Assembly: GCF_018977255.1 (NCBI RefSeq)
Contig: NW_024704742.1
Coordinates: 63,552,001-63,616,000 of the forward strand
Reading direction: 5' to 3'
Length of the DNA stretch: 64,000 bases
Origin: Callorhinchus milii
Taxonomy: Eukaryota
Of this stretch, positions 1 through 64,000 are shown one piece after another. Positions within the stretch are counted from its first letter, which is position 1. Each line of letters opens with the position of its first letter. A program made the translations under genes and the position numbers. The notes beneath the pieces are model-generated. The model was not told the DNA's origin, did not search any database, and saw nothing but the letters and a program-made list of their open reading frames with translations.

Positions 1-48
1 AGAACAGCCTCAGCTGTTGGAGCTTTGGCTTTCAAGGTTAACTGGAGC

Positions 49-364
49 TAATAATAATAATAATAATCCTTGCATTTGATATAGCGCTTTTCACGTCGGG
101 AGGACGTCCCAAAGCGCTTCACAGAATATACTGTAAAGTGAATTGACTGTATATTTGTGGGCGAACGCGGCAGCCAATTGCGCACAGCAATGTCTCACAA
201 ACAGTCGTGGATTGAAAATGACCAATTTATTATTGTTTTGGAGGGATTATTATTAGGCTCTGTGTGGAGTAAGGAAACTTGCCCAAGGTTTCGCGCTGCC
301 TGGAATTGAACTCAGGTCTCTCACTTGCAAAGCGAGTGCTCTAACCACTGAGCTACAGGACTCC
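49..364 (-). mobile_element. Full-length tRNA-derived SINE, short subfamily
   Basis: The - strand begins GGAGTCCTGTAGCTCAGTGGTTAGAGC (A box) ... GTTCAATTCC (B box) and ends in an L2-like hairpin tail plus (ATT)n; near-identical copies elsewhere in the window. Confidence 0.9.
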
Positions 365-777
365 AAAGCTAAGCGGGAAGAATGTCTTCCCCCAGTGTAG
401 TCTACCCCTACAATTCCTACTGACAGGCAAGCCGGGCTGGCTGCTCTGACATCATTGGTGCATTGGAGTACTGCACACCCGCCCAGATCACAACCCAGAT
501 TGCCGAGATCGCCGCAGAGAGTTGACTTGAATCTGACATTCCACGACCAAGTATGTCGCCCTGGAGCCACTGCAGCTCCAAGGAGTTCCCTTTCTTTCCC
601 TCTCCTTCATCCCAAGGAGGATTGTTTTACAATGTTCACACTGTAGGTCACATCCTGTTCAGCACACAAGGTTTGTGCATCCAGATAAATTGCTTGTTAT
701 TAGTCGATAATAATCGGTTGTTAGTCGATTGGCAGATTGTTTTTCTTGGGGTAAAAAAATCTCTTCATAACTAAATA

Positions 778-948
778 AATAATTTGGTCATTCAGTTCAC
801 GACTGTTTGTGGGACGCTGCTTTGCGCAATTGGCTGCTGTGTTTCGCCCACAAAATATACATTAATCTACATTACAGTACATTCTGTGAAACGCTGCGAG
901 ACGTCTGAACGACGTGATCAGGTGCTATATCAAGTGCAAGCATTATTA
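778..948 (+). mobile_element. SINE 3' half
   Basis: Matches the 3' part of the tRNA-SINE. Confidence 0.75.
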
Positions 949-963
949 TGTTTTTTTAAATAG

Positions 964-1150
964 AGGCTTTGAAGTCGAGCCTTGGGCTGCAGCTCGTTGG
1001 GCCTTATGATATCTTGGCAGGAAAACATAAAAGGACAAAAAACTCCGACCTAAACTATCATCTTCATTGGAGACACTTCTACGATCCACCAGAATTCCAG
1101 ACCGTCCTCATTGGTGATTCTGTCACGCAATTTCACCTCGGCTACTTCAG
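964..1150 (+). CDS. HPF1: HPF1 (histone PARylation factor 1) internal coding exon; earlier exons lie upstream of the window
   Basis: tag|AG acceptor and AG|gtaatt donor; encodes [21 protein letters not shown]...[13 protein letters not shown]...HLGYFR, matching HPF1. Confidence 0.95.
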
Positions 1151-1264
1151 GTAATTGCAGCACACATTAAATATCAGGCGCGTTTAACCCTTTACTTAAC
1201 GTTCTGAACCATTCCGCCTAAGCCATTAAGGTCTCAGTAACCGCCCTGTATGTGGTGTTTGCAG

Positions 1265-1363
1265 GGATGTTCCAGATGAATTGCCAGTGTTCATAGGTGC
1301 CAATGAGGCAAAGAAGGGCTGCTCAGTTGTTCAGCTGGGAGACAATTTGTTTAGTGCAGTGAA
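1265..1363 (+). CDS. HPF1: HPF1 coding exon (99 nt)
   Basis: gcag|G...AA|gtaagt; [33 protein letters not shown]; phase fits neighbouring exons. Confidence 0.95.
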
Positions 1364-1867
1364 GTAAGTTTTCTTTATGTGATTTGCCTTTTTTTAAATA
1401 TGTAGAGAGAAGCAAGTGGATGTGAAGTGATATATATACCAATTGTGGATGGATTACGACAATTTGTAGTGCAAGTTGTTGAGAAGTTTATAACTGGTAT
1501 TAACTAGGGTGTTCACTAAATTACTGACAAATGGGCAAGGAGTAAATAAATGTCATTAGATTCCAAATTGTATTATTTTTCAGCAATATTTTGAAAGGTC
1601 ACAATAGAAAATGTCTTTGCTCTGTTCAATTTCGGCAGAGTTTAATACAAACCCAAGTTTATGTTGTAAAGCACTTTTGCATTAGCACTGTTTCCCTTGT
1701 TGGAATTTGATACAATTTCTGTCGTTTTTCCTTTTTCTGGGTTTTGAATGAAAATTGCAATCGCACGTTTCTCAGTTTTGGCATTTTCTCTCTTTCTCTT
1801 CCTTCTCCTCCTCACCACCCACCCTGCCCCCCCCCCCCCACCCCCCAAAAAAACAACTTGTTCTCAG

Positions 1868-2018
1868 ACTCTTGTTGTCTAAGAGACTAAAGGAGATGAG
1901 CAATAAAAAAGAGATCCGTGTTTTGAAAGACCTTGATGCCCAGTTGATCGCATTAGCGGCAAAATTAGATTATTCTCTGGACCAAAGAACTAAAGAGATG
2001 AAACAAAGGGATAAGAAG
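1868..2018 (+). CDS. HPF1: HPF1 coding exon (151 nt)
   Basis: tctcag|A...AAG|gtaaga; LLLSKRLKEM...LDYSLDQRTKEMKQRDKK. Confidence 0.95.
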
Positions 2019-2214
2019 GTAAGATGCTGTGCTTTGCCTGGGTGTGGCTGAGGCTGGTGTGAAAGGTAGTTGGTGGCAGTTAACAGTTAGCATTTTCCCC
2101 TGGTGAGGGGGCTTCATGTAGTGTGTTGTGAAACCAAGCACCTTAAACAGACAAGAATGGTGAACATGCATGAGCATTCAAGAAGATATTAAACAAAAAA
2201 ATATATTTTTTTTG

Positions 2215-2500
2215 TCAGCTGGGTGTCTGCTGGACTGCATGGGCCAGGTGGCCTGTTTCTTAGCTGTACCTTCTGTGAATCTATAAAACCATAGTCTTTT
2301 TTTGGTCAGCTGGGTGTTCAACACATGTGGAAACCCATCCCCATGTTTAAGAGTATCCAATCCAAACTGGGATTTCCCTGCATCCCACCTACACATGGAA
2401 ATCCCAGAGATAGATTGTTGGAATGGAATACACACTCCCTTCCTGGAGGACAGCATCCTGTTCACCTAATTCTAGAAAGTATTAGGTGCAGGTTAGCAAA
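2215..2500. repeat. Unclassified composite repeat (CR1 3' tail joined to an unknown element)
   Basis: Reverse-complement similarity to 50060-50335 across the junction. Confidence 0.7.
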
Positions 2501-2841
2501 TGTAATTTTATCAATGAATCAGTGACTGATATTTCCTATATACAGTGGCCAACAACAAAAATTATCCCAGGTACGAATTGGTTACTCATTTCATGGCTGT
2601 GTCCATATTGGCTCCTACAGTTCCCTACAAAGTACAGTCACTAAACTTTACAGTATATCCTGTAATGTTCTCCACTTTGAAATGTCATCCTGACGTAAAA
2701 GGCTCTAAATCAAACGTAAAGATTATTATTGTTACTATTATAAGATGTTCCAGATTATTTAGGATCTTTTGGATTCAAATAGAACCAAGACTTATTCATG
2801 TGTTCCCAGCGTAATTGGTGTAATCTGTTTCTGTTTTTTAG

Positions 2842-3797
<956 letters not shown>

Positions 3798-4346
3798 CAT
3801 TGGAATAGAATGTACTTTTACCACTGTAACCTTTTACACTGCAACGACAAGTGAGTTCAGGAAGGATAGACTTTAGTTTCTTTGTAATCTGCCAGTAACT
3901 TCACTTTTGGTGCCTTTCAATAGTCCACCATCACTAGTATTTTAAAATCATCTTGCTTCTATCTCTGGTGATGCAGTCTCTGTAGTTGATATTCCTCCTT
4001 TGTAAATAAATGATGGTGTAGAGATGTGTGCAGCAAAAGTCTTCCCTCGTTGCAGAAATATATTGAGTCGTTCTCTGAAAGTGTATTTTCACTTACACGT
4101 GCATTGTCATGTTCAGCCTTCAGTGCAGCGATGGCAAATGTGCCTGGAATAGAAGGTGAAGCTACTGCTCTCAAAGCCATCAGTCCTCAGGAGCCTCACT
4201 TTTACTTATATCTTATAAATCGTATAATTGCCTTAGTTGTACATGCATCCGAGGCCCATTCAGTTTCCTATCAAAACCTCTTAGATTTCTTTGTACTACT
4301 TGTATCAAACATCTCCAAATTCGTAATGCCTCTCCCCATCCTAATA

Positions 4347-4693
4347 AATAATAATAATAATCCTCGTGTTTGATATAGCGCCTCATCACGTCTTCAAAGC
4401 GCTTCACAGAATATACTGTAAAGTGAATTGACTGTATTTTGTGGGCGAAACGTGGCAGCCAATTGTGCACAGCAATGTCCCACAAACAGTTGTGGATTGT
4501 GTGACCCAATTTTTTTTGAGAGATTATTACCCCCTGAAAAGTGATCCACCTAACAACCATGTTCCTACTTACTGCTAGGTAACCAGAGGCTTGTGGAGTA
4601 AGGAAACTTGCCACAGGTTTCACCCTGACTGGAATTGAATCCAGATCCTCTCGTTGCGAGGCGAGTGGTCTGACCCCTGAGCTACAGGACTCC
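4347..4693 (-). mobile_element. tRNA-derived SINE, long subfamily
   Basis: Same head and tail as the short subfamily plus an extra central segment (CCTCTGGTTACCTAGCAGTAAGTAGG...). Confidence 0.85.
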
Positions 4694-5613
4694 CTGAACG
4701 AAACCCACAGGGGGAGGGAGAGCAAGGATTTGGCTTATATTTCACAAATGCAATAAAAATCTCGAGGCGAAGGAGGTGTGGGGTGGTTCGAGGTTCAATT
4801 CAGTTTCTCCATCGAGAGAAAGAGAGAGAGAGTGGTCAAAGACAAGACGTCAACAAATAATTCCAAGGTGGCCATTTGTATCAAGAGAGAGAGAGAGAGA
4901 GACAGTGGCCAAGCAAACGTCCATTACCGGCTACATTGAATCATGGAAAATGATGTCCTCACTCGTCACGCATGCTCACTCACCAACTGGCTACTTTGAA
5001 TCACAGAAACGTGTTTTTGATCCGTCGACACATGCGCAGAAGTTCATTTCCCGTGATTCCAGGACTGGCCGCAGTAAATGCGCACGTGGCCACGGGTCAG
5101 GATGCAATGAATTGTGGGGAAAGTAGTCTTGACTGGTCACCTCGTGTGCACTCACAGCTCTATTAAATTAGGCAAAGCTCAGTGTAGATTATTGATTAAC
5201 TCAGATTTTATATGACGTGTACAAGTTTGCCTGCAATTTGGACTTTGCATAAGTCATTAAATATTATGATTCTGACTGATAAAAATCCACAATTGTGTGA
5301 GGTCTTCCAACTTTGAAGGTAAAATGGTCTGACAAGCTGAGACTGAGTGGAATCTGAGACCTCTGACAGGGAAGAGCATCAAATCCGAGGGGTAGAATCT
5401 TCAGTTTTTGATGTTGCTTAAATCTTCCAGGAAAAGTGTAAAAATGTACAGTATTTGCATTGCTTGAATGTTTTTAAGTAAAGTACTTGAATTTACTGCT
5501 GTATTCTGCAGCCACGTGCCACACAATATACAATACCTCTGGATGTTGTTTCATAAGTCAATAATGTTTCATGTCATGCTTTTTGGACCTAATTATTTAT
5601 TTTAAAACTCTAG

Positions 5614-5786
5614 TGAGCCTCAAAAAGATCTGCAAGGCTATTGTAGAAGCTCCAAATGATGAAGAGCGGATTAGGGCCTTTGCTCCAATCCAGGAAATAA
5701 TAACATACGTTCAGTTTGCAAATGATGAATGCGATTATGGAATGGGATACGAATTAGGAATGGATCTCTTCTGTTACGGATCACAT
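5614..5786 (+). CDS. HPF1: HPF1 coding exon (173 nt) with the catalytic acidic motif
   Basis: ctag|TG...CAT|gtgagt; [12 protein letters not shown]...[26 protein letters not shown]. Confidence 0.97.
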
Positions 5787-5904
5787 GTGAGTATATGGAG
5801 ATAGGATTCAAACTTATCAACAACAGCATAAATGCATATTATACAGAGAAAAGCAGGAATGCAGGAGTGCAGGACTATTTTAAAATGAGTTCAAATGACT
5901 TATA

Positions 5905-6230
5905 AAATAATCCTTGCCTTGATGTAACACCTTATCACGTCACACAAACATCTCAAAGCGCTTTATTGAATTTCCTGGTAAGTGTGGTGGCTGTGTATCT
6001 GTAGGCGAATGTGGCATACGATTTGCACACAGCAATCATCCATAAACAGTCATGAAGTGAGTGACCAATTTATTCAGGGGGATTGTTGGCCAGGAAACCG
6101 GGAGAGAAAAACTCCCTTCTCTTCAAATATTGACGTGGTACCTTTGAATCCTTGTGTCCTCCTGAACCAGCAGACAGATCTTTGGTTTAAAGTCTCACCT
6201 GAAGGACGGCTCCTCTGTTGCAATGGTGTG
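5905..6230 (-). mobile_element. Degraded Deu-domain SINE (SacSINE1/AmnSINE1-like)
   Basis: Recognisable ...GAGACTTTAAACC...TTTGAAGAGAAGGGAG...TCCTGGCCAAC... core and shared tail. Confidence 0.65.
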
Positions 6231-6634
6231 TTAGCCTTGTCTGATAAAAGTCTGTGATCCAGCATATTGGAGTTGTTTACATGCCATGTGTAAATACAGC
6301 TGTATGCCTTAACAATCCTTTTTATTTGTTACACAATTACAGACATTTCCCTCTGTACACCTGTTTACACATGGACCATAATACAACTTTGTTTCAACAG
6401 CACATCATATGCTGTATTATCTTGCATTATTTTCTATTTTGCAAGACTTTTTTTCAAAGCACTGCATTACGGTGGAACAAGTTTAGGGAGAGAAACTATT
6501 GCATCTCTACAACATTGATAAATTAAGTCCAGTCTGGTAAAACCAGCAAAAACTTTTTAAAAAGAAGCCCTCTTGCATCTTGGGGTCTGCCTTTCAAAGA
6601 GAAAATACATTGTTGGGGTTCATGTTGAACGAGC

Positions 6635-6775
6635 AGACAGGAAATTGCCAGGTTCGATCCATGCTATGTGCGAAGCTAAATTTCAGCTGGAATGATGAAT
6701 GATCTGTAGTCAATCTCCGCATTCCTAGGCTTTCAGGGGAAGCGGAGGGAAATCAGCCGTGTTTCTCCTATAGTA
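6635..6775 (+). mobile_element. Ancient SINE remnant (AmnSINE2-like)
   Basis: CCAGGTTCGATCC B box followed by ...GGAGGGAAATCAGCC; similar to the reverse complement of 62115-62295. Confidence 0.4.
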
Positions 6776-7584
6776 ATAATCCTCGCAGTTGATACAGAGC
6801 CTTATGTATCAGGACGACATCTCAAAACACTTCACAGGATTTATGGTAAAGTGTAGCGACTGTGGTTAGATAGGGGAATGCCTACAATCAAGATCCATGG
6901 ATCGATCCTTTTTGGCCAGTACTGATGTTTTGGATGTTAGGGAAGTCACTCACAGCAGTATTTTTTTATCATGGCAGTTTAGGAAATTTGCAGTGTTGCC
7001 TTAAACTTTGATTTGGGTTTCATGTCCTCCCACAGTGTGCAGTGAAGAGACAGCAGAGGAGGTAGGAGGCCAGTTGCATGCAGTCTTCAGATTCTATTTG
7101 CCGTCATTGTTTTGCCCACAAAATATAGTCTATTCACTTTACACTATATTCTGTGAAGCGCTTTGAGACAGCTTGAACACATGATAAGGCGCTATATCAA
7201 ATCTAAGGTTTATTATTATGGAGTGAATAGCTACTGTACGTTTATATAGCACAGCTGTGTGTGTGTGTGAGAGGGAATCTGATTCTACATGTTAAATGAA
7301 AGAACAATTTTTGCATATGATGGATTTGTACTGTATCTGGAATTGTTGCCCTCTCCCTTACAACCCTGCTGTGAAATTTAAGTGGTCCAAGACCCTACCT
7401 CATGTGAAAGGTGTTGTATAAATACAAGTTGTTATTGAATGTCCATTACTGCCTTGAACCAAGTACTGAGGTGCATATAAGATTCCGGGGGAAAATTGCT
7501 GATTTTCTGGAATTTTAAGACCCTAATTTGTTACATGAATCTAACAACAGCCTGCCAATGCTGTTAAATATTGCATGTATCTTG

Positions 7585-8390
7585 CAGATACATGGCAGAT
7601 AATTTCAATGTGGAGAAATGTGAGGTAATGCATTTCGGTAGAAAGAATGAGGGGAGGCAATATAGGCCGGTAATACAATCTTAAGGGGGGTGAAATAACA
7701 GAGTGACCTGGAGGTGCAGGTAAATGAATCCTTGAAGGTGGCAGGACAGGTAGATAAAGCTGTAAAAAGGGCAGATGGGATACTAGGCTTTATAAATAGG
7801 GGCACAGAGTACAAGAGTCAGGAGGTTATGATTAACCTATATAAAACACTGCTTAGGCCTCAGTTAGAATACTGCGCCCAGTTCTGGGCACCACACTATA
7901 GGAAGGATGTTAAGGTATTGGAAACGGTGCAGAGGAGATTTATGAGGATGGTACCAGGAATGAGGGACCTTGACTGAGGAAAGGCTGGAGAGGTTAGGAT
8001 TATTCTCATTGGAGCAGAGAAGGTTACGAGGAGACCTAATAGAGGTCTTCAAAATCATGAGGGGATTTGATACGTTAGAAAGGGAAAAACTGTTTCCACT
8101 GGTGGGTGTGTCGGTAACTCCAGGTCACAGATTCAAAATAAGCAGAGGGGAGGTGAGAAGAAATTGGTTGTTCAAATCTGGAATGCATTGCCTGACGGGG
8201 TGGTCGAGGCCGATTCAATAACAACTTCTAAAAACGCGGTGGACGGGTATTTGAGGAGGACGTGTTTGCAGGGTTATGGGGAAAGGGCTGGGGAGTGGGA
8301 TTGACATTACATTGCTCTTTTCAAAGAGCCGGCACAGACTCTATGGGCCAAATGGCCTCTTTTTGTGCTGTATGATTCTATGATTCTATT
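7585..8390 (+). mobile_element. CR1-type LINE 3' fragment
   Basis: LYKTLLRPQLEYCAQFWAP and LFSLEQRRLRGDLIEVFKIM motifs; (ATTCTATG)n octamer tail. Confidence 0.9.
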
Positions 8391-8554
8391 AATGGCTATT
8401 ACTGTATTAGTGACTCAAGAGGAAATTAGTTATTGCTTTTGGATTCACTTTAGCTAATGATGTTCACTGTGGTAATTGAGGCTTAGTTTGTGCAGGTAAT
8501 TATGATAAAAAAAGCGATTTCACAGCTTGAAGTTTTTCTTTTGTTCTTTTACAG

Positions 8555-8686
8555 TACTTTCACAAATTGGTACGGCAGCTTTTACCTTTGGCCTACAATC
8601 TCTTGAAGAGGCCCCTATTTGCAGAGATTATTGAAGTTCATTTGGCCAACAGAAATTGGGATAATCTGGATCAACTAAAGGCTTGA
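8555..8686 (+). CDS. HPF1: HPF1 terminal coding exon
   Basis: Pyrimidine tract, then acag|[46 protein letters not shown] then TGA. Confidence 0.96.
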
Positions 8687-8838
8687 GTTTTTCAAACCAA
8701 GGCAGTGTGATTCAGTTTCCCGAGCAAGAGCTGATTGACCATTTCCCCGGCCTATTGTAAACTGTAAAATCTGAGAACGGTCTGTGAGGTGTATCTGGTT
8801 TTGAAATGTGTATGTTAAAGAGTTGATGTAGTTTTTGT

Positions 8839-8844
8839 AATAAA
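8839..8844 (+). terminator. Probable HPF1 polyadenylation signal
   Basis: First AATAAA, about 150 nt after the stop, followed by T/GT-rich sequence. Confidence 0.55.
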
Positions 8845-8959
8845 GAATCTTTGTTAAGTCGTAGCTTTCAACATTCATCCAGCGCTTGTTAAGTTTGCAC
8901 TCCTGCCCTGGGTATTCTTGTTGTAAGGGTGGGCCTGGAAAATGAAGTTTGATCTGTAT

Positions 8960-9315
8960 TCTCAAAGCATCAAAACAACTCAAAAGTGCTTCACAGGATT
9001 TCTTATAAAAGGGAAGGAATGTATTTGTGAAAAAGTGAATGACCAATTTTATCTTGGGGATTGTTGGCCAGGACACAGAGGGCAGCAGTCTATTCTTTGC
9101 TAATAGTATAACAGGAGATTTAAAATTCAGCTGAACAGGCAGACATGACCTCGGTTTAAAGTCTTGTCCAAAGGGCAACACCTCTGTTCAAGCAGCACTC
9201 ACAGGCATTGCACTGGAGTCAGCCTAGACGATGAGCTCAAATCCCTGACAAGCTTGAACCTATAAATCTCCTGATTCAGAGGCAAGAGCGCTACCAACAG
9301 TTAAATCAGACTGAC
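8960..9315 (-). mobile_element. Degraded Deu-domain SINE
   Basis: The - strand reads GCCTCTGAATCAG...GGTTCAAG...TAGGCTGACTCCAGTGCA...TTAAACCGAGG...TGTCCTGGCCAAC. Confidence 0.7.
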
Positions 9316-10200
9316 ACCTCATTGTAGCACTCTGACCAAAGGTGAATCAATGAAAACAGCTACTGCTCTCTCTCCCCATCTACCCTCCCGCCCAAAAAAA
9401 GTTTTCGCTGCTGGAGTGCAATGTTCTGTTCCCGCAGAATTGTACAAGCATTGATGGCTAAAGATAAAATGCAGCTCGTCACCAATCTGGCACTGCCAAA
9501 AAACAAGCATCTTTCCAATGTGAAGGCGACATACATATGCGGAACTGTCTGGTTTGGATACTCAAATATTGTGACAGGTTTCCACATCAGAATACAAATC
9601 ATAAAAATTATATTTCCTTAAATAAGTTACTTTAAACATTGGCAAATGGTTTATGCTGCAATGTATGGGGCCTCACTCATATTCCAAGTATGAATAATTA
9701 AGTCTCATGGTGGAAAATTTATATTTAAAGTTAACAAGTGAGTTCCCATGAAATTCTTGGTAACCTGTCAACAATGTTAACACAGTATATACATCTGCAT
9801 ACATGGTTATAAAAACTGAAGTCACCCAACAAGATAAAGGTAAGCTCATATGTTCAATTCACGTCTGGGGGGACAAATGACAGAGCATGGAAATGAGGCC
9901 AAAATAATTTTCGAATGCAAAATCAAATCAATTTTAAGGATATTTGGCAGAAATTATATGCAAATTATTCTCAAAGTGATAAATGTAATATTCTAAGCAA
10001 ATGAATATCCACCTGGTTTAAAAAGAGCAAGCGATTGTACTGAATAAAATACAGTACAGCTTTCAAATTTGGTGCTGTTCACAAAAACAGAATGAGCGCT
10101 GTAGTGTTACATTTAACAATAGCCAATATTTGAAATATGCCATGAAACACAACGTCTCCAATTAAAATCTCAACAAAGATTCACTTGTTTCAACAGGTAA

Positions 10201-10206
10201 TTTAAT
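10201..10206 (-). terminator. Candidate CLCN3 polyadenylation signal (ATTAAA)
   Basis: Lies at the far end of a ~2.1 kb repeat-free AT-rich stretch downstream of the CLCN3 stop, with GT-rich sequence beyond; other hexamers are possible. Confidence 0.3.
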
Positions 10207-12313
10207 ACAGTATTATACAATCAAACTTTCACAGTAATCATAATTAAGTTTGTCTTAAGAATGTGAATTTCTAACATCGATATAAATAAAAACATCCAGA
10301 ATCAGTATTAAAGACAATTCTAGGCAACATCACAGTTAAAGACAAAGCATCCTTCATTAACCAAAAGCAAGACAATGGCAAACGACCGAACACAAACACC
10401 ATCCCCACGGGGCTCTTGCCTAAAGCTTGACTACACCCAGCAGAGAAAGGGAGGAGGATCTCATAAGGTATTGCAAACGTCACAGAAGGAAAATTTCCAG
10501 TTATCGATTTATGCTGAATTTCGAAGCTGACGCGACACAATCCTGAACATTCCAAATTATCAGCACTTTGGATGCTGATGATTTTAAATATATTGATTTT
10601 ATTATCTGATACAATTATTATCCATACATTTCCTGCAGATCCAACAATGATGTCTAATGTGAGATTGGATGTCAGGTTAATGTCTTGGGATGAGAAAGGG
10701 ATTAAAAAGTAGCAAAACTGATAATGCTTCATCAGTAAGTATTCATCAGTAATCAGTAAGTAGTTTGCACAAGCTCTTGAGGTCCGTTAATCAACCTCAA
10801 TAGGTTTCTGAGTCTTACCCTTGATTCTGTAACTAAACAAAAATGGAACCCAATGATCTGCATCAAATGTTTTAAACTCTATACAAACAGTGTAAGTTTA
10901 CCTTTTTGCATCTGGAAATTTAGTGCAAATTTCAAGTCCTTTAAAAATCTGGTTTACATGAACATTTGTACTTCAATCTATTTCTTAAAATTAACTCCAG
11001 GTAATGCCACATAAAAGTGGACCTATATTTTAAAAATATGCACACATCGATGATTCTAGTTTTACACGATGTCATTTAAAGCCAATTTGGTTGAAACAGA
11101 TTACCTCCTATGAATTGTAAACACTAAAAATCGAATGGTTATTACCCATGATAATATAATCCAAAGTTTTTTTTAAAAAAATCAAAGTACATACTTCAGA
11201 TGACATCACCAATGTTACTTGATGAATGTTAACAGTATTAAAAAAAACTGATGCGATGATCACTAAAACAGAAAACTCAAATGAAAAAAAAAATCAAGTT
11301 ATACATTGTGCACAGTTAGAATAAACACAAAGATCATTGCTGAATGTTTTATGGATGAAGGCTGCAGTACAGCTAACATTCCTACCCACATCTGGCACAT
11401 ATTCAGTAAATCCTGGATCCCTAACGTTGATGCACACAATGCAACTGGAAGCATCAGCAAGTGACCATTTTACTGCCATTCATCCTCCTTTTATAGCAAA
11501 GAAAATAAAGGGACACCCGTCTTTAAGCAAAAATATGTTTTTCAGCATTAATACTCTTGAAACCTCAACCATCTCACTAGTTTTAAAAAGATTATTTCCT
11601 GTAAAACTGCCAACCACACAATCTTATTTTAATTGCACCTTGTCAAATATTAGCAACGTGCCTTAACTCAATTTTAGTAAATACATTTGGGTTACGCACA
11701 TCTTCAGCAATCAGCCTTCATTGATGTGCACTTGGGAAACTGGTTCCTTCTTTGCCTCATCTCAGTTACCAATTTTATAATCTTTGCGTAACCTTTATGC
11801 AAGAAATGACTGCTTCAATGGCAAGGAAGTTTCAGAGGTTGGGTTCAGAGGCTCTCACAGTCACCTTCCTTGGTGCAAAAATGGTAAGTTGTCTGGAATG
11901 TTCAGAGCAAAGTTAATGTCAATCCAAAGATGCAAGCTGCCAACGTTCCTGAAATGCATTCTGCATGAAAGTGCAAGACTCTGGAGGCATACAAGATGGC
12001 TTACTTCAATCATATAGTGCGATCTTTAGAAAAGATGCATTGTCAGTGATTCAGTATTGGCAGAAGAACCATTTATACCATTCAATTTCACTGTCACTAA
12101 CCCTCTATTTCTTTAATAGCACATATCAAAAAAAAATTAATATGGAAACATCTAGGTATAAACTGGTTTTAAAGTGGACACCAGGCTTAATACTGAAGTG
12201 GACCGACCACTGTTGACAAACTCTTACATCAAAGCAGCATTCAGTACTGACTGAACTGCAGACAGATGTTATTTTCTTTCCATAATAGTGATAAGCTGAA
12301 GCCTTTCTAATAG

Positions 12314-12501
<188 letters not shown>

Positions 12502-14398
12502 TCAGTGAAAAGGTAGGAAACCAAAGGGTCAGGAAAGAAAGGATAAAGTGGGTGGAAATGACAGGGAGAGTGATGCTAATCCCATCTGTACAGAGCAGAA
12601 TAAGTGGAGTATCAACATGGAATTTACCAATCCCATTCTCACTTAATGATGATTGTCAATCACACAGACAAAATGTCTGAAACTTTTAGAACGCAGCAAA
12701 GTAAACTTTTAAGGTATTTCAATACAATTTAATTCACTCAATTCAAGAATATTGTGTGGTATTAGCAGCATAATTGTGATAAGGAGAGGAACAGGTCCTA
12801 CAAAATTAATGGGGGAAAAAGAGGAAAGGAAGGAGAAAAGGCTTTGGCCTTAGTTAATCTGGTTAGTACTTTTGGCAACAGCAGGATGCATGAAACATGT
12901 GAATCATTAGCAAATTAATAGTAAGCACATTTGCGGGAGGGGAAAAGTTACACTGATCACATTTTCAACTAATACGATTATGTTCGGAGGCTAAAGTAAA
13001 TTTAAAAATACATTAGTGCCTGATACATACCCACTCACCCAGTGCAAAACACCAAATTGGCAGTTGGTGACTATGAGATCTTATATAGGGGTCTCTCGAG
13101 CTTCAGCTATAAAGCATAAAGCATAGTATACATATAGCTAAAGGTGTCATAATCAAGGTAACGTATAGATAGATTTGAGCAGGTTTTAAAAATAAACAAA
13201 ATATTTCAGTTGAAGCACAAGACCTTAATTGGAATCCACCATTAAGAAAACTCTTTTTAATTTTACACAAATATCTTCCCACTAAACAAGTTCACAACAA
13301 AGTCTTCAAAACATAGGTTGAAGACAGGGTAAACATTTTTGGTAGCAGTGCTTGTTGTATAACAATCTGAGGTGTTTCCAGATATATCGTACACATGGCA
13401 CATGACTGTACAGTGATTCACTACACAACCTGATTATGTTCCTTAAAAAAAGGCTACAGCTCAAGCAATCATGTACTTGATTCGTAACCAAAAGCTCACA
13501 GGTGAGAGTCAAACTCTCAAACCCTGGTTTATAGAATTATAGAATTATACAGCACAGAAGGAGGCCGTTCGGCTCATCAGGTCAGTGCCGGCTCTTTGAA
13601 AGGAGCTGTCCAATTCAATCCCACACCCCCGCTCTCTCCTCATAGCCTTGCAAGCTTGTCCTCCCCAAATAATTATCTACTTCTCTTAAAAGTTATTATC
13701 GAATCAGCTTCCACTATCCTTTCAGGAAATGCATTCAGTTACAATAATAGTGGTTAAAATAATAAATAATCCTTGCACTTGATATAGCACTTTATCACAT
13801 CGTAGGGAAGTTTCAAAGCGCTCACAGAATATACTGTAAAGTGGATTAACTGGGCAAAATGCGGCAGCCAATTGCGTATATCAGTGTCATAAAGCTAATG
13901 GGATGTTGGCCTTTATCTCAAGGGGGCTGGAATATAAAGGAAAGCAATTGATGCTTCAACTATACAGAGCCTTGATCAGACCCCATCTCAAGAACTGTGT
14001 TCCGTTTTGGGGACCGCACAATTCCAACAATCCTGGCCAATAATCCCACAATACATTGGCTCTGGAGGGGCTGCAGCGCAGATTCATCAGAATGATACCA
14101 AGGCTAAAAAGGTTAAATTACGAGGACAAGTTGCAGAAACTTGGTCTCTATTCCCTGATTGAAGTTTTTAAAATAATAAAGGGATTCGATAGGGAAGCTA
14201 CAGATAAACTATTTCCTCTGATGGGGAAACCCGGAACAAAGGGGCATAATCGTAAAATTAGTGCGAGGCCATTTAGGAGTGAAATCAGGAAGCAGTTTTT
14301 CACCCATAGTGGAAATCTGGAACTCTCTCCCCCAAAAGGCTGGTTCCATTCACATTTTCAAGACGGAGCTAGATAGATATTGTTAGATCAGGGTATTA

Positions 14399-15524
14399 CA
14401 TTAGAATACATAGCACAGAAACAGGTCATTCGGCCCAACTGGTCTATGCCGGTGTTTATGCTCCACATGAGCCTCCTCCTGCTCTTCCTCAACTAAGTCT
14501 TCAAGTGTAACCTTCTATTCATTTCTCCCTCATGTACCTATCTAGCTTTCCCTTAAATACATCTATGCTATTTGCCTCAACAATTCCTTGTGGTAGCATG
14601 TTCCACATTCCCACTACTATTTGTGTGAAGAAATTTCTTCTAACTTCTCTATTTGATCTATTTGTGACTATTTTATATTGATGGCCCCTGGTTTTGGTCT
14701 CCCCCACAAGTGGAAACATCTTCCCTATGTCTACCCTATCAAAACCATTCAGCATTTTAAAGATCTCTATCAGGTCACCCCTTACCCTCCTCTTTTCAAG
14801 AGAAGAGTCCAAGTATGTTCAGCCTTTCCTGATAGGTATAACCTCTCAGTTATGGGATCATCCTTGTGAATCTCCTTTGCACCCTCTCCAGTGCCTTTAC
14901 ATCCCTTCTATCATGTGGGGACCAGAACTGCACACTGGTTTGCTTTTTTTTAATGGCCTTATTAACCCACGTTGCTACTTCACACCTACCTGCCCGTACC
15001 CTCCGTTCCTCTGGCTCCGGGCTGCTCCACATCCCCCGCCCCAACCGCCCTACCATCGGTGGCCGGGCCTTCAGCCTCTCAGCCCCGAGGCTCTGGAACT
15101 CTATCCCCCAGTGCCTTCGCCGCTTCCTCCCTCTCCTCCTTCAAGGCCGGTCTCAAGACCTTTCTCTTTGACCGTGCCTTCAGCTCCCCTCTCGACTCTC
15201 TACCCCCTCCTCGCTCCCTCCCTTCCCTCCCCTCACCCTGACCATTTCCCCCCTGCTCGGGTCCTGACCCAACTGTACAGCGCCTTGGGACGTCCTCCCG
15301 ACGTGAAAGGCGCTCTATAAATGAAATCTTGTTGTTGTCTTCTTGTTGTTTAGTGAATTGTGTATGTGTACCCCTAGATCCCTTTGCTCCTTTACACCAT
15401 TTAAGTATTTATTTTCCAGGATGTATATAACTTCCTTATTCCTTTTACCAAAATGTACCACCTCACACTTTTCTACATTGAAATGCATTTGCTATTTAAA
15501 TGCCCATTCAGCAAGTTTGTTAAT
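14399..15524 (-). mobile_element. CR1 3' fragment of a second family, nested in the previous element
   Basis: SLEKRRVRGDLIEIFK...FFTQIVVGMWNMLP on the - strand; flanked by a GTATTA duplication. Confidence 0.85.
14982..15348 (+). mobile_element. L2 LINE 3' end nested in CR1
   Basis: PARTLRSS...GGRAFSLSAPRLWNS...FKAGLKTFLF; hairpin tail plus (TTG)n. Confidence 0.88.
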
Positions 15525-16349
15525 GTATTAAGGGATATGGGGCAAGGGTGGGTAACTGGACTTGAGGGACAGATCAGCCATGATCTTATAAAATGGCGGA
15601 ACAAGCTCGAGGGGCTGAATAGCCTACTCCTTTTACTATATTTCTACAGTAATGGACAATCAATCAGTTTATTCCTCTCTGCAGTGAGGTGGAGAAATCA
15701 CACTGTTAATAAGAGGCAGACACTGGCAACTCACCATCTGGATGTGAATGCGACTCCAAGGCCGACCACTCCAGGGTGAAGCAGCAAAATCAATCAGACT
15801 ATTGCAGAAGCATGTTTTAATTGGTCATAAACAAGTGAAAATATATTTACTTTGTACTTAGAGATCATTGCAGAACAGATCTACAATTAGCACCTGCTGC
15901 TTCTTTTTTTTAACAGGACTTATTTAATTAAAAAAGGGCAAATTCAAAGTGGCAGGTACAAGCCAACGTGGTTAAGCACAAGCCGACTTTCAATTAAAAC
16001 CCACAGTAAAGGAAAAACTGAGCAAAATACTAAATCTAAACTTACCTTGTTTGCACAGACAGATAAAACTGATACTGACATCCAATGCGTTTAATCTAGC
16101 CTTACTGGAAGGGTCACATTAAAAAAAATCAAATGTTTACTACAGTTATACAATTAAAAAGCTATAAAATTAGAATTCTAATTTTTCAGTCACATTGATA
16201 GACACAGAACTGAACCACTCCTGTACACGACTGCATGAACAATTTGAATACATGGGATTATTTGGGTTTGCATATCACAAGTTTCATGCTTCCTCTGACC
16301 GCACTTTATTTTACACATTCTAATGGGCAGATCTGACATGACTAATCAC

Positions 16350-16425
16350 CAAAGATTCGACGTTCTGCTTTAGTTGTTCAAGGTGTTCTAATATGTTCTT
16401 CTTAGTGATGATCCCCAAGACATTC
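16350..16425 (-). CDS. CLCN3: CLCN3 76-nt alternative cassette exon
   Basis: tgtttcag|G...TTG|gtgatt; NVLGIITKKNILEHLEQLKQNVESL; 76 nt shifts the reading frame of the last exon. Confidence 0.92.
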
Positions 16426-17534
16426 CTGAAACAGACCATGTTATGCTAATAACTGTGTTTGGCAATAAAATGAAGCAAATCACATTTGTATAGCGTATAT
16501 ATATATATACATTATATATATGCACACAATATATATATACTTTTAAAAGGCACACAAAACAATCCTAGCAGCAATGAAATGTTTTTAAAAAACAGGTGCA
16601 TGAGTGTTGTCATGCACTTTAAAAATATTCAAAATCGAGCAGAATAGACTTAATTGGCATTAAATTACTTGTGCCATATTAATTCTTAATAGTGAAACAT
16701 TGATTACTCAAGAAGCTATTAACCGCAAACATATGCAGTTAGTGTTAGGTTACAGAACAGCCTCTGGAGATGAGCTTTACAAACAAACCCGGGGTGATAA
16801 ATCAATATTATTGGCCTTGCCCCATTGACTACATTATTATTGGTTGTATTTTCCCTTGCCTCTCCACAAACCTGATACCCCACAGTCCATTGCTGGGGTA
16901 ACCATATAGGAAAACAGCTGTAAATTGCTTAATTCAAAGAAAGGAGGAAAGAAACATGCACATCACTCTTCAAGCCTCTTGGCACAACCTTTCATCCAAA
17001 TTCAGTAGCAAATACAACACAAACAGTTTAGACTTATTTAGCACCTTTTCACATAGGATAACATTTGGAAGCGGTTTATGGAGACTGAGTGGTAACCCAT
17101 GCAAGGAGGGAAGTAGTTAAAATGCAGGTTTTAAGCGCTACGATGTCCCATTTGTTGCAGTTTTACGATGTTTTCCATGCTGTCAGGGAAAGGAAATGAG
17201 CAAAATGCAAGAATTCTCAGAGAGAGAGAGGGAAGAGTTATCTGAGTAAGTCTTGTAAACCTACAAGCCATCGGATGTAGTTCAGCAGCAATAGCAAAAG
17301 CCTGAAATCCGGTTGTCAGTCCGCTAAGCAGCTGCGTGACATCNAAAAAAGGCAAACAATACTTTAATTAGAAAGCACGTGCATAAAAGCACTGGTTTGG
17401 CTTTTTGATTAATGTTCACAAATATTTCTCTATTGACACTTGATAGACCTCCTCAACAGTTCTTATGCCCATCACTTGGGGCTCTATTTGTAAACGTATT
17501 GGAATTACCATAAGTGGGAATGCGCAGCTAATAA

Positions 17535-17830
17535 AGAGAGAGAGAGGGAAGTGGCGAGAGTTTTGGGCGGGAAGAGAATGATTGAGGGAGAGGGGGGGAG
17601 AGAGAAACAGAGGGGGATGGAGAGTGATTGAGGTAGAGAGAATGATTGAGGGAGACGAAGCAGAGAGGGAGAGGGAGAGAAGCGGAAATAGAGCTATTGA
17701 AGGAGAGGTGAGAGAGAGAGGGAGGGGGAGTGAGAGCTAGGGAAGAGTGATTGAGAGGGAGAGCATGAGGGAGAAGGGATGAGATAGAGAAACTGCGAGA
17801 GAGAAGCAGAGAGAGAGAGAAAGGGGAAGT
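17535..17830. repeat. GA-rich low-complexity tract
   Basis: Nearly pure purine run with recurring GAGTGATTGAG units. Confidence 0.9.
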
Positions 17831-17994
17831 GTTTAGTGGTTCTCAAACGGGGCAACCGGCCCTCAGCAACCAAAAGGTTGGACCACCCTGAAACATGCTT
17901 TATTTATTATTCTTATAGAACAGTTCTGTTTTGAAACCTGTTTGGTTGTCTCTGTACAGTATGTTTTCTGCACATGAGGTGCAGTACTGAGAAG

Positions 17995-18250
17995 TACTGT
18001 TTATGGAAAGAATGGACTACCATAGCTTTAATATTCATGGGTTAACCATGTTACAGAAACCTTGCCTGAATATCACCAGCTAGTTCAGTACTAGTGTATT
18101 TGTTATGTATGTCATATAAAATCAGACTTATTTATAACTTTACATAAGGCATATATGATACGACTTGTGCAAATTTGACATAACTCATACTTTGCATAAG
18201 TCATTAAATGTATGGTCCCAACTGATACGACTTATGTGAAGTTTACTGTA
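17995..18250. mobile_element. Tc1/mariner (Tigger-like) non-autonomous remnant
   Basis: Collinear with 44870-45141; both end ...GTTTACTG followed by TA; a further partial copy near 5200-5280. Confidence 0.6.
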
Positions 18251-20301
18251 CTGTAATAGCAGCTCTATACCTGTTCAATAAGTGCTAAGTTCCCCCACAG
18301 GAAACGCCTACAGCAATCTGACTGGAAAACAAAAAATCCTAAATACAGAACTAACCATTAAGTCTGGGGTATCAAAAGCAGTGGCTTCAATATAACTGCC
18401 ACAGGTTTTCTATTAAAAAGGAATTAAGCTAAGTTTGGAAAAGTGCATCTTTAACTGGCTTCTGTTGGCAACATTGCATCTAACATATTGATTCAGATAA
18501 TGCATCATCTAAAGTTTAATAATATTTGAGAAATCTTTCACAGCGAAAGCCGATACAATACTAGGAGGAAACATCAGAATTTTAAGTGGTTTACAATATA
18601 ACTATTACATAATATACTTTTTCCATTTAATTTACTTTTTGACACAAAACACGTTGTACAAATGCACAGTCACAAACGAGGCCCATTCAATCATAATTGG
18701 AGTAATGCAGTATGTCATTCAACCAGAAGATGGCAACAGCACAAAGTATGAATGCCAACAGCTGCATATGGTGCCTAATTCCACTGCTTTTCTTGATAAG
18801 TGCTGCTATTCCACACAACAATGTACATCAACATTGTCAATCATGCAATTAAGTGGCGTTTTGGTTCTCCCCTTCCCCAAATTAATTACATGAATAATAA
18901 TTTGCACAATTTTGTGACTCAATCCAGTTTCACTGTGGCGAGGGCACTGGCCTCAGATATTGTACGTAATGCAGTGCCTCAGCAAAAAACAACTTCACTG
19001 TCTTAAAGCCAGGATATGGATTCCAAGCCATTCGCATCACTCTGATCTATTCATCTGACAAAGGGCAATGATCTTTTCTCTGAATTGATAACCAAGTCCA
19101 GTTAAAACAACACACAAATTGGTTTAATCCATGAACTGGAATCCAAACAAGATCTAATGGAACACGAGATTAGATTATTATTGGTTTATACACTTGAAGG
19201 ACTGTTTATCTGTAAATGGGTCTTAAGTATACGCAATGACTTACAGTGCACACAATGATGTACATACAAACTTCCAGGTGCGCAGTACTGTATTTAGAAT
19301 TGGGAGCTGAAGCAGATAAGAACAGTCACTCCTACACATTGGATCAAGGCAATCTTGGAGGAGGCCATTCGAAACACTGTCTGGGCTATAACTGGTATGC
19401 AGGCAAGGGAAACCAAAAAAGAGAATGAATGGTTTATCTACTCGAAAAGTGGAGCTGCATAAAAAAAATGAAATATTTGTAACAAACCCACTACCAAATG
19501 TCTAATATACTTTCAAATCATCATACCTTACAATAAGCTTGGAATATCTATGACTTGCATAATAGAGGTCAGTTTCCATTGTAGAAATTGCTACACCTAT
19601 ATTCATTTGGGAGATTGTATCATGTGTTTGAATAGTAAACTCCACCCTACTCTATACACTTCTCACAGTATTAACAATGAAAAGTGATGCAATCTATACA
19701 ATGCTTTTGCTTTGTGTTTCAAATGCAGACCATCAAGTTACTCCATCCCACTCTCCTCAGAATATGGTCTTGACCTGATGGAGCACCGTGCTATTGACGC
19801 TAGCCCCGCTGCACCAAACATAACTGCTTCTCCGGTGCCCAGTCATTGTTGCTAACAGCAAAAGATAAAGAACAAAAGGTGCAGTGCAAACAGAGACCTC
19901 ATTAGCGCTCCATTCCTACATACCAGATATCCAGATTTTGCAATAGCAGCTACTTATTTTACGATCAATTTGAACAAAGGTATTGTGAAGCAATGCAGCA
20001 TTACTTGTACATTCAGTTCTGTACAACAGGTCTTTTCAGGCAGAATTACTGAAGAATTATAGGAACAGGAAAAGTCTATTGGGCTGAGAAAGCTCATCTT
20101 TCTATAAGTTTCTTAAGAATATAAGAACATAAGAAATGCTAGACGATAAAAAGACCAAGGTCCATTTAGTTTGCCTTCCACCTTTCTGGCGGTCGCATGC
20201 ACATATGTCCCAAACTACCTATGTACTATATTCCATAAGGTTATTTCCTAAAAGAAAACTGTTTGAAAGATTAAGGAAATAATTCCGAACTACAGACTTA
20301 C

Positions 20302-20518
20302 CCATTATGAGTTACAAGGCACTGCCTTAGGCCCAATTTGCGAAAGATGTCCACTACAATCTCCATTGGTGTATGATCTGTAACTGTGAAAGGACTCATA
20401 TCGAGAATGCTGCGCAGCTTCAGTGGACGTGGACTATCTGCTGGAAGTGTTGGGGTATGTTGTGTGAAATGAACTCTTGAACTGGTGACAATACCTTCTT
20501 GTTTTCTTCTAGCGTTTT
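20302..20518 (-). CDS. CLCN3: CLCN3 coding exon (217 nt, CBS2 region)
   Basis: ttattag|AA...GG|gtaagt; [11 protein letters not shown]...[13 protein letters not shown]. Confidence 0.97.
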
Positions 20519-20682
20519 CTAATAAAAGGAAAGACATTTTCAAATCATAATAAATGTCAACCATATAAAGCATATTTCTATTGTCTAGGATTGTTATGGA
20601 CTCGGGTTTTGAGGGGTTTGGATGCTCTGAGCACACACAAAGCCGAAAACCGAAAAGTGAAACAGTTTAAACTTTACTTCAT

Positions 20683-20844
20683 AATAATACTTGCATTTGA
20701 TAAAGCACCGGGTTCCTACTTGCTGCTTGGTAAACAGGCATGTGGAGCAAGGAAACTTGGCTAACGTTTCGCCATGGCTGGCAATCAAACCCAGGTTCTC
20801 TCGCTTGCGAGGCAAGGTCTCTTACCAATATGCTACAGGACTCC
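20683..20844 (-). mobile_element. Internally deleted tRNA-SINE
   Basis: Head (GGAGTCCTGTAGC...) joined almost directly to the tail. Confidence 0.7.
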
Positions 20845-22462
20845 ATAAAATTACCAGATTGAACTAGTCATGCCTAGTGTTAAATTAAACTTGTTCTTTT
20901 AATTAAACATATAAACAATTCATGAGCAGATTCTGATGGAATTTTAATACTTTGCCAACGTGATATTTTATTATATGACCCCCACAGTTTATGATACAGA
21001 TCCATGCTGGCTGATTTCTTTTTTTTTTAAAAATGCCTTTTTTTAAGTTTAATTCAGCAGCATTAAATCTGAGGCAAAAGTCGTTTTGTCTGCAATAAAA
21101 TGCTTCTTGCTTTTTTTCTTTTAGATTATAAGTTTTTATACACAATAGCTATTTGACAACATACTCAACTATACTTGATAGGGGTGGGTAAGCAGAACCT
21201 TTATGATTCACGGTGACCAACGTAGCAAACAGAAAACAGTTTGCTCTGTCGTTGTTTAGTGATATAATCCTTAACTGGGTAGGCTACTTTACTCTAGGGC
21301 ACTGTTGATAATTAACCAACTTGGAGTCTTCCTTGCATGTCGAGTGATTCAGGAGAACCCTGCAAACCATGTCATTTAGGCTGATCCCAGCTGGAAGAGC
21401 AGCAGAAAAATGACTTGTGTCTCACACTGGTCTGCTCTGTAAATTGAGCTGGTTCTAGAAATGCCCCAATCCACACTCTGGAATTCCTTAATGACATGGC
21501 TTCTGTTAAGACATATTAACAAAGCAAGACATTTCTTCGCTAACTGAAATAAGGAACATCGAATAGCAATTGCAGGAATGACAGGTATCCTGACTCACAA
21601 TAGCACAGAGCATAAGATTCCCCATCTTCAGATTCCGCCAGAAGTCGAAGGCCTCTTCGACCATGCCTACGATCACCTCTCCCCTCCCACTGGCTCAGCG
21701 TCAAGCTCCAGCACTATCAAACGCTCTGGGACACTACCCTGTGTGAAGGGTGCTATATAAATACAAGTTGTTGTTGTGGGATGGAAAGCAGATTGTAGCA
21801 ATCCTTGACTCACTACTCTCTGCTCAACTAGTCAAATCCTTAACCCTTTGCTAGATTTATGTTGTGTTTATATTACGCATTTGTCTCCTGAGGCAATCTT
21901 GCAACTTGTAAAGTAAAATGTCAGGCTTTCCCAGCACCAAATTTGGGAAACCCTACTTAGGTGGCAGATCTCTCTTTACCCCTGCATTCAGAAAATCTGA
22001 TCAGTAACGATAAGATGCTGTACCCGAGTGAATAGACTGGGTGACATTCCATGTGTGCTCCATATTTTGTCATCACACAACAAATTTAATTTATACAGCT
22101 CCATTCACGTCAGGAGGACACACCAAGGCGCTGGACAATTAAGAGTTGGGGGTGAAGGGTAGGAGGAGTGCAAGGGTAGCCAAAAACATGATCAAAGTGG
22201 AAAGTCTCAAGACAAGCAAGGGAGGGGGCGAGGCGGAGGGATTCCAGGATGGAGATCCAGAGGGTCCTGGCAGAAAAGATGAAGGATTATCACAAATATT
22301 ATAAATTAAATAATCTTTCAGAACACACAAGCATCACCAGGTATTTTTATGCATGGCAAAACATCATCAAGGTTTTTTCATGATCAATGCTATCCAAAAA
22401 GGCAGGAAGATGTGGATTGTGATGCATTACATTAACGATCTATGGAAATGCAGAACTCATAC

Positions 22463-22861
22463 CTAATGCAATGGTGATGTCTCTTCGTAATGCAAATCCA
22501 ACTAGTCTTTGAGACTCTTTTGATACAATTACAGGAAAACCATTGTACGTTGTTTCATTGATTGTTGCTTCCAGGTCTTCAACCGTCATATCATCCTGGG
22601 TCAAAACTGTCAGAGGAACCTCATTTCTTCGGGGTCGCATTACATTTGCAGCTAGTGTCGTGTGAGTAAATTCTTCCTTAGCATCCAAGAACGGGTACCC
22701 GTTCAAACGAATATGTGCTTCGTAAATGCCTTCTCTGCCAAATGCATCACCCACCCACTTGCTGGTCATTACTGCAGCCATAAGAGGGACAATGTACTCC
22801 AGCCCCCCAGTCAGCTCAAACACAATGATCACCAGTGAAACAGTCATTCTCGTCACACCAC
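22463..22861 (-). CDS. CLCN3: CLCN3 coding exon (399 nt; central Tyr, CBS1)
   Basis: actag|GT...G|gtatga; [10 protein letters not shown]...GREGIYEAH...YNGFPV...RRDITIAL. Confidence 0.97.
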
Positions 22862-24859
22862 CTAGTGCAAAAAAAAATTGTTCAACAAGAGAAATTACCA
22901 TTTCTTACCAGTGTTATATAATTGTTTCTCTGCCTGTTCAATATCTACATATAAATTCAGAATTTGTACTGCCAATTTAATTGATAGTAAGTGTGATGGG
23001 AGGGGTTAGAGATTGAATTTTGACCCATACACAGCAACTTGTCAGGTGATTTTTCCCCACTCCTTGCCACATACAGTATCTTCTAAACTTTGCAATCTGT
23101 TACAGCCAATGGATACCTAGACATGTGGCCAGGCTTAAGCATGAGATAGCAACTTGAAAGTTTAAAAGATTCAATTATCAAATTGAAAATGTTTTAGAAT
23201 CATCACAATTTTCACCCCATACTGCAGGTAAGCAGCTCTGCACTCAATTCCGATGTGGCAATCACTACTGAGAACCACATATTCTTCAGCAAAGGATCTT
23301 GTGAAGCAATGATATCTTAACTCACGAGGCCTTCAGGAAATCACCCTCTGTTGGCCTTAACCTACCGTTGCTCTACAAACCTCTTTCGCTGGATGTTAAT
23401 TCAGAACATGCAAAATAACTCAATTTCTAGATCTTGTATGCAGTAATCCTCAATTTTACCTGGGCTGTTATATCCGTGGCAATTTGAAATTACTGTTTAA
23501 ATGGGTGCGTTAATGGAACACTTTTGCAAATGTCTAATTATTGCTCTGCAAATATGGGAGATTCAACAATACGATTCCATAAATTGTTTATTAATTAAGG
23601 TTTCCTTTCTGTTAAAATAAGCCCTACATCTCCCTATTCCAAAAGTAATTCCTTCCCCCGCCCTCCAACATTTACAGCACAATGATGCTGCCTTGACTTG
23701 ACTGATGTGGCAGAGAAACATAAGCAAGGCTGTCTAAACTCCTAATGATTGCAAATATATGCACCACACACTAAGGCAGCATTGCAACTACCAGGCACAG
23801 GCTATTCTCACAGGAGAATTTCTCCTGATCCTTTCTCAGACCTTTGAAAGTTCCACTGTTACAGGATTTAAAGAAAAACACGATAGGAATTGAGTTTATA
23901 TTCAACATTAGGACAGAAAGGATTTGAAGTATTTAGCAAACACAGCGCGTCTCAGCTTGGACACCGTTTCTCCAGATTATGAATTTAATGATTGTTGAAA
24001 AAAGAGACATTTATGAGCAAAAAATGTTTTCAACTATTATGACTCCTGATCTATCCCGACTGAACGGGCAAGTCTTTAGCAAATCTCTCCCTGCTCTCTG
24101 GAACTCTATCCTGGAGTCCTTTTGCCTTGCCCCTCCCTTCCTTAAGATCCCTCTCTTCAACCACACCTTTGGTCATCTTCACCCCTCTGCTCTCTCCCCC
24201 CTCCCCCACCTTGGGCTCCCAGTCAGTTGTGTGAAATGCTTTGAGACATCCACTGATAAGGTGCTATATAAATTGCTGCTGTTCTAATGGTTGCAGTGAG
24301 GAAGAAATGTGGCAGCAGAAACCTCATCAAAGGCATTTGGGACATTATTAACAGTCATGTCATTAAAACTGCAATAATTGAAGCAAATTTGCCTAATTCA
24401 ATCTCAGTGCTTCAAGTTTATGAAGACATCTTTCCTAGACAATAGTACATGATGCAGACAGAGAACAGTTCCTTTCACATTAACAAAGTACAGTGAAACC
24501 TGTCCATCAACTACTCAGGGGACCTGGCCTTAGTGGCCTTTGAGAAAGGGTTTGTTTTTGTGTTGTCTGTGTCCGGGCTGTTCCAGGTTGGTTGTTTAAA
24601 CAGGGGAGATGGTTGTTTGAACGAGTTTGACAGTTTACTTCAAACTATTTCTTCCCCTTTGCTTGACTGTTTCCAAGTTGATATCACCACTATGCTGTGT
24701 TTGATTGTTGCTAAAGTGAACAACGGTTGAATATTAGGTGAAAAGCACACTAATGTCCCACAAACAGTTGTAGATTGAGTGACCAAATGTTGTATAGTTT
24801 GCATCTCTAACATCAGTTTGTGTTACTAGTCAGTTCTGACCAGTAAATATTAAACCTAC

Positions 24860-25046
24860 CCAAACAAGCTGCAGCACCAACCATAGCATAGAGACCTGGA
24901 GTGACACAGTCTGCTCCAACATTACACCACTGGTTAAATATGAACCAGTCATGATGGTGATAGGCTAGCTGCTCCACCGCAATCCCCACAATCCTACCAG
25001 CAATGGCACCAATCGCCATACTCGGTATGAAAAGGCCTGAAGGTAC
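24860..25046 (-). CDS. CLCN3: CLCN3 coding exon (187 nt)
   Basis: gcag|GTA...G|gtaggt; [14 protein letters not shown]...[13 protein letters not shown]. Confidence 0.97.
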
Positions 25047-25467
25047 CTGCAAAAACAGGGGGAAAATTCAGACTGAAACAAACACTGGCCAATATGACTT
25101 GTCATTATGAAGCACTTCAGATTTCCGTTTTAAATTGTTCTATTTATCTCACATACACACACACACACACGACACACACTCCCACCCCACATCCAATCAT
25201 TTTAAAATGTTAAACATATTGGATCCAGACAAAAAGCCTTAGGATATCAACTTTGCATAAAATAGTTTGACTTCAGTCACTTACATATAATCATAGGATC
25301 TAAAGGGAGACTGGTATTGCGATTTATTGTAATTCTAAACTCCAATAAAAAACACCATCACCCAATTTCTTGCACAGATTTGTTAAGTGAGAAATTCAGA
25401 CTCGTGTAAGTAGCTAAATTGGCAACAATCTCTCAGCTTTAATGCAAAAATGTTACAAATAGATTAC

Positions 25468-26013
25468 CTTAATTCCAAAAGTGAAGATGGTCATAATAAT
25501 TTTGAATATAAGCGCGAGTGCCAGTTTTCCCATGGCATCATAGACTCCTTGACCAGCTGGTCGGTCTGGAATGTCATCCACCAGTTGGCTGACGTTTGTG
25601 TCGGTCTGATAATCACAAAGTGATGAGGACTCCAGAGGGCCACAGTCAGTGAAAAGTTCTTTGATCAATTCACTTGTGTTCTTTCTTGTGTACTGATTGG
25701 GAAAGGCGACAACTGCTGTAATCACAGTGACTATGATAACTTCCAAGACGGGGAACTTTCCAAACTTTGTGGTTTTCCGACGCCTGCACCAAGCGAGATT
25801 AGCGCGAATAAAGAAGGCTCCCCACAATCCTCCAAATACTCCCAGGAGGATAAAAGGAATCAGTTCAAATAAATACCAGGGAGTATGATACTCCACATAA
25901 AACAGTACCAGGCGACTGTTTCCAAAAGGATTAATGGAACGCAACACAAAAGCTGCCACTAAAGCAGCAAAAAATGACCTCCAAAGAGTTTTCAAGGGAA
26001 AATAGTAGCTAAC
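25468..26013 (-). CDS. CLCN3: CLCN3 coding exon (546 nt)
   Basis: acag|GTT...AAG|gtaatc; [15 protein letters not shown]...[10 protein letters not shown]. Confidence 0.97.
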
Positions 26014-26701
26014 CTGTAAGAAGAAAGCAATGTTTTAGGTGATGAAATAAGCAAACTGCATAATGTTGATCTTCCAAAATGCAAGTACAATAAATAATTC
26101 AAAATAGTAAGTCAAGTCTTTCAGAGAGCCAGCACAGGCTTGATGAGCCCAAAAGTCTCCTTTTTGTGCTCCTTTTTCTACATTTAATCATGGACTACTT
26201 TAAAAACATAAATCCTAATTAACTGTCAATCATTATAGGCTGTGCATTCTGCCAAGATCCAATAAACTGGTGAAACTGGCTCAACGGGCTGAAGTTTTTT
26301 GTTACGTTTCCTAAACCGATAATAATTTCAGAATATCCAGATTTCAGTGTCACTATACTGTAGCCGGGGGAGGGAGGAAACTCATTTCTCCATATTAATT
26401 TTAGTGTTTTTCTTGTAATGCACGCAAGTATGAAAACAGCAACAAATTACATTTATATGGCGCCTTTCACATCCCAAGGTGCCGGTGGTTTGTACCCGAG
26501 TCGAGGTGGAAGTCAAGGGGGCAAAAAAAATGACAAAAGCCGGAGTCAAAGACGAAGAACCGACCTTGAAGGCTGTGAGGGAAGGATGAAACATAGAAAC
26601 TATACCAACTATTTTCCTAAAGCATAATGCTTTACAAAATAATTCTCTTTATGTTTCTGTAAACAGAAGTAGCAAATAGTCATGAATGCTGAACAATTTC
26701 A

Positions 26702-26932
<231 letters not shown>

Positions 26933-28843
26933 TTACTCATGTTGTCAACCAGTCAGTAGCTGGGACAATCCTAGTCTTATTCAATGTAGGATTAAGTGCC
27001 AAATTATACATCAACCTCTATCCTTGGGAACAAACCTATTTCTTGATCCATTTCTCCTCCAGTATGTTCATGGTTCTATTAACTGATCGGAATCAGGTAT
27101 CAATTTTACGAAGCCCGGCACTAGATTGTATGAAGTGAAACATGGTCAGCCAGCAAAGTATCTGGATGTTGCTCTAAATGTTGAGGCTTGGAATATGACA
27201 CAGAACTGGCAGTTCTTTTGTAATGTCACAAAACTCTAGTTCTTCCTTTGAAGGTCTCTTACAATGTCACTGTAATTGGGTTACAATGGTCAAATCTAAT
27301 TCGTACACATCTAACTTTATAAATAGCTATGTTTGTCCAATGGGCCAGTACAATATACACAAAAACAGTTTGTTACGCAGATGTTAAAAGATGTTACTAA
27401 GATAAACTGAAATTCTTCTATTCGGGCCAGTTAAGTCTCACACTTTTATCGTTATACATCACCAAAAAATTATTTTACACTAAACAGTTTGCTAAAACCA
27501 TGTAGTATTATCAAGTGAATTTAACAGCATTACTGCTTTTAAATGGTAAGAAATAAGAAAAAATGAGAATGAGAAAAAGTCATTTAAACTTCAGAAACTC
27601 ATCACCCCAGTCCATTGACTCAATACAACTGGATTTTGAATAGTCTCAATGTTTGTGCTTATAACAAGATTACTGCTGGATTATCACACACATTGAAGGC
27701 TGGGCAATTTTTTTGCTGACAGCTTCCAAATTTACTTTCAATTCCCATTAGGCCCCCTGGTACCACTTTCTCAGTTTACTTTGAAGTGATATTCTTGGTT
27801 ACTTATCAATATCATTGGGAATTTTTATACTTTGTCAAGTTGAACACTTTGCTACCTTATTTCTAAATCTAAACATGATAAAACTTACCTTTTTGGGGGT
27901 TCAGCTGAGTGTCTGACATATGTACTCATGATCCTCTTAAGCATGGTGATACATTTCCACATGTGTCAGGCACCCATCCGGCAGGGATAAACAAAGCTGA
28001 ATATATCTGCATAGTTGGGATCAGTATTGTCGCTCTTTGGCGAACCAGTTCCAATACAAATATATTTTATAATGTGGCATGGTAACCAAAAACTGAACAG
28101 AGTATTTGAAGTGCAATCTGACTAGTGCTTTGATGATGAACAGCAGTATTCCATTAGTTTTTAAATTGCTTCACTTTATTATCTAGATACAGAACCTACC
28201 ACAAGTAAAACTGTTCTGCTCATCGCTATGAACTGCTCTACACAAAAAGCACTTCATTTTTGGTGGACAATCACCATGCATGGCACTGATTATCAGTGCC
28301 TTGGGACGTCCTCCCGACGTGAAAGGCCCTATACAAATGTAATTTTGCTGATTTTGCTTTTCCATCAAATGTGATAAGAATTGGGGCTCCATCGCAATTC
28401 TCAATGCCAGAGCCTCCACTCATATTTATATATTTGGCATTGATTAACAGGATAGGTTCACATCCATCCAATAAATTTAGCATTTTGTTTGTCAGGTGTC
28501 TGCCCAGATGGAAAACTTTTTTTTCTTTACAAGTTTCCCTTTGCATATCTCAATACATTTATGTTTATCGCACAATACATACTCAACCTTTCGGACACCT
28601 CTAGAAGATGGTCTAAGCTCAATTCCTGGTCTTCATTAGAAAGCATATTAAACTAGAAGGCTGGTGTTTGCGCTGTTTCCTTCATTACACTTAATTCTAC
28701 CATTTCCTGAAAGGATGCTGAAAAATGTTTCACAACTCCATAAAAGAACATTTCATTTTCACATAGCATTTCATTTTGGTTTCAATTTTGCTTTAATCTA
28801 TTACAATAAATTTCAATGCAAGGAACTGCACTAGGAATATTAC

Positions 28844-29050
28844 CTCTCGTTTCTTGGCTTCATTTTTGTTGTATTTAGGGAACAGGTAGGAGAAAATGTT
28901 ACCACAGCAACAGGCCACGTGTACCAAAGGGCCTTCCTTCCCTAAACTCAGTCCTGAGGCAACAGCTAAAACAAGAGTGATTGTTTTAATCAGCAACGTC
29001 CATTTCCCCAGGTAACCTCGAATGATGAAACCACTCAGTATAGTTTTGAT
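28844..29050 (-). CDS. CLCN3: CLCN3 coding exon (207 nt; gating glutamate in GKEGP)
   Basis: aatag|ATC...GAG|gtaata; [17 protein letters not shown]...[12 protein letters not shown]...NEAKKRE. Confidence 0.97.
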
Positions 29051-30205
29051 CTATTAAAAACACAAAACACATTTATTAAAAGAATGAAAACATAATAGAC
29101 ATTTTTTGTTCTTAAAATACGTATTCTTGAAGTATAAATCTTCAGTGGTACAGCACTATACTCCGTGCTTGGAATCATTTTATTTTCTCATTATTACCAC
29201 TTATCTCTTTTGCTGGAGTTTAGCTCCACAAGCACTTCCGCCAAGAGGTCTATTTTCATGGACAAGCTGAGAAGATGAACATCAGTAGGCTATTTGCTCA
29301 TTTCGCCCACAAAATACACAGTCAATTCACTTTACAGTATATTCTGTGATGTGCTTTGAGACGTTGCAAGACATGTTAAGGCGTTATATCAAATTCAAGG
29401 ATTATTATAGAACAATACCCAATGAAAACTAATCTTCCACTGTACATACATATAGATGGCAATAAACTTACTGGTGTAAGTTACAGCCCATTGCCTTTTG
29501 GACGTTTGTCAGCATTTTAAAGCCATTGATCAACAATCCTTTCATTGGCTATTCTCCAACGAACACAAGTTCAGGTCTATGAGTCTCTCTTCAAATCACC
29601 AATCATTCTTGTCACTCTTCTCTGAACTCTCTTTAATGTATCAATGCCCTTTTTTTCGGATGGGTTGTTCAAAATGCAGCCTTACCATTGATATACAGGT
29701 TAGAATAACTTCTCTCAAGTTGTTGTCAAATCTCCACAAAATGCAAAATCAAAATATTGTTAGCATTGTTAACAGCAACCGTTCATTGACATTGAATGAT
29801 CATCCCACATACTTGTCTATTACTATCTTTATGAATGGAGAGCCATTTACTGCATTAAATTTATTGTTACGAAATTGACAAGATTAGAAAGTTTTAATGC
29901 TAATCTGTTTATAGCAGGTGTACCATACTAGTAGTGCAATATAGATGAATTTTGGTGCTAACCAGCCGGTTTCCCATGCTAAAACATGGCGTCCTTCCAG
30001 ATTAGCAGGTCAGTGTTGTTGCTTTTTGCGTGGGAAGTCCCACTATCATTTCCCGCATGTAATGTGATCAGTAGTACAGATACTTCCTTAGATTATTTAA
30101 CATTGTTGTGGGGAAAACAAGTGAAGGAAAAATAAAGCAATGTCACCTAAGACTGCCAATGGCCAACACTGGAATAAGTTTTCAAAAATAGTTTTTCAAT
30201 CTCAC

Positions 30206-30328
30206 CTCAGGAATTCCAGAACCACATGCATATGGAGCAAACACCTTCACCAGAGAGACGGCCAAGAAGGCAAATGACAATGCCCAAAAGATGTACATAA
30301 TGTAGTTCATTATGTAAGACCCTGGTCC
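30206..30328 (-). CDS. CLCN3: CLCN3 coding exon (123 nt; GSGIPE filter motif)
   Basis: ttgcag|GGA...GAG|gtgaga; [41 protein letters not shown]. Confidence 0.97.
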
Positions 30329-31712
30329 CTGCAAGAGAGATTTCATATTACACTTCTAGGATTGGGAAAAATACTGTTATTGTTCATATAGCATTGAAGT
30401 TTTACCAAATATTTACAAGCCTGCAAAACATCTCAATGATACACAATAATTGCAAACATTTCTCATTTTTCTTTCATTTTTGATCTCATTGAGTTGAGAA
30501 ATTTTACTGTTATGAATAGAGCACTTTCCCATTTCAAGAAGCTTTCACACCAAGACCAAATGTGTCAATGGGATGCTCTCTTTTTACTTAATGACTACAA
30601 TATGGCTTGAACAATGGATATCAAATCAAGAAAAGTTGTGTGAACTCATACTCATTCAGAAGCAAATTCACATAAGACCCTTATAGCTAATAATACCTAA
30701 TACTTAAAACTAAGAAACGACATAACAGAAGAAAACCAAGGTCAGGTCCCAGATGCAAAACAATATTTGAAATGTTTTGCATAATACAGAAAAATGGAGA
30801 CACTCAAACACATTTTTCAGTCCTGAGAAGTTACGTTTGGTTTTCAATAGAATTATTTTGACCCCGTTAGAACCCTATTTTAAAGAAATGAAAAACAAAT
30901 ATACAAATACTGCATTGATGCTGGAAATAAGCAAAAAATGCTGCATTTCTAATAGATTCATCTACTAGTCAGTTAAAAATACAAACCAATAGAAACAGTT
31001 TAAAATGTATCCAAAAGCAAAACGTAACCTTTTACAGTAGCTCAGCAGCAAGTGATTGTACATTTGATTCACAACCAAAAATAGTCAGCAGAACCGCAGG
31101 ACTGAACGAAATATCACAGTATTAAACTTTACCTACTTTGTCTTTTTCATTCCATGAAAAATGCTGAGCCTCCAGATACAAATGCAAAATTAAGGTCCAA
31201 TTTGATGCTGTTCATAGCAAGAGTCAATAATATAGGGACAAAAAGGGAAATCTTGCCAGGAACAGGAAGCGTTAACTTCATATGCGGGTAACAATCTACT
31301 TAAAAAGTCTATCGGAACCAAACAATCTATTTGCAGTCCATTAGGACTAAGTTCCCTTGGGTCAGTGGTGCACTTTGGAAAACTACTGTAACTACTAGAA
31401 AGACAGGTGGAAATTCCAACATTAAAATAACCTTCATTTATATGTGTAAATGGGACATTCTCCCGACTTGAAAGGCGCCAAACAAATGTAATCTTGTTGT
31501 TGTTGTAAAGACAAATGTAGTATCTTCACCTATGCACATAAAATTGGTCATTTGAGTGAAGTACTAGCACGTGTGTAACTGATTCACAGCTTTCAGATGT
31601 TGGGACAAAGAAAGAAATTGCAAGAAAAATGTTCCCCCAAAGGGTCTTATTTGCAGGCGACAATAAATATCACTTAAAAATCTCAGTTATTATTCATTCG
31701 AACTCTACTTAC

Positions 31713-31900
31713 ATCAGCTTGTCCAATTATTAGCTCGGCCCATGTTTTCCATTGGGGACATTTGTTCCTCGCTTCAAAGGTCGGTTCATTGGATCCCCAG
31801 CAGCACTGTTCATGATTAAACCACATTGCATTCAGGCAGATGCCTTCCTTCATATCAGTCATCCAGTCAGCAGCAATGTCTATTAAACCAGCCAAGGCAC
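31713..31900 (-). CDS. CLCN3: CLCN3 coding exon (188 nt)
   Basis: tttcag|GT...GAT|gtaagt; [21 protein letters not shown]...[13 protein letters not shown]. Confidence 0.97.
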
Positions 31901-32819
31901 CTGAAAATGATTAATTTCATAGTTTTACCATTAGTTAAAAAATGAGTGATTCTGCTTTATCTTTTGGCTTAATTGAAACTGATCAACGTAAACTCATATC
32001 CACGTTAAAACATGGATGCAAGTTTATCAGTTTTTCTTGCCATAACTTTAGATGTTTGAAAGAATTTCTGACCATAATGGGGAATGAACTTAAGAGGCCT
32101 AAAAAGTTAAAATACAAGACACACATATCTGTACTTTTTCAAAAAATGTACTCCATACCAATTGTGGATATCCATGATAGGATCAATAACAATGGAGGCA
32201 AATAATAAAAATATTATTACTATAATAATGAATGGTCCAATTCAAGAAGGAATTGATTAGCTAACTGGCAAGGAAATTGACTGAGGAAGAGACAATGGAA
32301 CATACAACATTTTTTAAAAAGCCTACATAGGAAAAGGAATAGGCCATTAGCTCATCGATCCTGCTCTACCATTTTCTTAGATCCTGGCTGATCTGTACCT
32401 CAGTACCAATTGCCTGCGTTTTCTCCATACCTGTGCCCCTCACCGCCCCCCCCCTCCACACCCCAATATCTTTACCAGACAAATATTTATCTACTTTCCT
32501 CTTACACTCCCACCAATGGATTTCTACAATCCATCAACTCTAAGACTTCTTATTTCACTACTAACCAGTCCAGCTTTAATTTTTGGATTATGTCCTTTTA
32601 TTCTGGATTCTGGAACCACAGGAAAGAGTTTCTCCTTATCCACTGTGTCAATTCCCTCTACTATCTTAATCACCTCAACCTCCTCTGTTGGACACAGCTG
32701 AAAGCTGCAGGTTGAAAAGAGAGAGCACTCACACCAAGTTCAGCACTGGCAACTGAATTATGCATTTGTGAGATTAGAAAGGCACCAGATATTCATTTGT
32801 GACATTCTACATATCTTAC

Positions 32820-32919
32820 CTGATGCCAGACCAGTCATTGTTACAACCAGCCATCCCGACCAAGCATCATATAGGCTTTTTATGAATTCCCACACAGATT
32901 CTCTCTTCTTGCTAGTAAT
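32820..32919 (-). CDS. CLCN3: CLCN3 coding exon (100 nt)
   Basis: tttcag|ATT...G|gtaaga; [33 protein letters not shown]. Confidence 0.96.
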
Positions 32920-33228
32920 CTGAAATGAATAAATATCATATTATGGACCAGACGATGAAATCTTTGACCCACAGAACTTGGTGATTCCACCATGGACCTC
33001 ACAAATAGCTTAGTTAAGTGTTTTACTGCAACTCAACACCATGATGAGTATTTCTTTAGACTGATGGTATGATGGGAATGATATTACAAATCATTTTAAA
33101 TATTCCTTCTCCTGGTATCAGTGCTTGTTGAAATAAAAACCAGTCACACAAACTCCCAACCTGAGTAATTCTTTTATGGGACATCACGACTTCTAACAAC
33201 TTATCTTCATTAATCTGCTTTCTTTTAA

Positions 33229-33541
33229 ATAATAATAATAATCCTTGCATTTGATATAGCGCTTTTCACGTCTTCTAGACATCTCAAAGCGCTTCACAGA
33301 ATATACTGTAAAGTGAATTGATTGTATATTTGTGCGTGAAATGTGGCAGCCAATTGCGCACAGCAGTGTCCCACAAACAGTCGTGGATTGAAGTGGCCAA
33401 TTTATTATTGTTTTTTTCTTGATGGATTATTATCAGGTGTGTGGAGTAAGGAAACTTGCCCAAGGTTTCTCCCTGCAGGGAATCGAACCCAGCTTTTGCG
33501 CTTGTGAGCCGAGTGCTCTAACCACTGAGCTACAGGACTCC
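33229..33541 (-). mobile_element. Full-length tRNA-SINE
   Basis: A and B boxes, body, hairpin tail and (ATT)n. Confidence 0.9.
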
Positions 33542-34160
33542 ACTACGACCTACAGGCTTTGGAATCCCAGTCTTATCCCAGAACCATTCACTAAGCTAGT
33601 TTTCTCTGCCTCATACCTCAACATTACAGGAACTCTCATGCATACCTTGGTTAAATACTTCAGACTTTACTCTTCCAATCTCTTGCTCATCAGCTTCCCT
33701 GTTCTACCCTTCGAAAGCTCCAGACCATCCAGAACTCTGCCATTTCTGAATGCATTCTCTCCCGATCAAGTCTCCACAACCCCGTCACCCCCATCCTCAC
33801 CAGGCTTCACTGGCTCCCCAGTCCCCAGTAATCATGTTCAAGATTGTTGCCTTCATGGCCTTGCCCTGCCATATAAATATAAATTTGTATTGAACTGTAT
33901 TTGTAACAACATGAGTGAACAACATTGGAGGTGTTACTTTCCATTCTGCTCACACAATTCCTGTCAGGTAGACTCTTAGCCCTGCTACCAACGAAAGAGA
34001 TGCGAGATGTCTTAACTGAGGCAAAAAAAAAATACAAAATGAAATAATTTGTACAAAATACAAACTTCTCAGCTCCACAAATCTCTGTGCAGATGAGAAT
34101 GGCTTGTTTCCTTTTCCCTTAGGTTCATATAATTATTAAATGAACTTACCTCTCTGTGTC

Positions 34161-34348
34161 AAAAGGAAAGTGAGTCAATGTTTCGGGTCCACAACACAAC
34201 CATTCTGTGTCGTTCTGATGAAGGGTTGTGGACGCAAAACGTTACTCACTTTCCTTTCTCCATAGATGGCTGCCTGACCTGCTGAGTGTTTCCAGTGATT
34301 TCTGTGTTCGTTTCAGATTTCCAGCATCGGCAGTATTTTGCGTTTTGT
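34161..34348. mobile_element. Fold-back element with a hammerhead-like motif (probably Penelope-like-element derived)
   Basis: Inverted arms; CTGATGA...AAAACGTT at 34215-34243; flanked by a 15-bp direct repeat (14/15 identical); homologous to 43612-43840. Confidence 0.75.
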
Positions 34349-34352
34349 TTAC

Positions 34353-34510
34353 CTTTCTGTGTCGTTCTCGATCTTTGCATTTTTCTCGCACCCAGTCAAT
34401 GGTGTGAAAATCATCGTAAGTTCCAACACCTGGGATAGGCTCATCCAGCAGATCCAATAAATGCGTGGAGCTGTTTATACCACCTCCATTTGTCATTGTA
34501 TAAGTGGGTC
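34353..34510 (-). CDS. CLCN3: CLCN3 coding exon (158 nt; contains the internal Met of the short N-terminal isoform)
   Basis: taaag|GA...AAG|gtaaac; [10 protein letters not shown]...[37 protein letters not shown]. Confidence 0.96.
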
Positions 34511-35124
34511 CTTTAACAAAAAACAATAGTTTCACCTATTAAACGGTTTCCTTTAATTGGCATTGTTTCAATAATCTGAAAACATGTTCCACTTTTAAAT
34601 GTCAAGCAAAGCAGAATTCCTACAAATATACTATATTTTTTACTCAAAGCACAGTGGTCTGACAACTGTGGGTTATCACCTATTTGGAGCAGGCAAGAGT
34701 GGGTACAGTGACAGAACAGGAATATCCTTTTTTTCTCACCAGCTAATTGACAGGAGGCAAGCCTAGCTAAAATACAAAAAGTCAATGATATAGTAAATTA
34801 GAGCACAACAGCTTGTATTTCAGTAAATCTGAATTTTGAAGCTTATTTTATGCACTTGAAATTATTTTATACACTAAATTGTTCTAAATTCAACGTTACA
34901 ATGCTGTAGCTCAACTTCTGCTTGAATTAAACACAAACCAAGTGCTGCTTCCATTTGGCATAGGAATCCTAGTTAATCTTAGACAACTCATAAAAAAACA
35001 GAATAATCACTAAAGATACACAAGACAAGAAGCGGTGTAGAAAGACGTTCTGCTAGATATAAAAATTCAGCATAGTGTTATAAATCTTCTATTTCTTGAG
35101 CGTTGCAATGGCTGCTTTTATTTT

Positions 35125-35590
35125 GCCATCGTTCAGATGAGACATTAAACCAAGGTCCTGTTTGCCTGTTCAGTTGGATGTTAAACATCCCATGGAATTA
35201 TTTGAAAAGAGAAGGGATTTTCTCCTGGTGTCCTGGCCAACAAATCATCCAAATAAAATTGGTCACTCACTCCATAGCTGTTTGTGAGACATTGCTGTGT
35301 GCAAACTGGCTGCCACACTTCACCCACAAAATACAGTCAACCCATTTAATAATGTATCCTGTTAAGCGCTTTGAGATGTTTCGATAATGTAATATCAAAT
35401 GCAAGAATTTATTATTAATACGAGCAGGTAGACAGGATCTCGGATTCCAAAGGATGCACCTCTGACAATACTGGGCATCCTCAGCATTGCACTGGAGTGT
35501 CAGCCTAAAGTCAAAGTCCTATGGGCTCAAAGTCCTGACCTGGGGCTTGAACCCTCAAACATCTGACTCAGAAGTAAAAGTGCTATGAAA
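35125..35590. mobile_element. Two Deu-domain SINE pieces in opposite orientation (3' part on +, 35125-35417; 5' part on -, 35425-35590)
   Basis: GATGAGACATTAAACC...TGTCCTGGCCAAC core plus tail, then the reverse complement of the head. Confidence 0.7.
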
Positions 35591-36069
35591 TGCCTCCCTC
35601 GGGAGGTATGCAGGGTCACTATTGAGCCAAACCTCCTCTAATTTGAAATGCCCGGCATCGGATAGTCAAAAACTAGTCAAGTCTCTGTGGCAGTTTTGGA
35701 AGTTCAGTTCCTGAGACAGACCTATATAGAAAGGGTCTGAACCTAGGATTGTTCATATAAGTTGATCTGAAAATCAACTGTTAGAATTTTACTATGTTGA
35801 TTTCGATACACAAATACTGCACAAATAGCAGCTTTAACTCCAAGAACCCCCCAAAAAACTGTTCAGTTTATAGATTACATGATTGTACACTTACATCGTA
35901 AGGCTGTACAGGAAAAGAATAACTATTTTGTTGGTCTGCATAGACAAGCATAAGCACTTCGTTGCTTTATATAACAAGAGGTCTGGAATGTGAAAGTGTT
36001 CCTTGAGTAGTATAACGAACTGACTAGAACTAATTTGGAGTATATACATTCAGTTCTGAGTACCTTATA

Positions 36070-36615
36070 ATAATAATTGTATTTGATACAGTACCTTACC
36101 ACATCAAAACATCTTGAAGTGCTTCAGAGTTTTTTCTGTAATGTGTGCTTGCAGGTGAAAGCAACAGCCAATGTGCAAACAGCAATGTGATCTAGTGGTC
36201 AGTGCCTGGTGGTTGAATGGTTTGGCATTCTCACTGCGCGCCCGGGTCTGATTCCCTATCATGGTCTAATTGGGCCTAATGCCCTGCCTTCAGTTGTATG
36301 ATTTTATGTAATTATATGTCCCACAAACAGCCATGAAGTTAATGACCTTTCTAGAGGATAGTTGGACAGGATACTGGGAGAAACATCCTTCTCTTTTTCA
36401 ATAGTGCCACAAAAGTGTTAATGTCCACCTCAATTGGGAGATGAGAGTTCAATTTAACATCTCATCCGATGAACACACCCTACAATACAGTGCACCCCCC
36501 AGTAATATCCTGGGGGTTTCAGCCTGGACCGTGAGCTCAGAGAACTGAGTAGGGCTTGAACCCACAACCTTCTAACTAAAGAGGTGTGAATATGACCGAC
36601 TGAGTCAGGCTAACT
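36070..36615 (-). mobile_element. Degraded Deu-domain SINE with an internal tRNA-like insertion
   Basis: GGGCTTGAACCCACAACCTTCT, CAGCCTGGA and TTTAACATCTCATCCGA landmarks. Confidence 0.6.
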
Positions 36616-38689
36616 GACCTTAAAAACAATATATCCGGCTTGGATATATTCACCAGTTTAATACCTAGGATGAAAGGGTTTAGCTGTATTGACAGACTAG
36701 GTAAAATTAAGTTATAATTTCCAAACGATGAGAAGGCTATCTTTCAAATCGTTGCTTCCGCTGTTTTCACAATTCTGCCTTGTGCACATCACTTTCAACA
36801 TTCGATAGCACATCTGAGATGAACGTACAGGAAAGGGAGCAAAGGGAGAAAGAAGAAATTCATTATCCTAAGATTAGACATACTTTAAAAACAGCAGGTT
36901 GAAGAACACTGTAACAAACAAACTCCCGCTTTGTTAATTTTTTCTGTTATTCATACCCTTTTTGCTGAGACTGCATGATAGTGGAGGAGGAAGTTCGAAG
37001 AGTAAATGTTAACTGTTAAAATATTAACAGTTTTAAAGATTCTTGTGATGTAGCACTTCTTAACACAATGGTGCAATAAGTCACATTATTTCTGAAAGCG
37101 AAGCCCCATGGAAACATTATATTAATATGTTCATGGTTAATATCAAATTGTAGTCTTTTGGAGACAAGGCTGTACCTATTATATACTAATTTATAAGTAT
37201 TTCAAGCAAAGGTAATCAAAAGTTGCCATCAGTTGGATTGAAACTTACAAAAGTCTGCTCAATGATCTATTTTATACAATTGAATTAAGAGGAAAGGGCG
37301 TAAATTCACATGAAACTGACTGCTCAGAACAGAGCCTTTGTAATTTGTGTGTCAGATTGGTCAGTGGTAGCACTCTCACTTCCGAGTCTGAAGGTTGTGG
37401 GTTCCATGAGAAAAATTAATACACTAAAAATATTCTGGATTACTTAAATGGAGAACAAAAATGTCCCAAATGTAATACAGTACAATGGAAGTCTGACAGA
37501 TTCATTTATATTTGCGCACAATTCCACAACTGGTTACCTCTGGTGACCTTTTCAACTCAATGCAGAACACCATGATATAATTAAAACATTCTTGCAATTC
37601 AAGATGTACCTTCCTCAATTCACATGGGGTCCATTTTAACTGGCGTCCTACACGAGGTTCAAATCCTCAATATATAGACCTTGCGCCCTTTTAATGCTCT
37701 CCTTGCTGTCTTTGGATCTCGCCCTTGAGGAGAGGGCCATGTAACCCATAGAGGTCTTTAGCCCCGATCTTGTACAACCTTGTACTCCATGATTTGCAAG
37801 TCACTGTAGATTTCAAAGCTTCACATTTCAGCATTTCCCCACTACTGTGCACATAAACAATCTGCAGTATCCCAACATTACAGTGATCTGAAAAAGCAAG
37901 GGAGCCCGAAGCAGTTAGAATACGTGCTGACAAGCACATCTCAAGCATGGCTGACCCAGAATTTTCCAAAGAATGCACAAAAAGAACACATTCACCAATA
38001 CACATTCACCAATGACCGAGAATTTAAAAATACCTCATATGAAATTCTTATTTGGCCATTTTGAAAACTGATTTTCTTAATATGATTGTTCAGTTAGTAA
38101 CTAAAACCTCTCAAGTATAAACCAATTCTGTAACAATATGAAACAACTATAACAACATATTGCGTTACTATAATTTATCCCACTTCTTGGATTCTAATGT
38201 AAATGTACTTGAAATAATTATTAAAGTATTTAAAAGACAGTTTTACATTAAACTCCTAATCTGATTCTCATGACTGTTAAAACTGGCGCAAATGCTTAAG
38301 TAACAGTACACAGATTAGTGAAAGCATTCATTGTAAAATGGTCTCGATTAAAGAGCTCCATTATGCTGAAACTGCCCCACCCCTTAACCAAAGCAACATA
38401 CCAATAGAAACTGTGCAATCTGATTAAGCCATTCTAAATGAATCATGTATTTGTTTCAGTTATTTGCTGTCTCTCTAAAGTAATCAAAAACACAAGCCAT
38501 AAAAATTGCACTTTTTGAAATATTTGCAAAGAAATGTCACCAAACTGTGGAGGAGGATATCAGCGCACTTCACTACATTCAAGTGTCAACCAGACTGTGT
38601 CCCAACATCCTGACATGGAGCTTGAATACACACCTTTGACTCCAGAGGTGACAGTGCAACCCCCTGAGCAGGCTTATACCAGACGTCTC

Positions 38690-39085
38690 TTTTCAGGGTG
38701 GAGAGTTCAAACTTATCCAATTGTTCCTCTATCACTTGGGATCAAACGTGTTACTTTCCTCTGCACTGCCTCTGTTCTCTTATGTCACGATGACCATAAC
38801 TACACACAGTATTGCAGGTGTGGCCTGACAAGTGCACTGTACAGCCTGAGCACGTCAGCCTTACCCAAGGATCTAACCTCAACTGGTTTGGCAAGATAAC
38901 CCAGCATCCTGTTTGCTTTGCTTACTGTTGCCTCACACGATTTCAACATAATGAGAGACCAGTCAAATAATATCCCTAGTTCTCTTTCAACCGCTCTTAA
39001 CAAATTTAATCTGTCCTTAGAGCACTCGTGTTTCATATTTTACTTCCTTCATGTAGAACCTTGCATTAGTCTGTATTGAACTTGG
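38690..39085 (-). mobile_element. CR1 ORF2 fragment
   Basis: KANRMLGY...LYSALVRPHLQYCV. Confidence 0.8.
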
Positions 39086-40374
39086 TACTTGCCAGAGATC
39101 AGCGAGGCACATACCCCGTTGAGCTCGGTTTGTAATGTCTTCTATTAAGTTGTTACTTCTAGGAAGAACTTAATGATCAAACGCCTATTCTAATGTCATA
39201 AGCCATGTACAGACCATGTCCTGGAAAGTGCTCCAACACGTCTCAGGGTTGAGATAACATGGCTATATACCATCTTAACCATTAAATCAATCACTTTGCC
39301 CACAGTGAATTCACTTTACGGTATATCCTGTGAAGCGCTTTGAGAAGTCTCAAAGAACTGATAAGGTGCTTTATCAAATGCAATTATTATTATAATAATT
39401 ATTATTATCACTATCATCATCATCAGAGCATATACCAAATGCATTACGTTTCAAATATCAAAGTAGACACAATTTCAGATTGCTATTGGAAAGAGAAACA
39501 AAATTGAAAATAATATTAAAAAAGGAAAAGGAGCATATTATAAGTGCACACACTAACTTAATCAGTCAGGACTGGCAATTGTATTATATACTTAAATAAT
39601 CATCTGCCTTAAAATTATTTGATGACAACCATCAGACCTCCCTGCTCTTTCCATTATAATTCAACTCGCATTGAAAAATGCCTCACTATTGTAAAATAAT
39701 ACAGTACATTCCGACAGTTGGAGCAATGCAGGTAATCTAACTGTATTTAACAAACAGCGACCCTGTTCTAATAGGGCAAAATAAAAGATGTACATTTCAT
39801 GAATCCAAAAGCTTTTTTAAAAAAACTACAGGTCAATAAATGGGAGTAGTATGATGGCAGCAATTTCATTGTGCATTCTAGCTTTATAGACCTGTTGTAT
39901 CAAAATAGAAGATATCATGTGGATATTCAGCATCTGCATACAAAGGGGATAGAGAAATATTGAACGGTGATGTTCTGCCAGGACACCCTGCTCCTTGCTT
40001 ATGCTTCAAATAAACAACAATAATGGGTCACATCCAAAACCTTAACCTTTTCTCACTTTCAGATCCAGATACAATATTTCTTTGCACTTCCAGACATTGT
40101 GTTTTTTTAACCATATCATTTGTGGTTAGCAGTAAAGATCTCCACCAACTAATATTTTGTAACCAAAACTGTAGAACACTGATGCCCGATTGAAGTGTAT
40201 AAAGTAGCAAGACCTTAAATCTCCAGGTTTTATTAAAGGCCTAACTTTAGGAACAACAACTTTTTGTTTGACCTGCAAGTTCAAACCAAGTATTCACAGC
40301 TTCAAAACGCAAGGTTTCACATGATAATTCAGGGCTTCAGAATATTTATCAACATCATGTGGCAACAGTTTAAA

Positions 40375-40690
40375 AATAATAATCCTTGCATTTGATATAG
40401 CGCTTTTCACGTCGGGAGGACGTCCCAAAGCGCTTCACAGAACACATTGTAAAGTGAATTGACTGTATATTTGTGGGCGAATGCGGCAGCCAATTGCGCA
40501 CAGCAATGTCCCACAAACAGTCGTAGATTGAAAGTGACCAATTTATTATTGTTTTTGGTTTTTGGAGGGATTATTATTAGGCTCTGTGTGGAGTAAGGGC
40601 ATTTGCCCAAGGTTTCGCCCTCTGCCTGGAATTGAACTCAGGTCTCTCACTTGCAAAGCGAGTGCTCTAACCACTGAGCTACAGGACTCC
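40375..40690 (-). mobile_element. Full-length tRNA-SINE, short subfamily
   Basis: Near-identical to 49-364. Confidence 0.92.
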
Positions 40691-42747
40691 ACAAATACTA
40701 CTTTGCCCTTTGTGTGTCATCTTTAATTGCAGCTCAGGTGACGCATAACAAAAATATATCACACCCAATATCATAATAATAAGCTACTCTTATGTCTACC
40801 CGTTGACAGAAGGCAAAGGCCAACCCATTCACACCATAAAACTCAAATCTTGGGAATTTTTTTCAAAACACCAGAGCCTCAAAGGATATTGATTAGTTCA
40901 GCATTACCCCCAAATTAGATTCTTGCTGGATCCAGATCCTGTGGGACCCTCACAGTAAACAGATATGCCAAGACAGCGGAATAAAAGTATACAGGCTCAG
41001 AGTTGCAAAGGGCAATTTCAGGACCAACGATAGGAAGTATTGCTTTACCTAGAGGGTAAATATAACTGGAACAAATAACTAGGAATAGTGTTTGAGGCCA
41101 GGCACTGGATTAATTTAGGAATGTGATGCTGTAATGTAGGACCGATTGGTTGGATGTTCTGATAGGGTTGGTATTCTGGGAGGATAAGATCTAAGATACA
41201 TCCTCTTGAGGGTCCAGACCAGCCCAATGACAAATGTTCACATTAATCATCNAAAAAACCCTGTTATTAGAGTTTCTATTATTTTACACTGTAAATAAAC
41301 AGTATGGAATCATTGAAGTTTGTAATGGTGACTATGCTTTTCCCACTGCTCCTTATCAAGGAACTCCCTTCTTTCTGGTACCTATACCGTACTATTAAAA
41401 TATTTTAGTTTTTGTGAATTTTATCATCATACAAAAACTTCATGGCCTATTGGCAAATTCAGTTATTTTTTAGATAACATAATACATTTTAGATCCCATG
41501 TAGTTAAACTACCAAATATCCTCAACCAGTCTGTAGCTTCTGTTACAGTTGCCATACCAAAAGCAACCGTTTTACACCTCTTCAATAGTCAGGAGACAGC
41601 AATATATTCTAGTACCTTGCGGTTTTTAAAATCCCCATACCACAAGGTAATGTAATCAGATAATCTGACTCGAAACCTTAAACACAGCCTTTAAATAAAT
41701 CCCACATACAAGCATATCGATGTGCAGAACCCGTCTGCCCTGAGCATTGTGATGTTTACAGCAAGTTAGATGACAAGCAGAAGACAACTAGTGGAAATAC
41801 AGGTCTCCAGAGGAATAAGATCAATGCAGTTATATTTCTTTTGAGTATCCCTTTTCCCTTCCCAAACAAAACACAACATGAATACTTAAAAGGTTATTTT
41901 GACAAAGCCTGTAACTGAATGCCACATTTGTTGTTTGGTGCCTTAACTTTCTAAGCTGCACTTTTAATACCCAACCAACCGAAAGTGAGAAAAATACCAC
42001 AAGGAAACTAATAATACATTCTTTTAAGAAACTATAAAAACAATTAATCTCATTTTGTAGTTACAGAAGGCAATACTCAACACACGATTGTCATTATGTA
42101 CTTCAACTCCACTTCTTTATGACCTAAGAAATGTGCCTCTTTCTGCAATTAATGGTTGTTTCTTTGTTCATTGCACCTTTAACTCAAAGCACTAAGCACG
42201 GGTGGGAAGGATTCAAGGTGAGGGCTGCCCAGCACGTCTGCTCAAGTCAAAAGTACTTCCAATAATAGTTTACTCTTGATGAGTAATAGTTTACTCTCGA
42301 TGAGTATTAAACAATGTTCTTCCAAACTTTTGAAACATTTTATGAAAAAACGACAAATGGCACATAAATCAAACTACTTTCTGAAATACTCTTCACTAAT
42401 GATTTATTACATTGAGCAAACCCCATTTGCTCAACGTAATAAATAGTTTGAACGTACATTTTCATTTCTCTTCCGTGAACTAAGCAGAATAACCATTCAA
42501 TTATTTTTAAGTGTGAAGAGCAATGTCAAAAATGATCTGAGATCCAAATGAAATTGATTCAAAGATCTTCAGTTCTTGTGAGTCTCATTCATAAAACTAT
42601 ATTGCTAATTGCAACTTGATTCGATAATCCTACACAGTATGGCACTTTCTTGAGAAGCATAGAATGGTGGGCTAAGATAGAAAGGGAAGAAACTGTAAAC
42701 TCGCAAAGATTGCAAAAGCAGATTTATTCCCCTTTGTACTACATCTT

Positions 42748-42957
42748 TAATAATAATAATAATAATAATCCTTGCATTTGATATAGCGCTTTTCACGTCG
42801 GGAGGATGTCCCAAAGTGCTTCACAGAATATACTGTAAAGTGAATTGACTGTATATTTGTGGGCGAACGCGGCAGCCAATTGCGCACAGCAATGTCCCAC
42901 AAACAGTCGTGGATTGAAAATGACCAATTTATTATTGTTTTTGGTTTTGGAGGGATT
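42748..42957 (-). mobile_element. 5'-truncated tRNA-SINE
   Basis: Matches the 3' two-thirds of the SINE; (ATT)n tail. Confidence 0.88.
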
Positions 42958-43597
42958 AAGGTTGGTGTGTACAAATAGTTGCTGTTTACCAACACCAAGC
43001 AAACATGCATCATAGGATTTTTTTTTGCTAAGAATTTCTGCACAAGTTGTAAAGGATACTTGGAAGACCAAGTGAGTTCTGCCCTTGACTTCTTCAATTA
43101 GAACAGAAGGCAACAATGTGGGAGATTTAAAAGTTCAATTCAACTCCATGAAACCATAGTAGATAATACTGCAATAACCATGATTGAAATCCATTAAAAG
43201 CCTACCGAAAAATTTCAAAAAAGGAGAGTGGCTCACCAATTTGGATTTAGTTGGGGTACCTGCATTGCCCAATGCCATGATGGCTGGTCAAAACCTTGTC
43301 TTCTGTAGTCATTCACTATTCTGTACTGCGCATGTGGTCCTTCAACCACAGCCAGTAAGAGCACGACGGGTCGGGACGAAGGTTCCCATGATGGTCTCGC
43401 ATGGAACACTGCATATGCTGCTTCAAAGCCAGTGGGTGCGCATGCGATGAAGGGTCCCTTTCACTCTCTACGTGATCAGACATTCCTCACCCACTCCACA
43501 AGATCATTTTCTCTTTGAGCCCCCCACCCTGCTGCCGTGCGTAATGACGTGGATGTAATGTCCCAGGAGGGGGGGCACTGGGGTGCAATTATGCAGT

Positions 43598-43837
43598 CAA
43601 GAACTGTAGTCGCTGGGAACACTCAGCAGGTCAGGCAGCATCTATGGAGAAAGGAAAGTGAGTCAACGTTTCAGATCCACGACCCTTCGTCAGAACAGAG
43701 GACATCAGGACCCATCAGAATGGACTTGTGGACCCGAAACATTGACTCACTTTCTTTTCTCCATAGATGCTGCTGAGTGTTCCCAGGAACTTCTGTCTTT
43801 GTTTATAGATTTCCAGCATCTGCAGTCTTTTGCGTTT
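43598..43837. mobile_element. Fold-back element with an intact hammerhead core on the - strand
   Basis: Inverted arms at about 43612-43680 and 43728-43786; flanked by the exact direct repeat TGCAATTATGCAGT (43584-43597 and 43838-43851). Confidence 0.8.
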
Positions 43838-44511
43838 TGCAATTATGCAGTGTTCCTTTGGAAGTAGGCGGATTTGTGCAAATAAATTAAAGTGGATTTA
43901 ATAGGAAATTCAAAGGGAGTTGGGCAGATGTACTACATAGACGATTATATGATTTGGACAGATCAGAATTCTGTGAGTTTTACTGTATATTCTCCAGCTC
44001 TAAACCCTGCAGAGCACGATAAGCTATTGAGTCAGTAAAATAACCAATTTGTTATTTATTGGACACCTCAACTTGTTCAGTAATTTGCATCACGTCTACT
44101 TACCAAAGTAAGCCTGGAATAATCAAGTTGATGGGAGAGAAATAAACCAAATTTGCATTTTGAAAGGAAAACCAGGCATGTTCGTGGTTGTATAGTTTCT
44201 GCAGTTAGTATGTCTGTTTTTTTTTTGGTGGAAGACACTGTTTTTTAAAGACTTTTTAATGTCCTTAACTGAATACAAAAAATGGATGAATTCATGCAAC
44301 AAATCATCCAGATTTTTGTATTGCCTACAAAGACAGTCACTATGTCACAGTAAAATTCTGTGAAGCGTTTGAGATGTCTCAGCAAGGTGATATGGCACTA
44401 TGTCATATGCAAGGATTATTATTCTCGTTATTACAGTGGTATTGCTAATCTAGATCTGATCTGAGACAATGTACATAAACTACTGTACACAAACAATGTA
44501 CATAAACTAAT

Positions 44512-44690
44512 TAATTGGTCATTTTCAATCCACGACTGTTTGTGGGACATTGCTGTGCGCAATTGGCTGCCGCATTCGCCCACAAATATACAGTCAATTC
44601 ACTTTACAATCTATTCTGTGAAGCGCTTTGAGAAGTTGAGAAGATGTGAAAAGCGCTAAATCAAATGCAAGGATTATTATCATATATTAT
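44512..44690 (+). mobile_element. SINE 3' half
   Basis: Matches the SINE body and tail. Confidence 0.85.
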
Positions 44691-44869
44691 TATATTATCA
44701 TTACTCAAGATGGTTGTTTTTCCGTTGACACATCAGATTTAATTATGGAGTAAATATACCATTGGAATCACATGTCTGAACAAAAAATTGTAAGCTTCAG
44801 AAACTTGTTTAATGACTATTATTTAAACAATGTAGGCAAATTACTTTGTGAGCAAAGTACTGTGCAGTA

Positions 44870-45141
44870 CTGTATATAGAAAAATGAATTACCATATTAT
44901 GTACCATAACATGGTATAGAAACCTTGCCTAAATGTCACCAGCCAGTTCAGTACTTGTGTAATTGTTATTTGCGAGTAATATAAAATACAACTTATACAT
45001 AAATTTACACAATGCATATATGATATGACTTACACAAGTTTCATATTACTCATACTTTGCATAAGTCATATTAAACACATGGTTCCAACTGATATAAATG
45101 CAATCTTGTTGTTGTTGTTACGACTTGTGAGGTTTACTGTA
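44870..45141. mobile_element. Tigger-like remnant, second copy, with a small L2-tail insertion
   Basis: Collinear with 17995-18250 except for ATAAATGCAATCTTGTTGTTGTTGTT at about 45094-45119. Confidence 0.6.
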
Positions 45142-45267
45142 CTGTCTCAATGCCATTCTATAATGTACTCTGACCTGCCTGAGGTCCATCTACAACATAT
45201 GCTTGAGTGAAAAATTTATCGCAATCACTTGTTTATTCTTCATATGAAGAATATACTTGAAATTACG

Positions 45268-45582
45268 ATAATAATAATAATGCTTGCATTTGATATAGCG
45301 CTTTTCACGTTGGGAGGACGTCCCAAAGCGCTTCACAGAACACACTGCAAAGTGAATTGACTGTATATTTGTGGGCGAACGCGGCAGCCAATTGCGCACA
45401 GCAATGTCCCACAAACAGTCGTAGATTGAAAATGACCAATTTATTATTGTTTTGTTTTGGAGGGATTATTATTAGGCTCTGTGTGGAGTAAGGAAACTTG
45501 CCCAAGGTTTCGCCCTGCCTGGAATTGAACTCAGGTCTCTCGCTTACAAAGCGAGTGCTCTAACCACTGAGCTACAGGACTC
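45268..45582 (-). mobile_element. Full-length tRNA-SINE, short subfamily
   Basis: Near-identical to 49-364 and 40375-40690. Confidence 0.92.
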
Positions 45583-46287
45583 CACTATGGTCGAGATACA
45601 AATACTGCCTTTGGAGATGGCAGCAAAAAGAGGTCTAAACAGTATTTCTTCTTTTCTTGAAGGAATTAGCTTTTTTTTAATGTGAAACCCAGGCACAGCA
45701 TACTTCATTGGACCTTTGTGTATCCTGATTTCTTACAGGGATTGCACACATGGCTGAGTTATGAATGAAGAGGTCATTTAACCTATAACTCTCCTTGAGG
45801 GAGCTCTTATTTAGTTCTTCATGTAGATATTCTAGTCCCCAAAGTATCATCCACATGCAATCAAACCACCAAAAAGACAGTGTCCTGCAGAAATAAGGTA
45901 AGTTGCATCTCATCAGTTCGTATGTGCCAGTTGTATAACAATAATACATCTTCAACAATTATAAAATCACTACCAAGATAAATATTTTTCTCTGAACCGA
46001 TGCAATCTTCAGCGATTTTCACATCAACCATTGGTGCCATTGTTCACCGTCAAGACTCATCCATGAAAAATGGGCATTCTGACAAGATATTAGAATAAAA
46101 CTGGTATAGTGGAACCATATCCAGCAAGGAGTCCATGTCTTCAGGAGGCAAGGGATAGGGATTAAAAATATAATATTTCATGAGATAAACATAATGGGTA
46201 AAGTTTAGGATGACTAAACACAAATAGAGCAATTGTGACCACATTTTTTTTTACCACCAGAGTCCTGTATAGTATTAACAAATTGTA

Positions 46288-46657
46288 AAGTCCTACTGTA
46301 ACTCAGTGGTTAGAGCACTCGCCTCACAAGCGAGAGACCTAGGTTCAATTTCTGGCAGGGCAAAACGTTGGGCAAGTTTCCTTACTCTACACTCCTCTAT
46401 TTACCTAGGAAGTAGGAACCCGAATGTTCGTTGATTAGTGGATCGCTTTTTCGAGGTTAATACTTCCTTCCAAAAAATAATAATAAATTCATCACTCAAT
46501 CCAAGACTATTTGTGGGACACTACTGTGCACAATTGGCTGCTGCGTTTCACCCACAAAATATGCAGTCAATTCACTTTACAGTATATTCTGCGAAGCGCT
46601 TTGAGACATCTCGAAGACGTGATGAAGCACTACATCAAATGCAGGGAATATTATTAT
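46288..46657 (+). mobile_element. tRNA-SINE, long subfamily
   Basis: CTCAGTGGTTAGAGC A box, GGTTCAATT B box, central insert and tail. Confidence 0.85.
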
Positions 46658-47620
46658 CATTGGACCAAACAAAATTAAAAAGGTTCATTTGAGAAACTTG
46701 AAATTTTATGGAGTTTGAATATCCTGGATTTGCTGAACTGGACAAACCAAACCCACTTAATATACAAGAAATTTCTGCTTCCACAAAGGAGTAATTGCAA
46801 ATGTGGAACTTCATATTTAAATTACACAACATCGTGCTCCGGAACTGGAGAAGAGGCATAAATTAAAAAAGCAGCAAAATTGATTGCTTGATCTAAATGT
46901 CGACACTAAAGCCTGCATTTGAGAGAATTTTTAGATTTTCTATTACTTGCATAAGGCCTGCGTCATTTACCAGTGCAGTGTTGATTTGCATTACTCAAAG
47001 CCGCAACCCCAGGCAGTTAAGAATGATGCCGCTTACGCTGCATTATCAAAAGAATTACAAAGGAGATAAAAGGAGCTCAAGCAGGCACACCTTGGACTGT
47101 GAATGATGAACAAATTCTAGTTAAATGGGAGGGAAGGAAGCCACAGCAGTTACAATTAACGTATGCTGCTTCTTGGATCCATTTTAGTTTAAGTACTTAA
47201 AATGCCTGACGCTGAACATGGATTAAACAAAAGAACATTAATAACATTCCAGAATACTCCACACATTGTGGAGACCCTCTATAAAAATGTACTTAATTGT
47301 CGAAAGCGTAATAGATTTTTTCATTTAAAATGGTTGAAAAATAAAAGGTTAATGTGTCTGTGTGAGCTGCAGATGGTGTCACTAACAGCTGGCTATCATG
47401 TATAGTCTGTCCACAGAAAATAAATGCACGAGGACGTAGCAAAAGGCAAAGGAACTACACAGAAAGCAGAATTTGGCAAAAAAATCAAAATATCTGAATA
47501 AGAACAAATGACCTCTGAAGCTGCCTATCTGCCCACAGAAAGACAGTCAGAAATTCTACCTGCTGGAACAACTTGCTCTCAATACCGAAAGCTACCGATT
47601 GCAACATAACTGGAACTCAC

Positions 47621-47699
47621 CCCTTCTCGGCATTTCTCGCAGAGGAATGCAGTTTCCACCACCATCATAAGGTAAATAAGGATCGGAAGGCATTTCCAT
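47621..47699 (-). CDS. CLCN3: CLCN3 alternative first coding exon (ClC-3c-type N-terminus)
   Basis: ATG...G|gtgagt, 79 nt, phase 1 like the main first exon; MEMPSDPYLPYDGGGNCIPLREMPRR, resembling mammalian MDASSDPYLPYDGGG... Confidence 0.92.
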
Positions 47700-48074
47700 A
47701 AGATTAAAATAAAACAGCAAATCCGCAGCACTGAAAATCTACCACATTTCCCTCTCAAGCTGCAGTCAGAAAGGATGCCATGTTTGCTCAGGAAAGCACA
47801 GCGTGCAACCCGACCCTGTGCGGCAGGCAGCTGGGGCCCTTCTGAAACCTATGATGTAACCAACAGGAAATTTCTCCCGTCTGTTGTTACTGGTTACCAG
47901 CTACAGGCTCAGCGGCGCAGCAAATGCAGCTCTCTTACGTATTGGAATGGGCAGCTCTCGCTGAAGCACATCATCATCTCTACCTTTCGGGAAATCTCTG
48001 GATTATTTAGTTTTGTGTCTAAAATAATATAATAAAATAATAATATACTAAATAATAATAATAATAAACTAAAA

Positions 48075-48283
48075 TAATAATCCCTCCCAAAACCAAAAAC
48101 AATAATTAAATTGGTCATTTTCAATCTACGACTGTTTGTGGGACATTGCTGTGCGCAATTGGCTGCCGCGTTCGCCCACAAATATACAGTCAATTCACTT
48201 TACAGTGTGTTCTGTGAAGCGCTTTGGGACGTCCTCCCGACGTGAAAAGCGCTATATCAAATGCAAGAATTATTATTATTATT
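48075..48283 (+). mobile_element. 5'-truncated tRNA-SINE
   Basis: Matches the 3' part of the short subfamily. Confidence 0.88.
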
Positions 48284-49639
48284 ATAAAATGTATACCGTG
48301 AAAAAACATGTGACAACCATAAACTTGCTAAAAAAAAATTTTTACAATAATAAAAATCTATCTAAATGTAATATACTTTTTTTATTGGATTAGGAGGACA
48401 AGGAAAGGTTGGCAAGGAAGGCAATCGATAGAGATGAAATGTTTAACAAAGACATCCTATGGTGCATTTGGTGGTGCAAGAACAATCCATTTTTACTTCC
48501 CTAAATCAATACAAGATTGACCAACATCTGCTTCCACTTGTCCCCAAAGGATCACAATTCAAAATGCTCCCAATACTTAGTGCCATCTAAATATTTACAA
48601 TCATTTAAAATGAACAAACATCAATGTTTGCAAATTCAATGTGCGACAAAATTTAATACGAGTAAAAACATATATGCAAATATTTTGAAACATTACAATT
48701 AAAAACAAAGTATTTGAATTTTGGTGATTAAAAAGTGCTATAGATAGTTTCTTTCAAAAAATGTAAATTTAACGCAGCTTCATTTCTCGGGAGCTTTTTA
48801 AAAATAATTACATTGCAATAATTTTCCCCTCTGAGTGTCTGCTACATCAGTGCAATAAAAGAATCATATAATTCATATTCATATAATTTTATAGATTGAG
48901 ACACATTAGAACCTGTACTTTTTTTAAGATTAACAAACCTCAATGTTATTTGATCAGTCTCATCACAGTACAACTCAATTACTAACAATGCTCTGAACAT
49001 TTCAGTTGCAAAATAACACAATCTAAACGAGAAAACACAATGATAAATGCACATTATCAAACCTGCTGCACAAGTAAAATATCAACTCCAGTGTAGTCCC
49101 AGCTCTAAAATCATTTCTGATTCTACAATAGGAAAAGGGTAAGAAATCTTTTTCAGGCAAGTGACAAAAAGTCTAGAAATTGTTTTCAAGTTTTGTGGAT
49201 TGTGAAATCAAAACAGTTTTGATATGTTTCACGTCCCAAGTCGTCTTTCATTCATGGCTTGCTGTATATTAATCATATTCGCCAGTTTTCTTGTTGATTT
49301 TTATCAGTCTGGATTCTAGATTGTTTTAATTTTATCATTATTATTAAGGGGTCAACATGCTAGAATTTAAGGTAAAATGCAGGTATCCACAGGGTTAATG
49401 TTTGTAATTCAAAAGAATAACTCCAATCAGTCACTGCACGACCCAAGCACAGAGACAACTAACAGTAGTGTTATCTGTACTGAGTTGGGAAACACTGATA
49501 GCCAATGCTCACTCACTGGAGTCAACTGCAAACAAAAATGAAGAAGTCCAGGTTGTAGCAAGATGCAGTTCCTGTGCAGAACATCAGAGGAGCTCAAGCT
49601 CTGGACAATGCATGAGCTATCTTGTAAGCAACCAACTAA

Positions 49640-49837
49640 ACTCCCCCTCCTTAGCCTCCTTCAAGTCCCGCCTCAAGACCCTCCTCTTCGGCCATGCCAT
49701 CAGTCACCCCCCTTTCCCCTCCCTTCTCCCCCCCCCGACCCCAGCTCGGGTCTGAAATGCCGTACACTGTCCAGCACCTTGGGACATCCTCCTGACGTGA
49801 AAGGCGCTATACAAATGTAATCTTGTTGTTGTTGTTG
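49640..49837 (+). mobile_element. L2 3' end
   Basis: SLASFKSRLKTLLF, hairpin tail and (TTG)n. Confidence 0.8.
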
Positions 49838-50059
49838 TAGTAAACACAGGGGAGTATCCATTGGTGGCAGATACAGAAACTAACAATGCACAGCTCAGTT
49901 ACGTGGGGAGGGTGGATGAGAATGTGGTTAAGCTGGGCAAGGTTGTGGAGGAAAGTTGACTTGGTTAAACACATTTCTGAATTGTTGAATTTTTTTTTCT
50001 GGAAACAAAACGAGAGGTGATCACTTGGAATTTTGGAGACTGGGTTCCCAAGCTTTGGC

Positions 50060-50350
50060 TCTTGCCAACCTAGCGTAATACTTTCCGGAAATAGGTAAGC
50101 AGGATGCATCCCTCCAGGGAGAAAGTGCGCATTCTCTTTCAACAATCTATCTCTGGGATTCCCATGTGTAGGAGGGATGCAGGGAAATCTCAGCTGGTTT
50201 GGACACTCTCAAGCATGGGGATGGGTTTCTGCACGTGGCTGACACCCGGCTGATCACAAAAAGAGCTGTTTCATAGATTCACAGAAGGTACAGCTAAGAA
50301 ACAGGCCATCTGGCCCATGCAGTCCGGCTGGTGGTTATACTCCACATGAG
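50060..50350. repeat. Unclassified composite repeat, second copy
   Basis: Reverse complement of 2215-2500. Confidence 0.7.
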
Positions 50351-51039
50351 TACCTATCCAAGATCCTAGCCCCAATCTTGTTTTTTTTCACCATATCCTT
50401 CATGTGTCTGAATGAAGGGCTCTGAAGGCCTGGGTTTGATTACCCCTGAACTGGAATAATATGTTCCATTTGCTGCCCCAGGCATTCTGTGGCCTTTTTG
50501 TGTCATAAATTAAAGGCAATTTTGTGCTGTAAACACCAATCCACAAGAAATTATGTTAAGAATGCCCAAGGAGGCAACCTTCACTCATCAGACTGGACTA
50601 AATTTAAAACCCAGGTGCCAGATGAAAGACCATCGTGAAAACTCAATACACCACATGAGATTCCACTACCTTTCCTCCAAAACATAATTTACATTTATAT
50701 AGCACATTTTATATTGGGACTCCACATAGCAGACTGGGGGCCTGAGCTGAGGGTGGGGGGGACAGAGGACGATGGAGGGAAGATAAGTAAAAGATCTTGA
50801 GGCAGGTTTTAAAAGAGGGTGGAGGTGAAAAAGGGGACTCAAGAATTCCAAATTAGAAACAACTGAGTGGATCCACTTGATTCATTCATCCTCATATTTG
50901 GATGAAGGTAAATGAAGTTACATTCATTCAGTTTAACAAAACATTAGCCTGGTGTTAGCCTGGCTTACTTGGTAACGCTCTCATCTCGAGTTAGAAGGTT
51001 GGGTGTTCAAACTCCACTTCTGGGCTTTGAACTCACAGG

Positions 51040-52285
51040 GATATCTTTTATTTAACATCGTCATAAACAACCTGGAGTCGGCAATCACAAGCACAGTGTC
51101 TAAATTTGCAGATGACACAAAGCTAATGAAGGTGGTAGACTGCAAGGATGAACAGGATAGTTTACAGGAGGACTTGAACATACTTAGGAATTGGGGAGAT
51201 TGATGCCAGATGAAATTTAATGTAGAGAAATGCTAAGCGCTTCACATGGAGACCAAAAAAATCCAGGAAGGGACCATTATTTAAATGGTAAGAAAATAAT
51301 CTGTACAGAAAATGAAAAGGACCTGGGAATCCTGATTGATAATAAATTGAACCTATCGCAACAGTGCTCGGTAGCAGTGATTAAAGCAAACCAGATGCTG
51401 GGCTGCATTAAAAGGGCAATATTGAGTCAAAATAGTGGGGTAATCCTACCACTTTATAAATCACTGGTGCAGTTCTGGTCATCGCAATATAACAACAACA
51501 ACAAAATTACATTTATAGAGCGCCTGTCACCTCGGGAGGAAGTCCCAAAGCGCTGAACAGTCAAATGTCAGGGCCCGAGCATGGGGGAGGGGTGATGTAG
51601 GGATGAGGGAAGGCAGAGAGGTGGGAGGGAGATCAAAGGCACGGTCGAAGAGAAGGGTCTTGAGACCGGCCTTGAAGGAAGCAAGGGAGGAAGCGAGGTG
51701 AAGGGACCGTGGTGGCAGAGAGGCTGAAAGCCCGGCCACCGATGGTAGGGCGGGTGGAGCGGGAGACATGGAGCAGGCCGGAGCCTGATGAACGGAGGGC
51801 AGGTTGGTAGGGAGTCAGCAGGTCAGAGAGGATATAAAGGAGAGCAACGAGAATGATTGAGGGGATGGAGGAACTGGACTAGGAGGGGTGATTAGATAAT
51901 CTGGGCATGTTCACTCTGGGGAAGAGAAGGTTGAGGGGCGATATGATTATGGTCTTTAAGATTCTGAAAGGAATAGATAATGTAGACCACGATAAGCTAT
52001 AAGGACACGGCCTGCGATTGAAGGGGAATAAATTCAGCACAAATCTGCGGAAACACTACTTCAGTGAGCGAGTAGTAAACTTATGGAACAGGCTCCCTTG
52101 GGAGACAGTGGAAGCAGAAAATGTTGTTTGTTTCAAGAACAAATTAGATAAGATTTCTACTAGAAAATATTGTCTCGGGATGCAGTATATAGTTTGGGAC
52201 ACAACATGTAAAGCAACTGCCAGGATGGTGGAAGGTGAACGAGATGGAACTTGGTCTTCTTTCGCTTAGCAAATTCGTATGTTCT
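51040..52285 (+). mobile_element. CR1 RT/3' fragment interrupted by an antisense L2 3' end (about 51490-51830)
   Basis: LFNIVINNL...SKFADDTKL RT motif; EKDLGILID; YFSERVVNLWNRLP. Confidence 0.9.
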
Positions 52286-53124
52286 TAAGGTCTCTTCTGC
52301 CTACTCAGGTGACCATTAAAGATGCCACGGCACTATTCAAAAAGAGAAGGGAGTGTCTCCATGTCCTGGCCAATAATCCCCACAAATACAATTGGTCATT
52401 CACTTCCTGGTTGTTTGTGGGACATTGCCATATGTAAGCTGACTGCTAAGTTCACCAACAACATTCACAATGAATTTTGTGAAGCACTTTGAATGTCCTC
52501 CTAACATGAAAGACGCTGTATCAAGTGCAAGGATTATTATTGATCTATACATGGTGGAATGACTTCTTTTAACCATCAAAATGATCTTGAAATTTAATGT
52601 AGAATTTGATCAGATCAATTGCTAAACAGCTTTACACTGACTGAAAGCTTTCAGTGAATAATCAATCACACCCAAATCTTCAGAGACTTCCACTTTTGCT
52701 AATGGAAAGATTTCCATCATGTACATTAAAACCATCTCCCATTTTGCAGCCCATCTGCTTAACTGGTCCAACATCTCTCTCTTGTTAGTCACCTGATTAC
52801 ATAGCTTGATATCATCAACAAATCTTATACACTCTTTCATGCCATGTATTAATATTAGGTATAGAAGGAATCGAGAAGATTCCAACAAAACACCTACCAC
52901 TGGACACAGGCAGAGGATTTTCCATTGATGATAATAATAATCCGAGCATTTGATACAGTGCCTTATCACATCATCAAAACATCTCAAAACACTTCACAGG
53001 ATTTGCTGTAACATGAAATAACTATTTTTAATAGGCCATTTATAATCAGCTCATTCCTCCTAACTCTGCCTCTTGTGAGATCATTGACCGTTCTATCTGC
53101 TCTACCATCTGTCCTCCATTAGTG

Positions 53125-53480
53125 CAGTGCTGTGGCTCAGTGGTTAGAACACTTGCCTCGCAAGCGAGAGGACCTGGGTTTGATTCCCAGGAGGGCGAAA
53201 CATTGGGCAAGTTTCCTTACTCCACACGCCTCTGTTTACCTAGCAGTAAGTAGCAACTCAACTGTTAGTTGATTGTCAGATCGCTTTTCCGGGGGTAATA
53301 ATTGCTTCAAAATAAATTTTAAAAAATTTGGTCACTCAATCCACAACTGTTTGTGGGACACTGCTGTGTGCAATTGGCTGCTGCATTTCACCCACAAATA
53401 TACAGTCAATTCACTTTTTAGATGTCCCGTGAAGTGATTTGAATCGTCTCAAAGACAATATTATTACTATTATTATTAAT
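53125..53480 (+). mobile_element. tRNA-SINE, long subfamily
   Basis: TGGCTCAGTGGTTAGAAC head; CCTCTGTTTACCTAGCAGTAAGTAG central segment. Confidence 0.85.
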
Positions 53481-53550
53481 AATGCAGTGTCCCACAGACA
53501 GGATCCACTTAGCTGCATCTGCCCTTACCGACCACTAACCATCTCCCCCT

Positions 53551-54285
53551 TGTTAGAATTTACACTTTTTGTATGATGTTGGAATCATAATAGATGTTGC
53601 GAATGGGTTAACTTTTAAGTTAAGTGTGTTGTGGGCAGCTGGACTGAAACTCACTTCACGTACACGAGATAACGGACTGTCTCAAGGACGGTGTGTTTGT
53701 GTGTGTGAGGCACGTACACCCCATGAGGTGTTCACGTGAACCCAGCATGATTTCGACCGGGTGATTAATATCCGCACCATGATTGGATGAACATTGGTAT
53801 AAGAGTTCGAATAACTTTGTGAACGGGGCCGTCCCGGGTCGCGGAGACAAAGACAAGGGAGATGGAGCCGTCCCGGGTTGCGGAGACAAGGATACGGGAG
53901 ATGGAGCCGTCCCGGGTCGCTGAGACAAGGATAAGAGAGATGGAGCCGTCTCGGGCTGCGAAGACAAGGGTACGGAGATGGAAGACTGAGAGCTGGAAAC
54001 ACTAAGACTGAGGATATCAGATGGAAGATTGAAAGCTGTTAGCAAGAAGACTGAAAGCATGAAGAATCAAGCTTGTGTGCTGGAAAGACACAGTGTTGAA
54101 CTCTTGAACTCGAGATATCTATAGTGGTGTTATTCTGTTGTAAGATCTGTTGATTGTACCTGCCTTTGGTCTGACCCATCGGGATATTGGGGAATAACGA
54201 ACGAATAATAATAAAACAGTCTGATATCTGGTTAGAGGAATTAGCGTTATTTCCTTACAGATTTGGCTGATTTTATTTTCTAACA
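53551..54285 (+). mobile_element. Solo LTR (735 bp)
   Basis: TGTTAGAA...TTCTAACA inverted ends; CCCT 4-bp TSD on both sides; ATTGG twice, TATAA at 53798, AATAAA at 54210. Confidence 0.85.
53828..53983 (+). repeat. 39-bp tandem repeat, four copies, inside the LTR
   Basis: GCCGTCCCGGG-like unit starts at 53828, 53867, 53906 and 53945. Confidence 0.92.
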
Positions 54286-55204
54286 CCCTCTCACTCCAAC
54301 CCCTACCCATCCCTCCCTCCATACCTTCAAACTTGCCTCCACTTCCTCTCTCATCACCACTAAAACCCACATGAAACCCACCACCTGCTCCCTGAGCCCT
54401 AACCCTACACTTCTCCTTACCTCCCAGCTCCACCTCCAACCCCCCCTACTCACAGACATCATAAACTGTCCATTGGCACCATTCTCACCCCTCTAAAAAC
54501 AGCCGTCATCACTTCTATCCTCAAAAAACCCTCCATAGACCCATACCTGCTCTCAAACGACTGTCCCATCTCCACCTCCCTTTCCAAGGTCCTGGAACGA
54601 GTCGTTGCTTCCCAGTTTCACTCCTTCCTCTCCCTCCACTCCCTTCACGAAGCCCTGCTACTGGGTTTCTATGCTGCCCACAGCACCGAAACAGCTTTGG
54701 TCAAAGTGACAAATGACATTTTGTCCATCTGCGACCAGGGCTCTCTGCCTCCTCGTCCCCCACGACCTCTCTGCTGCCTTCGATAACGTTGACCACTCCA
54801 TCCTCTTCCACCACCTCTCCTCAACCTTCATGGTTCTTCCATGAATGGTTCAGATCCTATCTCTCACACCGTCTCCACTTCATCTCCACAAACGGCTTCT
54901 CCTCTAGCCCTCGCACCATCTTGTGAGGAGTTCCTCAGGGCTCTGTCCTTGGTCCCCTTCTTTTCAGTATGAATATGCTCCCTCTTGGTGAGATCATCCG
55001 CAGACATGGGGTCAATTTCTTCATGTATGCGGATGACACCAAACTCGATCTCTCTGCTTCCACTCGAGTCCAGGACCACTGCTGTCCTGACAGAATGTCT
55101 GTCAGACATCAAGTTATCAACTTTCTACAGTTGAACGTCAACAAGACCTCATTATTGGCTCCCATCAGCACCCCCACACTTCAGGCACTGACAGCATCAC
55201 CATC

Positions 55205-55519
55205 TAATAATAATAATGCATTTGATAAAGCGCTTTTCACGTCTTCTCGACGTCACAAAGCGCTTCACAGAATAGACTGTAAAGTGAATTGACTGTATAT
55301 TTGTGGGCGAACGCGGCAGCCAATTGCGCACAGCAGTACCCCACAAACAGTCGTAGATTGAAGATGACCAATTTATTATTGTTTTTTGTTTTGGAGGGAT
55401 TATTATTAGGCTCTGTGTGGAGTAAGGAAACTTGCCCAAGGTTTCGCCCTCTGCCTGGAATTGAACTCAGGTCTCTCGCTTGCAATGCGAGTGCTCTAAC
55501 CACTGAGCTACAGGTCTCC
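55205..55519 (-). mobile_element. Full-length tRNA-SINE inserted in L2
   Basis: Short-subfamily body. Confidence 0.9.
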
Positions 55520-55715
55520 ACGAAGGATGCATCCAAGGATGCACCCTCCACTTTACTAAGTCAGTACAGAATCTTGGTGTCTTTTTTGACCCTAAACTAT
55601 CCTTTCTACCCCACATCCGTGCAGTGTCCCGCTCTGTCTTCCCCCACCTCCGCCACTGTCTCACACCATAGGCGACCGAGACCCTCATACACGTATTCAT
55701 AACATCCAGGCAGGG

Positions 55716-55950
55716 ATAATAATAATCCCTCCAAAACAAAACAATAATAAGTTGGTCATTTTCAATCCACGACTGTTTGTGGGACATTGCTGTGCGCAAT
55801 TGGCTGCCTCGTTTCGCCCACAAATATACGGTCAATTCACTTTACAGTCTATTCTGTGAACCACTTTGAGACATCGACAAGACGTGAAAAGCACTATATC
55901 AAATGCAAGGATTATTATTATCAAATAATTATTATTATTATTATTATTAT
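55716..55950 (+). mobile_element. 5'-truncated tRNA-SINE inserted in L2
   Basis: Matches the SINE 3' part; long (ATT)n tail. Confidence 0.88.
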
Positions 55951-56639
55951 GTGCAAACTCCCTGCTTGTCGGCCTCCCCAACTCTTCCCTCCATAGGCTG
56001 CAGATCATCCAGAACTCTGAGGTCCGTGTCCTCTCCCGCACCAGTCTCCGCGATCCTATCATCCCCATTCTCACCCGACTCCACTGGCTTCCCATCACAT
56101 AGAGGATACAGTTCAAGATCCTGGTCCTCACCTTCAAAGCCCTCCATGGCCTTGCTCTCCTCTACCTCTGTGACTTCCTAACCCCCTACCAACCTGCCCG
56201 CTCCCTCGGTTCAGCGGGCTCCAGCCCGCTTCACATCCCCTGCTTCACCCGCCCTACCATTGGTGGGCAGGCCTTCTGCAACTCTGCCCCCACCCTCTGA
56301 AACTCCATCTCGCAGTCCCTCCGACTTGCCCCCTCCTTTGCCTCCTTCAAGACCCGTCTCAAGAGCCTCCTCTTCTACATACGTAGTACAACATTGCCTG
56401 CCTCCACCATGTCCTCACCACCCTCCACACACAATCAAAACCCTCACCCATATCTTTGTCGACCCCAGACATGACGCTTCTAAAACCCTGTTTGCAACCT
56501 CTGCTGTCACTTTATCCACCCTCAAACTTTCCACTCCCCCCCCACCCCAAACACACACACACCTTACTTTCTCCCTCTCTGCTTTCAAAAAAATCTGGAG
56601 ACCTAACCCTTTGGCTAACTCTCTCTCAACTAGGGACAA

Positions 56640-57440
56640 ATAGGAGGTCCGAACCAGCCGAGCAGAGGCAGCGGGCAGTGGAGTGAGGGATAAGCAAACT
56701 GGATAGGTATGGAGGGAATTAAGTGATTTGGAAACAGTGAGGGGATCTTGAAATCGATTTGTTCGGTGATTGGGAGCCAGTGGAGCCTGGCAAGGACTGG
56801 TGTGATGGGGATATATTTAGTGCGGCTGAGTATCCATACGGCGGAGTTTTGAATTAATTGGATTTTGTGTTTGGTGGAGCTGGGGAGACCAGCAAGGACG
56901 GCATTGGAATAGACCAGCCAAGAAGTGTCAGGGAGTGGACGAAGGTTTCAGCGACGTCAGTTGTGAGGTATGGACGGAGGCGGACAATATGGCGGAGGTA
57001 GAAAAAAGCAGTCCTGGTGAGGGGACAGATGTGTAGTAGAAAGGAAAGCTGGGGATCGAACCTGACGCCTAAGTTGCGCATGGGTTTGGAGAGTCTGTGG
57101 GAGAGCTCTGGGAGGTCGAGGAGTTCAGACCCGCAGGAGAGAAGACATTGACAGGAGCCAAAAAGTATGGCTTCCTTTTTGCCGACATTCAGCCGCAGGA
57201 AATTTGTGCTCATCCAGGCCATGATGTCCATCAAACAAGCTGACAGGACATCAGTGAACTGGTAGTCACAGCTGGAGGAGGAAAAGTAGATTTGGGTGTC
57301 ATCCGCATACATGTGGAAGTTGACAATACGATGCGATTACATCACCAAGAGGGTGCATATAGATGAGGAAAAGAAGGGGGCCAAGGATGGAGCCTTGGGG
57401 TACCCCGCAGGTGACCAGGCGAGGGTGAGAGGAAGAAACA
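56640..57440 (-). mobile_element. L2 LINE ORF2 remnant
   Basis: YADDTQIY, WMSTNFLRLNVGK and RNLGVRFDPQLSF motifs. Confidence 0.88.
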
Positions 57441-58216
57441 TTGGAAAGGAAACATTTTCCCTATGAGAAAAGAGCTGTATCAGTGCAAACTGATGCTGTT
57501 GCTGTATTACGAAGTCAGTTTTCAAATGCAGCTGGCTAATCTGTTGTGCCTCATGTGTGAAATTTTATAAAGTGACTTCTGAGAATTCAAGTAAATTCTA
57601 CCTACCAGTGCCCTCATCCACTGGTTTCGGTACCTCCAACATATAAATGAGATAGGATTTCCCCCAAAATATTCCCAAAACTCACAATTATCTAAATGCC
57701 ACTACACAGACTTAATTTTGCTTTCTCATCTGAGAAGTGGGCCATAGGCAATAAGTCATCTTTTCATTTGTTCTGTAAAAGGCTAACAAAACTACAACAA
57801 AAGGTCAGAAAGAATAACACCAACCAAGGGGAACAGCAATTGTAGGCCTTCAGGATATATATTTTTTAACATGTCTCATAATTCTAAATTTTTCTTAATA
57901 GNTTTTTGCGCCATCAATTGTCACTTTGGTCCATGTCCTTGATTGCATTGTGGCATTCAAACAGTCATTGGCAGTAGACATTTGCTAAGTTTTATCATGC
58001 CATTTTTTGCATGAATCAAAAATATACATTGCACGCCCAGGGCTACAAACATGGGACTAAAGTAGCTCTGAAAATTATCCCATTTAGCAGTTTGTTCATC
58101 CTGTTATATGTTAAATGTTGGAAATTAAACTCAATTATGATATGACATAAATAATGAAACTACATTGTATGACTGTGCATGGACAAAACAATTAATAATA
58201 ATCTTATTGCTCTCAC

Positions 58217-58376
58217 CTGTGGAAACATCACCATCCAGTAAGTTATCATCCTCAGATCCTGTAAAATCCATGATGACTCCGGCTCCGTCTAACAGTTCCT
58301 CATCACTACTGGCACTGGTTATACTGTTGTAACTGTTTCTATAATATCCTCTGGAAAACAGTTGCTCTGACTCCAT
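58217..58376 (-). CDS. CLCN3: CLCN3 first coding exon of the long N-terminus (160 nt CDS; the exon starts at 58391 after a ccag acceptor, so a non-coding exon lies further upstream)
   Basis: [38 protein letters not shown]...DDNLLDGD; donor G|gtgaga. Confidence 0.97.
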
Positions 58377-59359
58377 TTAGTATTTGGTGCTCTGGAGGGG
58401 AAAAGGAAAATGAAATTGCTTAACTTTGTAACATGATGCCACAAAAGTGTGATGTATAAACTGATATTCAAAAAGAGTATTGATTGTTAGGACATCCCAA
58501 GCGGCAGTCCTGGCTTGGCACCCCCAAAAAACCCTTGCATTTATATTCCGCTCTTCAAGAGAGCAACATCTGAGTACAGTACTTTGTTTTATTTTAAATT
58601 TCAAGTTTAATTATTCTGTCTGAATAAGCAAAAATGCTAATTTATTATTAAAAACATGAAAAAATTTAACCCATTTAAAGTATATGAGTAATTGTGTGAA
58701 AATGAAATATTAACAATATTTATCTGCTGGATGTTCATGCAATATAGCTCAATGTAGGCAAGTGTAAAAACCCTAACCCTCAATCCTCCAGTGAAAGTTT
58801 AAAAAAATGAATTTAAATGAAATATTAAACAACTGAATACACTTTTTGAATTTAAATGCATAATAAATCAACTTAAGCCTCTCAAAATTGCAGAAGGCAG
58901 GGCTCATCTCTCTTTAGGGGAAAACTGCATCTTATAAGAGAACAAAGGATTAAAATACTGTGAGGCTTTGAGGGGAAAAAAACGTCCCAGGGGAGAAGGA
59001 AAACATCTGGCTATAAAATGTTTAGATTCAGAACCTAAGGCTTTTTTTTGCTGAGGCAAAAAACAAAAATCTATGAGATCACAATAGCACAAGGAAACTA
59101 TGTGATAACTGTGATAACCCCAAGAACGCTTTCCAAAAATGGTGATTTCACAGTTTACTTTGAATCTTTCAGAAAGGGTAAGCTTTATTTCATACATTAA
59201 TTTCATAACAAATTGGGCACTATGCATTGTGACAATATGTGTTGCGAACCCATTTTTGCTCTGCCTAGTATACGTATGTGTTCTACATTGTACTTTTTTA
59301 AAGATTGAAAGATATGACACTCAGGTTTTTGTGTTAACTGAGATTATGAAAGGCAAATA

Positions 59360-59522
59360 CAGTAAGCTCCTGATAGCTCAACCCTGCCTAAACTTGTCAC
59401 CACCACTTAAATCATTATGCTGTCAATATTTATGTATTTATACATATGCCTAACTCACAATTCCTGATAACTCATCATTGAACCCTTTTCCCTTGGAGTG
59501 GCGAGTTATCAGGAGCTTACTG
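59360..59522. mobile_element. Complete Tc1/mariner (Tigger-like) MITE, 163 bp
   Basis: TA|CAGTAAGCTCCTGATAGCTC...GAGTTATCAGGAGCTTACTG|TA; 20-bp TIRs 19/20 identical; TA target duplication. Confidence 0.88.
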
Positions 59523-62114
59523 TAAAAACATTGTAAATTTAATATTTAGCATCAACACTGATCATGCGTTTGTTTACTTGAATTTTAGAAGTGCACCCTT
59601 CGTTGGGCCAGCCTGACTTTTTCCATTTCTCATACTTAGTACAATTAATTATGGCTTCCCTGACTGAGAATTAACTGAGTAAGCACTGCCCAAACTTGCC
59701 TCATGATGAATTTTTCCACTCAGTTGAGAGGAGATAATCAGTTCATCGGTCTGAATGCAGAAAGACACTGGTCCAACTCAACGCACCATAAGCACCACCC
59801 CCACCCCCCACCCACACACCTAAAAAAAATCCCTTTATGAGACTATACAGTACTGACACAAGCAGCATCTAAGATATTGCACCATATAAGTATTTGTGAA
59901 GACAAAAATAAAGTTATTAAAATAAATGAATTATACTTTGATTTATAGGAAGGAAAGAAAATAGTATTTGTATGCACTGCACTCTATGCATCCCATTGGC
60001 CACTACAAAAGGTGCACATAGTGAAACCATTGATGCTATCATCCTTTCATGCTCTATAAATCATGTGAATGACAATTCCTTGCAACAGAGCCCATATCTA
60101 TTTCTGTCAAATCAGTTCTACTGTCACTCACGAACACGCAGCTGAAAACATTTGTTCCTCACTTCTCTCCCTGCTTTATCTCAAACTATCCCACATGACT
60201 ACTGAACTGAAACGGTATCCATAAGCCTAAATTCCAGGCCTCTCCAAAGTGGATAATGCACTTACATTTCCCATCCTTGACAGATAAGCTCATTTTATTC
60301 TGTCGGTCACAGAAAAAATGGTGCTCACTAAACAAGGTCAGTAAATTTTCTGATGAGCAATGAATCCCCTTTAGATGACACACAGGTACCAGTGGAATGC
60401 AGGTTGCATCATCCTCTGGTTTTACAAAAGGAGATCACATCTTCTTTTGGAAATTTTATACCCAATTTTCGCTTTCAAGTGCTGATCGACCAGCTATGAT
60501 TTCATTATTATTGTTGAAGATCTGCTTAAAATATTCAATTAATGTCCTAATTTCAAACTACCAATATTTTGCTCAAAATTCAATATTAGCTCACAGTAAA
60601 ATATACTGCACCGCATACTCCTATTTCAATTTTATTTTAAAATTATTTCACAGTAACAAGTATGGTACTTCAGGCATTCCTATTTGCGGCAGCATGATTG
60701 TAACGCAAACAGAGGCTGTGCACTCCACAGCCGCAATGACATCCTCCAATGCCACATCAGACTCAAAACTGCAACATGATTGGGAATTTAAAAGTAATTA
60801 AGTACATTTTATCATAAAATTTTATGATAAAAATGACACCCCCAACCGGCTCCACCTGTGTGTGTGATAAATAAATAAGAGTAGAATTCATTGTTTTATT
60901 TTGAGATGCCAGCTTACAAAAAGCCAATCGCTCTTTATAAAACAAATAACACTTCAAATTTGTTTAATCTGCAAATGACAGCATAACTTCAAGCAGAAAT
61001 AACTGAACCAAAACAATGCTTTAAAGGCTACTGTCATACTACAGGGCACTTCCCAGTCAGCCTGTGCTCCTGAAACTCCCTCATGTTAATATGTGGAGCA
61101 AATCTGCACTGCAGCTGAATTCGTGTGTATGTGCATCAGCATAAATCTTACTACACAAGTGGGACCTGGATAGTAGAATTTTCCATAAATATCCATTTCC
61201 TGGAATTCACACAGTACGGTATAATTGTGTTGAGTTACTGGAGAAGCATTGTCCATTTTGTTTATTTTAAAAGAAAGCCTTTACTAACATGTGGTGATGA
61301 GAACTTAGACAAGTACATGACATTAAAGCTGCAATAAATATTGGTTTGCAAATATAATTTTAATAATTGTACATTCATGGCATTAATGTATTGGTATTAC
61401 CCATCCTTTTTGTTAACTGTTGTAACAGTGCTAACAAGCAAAAAATACACTACTTTAGACATATTGTGTTTTTCAATTATGAAATGCAAATGTGTATCGC
61501 AGCAAATGGAAAAGCATTCTACCCTAAATAACTTACATTTATATAGTTCCTCTCATTTAAAAATAAATATTTCAAGTTGATTTACAAAATATAAATGATT
61601 AAAAATGAAAAGGAATGCATATTATACGTAAACATGGCAGTCATTCTGCACTACCAACATTACATAGACAAAAAGGAAATAATAATATAAGATAAAATAG
61701 AATATAAGATTGGATAACTTGGAGAAAGACTCCATGATTCTTTGAAATATGGAGTTTTTTAAAAAACTAAAGCTATTGCAAATTAATGCCACGGTTATCA
61801 TGTAACTACGTAAGTTTCAGAATAAGCTAACATGACTAAATATTTAAAATATTAGAAATTTTTAAAACATAGTAAGACAATGCTGTAAAGCAATCTCAGT
61901 TTATAATAAGCAATAATTTATGAGTAAAACAAACTTTTACAATACAACTAAAAAACCCACATTCAACCACATGTCTTCCAATGTTCAAAATAAGACTAGA
62001 TTATTTTGTTTTCACTTGAGAAAGTAGCACAAAAATATCATGTGAATCATTTTAAATTAGTTATTGTAATAATCCCAGTATTAACCCATGATAGTTAACT
62101 GTATCCTGATTTCA

Positions 62115-62295
62115 TTTCCACATATCTGCACTGTCCAGCAGGGTTTAGTGCATAGTTAGCAAGAATGGGAACCCAAGTGTTTTTTTCCCTAACCCAGGAG
62201 GATAAGGCCAATTGTTAATATAGTAATCTCATTACTACTCCACTTTCAACAATTTAAATCATCACAGACCAGGGATCAATCCTGGAATCTTCACC
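62115..62295 (-). mobile_element. Ancient SINE remnant (AmnSINE2-like)
   Basis: The - strand reads CCAGGATTGATCCCTGGTCTGTG...ACAATTGGCC...CTGGGTTAGGGAAAA...GGGTTCCC...CCCTGCTGGA; family name from recall. Confidence 0.5.
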
Positions 62296-64000
62296 ACACT
62301 TTATTGGAAAAGCCTCTGATACTTTAAAGTACAGTACTTTTTCAAGTCATAATTTTTGCACATCAAAACCATACTGCCCTCCTGAGCTAAACTTTGCTGT
62401 TATAAGAATTTTGTAAGCACAGCAAAGCAAGGTGTTAATTCTATCCCATCATCACAGACATTAGAAACCAAATAGATTTGGAGGGTGGGGGAAGAGAAGG
62501 AAGACTCTTCTGAATCTGATATATCAATGACTTTGTTGCTGAACAAACTGTGAAATTCAAGTATAATAATGAAGAAAAAAAGATAAATTGCCAGGCCTTT
62601 AAATTAGTGGTGTCAAATTATATATAATAATAATACACATCTCAAAGCACTTCACAGGATATATTGTAAAGTGGATTGACTGTATTTTGTGGGTGAAATT
62701 CCAAAGATAAATTGTTGGAATGGGATGTGCACTCTCTCCCTCGAGGAATGCACACCTAATTCCAAAAATATTTGGCAACAGGTTGGCAAGAGTCAAGGGA
62801 TGGGGACCACAAAGTGTGCATTGTGGTATTGATGGAGTCAAACCAGCTAAAGCTTTCCTGCTGCGTTTGTCCAGCCAGGACCACTCAACCTGTCGGGCTT
62901 TGGCTTGCAGGGTTAACATGAGCTGAGTGGGATGATTCACTGCCCCCAGTGACTGGTCTGTCCTTCCAATACCTGCCGATGAGCCAGGCTGGCTGTGCTG
63001 TCATCAGCGGGGTCCTGGAATACTGTGGATCCGCCTGCGGCTCAGGAACCGGCCAACCAAGACTACCAAAGGGTGGGCTCGATTCCGAAATCCTGTTGCC
63101 AAACATGTCACCTTGGAACCAGTTCATCTCCCCTCCCCCACCGCCACCCAAGCAGCACAGTCACTAGTTGATCCTTTGACAACGGACAAGCGCAGGTTTG
63201 AGCCCTCACCAAGTGGACGGTGGATACTTTCCACGGTAACACGCTATTGTAATGTTCTATTTGNAAAAAAACTCAAAATTCTACACAAATAAACTTGAAT
63301 TAATGGTTTATTAATTCAGATTGGGATGTCCTCCCAACGTGAAAGGCGCTATACAAATCTAATTTGTTGTTGTTGCTTATGCTTAAGACATATTTCAAAG
63401 TACTCTTTACTTTTAGTTAGTTTTAAGCATGGTGAGAAGTAAGACACTTGCAACTGAATCACTACACCCCACAAACAGCGATCGTTTGTTTCCTCGTGGA
63501 TTTGATCACCGTAGAAACAATCTCCAGAACAGAGAGACAACCCTCTGCTCTTCTTTGAAAATAGTTACAGAATCAAGAGTAGCAGCTGGGCTCAGTTGGG
63601 AGCACGACTGCCGCTGAGTCAGAAGAGGGTTTACGCCTGCCATTAGAACAACAAGCTTTCTGTAGGCACGCTGGCTGCCACATTCAAGCACACAGGGTCA
63701 CTACACTTTTCAAAAAGCTTTATGAAGCCCTACTGACATTTCAACATGATAAGGTGCAGTTCCAAATATAAGGATTATTGTTTTAATAGTGCTCAAAAAA
63801 AGCCAGTATGGATAGAAAGGGCTTCAGTTTAACATCTCATCACAAAGGGAATCACAAACAATGTAGTATTCCCTTAGTATGTCACCACAGTATCAGCCTG
63901 GATGATGATCTGGGGATTCAAATCAAGGTTACGACCCAGAGATGACAGCACTACTGAGTGAAAATGATGCATATAAAATAATACATTTTCAGTTGTGCAA

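Follow-up and report, generated by a model that had tools for sequence, protein, structure and literature searches.

Genomic insertions of Penelope-like elements (PLEs), as described by Craig et al. (2021, PMC8557442), combine a copy of the element with an adjacent inverted and 5'-truncated copy, and carry a tail of 30-40 bp at one end only. In vitro, both target strands are cut and extended, two adjacent internal reverse-transcription start sites define the tail, and the endonuclease has a sequence preference with either strand open to being cut first; the late steps of integration are yet to be validated according to the same 2024 study (Frangieh et al. 2024, PMC11167929). Metazoan PLEs also carry hammerheads of a minimal type, for which Cervera and De la Pena (2014, PMC4209133) describe one additional base separating positions 9 and 10.1, a G10.1-C11.1 pair, a palindromic 15.2-16.2 and no helix III, and report that they cleave poorly, even as dimers.

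The insertion described here belongs with these systems and lies on a splice donor. On the - strand of the window, by which we mean the whole 64-kb stretch of DNA that was analysed, a CLCN3 intron contains a 188-nt insert (34161-34348) in which, as in the PLE insertions described by Craig et al. 2021 and Frangieh et al. 2024, a full arm and an inverted truncated arm sit in one target-site duplication (Table 1). Taken as a class this is essentially ordinary: the end of a PLE in an intron, accompanied by the inverted partner and the duplication that usually go with it. What is unusual is its position on the donor, the resulting pair of donors of which the stronger has been displaced, and a scar of three target copies. 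It differs from the described insertions in that the short arm in the window holds only unit positions 91-124 and a third target copy lies in the spacer, and its family differs from them in that most copies share one end point, which lies 3 nt ahead of the CUGAYGA box, rather than a variable truncation.

Table 1. Positions of the CLCN3 exons, the insert and the two donors, with the basis on which each was placed.
Feature	Position	Strand	Basis
CLCN3 coding exon (about ClC-3 residues 54-106), last bases ...AGA AAG	34353..34510	-	translation, PDB match, RNA contigs
Next CLCN3 exon, 5' part; acceptor joined to 34353	32818..32919	-	exon start and RNA contigs
Donor in use, AAG/GTAAAC; +1 to +4 from target, +5 and +6 (A, C) are the element's first bases	34347..34355	-	RNA contigs, family alignment
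Displaced ancestral donor, GAG/GTAAGT	34144..34152	-	sequence
In-frame TAA reached if the distal donor is used	34242..34244	-	reading-frame extension from exon
Target-site duplication copy a, GACACAGAAAGGTAA, made up of GTAA and the 11 exon bases before it	34349..34363	-	sequence, repeat finder, pattern search
Full 137-nt unit of the repeat family (PLE 3' end); element sense is the + strand	34212..34348	-	BLAST to family unit
Decayed minimal-hammerhead motif, antisense to CLCN3	34212..34249	+	comparison with 56 and 87 family arms
Spacer, third target copy b, GACACAGAATGGT, 12 of 13 versus copy a; AGAAC just before	34199..34211	-	repeat finder, dimer survey, shuffles
Inverted short arm, unit positions about 91-124, lacking the CUGAUGA box and either normal arm end	34161..34198	-	BLAST, alignment
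Target-site duplication copy c, GACACAGAGAGGTAA	34146..34160	-	sequence, repeat finder, pattern search

The exon upstream of the insert reads ...CGAGAACGACACAGAAAG up to its end at 34353 and continues as GTAAACAAAACG, giving a 3' end of ...GACACAGAAAG followed by GTAAAC. Its translation matches residues 54-106 of the PDB structures of H+/Cl- exchange transporter 3 (E 1.4e-30), and RNA contigs cover it from 34353 to 34511 or 34512, with an AG at 34512-34511. The intron from 34353 to 32919 skips 1433 nt and has GT..AG ends on the - strand; the acceptor had been placed at 32919 in the original prediction, and an exon start and the contig joint both fall there. An intron falls after the same codon in two CLCN3 paralogues too (...GGGAG/GTATGT and ...GGAAG/GTACTG, the slash marking the exon/intron border here and below), and this shared position implies that the CLCN3 intron is older than the insertion.

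The repeat finder pairs copy a of the target, GACACAGAAAGGTAA (34363-34349), with copy c, GACACAGAGAGGTAA (34160-34146), at 14 of 15 bases and a distance of 203 nt, just as originally reported and with every coordinate correct, and in a pattern search a degenerate 15-mer of the target has exactly two sites in the 64-kb window, both of them flanking the insert. Because the duplication is made up of 11 exon bases and GTAA, the insertion falls between intron positions +4 and +5. Each of the three target copies (a, b and c) has its own single difference, and since two of the three agree at each of two variable positions, we take the ancestral target to have been GACACAGAAAGGTAA, in the context AGAAAG/GTAAGT. 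The duplication thus spans the exon/intron border, leaving AAG/GTAAAC as the coding donor and a GTAAGT copy 203 nt downstream. That the insertion displaced the ancestral donor by 203 nt is supported by this position across the border and by duplications of the same length around other copies of the mobile family.

The family is abundant, 208 nt of the locus (34352-34145) returning at least 2917 first-look candidates in a search of the source genome (991.5 Mb). Scoring 40 of them yielded 79 matches, most of them over query positions 1-191 (34352 down to 34162), and a second family copy within the window (43598-43839) returned 3170 first-look candidates as a query. Alignment of 30 loci defines a family unit of 137 nt. 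Most family copies are tail-to-tail pairs built from a full unit, a spacer specific to the copy and an inverted unit, which has the same inner end as the full unit and a shortened outer end. There are 51 distinct tail-to-tail dimers in 60 loci, a non-random sample made up of the best matches to the two window copies. The short arm begins within unit positions 30-46 in 42 of the 51, so that one arm lacks ~30-46 nt, which matches the tail given by Craig et al. (PMC8557442). The window copy has a full arm that covers unit positions 1-137 at 92% identity in the BLAST comparison and an atypical short arm, which runs over unit positions 91-124 rather than the usual 30-46 to 137. A direct repeat of at least 10 nt with at most one mismatch surrounds the whole dimer in 35 of 51 cases, as against 5 of 254 controls in which unrelated flanks were paired; the flanking repeat measures 12-16 nt in 27 of the 51, and the family range is mostly 10-16 bp. 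Since the spacers vary from copy to copy, each insertion must have produced its own dimer.

A fold-back or MITE-type DNA transposon would be expected to have an identical interior in every copy. We considered such a transposon for this family and ruled it out on the unequal arms (1-137 versus x-137), the copy-specific spacers and the variable length of the duplication, and the fold-back element of the original prediction is better described as the end of a PLE retrotransposon with unequal arms and variable spacers. In LINE-1 twin priming, both nicked strands prime cDNA, and an inverted and a direct segment come to lie in one duplication with microhomology at their internal junction. The window insert is similar in having an inverted beside a direct segment inside a single target-site duplication, but LINE-1 segments derive from separate parts of the RNA and hardly overlap, whereas the arms of this family overlap by up to ~100 nt, which requires two templates or the copying of one cDNA by the other.

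The connection to PLEs comes from what lies beyond the unit's inner end in other loci. The next 84 nt returned at least 1021 first-look candidates, about one third of the unit's count, and in 12 loci with those 84 nt the similarity extends for roughly 400 nt. In two loci, L072 and L088, the unit stands on the same strand as an ORF ending 180-300 nt upstream. The ORF fragments of L072 lie on the element's sense strand and end ...LEEQHLIYLLGTLQPSGLNIDFNKFRP; used as a protein query, one of them drew 660 candidates, and the 150 of these that were scored contained 151 matches; three short L072 fragments had no Pfam match. In L088, ~180 nt separate a 470-aa ORF from the extension, beyond which comes the unit, with all three in the same orientation. 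This ORF contains a YIDD motif and a GIY-YIG-like stretch, VVYC..C..LYIGESKRRLGDRFAEHL, and it is similar to both ORFs of another locus, L062 (E 2e-10 to the GIY-YIG-bearing ORF and 6e-9 to the RT ORF). L062 scores above the Pfam GIY-YIG cut-off, whereas the L088 ORF falls below it (13.1 versus 22.6 bits) and has no Pfam match at E up to 0.01. The nearest Atlas clusters to the L088 ORF carry HTH_animal, RVT_1 and GIY-YIG (score 0.97), a match to be read as a lead and not as proof. The contiguity of the unit with an RT/GIY-YIG-like ORF on the same strand identifies the 137-nt unit as the 3' end of a PLE; the link to the ORF comes from these family loci, and the window copy comprises the terminal 137 nt only. 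We also considered as parents two loci from a Pfam GIY-YIG search of the genome, but neither carries the unit and they belong to a different PLE family. No intact autonomous copy of the repeat family was identified.

As in the described PLE insertions, the insertion has a hammerhead motif ~100 nt upstream of its 3' end. In the better-preserved copies it reads, in order on the element's sense strand, a CTGAYGA box followed by one additional A, then a 5-bp helix with a closing G-C pair, then GAAA and the palindromic ACGT, and last a T that precedes the would-be cleavage site. These features (CUGAYGA, the extra base, G10.1-C11.1, GAAA, a palindromic ACGU replacing helix III, and U) are those of the minimal PLE hammerheads in Cervera and De la Pena 2014 (PMC4209133), a paper that also mentions opposite-strand motif pairs ~100 bp apart, while helix II differs, with 5 bp in this family versus 7-8 bp in the Schistosoma families of that source. 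Among 87 distinct family arms, the first box is kept in 70, CGAAAC in 35, helix II in 37 and all three in 14. The variation within the family resembles CpG decay and includes no compensatory changes, and thus lends the motif no support from covariation.

The window copy is among the decayed ones. On the + strand, its full arm has a CTGATGA box at 34215-34221 and keeps the extra A and the G10.1-C11.1 pair, but it reads CAAAAC where better-preserved copies have CGAAAC, which changes G12 to A, one inner pair of helix II is broken (GACGC versus GACCC), and the base after the cleavage site (1.1) is deleted. The Rfam hammerhead models had no match at gathering score in the 64-kb window, none at E up to 10 in 34050-34450, and none in four well-preserved loci (L002, L007, L014 and L029); the hairpin gave only chance-level microRNA-like matches. 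Curated models may overlook hammerheads of the minimal type, which as published lack helix III, and the Rfam test says little about that type. The full motif is antisense to CLCN3 and has lost G12, and the short arm, which is sense to CLCN3, has no CUGAUGA box. The CLCN3 pre-mRNA would therefore contain no plausible ribozyme, the motif in the window being apparently dead as well as antisense. The element had been called hammerhead-bearing. A decayed antisense motif is indeed there, but with G12, a helix II pair and base 1.1 lost, a sense arm without the box and no Rfam match, that wording overstates the case for the window copy, for which "hammerhead-derived" would be accurate.

The two arms can still pair. 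The repeat finder gives two inverted pairs, one of 23 nt (83% complementary) and one of 19 nt (84%), which bears out the inverted arms originally described, and the 224-nt stretch folds as RNA at -68.3 kcal/mol with z = -4.75. The arms of the window dimer are identical at 30 of 35 positions (85.7%), under the family median of 89.5%, and with an identity below that median nothing suggests that the hairpin has been preserved.

Its spacer, too, sets the window copy apart from the rest of the sampled dimers. The exact 14-mer AGAACGACACAGAA occurs exactly twice in the window (34368-34355 and 34216-34203), against 0.04 expected and with none of 100 shuffles giving two matches, and the repeat finder extends it to an 18-nt direct repeat (34199-34216 versus 34351-34368) at 17 of 18 bases. 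Copy b adjoins at one end the unit's last five bases, AGAAC, a sequence also found in the exon immediately before the target. At the other end its final GAATGGT overlaps a 6-of-8 match with the element's GAAGGGT, from where the short arm continues. Both the exact third copy (34216-34203 = 34368-34355) and its GTTCT/AGAAC microhomology had been noticed earlier, and both are present. A target copy occurs in the spacer of one of the 51 family dimers, the one in the window; the 50 other spacers gave none, with best agreements of at most 9 nt including a mismatch and with a match in L019 that turned out to be a palindrome junction. At least 7 of the 51 spacers hold, as judged by eye, re-copied pieces of the element's end, which fits repeated template jumps at the RNA end.

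If reads of so abundant a repeat had been misjoined, an inverted repeat and extra target copies might arise in the assembly alone, and PLE inverted structures are reported to disturb short-read assemblies (PMC8557442). We consider such an artefact extremely improbable here. The three target copies each have their own single difference and the architecture is shared with 50 other dimers in the genome, and in four further runs from the same organism 0.77-0.83 of the words sampled from 32750-34530 are present, a share that is only suggestive.

These features suggest the following course of integration. A PLE 3'-end fragment would have landed between positions +4 and +5 of the ancient CLCN3 intron, where the PLE endonuclease would have nicked the two strands at positions staggered by 15 bp, each 3' overhang then priming cDNA. 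Priming on both strands would yield the full 137-nt arm and an inverted truncated arm inside the 15-bp duplication. If the short cDNA stopped early, the GGT/ACC microhomology (GAA.GGT, 6 of 8) could have let it switch to the complementary overhang, itself single-stranded, where it would have copied 13 nt of the target together with the next 5 nt. Through the 5 nt of AGAAC/GTTCT a second switch would then have moved it to the full-length cDNA, which it would have copied from the 3' end back to the other flank. The product would have the order target, short arm, target, full arm, target, which is the order observed, and the original GTAAGT would be left 203 nt downstream as a decoy. The third copy would accordingly be a template-switch scar of one integration event. 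The order of priming and switching and the single-event history are what we infer from the arrangement of the parts, and with a spacer target copy in 1 of 51 dimers, the switch model draws on a single case.

The same arrangement could also be built up by two successive insertions of family members into one 15-bp site, one bringing a full unit, whose 5' junction would show the customary 5-nt microhomology, and the other a 38-nt inverted piece, each having duplicated the target. In such a history it would follow naturally that each arm is separately flanked by target copies (c, short arm, b; b, full arm, a) and that the short arm (unit 91-124) makes an atypical dimer partner, and a sequence preference of the PLE endonuclease, with either strand cut first, makes reuse of a site conceivable (PMC11167929). 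Against this, full and inverted arms are paired in 51 dimers, so that joint arrival is the rule, a solo 38-nt piece starting from unit 91 begins at neither of the normal start sites, and both nick positions would have to be reused to the base. Copy b is moreover 13 nt and not 15, with microhomologies at both ends that fit template switching. We therefore regard two insertions as quite unlikely and retain the single event.

What the insertion did to splicing can be read in part from RNA contigs. The joint from 34353 to 32919 is in the contigs of four of four runs from two studies (X1, X3, X6 and X8), at depths of 114.8, 22.7, 31 and 992.6, and it gives the conserved protein junction ...RHRK/ITSKK; its presence in every run means that the hybrid upstream donor is used. 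The contigs of these runs are labelled "RNA?", and their spliced CLCN3 content shows that they are cDNA. Because the duplication contains AAG/GTAA, the exon kept a working donor, to which the element contributes its own beginning, family copies starting with ACAAAAC.

The distal donor is another matter. Its use would add 203 nt, bringing in a frame shift and an in-frame TAA, and the stop that had been predicted at 34242 is confirmed as a TAA at 34244-34242, with 92 nt between it and the distal donor. In a simple calculation with the 5' end of U1, the donor in use forms a duplex of 6 bp and -6.8 kcal/mol and the distal donor one of 8 bp and -10.7 kcal/mol. When two donors are occupied, the one nearer the acceptor tends to win. 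Taken together, the stronger U1 pairing and this rule imply that the distal donor should compete, and its silence is an assumption on our part. The predicted fold works in the other direction, with a mean unpaired probability over the nine donor bases of 0.79 for the donor in use versus 0.50 for the distal one, whose -1, +1, +5 and +6 bases are mostly paired at the base of the hairpin (unpaired 0.05-0.11). A joint from 34150 to 32919 is absent among the 15 joints listed of 317, in contigs that drop rare or NMD-degraded forms, and contig cover over 34108-34363 is dominated by other family copies, which masks both assembly support and any intron retention there.

If the insertion history is as set out above and the distal GTAAGT is nevertheless a working poison donor, splicing from 34150 would add the 203 nt, expose the transcript to NMD and so lower or regulate CLCN3, with the hairpin perhaps tuning the choice. 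The better pairing of the distal donor with U1, the TAA and frame shift in the added sequence, the preference for the acceptor-proximal of two occupied donors and the loss of decay-sensitive or rare isoforms from contigs would all be in keeping with such a function. We nonetheless consider it unlikely, if plausible, because among the 15 joints listed of 317 it is only 34353 that joins 32919, in all four runs, because four positions of the distal donor are mostly paired in the predicted fold, and because the arms, which have diverged at least as much as those of other dimers, give no sign that the structure has been maintained. The available evidence favours a silent relic over a functional distal donor, and the hairpin and the distal donor are most likely neutral relics. 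The pair of competing productive and poison donors in the original prediction is not supported in that form, the contigs giving the upstream joint in four of four runs.

Hairpins that mask 5' splice sites are known, the stem-loop of tau exon 10 being an example. The predicted stem here is comparable in that it includes the -1, +1, +5 and +6 bases of the distal donor, whereas masking in the window is a thermodynamic prediction over a few pairs, in a stem without a conservation signal. On this prediction one could build a model in which the fold-back arms hide the stronger GTAAGT, so that a PLE insertion on a donor would be tolerated because it brings its own suppressor of the decoy. Opening of the hairpin, whether by temperature, helicases or the speed of transcription, would then lead to use of the distal donor and a drop of CLCN3 through NMD, and the scar with its three target copies would record the way in which a PLE integration is resolved, with both strands priming and a microhomology-guided switch onto a single-stranded overhang. 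We hold this model as a whole to be very doubtful.

Another comparison is with introners, in which splice sites are co-opted from target-site duplications, in most cases by DNA transposons with duplications of 3-5 bp that create a new intron inside an exon (PMC11282704). The window case is similar in that the duplication supplies splice-site bases and an insertion within a gene is harmless, but it concerns a retroelement in an existing, ancient intron, and the donor was only partly rebuilt. In the limited collection of literature searched, we found no description of a donor duplicated by the target-site duplication of a retroelement, and the available part of a 2026 retrozyme preprint mentions neither inverted dimers nor sharks.

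All things considered, we think it probable that a short PLE 3'-end copy integrated once, long ago, on the CLCN3 donor, that the duplication kept a donor in place, that the copy in the spacer arose by template switching, and that the relics are neutral. The case leaves knowledge of CLCN3 or of PLEs in general unchanged. What it offers is a base-by-base example of how a transposon on the splice donor of an essential, conserved gene was survived, through a 15-bp duplication that re-creates AAG/GTAA, and it indicates that a donor without +5G and +6U suffices for correct CLCN3 splicing. It also provides a natural test of donor competition, with a weaker upstream and a stronger downstream donor and a hairpin between them. 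For the elements themselves, a three-copy scar bounded by microhomology may be a rare sequence-level clue to the final steps of PLE integration.

Beyond the copy of the 137-nt unit, the 3' end of a Penelope-like element (PLE), inserted at the CLCN3 splice donor, the window holds a second dimer, in which a 31-nt spacer separates a short arm, covering unit positions 39-137, from a fuller one that covers positions 2-121. Genomic locus L012 carries two dimers about 330 nt apart, the second of them more diverged (87% identity to the unit), and the solo unit of locus L022 sits within a LINE-like reverse-transcriptase reading frame (...CGVPQGS). Loci L061 and L062 represent a PLE family with RT and GIY-YIG domains, the latter above the Pfam cut-off; no similarity to the unit was found downstream of its ORF, and this family is distinct from that of the unit.

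The seven tRNA-like matches in the window all exceed the Rfam gathering score, are near-identical in sequence and are most likely the heads of a tRNA-derived SINE family, not tRNA genes; Rfam gave one further match in locus L007. One of the seven (33472-33536) is overlapped by window 33212-33595, which lies within the same CLCN3 intron as the PLE-derived insert. Because summed contig depth there reaches 10^5-10^6 in all four RNA-like contig sets, with variant contigs and joints numbering in the hundreds, this segment is indicated to be a very abundant transcribed repeat.

Features in the window and at other genomic loci
Feature	Position	Basis or form
tRNA-like match	window 291-362	Rfam
tRNA-like match	window 33472-33536	Rfam
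tRNA-like match	window 40622-40684	Rfam
tRNA-like match	window 45510-45581	Rfam
tRNA-like match	window 46296-46358	Rfam
tRNA-like match	window 53126-53198	Rfam
tRNA-like match	window 55451-55513	Rfam
Second dimer, 137-nt-unit family	window 43598-43839	short arm, spacer, fuller arm
First dimer, L012	locus 1444-1677	
Second dimer, L012	locus 2003-2239	
Solo unit, L022	locus about 1500-1850	
PLE locus L061	G000:C1:120031410-120034652	
PLE locus L062	G000:C12:9525870-9529085	

Among loci L001-L060, the best matches to the two window copies and not a random sample, most copies stop at the same fixed position, 3 nt upstream of the CUGAYGA box in the decayed hammerhead motif, instead of showing scattered 5' truncation points. 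The predicted hammerhead cleavage site lies some 32 nt further in, so that the two do not coincide; a defined RNA 5' end, perhaps a transcription start, would explain the fixed copy end. Re-copied pieces of the element's own end, such as CAGAAC repeats, were identified by eye in at least seven spacers (L003, L019, L040, L042, L046, L048 and L051), a pattern that fits with template jumping recurring at the 5' end of the RNA.

Follow-up and report, generated by a model that had tools for sequence, protein, structure and literature searches.

Among the closest described systems are the minimal hammerhead motifs (min-HHRs) carried by Penelope-like elements (PLEs); these were found genome-wide both as single motifs and as pairs on opposite strands separated by 100-700 bp (Cervera and De la Pena 2014, PMC4209133). 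In vitro, single min-HHRs gave no cleavage and dimers low cleavage (PMC4209133), and what PLE hammerheads do is described as unclear (PMC8557442). PLE insertions typically have a 5'-truncated copy next to them in inverted orientation and, at one end, a tail of 30-40 bp (PMC8557442). Examples from rotifers show target-site duplications (TSDs) of 8-10 bp, a head-to-head arrangement and a one-end tail, and self-priming was proposed there (PMC3846280). [quoted passage not shown] Non-LTR retrozymes have been reported in one chondrichthyan (bioRxiv 10.64898/2026.07.22.740005), and the available rows of Table S1 and Fig. S3 of PMC4209133 name no cartilaginous fish.

We analysed a stretch of 64,000 nucleotides of Callorhinchus milii DNA, referred to as the window. 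The reading frame at 25456-26034 (minus strand) matches ClC-3 structures with an E-value of 7e-109, which identifies the host gene as CLCN3 on the minus strand. The hammerhead-bearing element sits inside a 23.7-kb CLCN3 intron (58216-34511), between an exon that ends at 58217 and the next that starts at 34510 (minus strand), and its motif lies on the CLCN3 sense strand; both the host gene and the sense placement had been predicted from the sequence. The element, hereafter copy 1 (43584-43851), is a 240-nt insert enclosed by exact 14-bp direct repeats and is built as follows.

43584-43597, no strand: left TSD, 14 bp with an AT-rich centre, an exact 14/14 match to 43838-43851
43598-43696, minus strand: arm 1, the element end in CLCN3 sense, 99 nt, beginning 3 nt ahead of the core and running to the end that lacks a tail
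43642-43664, minus strand (CLCN3 sense): acceptor-like stretch (branch-point-like sequence, pyrimidine tract and AG) just 3' of the hammerhead motif
43662-43696, minus strand: minimal type I hammerhead motif, fitting the PLE consensus of PMC4209133 Fig. S3
43696-43694 with 43664-43662, minus strand: stem I, 3 bp (G-C, U-A, U-G)
43693-43687, minus strand: core CUGANGA
43686, minus strand: extra base A, between 9 and 10.1
43685-43681 with 43677-43673, minus strand: stem II, with G-U at 10.1-11.1 and at the third pair
43672-43669, minus strand: GAAA of the core
43669-43666, minus strand: palindromic ACGU
after U 43665, minus strand: predicted cut site
43697-43725, no strand: locus-specific 29-nt spacer between the head-to-head arms, where depth falls and the covering contigs are other loci
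43726-43837, plus strand: arm 2, a 5'-truncated copy beginning at loop II, with no CUGANGA, a 9-nt deletion and an ACGT that has decayed to ACAT
43802-43837, plus strand: 36-nt extension past the inverted repeat, at this end only, resembling a PLE tail
43838-43851, no strand: right TSD, an exact 14/14 match to 43584-43597

Arm 1 opens with GTT, three bases ahead of the core, and lies head to head with arm 2. The inverted arm matches extend over 43635-43680/43728-43773 (91%) and 43598-43629/43770-43801 (81%), with 10 differences in 74 aligned bases. Hence the original prediction was right on the exact 14-bp direct repeat and on the second, inverted, 5'-truncated arm. When 20,000 intervals of 240 nt were drawn at random from the window, 5 had such a repeat at both ends (within 5 nt). 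In contigs of runs from two studies (X1, X2) the two copy 1 junctions are present with 0-1 differences; the 29-nt spacer is spanned by none of the contigs listed from these runs, and no empty site was seen among the 15 joints listed of 274. The idea that the spacer consists of stuttered copies of the motif start was dropped, the likeness being visual only (0 exact 7-mers shared with the arms). A perfect 13-nt inverted match between 43403-43415 and 43844-43856, overlapping the right TSD, is probably due to chance.

On the minus strand, 43693-43665 reads CTGACGA-A-GGGTC-GTG-GATCT-GAAAC-GTT, exactly as had been claimed, and the assignment to minimal type I hammerheads of the Penelope type is upheld by its fit to the published PLE min-HHR consensus. 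Copy 1 carries the CUGANGA and GAAA core, UH at the predicted cut site, the extra base A43686, the palindromic 15.2-16.2 and a helix I of 3 bp, within the consensus range of 2-5 bp. The full descriptor (3-bp stem I, core, stem II of at least 4 bp, palindromic stem III and H17) had one match in the window, compared with one in 150 Markov-1 random 64-kb windows. The loose pattern CTGANGA N8-30 GAAAC likewise had a single match in the window, which is at chance level (1.13 expected; reached by 68 of 100 shuffles), and is therefore not used as support. Since minimal hammerheads without helix III are not expected to score in Rfam, we do not count it against the motif that the covariance-model search proposed as a check, an Rfam scan of the window, returned no hammerhead family at E<=10. 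A profile made from 86 distinct min-HHR motifs of metagenome loci had the two copies as its best window matches (E 0.058 and 0.18); it is not used as support because these E-values are weak and the training pattern was derived from the window. Upstream, an 11-nt piece of the plus strand (43446-43456) resembles a hammerhead start, probably by chance.

The family was surveyed by placing contigs of four runs on the 601-bp stretch 43420-44020 at 80% likeness. Placed were 10,719 (X1) and 2,379 (X2) contigs of organism A, the same species, 22,488 of organism B and 20,229 of organism C; these counts cannot be read as copy numbers and also take in another, far shallower repeat at 43876-43990. In all four runs depth was concentrated on the element (43588-43839). 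The left flank (43525-43587) had no or almost no cover in organisms B and C, so that the orthologous site did not appear in them. Other loci show head-to-head joints with different fillers. The computed consensus bears on the claim that the hammerhead is intact. G is read at 43673 in 68-77% of the depth and at 43675 in 93-97% (four runs), so that the family stem II has five Watson-Crick pairs; the consensus pair G10.1-C11.1, which is G-U in copy 1, is thus held by the family majority. GACCC is also read in both truncated arms of the window. Because the family stem II is Watson-Crick, the two G-U pairs of copy 1 are decay, and "intact" holds for its core but not for its stem II. Core positions are absent from the 40 difference rows listed (of 57), which is no test of constraint, since the 80% filter favours conservation. 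The "small" separate non-coding family of the original prediction found no support in that form, the family being very large and present in three organisms; the mobile origin and the sharing with a second locus (34161-34348) stand. A new family type is not needed because the anatomy is that of the published endonuclease-positive PLE insertion unit (PMC8557442, PMC3846280).

The second locus (copy 2), about 80% identical by blastn, is the sole other family copy in the window, and its parts are the following.

34146-34160, no strand: TSD of copy 2, 14/15 with 34349-34363, holding a displaced CLCN3 donor copy GTAAGT (minus strand)
34161-34195, minus strand: inverted arm, 35 nt, starting at loop II
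34199-34216, no strand: spacer copied from the copy's own flank, 17/18 with 34351-34368
34212-34348, plus strand: full arm with tail, having the same GTT start and the same tail end as copy 1
34349-34363, no strand: TSD at the exon, spanning the end of the CLCN3 coding exon 34510-34353 (minus strand) and its donor

Copy 2 has lost G12, so that GAAA reads AAAA, a decay that had been correctly noted. The two copies share a common plan: one arm opens with the GTT that precedes the core, and the inverted arm begins at loop II. Copy 2 was inserted four bases into the intron that follows exon 34510-34353, and its TSD duplicated the CLCN3 donor, so that GTAAAC now stands after the exon and the GTAAGT copy lies 203 nt downstream. 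Of the two donors GTAAGT looks the stronger, and the copy 2 spacer holds a third copy of the exon end. Use of the second donor, 203 nt downstream, would be predicted to shift the frame and lead to a stop near 34245. In copy 1, arm 1 supplies a candidate cryptic acceptor (43664-43642, minus strand) with 15/17 pyrimidines, which by pyrimidine content is in the top 6 of the intron's 693 YAG sites. An ATG directly follows the AG of this candidate.

The window contains other repeats, given below.

291-362, 33472-33536, 40622-40684, 45510-45581, 46296-46358, 53126-53198 and 55451-55513: seven near-identical tRNA-like heads (Rfam tRNA)
54927-55289, plus strand: RT fragment (RVT_1, E 1.4e-07)
56857-57336, minus strand: RT fragment (RVT_1, E 4.2e-04)

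Each of the seven heads is followed by shared sequence, and they look like a tRNA-derived SINE family. Both RT fragments read as LINE-like and have no match to 120 PLE proteins. Of the repeats flanking copy 1, that at 43876-43990 has a summed depth of about 3,000 in runs X1, X10 and X11, and that at 43441-43503 is low-copy and is also covered in organism B.

The element is likely, in our view, to be an insertion unit left by an endonuclease-positive PLE, severely truncated at its 5' end and dead on arrival. It would then comprise two head-to-head copies of the element end (pseudo-LTR), one of them with a tail, within the 14-bp TSD, and the hammerhead would be a passenger from the pseudo-LTR. 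Both window copies have the inverted, 5'-truncated, head-to-head copy of such units; the one-end tail, 30-40 bp in those units, is 36 nt in copy 1, and the TSDs agree at 14/14 (copy 1) and 14/15 (copy 2) positions. The tail asymmetry is seen in copy 1 only; the inverted arm of copy 2 stops far earlier. By analogy with the Anolis protein, whose two RT start sites bound the tail (PMC11167929), one arm with and one without the tail would be expected. From this anatomy we infer the enzyme and the order of steps: the GIY-YIG nuclease of the element would have made staggered nicks in AT-rich DNA, the RT would have copied just the final ~140 nt of the RNA, beginning with the tail and ending slightly beyond the hammerhead, a second short copy in the opposite orientation would have been added, either primed at the other nick or self-primed by fold-back, and repair would have filled in the 29-nt spacer and the TSD.

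Since the parent ORF of the family was not found, PLE membership is argued from the RNA motif and from the way the insertion is built. The 120 PLE proteins gave no tblastn or profile match in the window, peptide-frame searches at E<=1 yielded no autonomous RT/GIY-YIG partner of the family, and the element's peptide frame had no Atlas match; the partner that the original prediction proposed to look for was thus not encountered in the window or by peptide and pattern searches. With full HMMER the peptide frame had two matches, neither an RT, namely a 71-aa frame without a Pfam family and a 5,940-aa protein; the latter, considered as an autonomous partner, was taken as a chance match. Family patterns had 0 matches in viral contigs and 0 in metagenomes. 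The general motif pattern matched at least 121 metagenome stretches and 4 genome contigs, and none of those listed is similar to the arms (blastn, E<1e-3). In three of these loci (L118, L122 and L124, the last two being bacterial MAG contigs) the pattern lies just upstream of a conserved-looking reading frame, apparently inside coding sequence, and is likely there by chance. Head-to-head motif pairs occur in 6 of the 124 loci listed, two of the six apparently being the same locus. One locus, L001, has the following layout.

L001:1049-3620: PLE-like unit in a public metagenome contig
1665-3449: RT ORF
3582, plus strand: hammerhead motif
1087, minus strand: inverted copy of the motif

In L001 the same motif type lies 133 nt behind the RT ORF of 595 aa, with the inverted copy upstream. 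PF26215 is present in all 120 homologues listed and RVT_1 or GIY-YIG in many, and the Pfam scores of L001 itself are under the curated cut-offs. It has no blastn similarity to the window arms; judged by its sequence, L001 is a member of another family, an analogue and not the parent.

Formation of stem III requires a second motif on the same strand. Such a dimer partner is missing from the window, which has one pattern match in total. In the CLCN3 pre-mRNA the fold-back arm 2 is transcribed first and forms pairs with 43680-43662. Imposing stems I and II while keeping the core open was computed to cost 30.0 kcal/mol in the whole element and 24.6 kcal/mol in the co-transcriptional fragment, compared with 10.7 kcal/mol without arm 2 and 4.3 kcal/mol for the isolated motif, and all eight hammerhead pairs have a probability of 0.0 in the folding computation. 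These models support the expectation that the short stem I and the sequestering arm would leave cleavage weak or absent (penalty of 24.6-30.0 kcal/mol; no partner in the window), and suggest that the copy 1 hammerhead in the CLCN3 pre-mRNA probably does not cleave in vivo. The available portions of the literature searched gave no effect size for the loss of G10.1-C11.1 or for the GUU triplet. Intronic PLE stubs with hammerhead motifs should not be mistaken for active host ribozymes.

The start base shared by both copies is not predicted by random truncation. A tentative and somewhat doubtful explanation is that the hammerhead fold, and not cleavage, sets the insertion ends, with the start at helix I, where there may be a splice junction or an RT stop, and the inverted arm at loop II through fold-back priming on stem II. 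Were this so, a very high-copy, ~140-nt non-autonomous PLE derivative would offer tens of thousands of junctions as data on the role of the PLE hammerhead, and if the shared start points held genome-wide, its function would become testable from sequence alone.

The same start points could, though we think this unlikely, belong to a SINE-like family that is non-autonomous and descends from a PLE pseudo-LTR, the strongest version of the original prediction. In it a discrete ~140-nt RNA starting just before the hammerhead would be mobilised in trans by a PLE protein, and its start would be fixed by a promoter, by a splice junction or by the RT stopping at the ribozyme fold. The GTT start in two of two copies and the loop II start in two of two inverted arms agree with this, but a sample of two copies is too small. 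Agreement among loose ends behind 43695/43696 is 0.36-0.41, versus 0.53-0.61 into the tail (before 43608-43614), and this low agreement hints that many copies meet unrelated flanks at 43695/43696; several subfamilies with differing upstream sequence would, however, lower the agreement too, and the pile-up of loose ends at 43696 is forced by the window's own arm boundary, so that its count is no test. The upstream consensus shared by the loose ends finishes with a pyrimidine-rich stretch and an acceptor-like AG at 43696, which recalls the intron of D. virilis Penelope, whose 3' end maps to the 5' end of helix I (PMC4209133), yet a subset continues into shared upstream sequence, as for a longer parent. 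Non-autonomous hammerhead derivatives of PLEs have been proposed (bioRxiv 10.64898/2026.07.22.740005).

It is very improbable that the inverted arms are the functional ends of a DNA transposon resembling a MITE, or of a tandem non-LTR retrozyme: the element is short and non-coding and has a fold-back shape with a TSD, but its inverted arms miss the termini, leaving an unpaired tail of 36 nt in copy 1 and of about 85 nt in copy 2, arm lengths differ between the copies, and the spacers are locus-specific. The TSDs are 14-15 bp of unrelated sequence, and neither copy has the fixed terminal inverted repeats with a short fixed TSD of a MITE. Tandem head-to-tail repeats are absent from the window, and each locus has one core in an inverted arrangement in place of the tandem head-to-tail complete hammerheads of a non-LTR retrozyme. 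Co-option as an intronic ribozyme or regulatory hairpin modulating the CLCN3 pre-mRNA, in the manner of the intronic hammerheads conserved in amniotes, is scarcely credible: domesticated intronic hammerheads exist (PMC6155905), the motif is in sense orientation in the CLCN3 intron and the core is unchanged in copy 1 while copy 2 lost G12, but stem II no longer has the family state, its decay including the G10.1-C11.1 pair, the arms differ at 10 of 74 bases as under neutral decay, so that an unchanged core of 13-16 nt is unremarkable, and the motif is sequestered in the fold with no dimer partner in the window.

A truncated PLE insertion unit is thus the reading we prefer, and we compare it here with known systems. 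A literature search, which fell short of most subscription journals, Repbase, Dfam and preprint supplements, found no dedicated study of shark PLE hammerheads. The motif resembles the metazoan PLE min-HHRs (PMC4209133) in its 3-bp helix I, CUGANGA with the extra base, 5-bp helix II, GAAA, palindromic CG and UH; unlike that consensus, copy 1 has G-U at 10.1-11.1, and the motif is known here without a link to an ORF. With the insertion units of Penelope/Poseidon and Neptune (PMC8557442, PMC3846280) the unit shares 5' truncation, the head-to-head inverted copy, the one-end tail and the TSD, whereas its arms are reduced to the last 35-140 nt, without an ORF, and its TSDs measure 14-15 bp as against 8-10 bp in the rotifer examples (PMC3846280). 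As in Poseidon PAc of Anolis carolinensis (PMC11167929), the hammerhead precedes the RT start sites by about 100-130 nt, the two ends are one tail apart and the target is AT-rich; the PAc ORF starts in stem II, whereas the frame from the ATG position of the core stops early here. Like non-LTR retrozymes (bioRxiv 10.64898/2026.07.22.740005), the unit is non-coding and has a type I hammerhead and a proposed origin from a PLE pseudo-LTR, but retrozymes are tandem, head-to-tail and dimer-capable and the unit here is an inverted pair with one core. Set against these systems, the locus is a real but ordinary retroelement scar, of a kind described in 2014 (PMC4209133).
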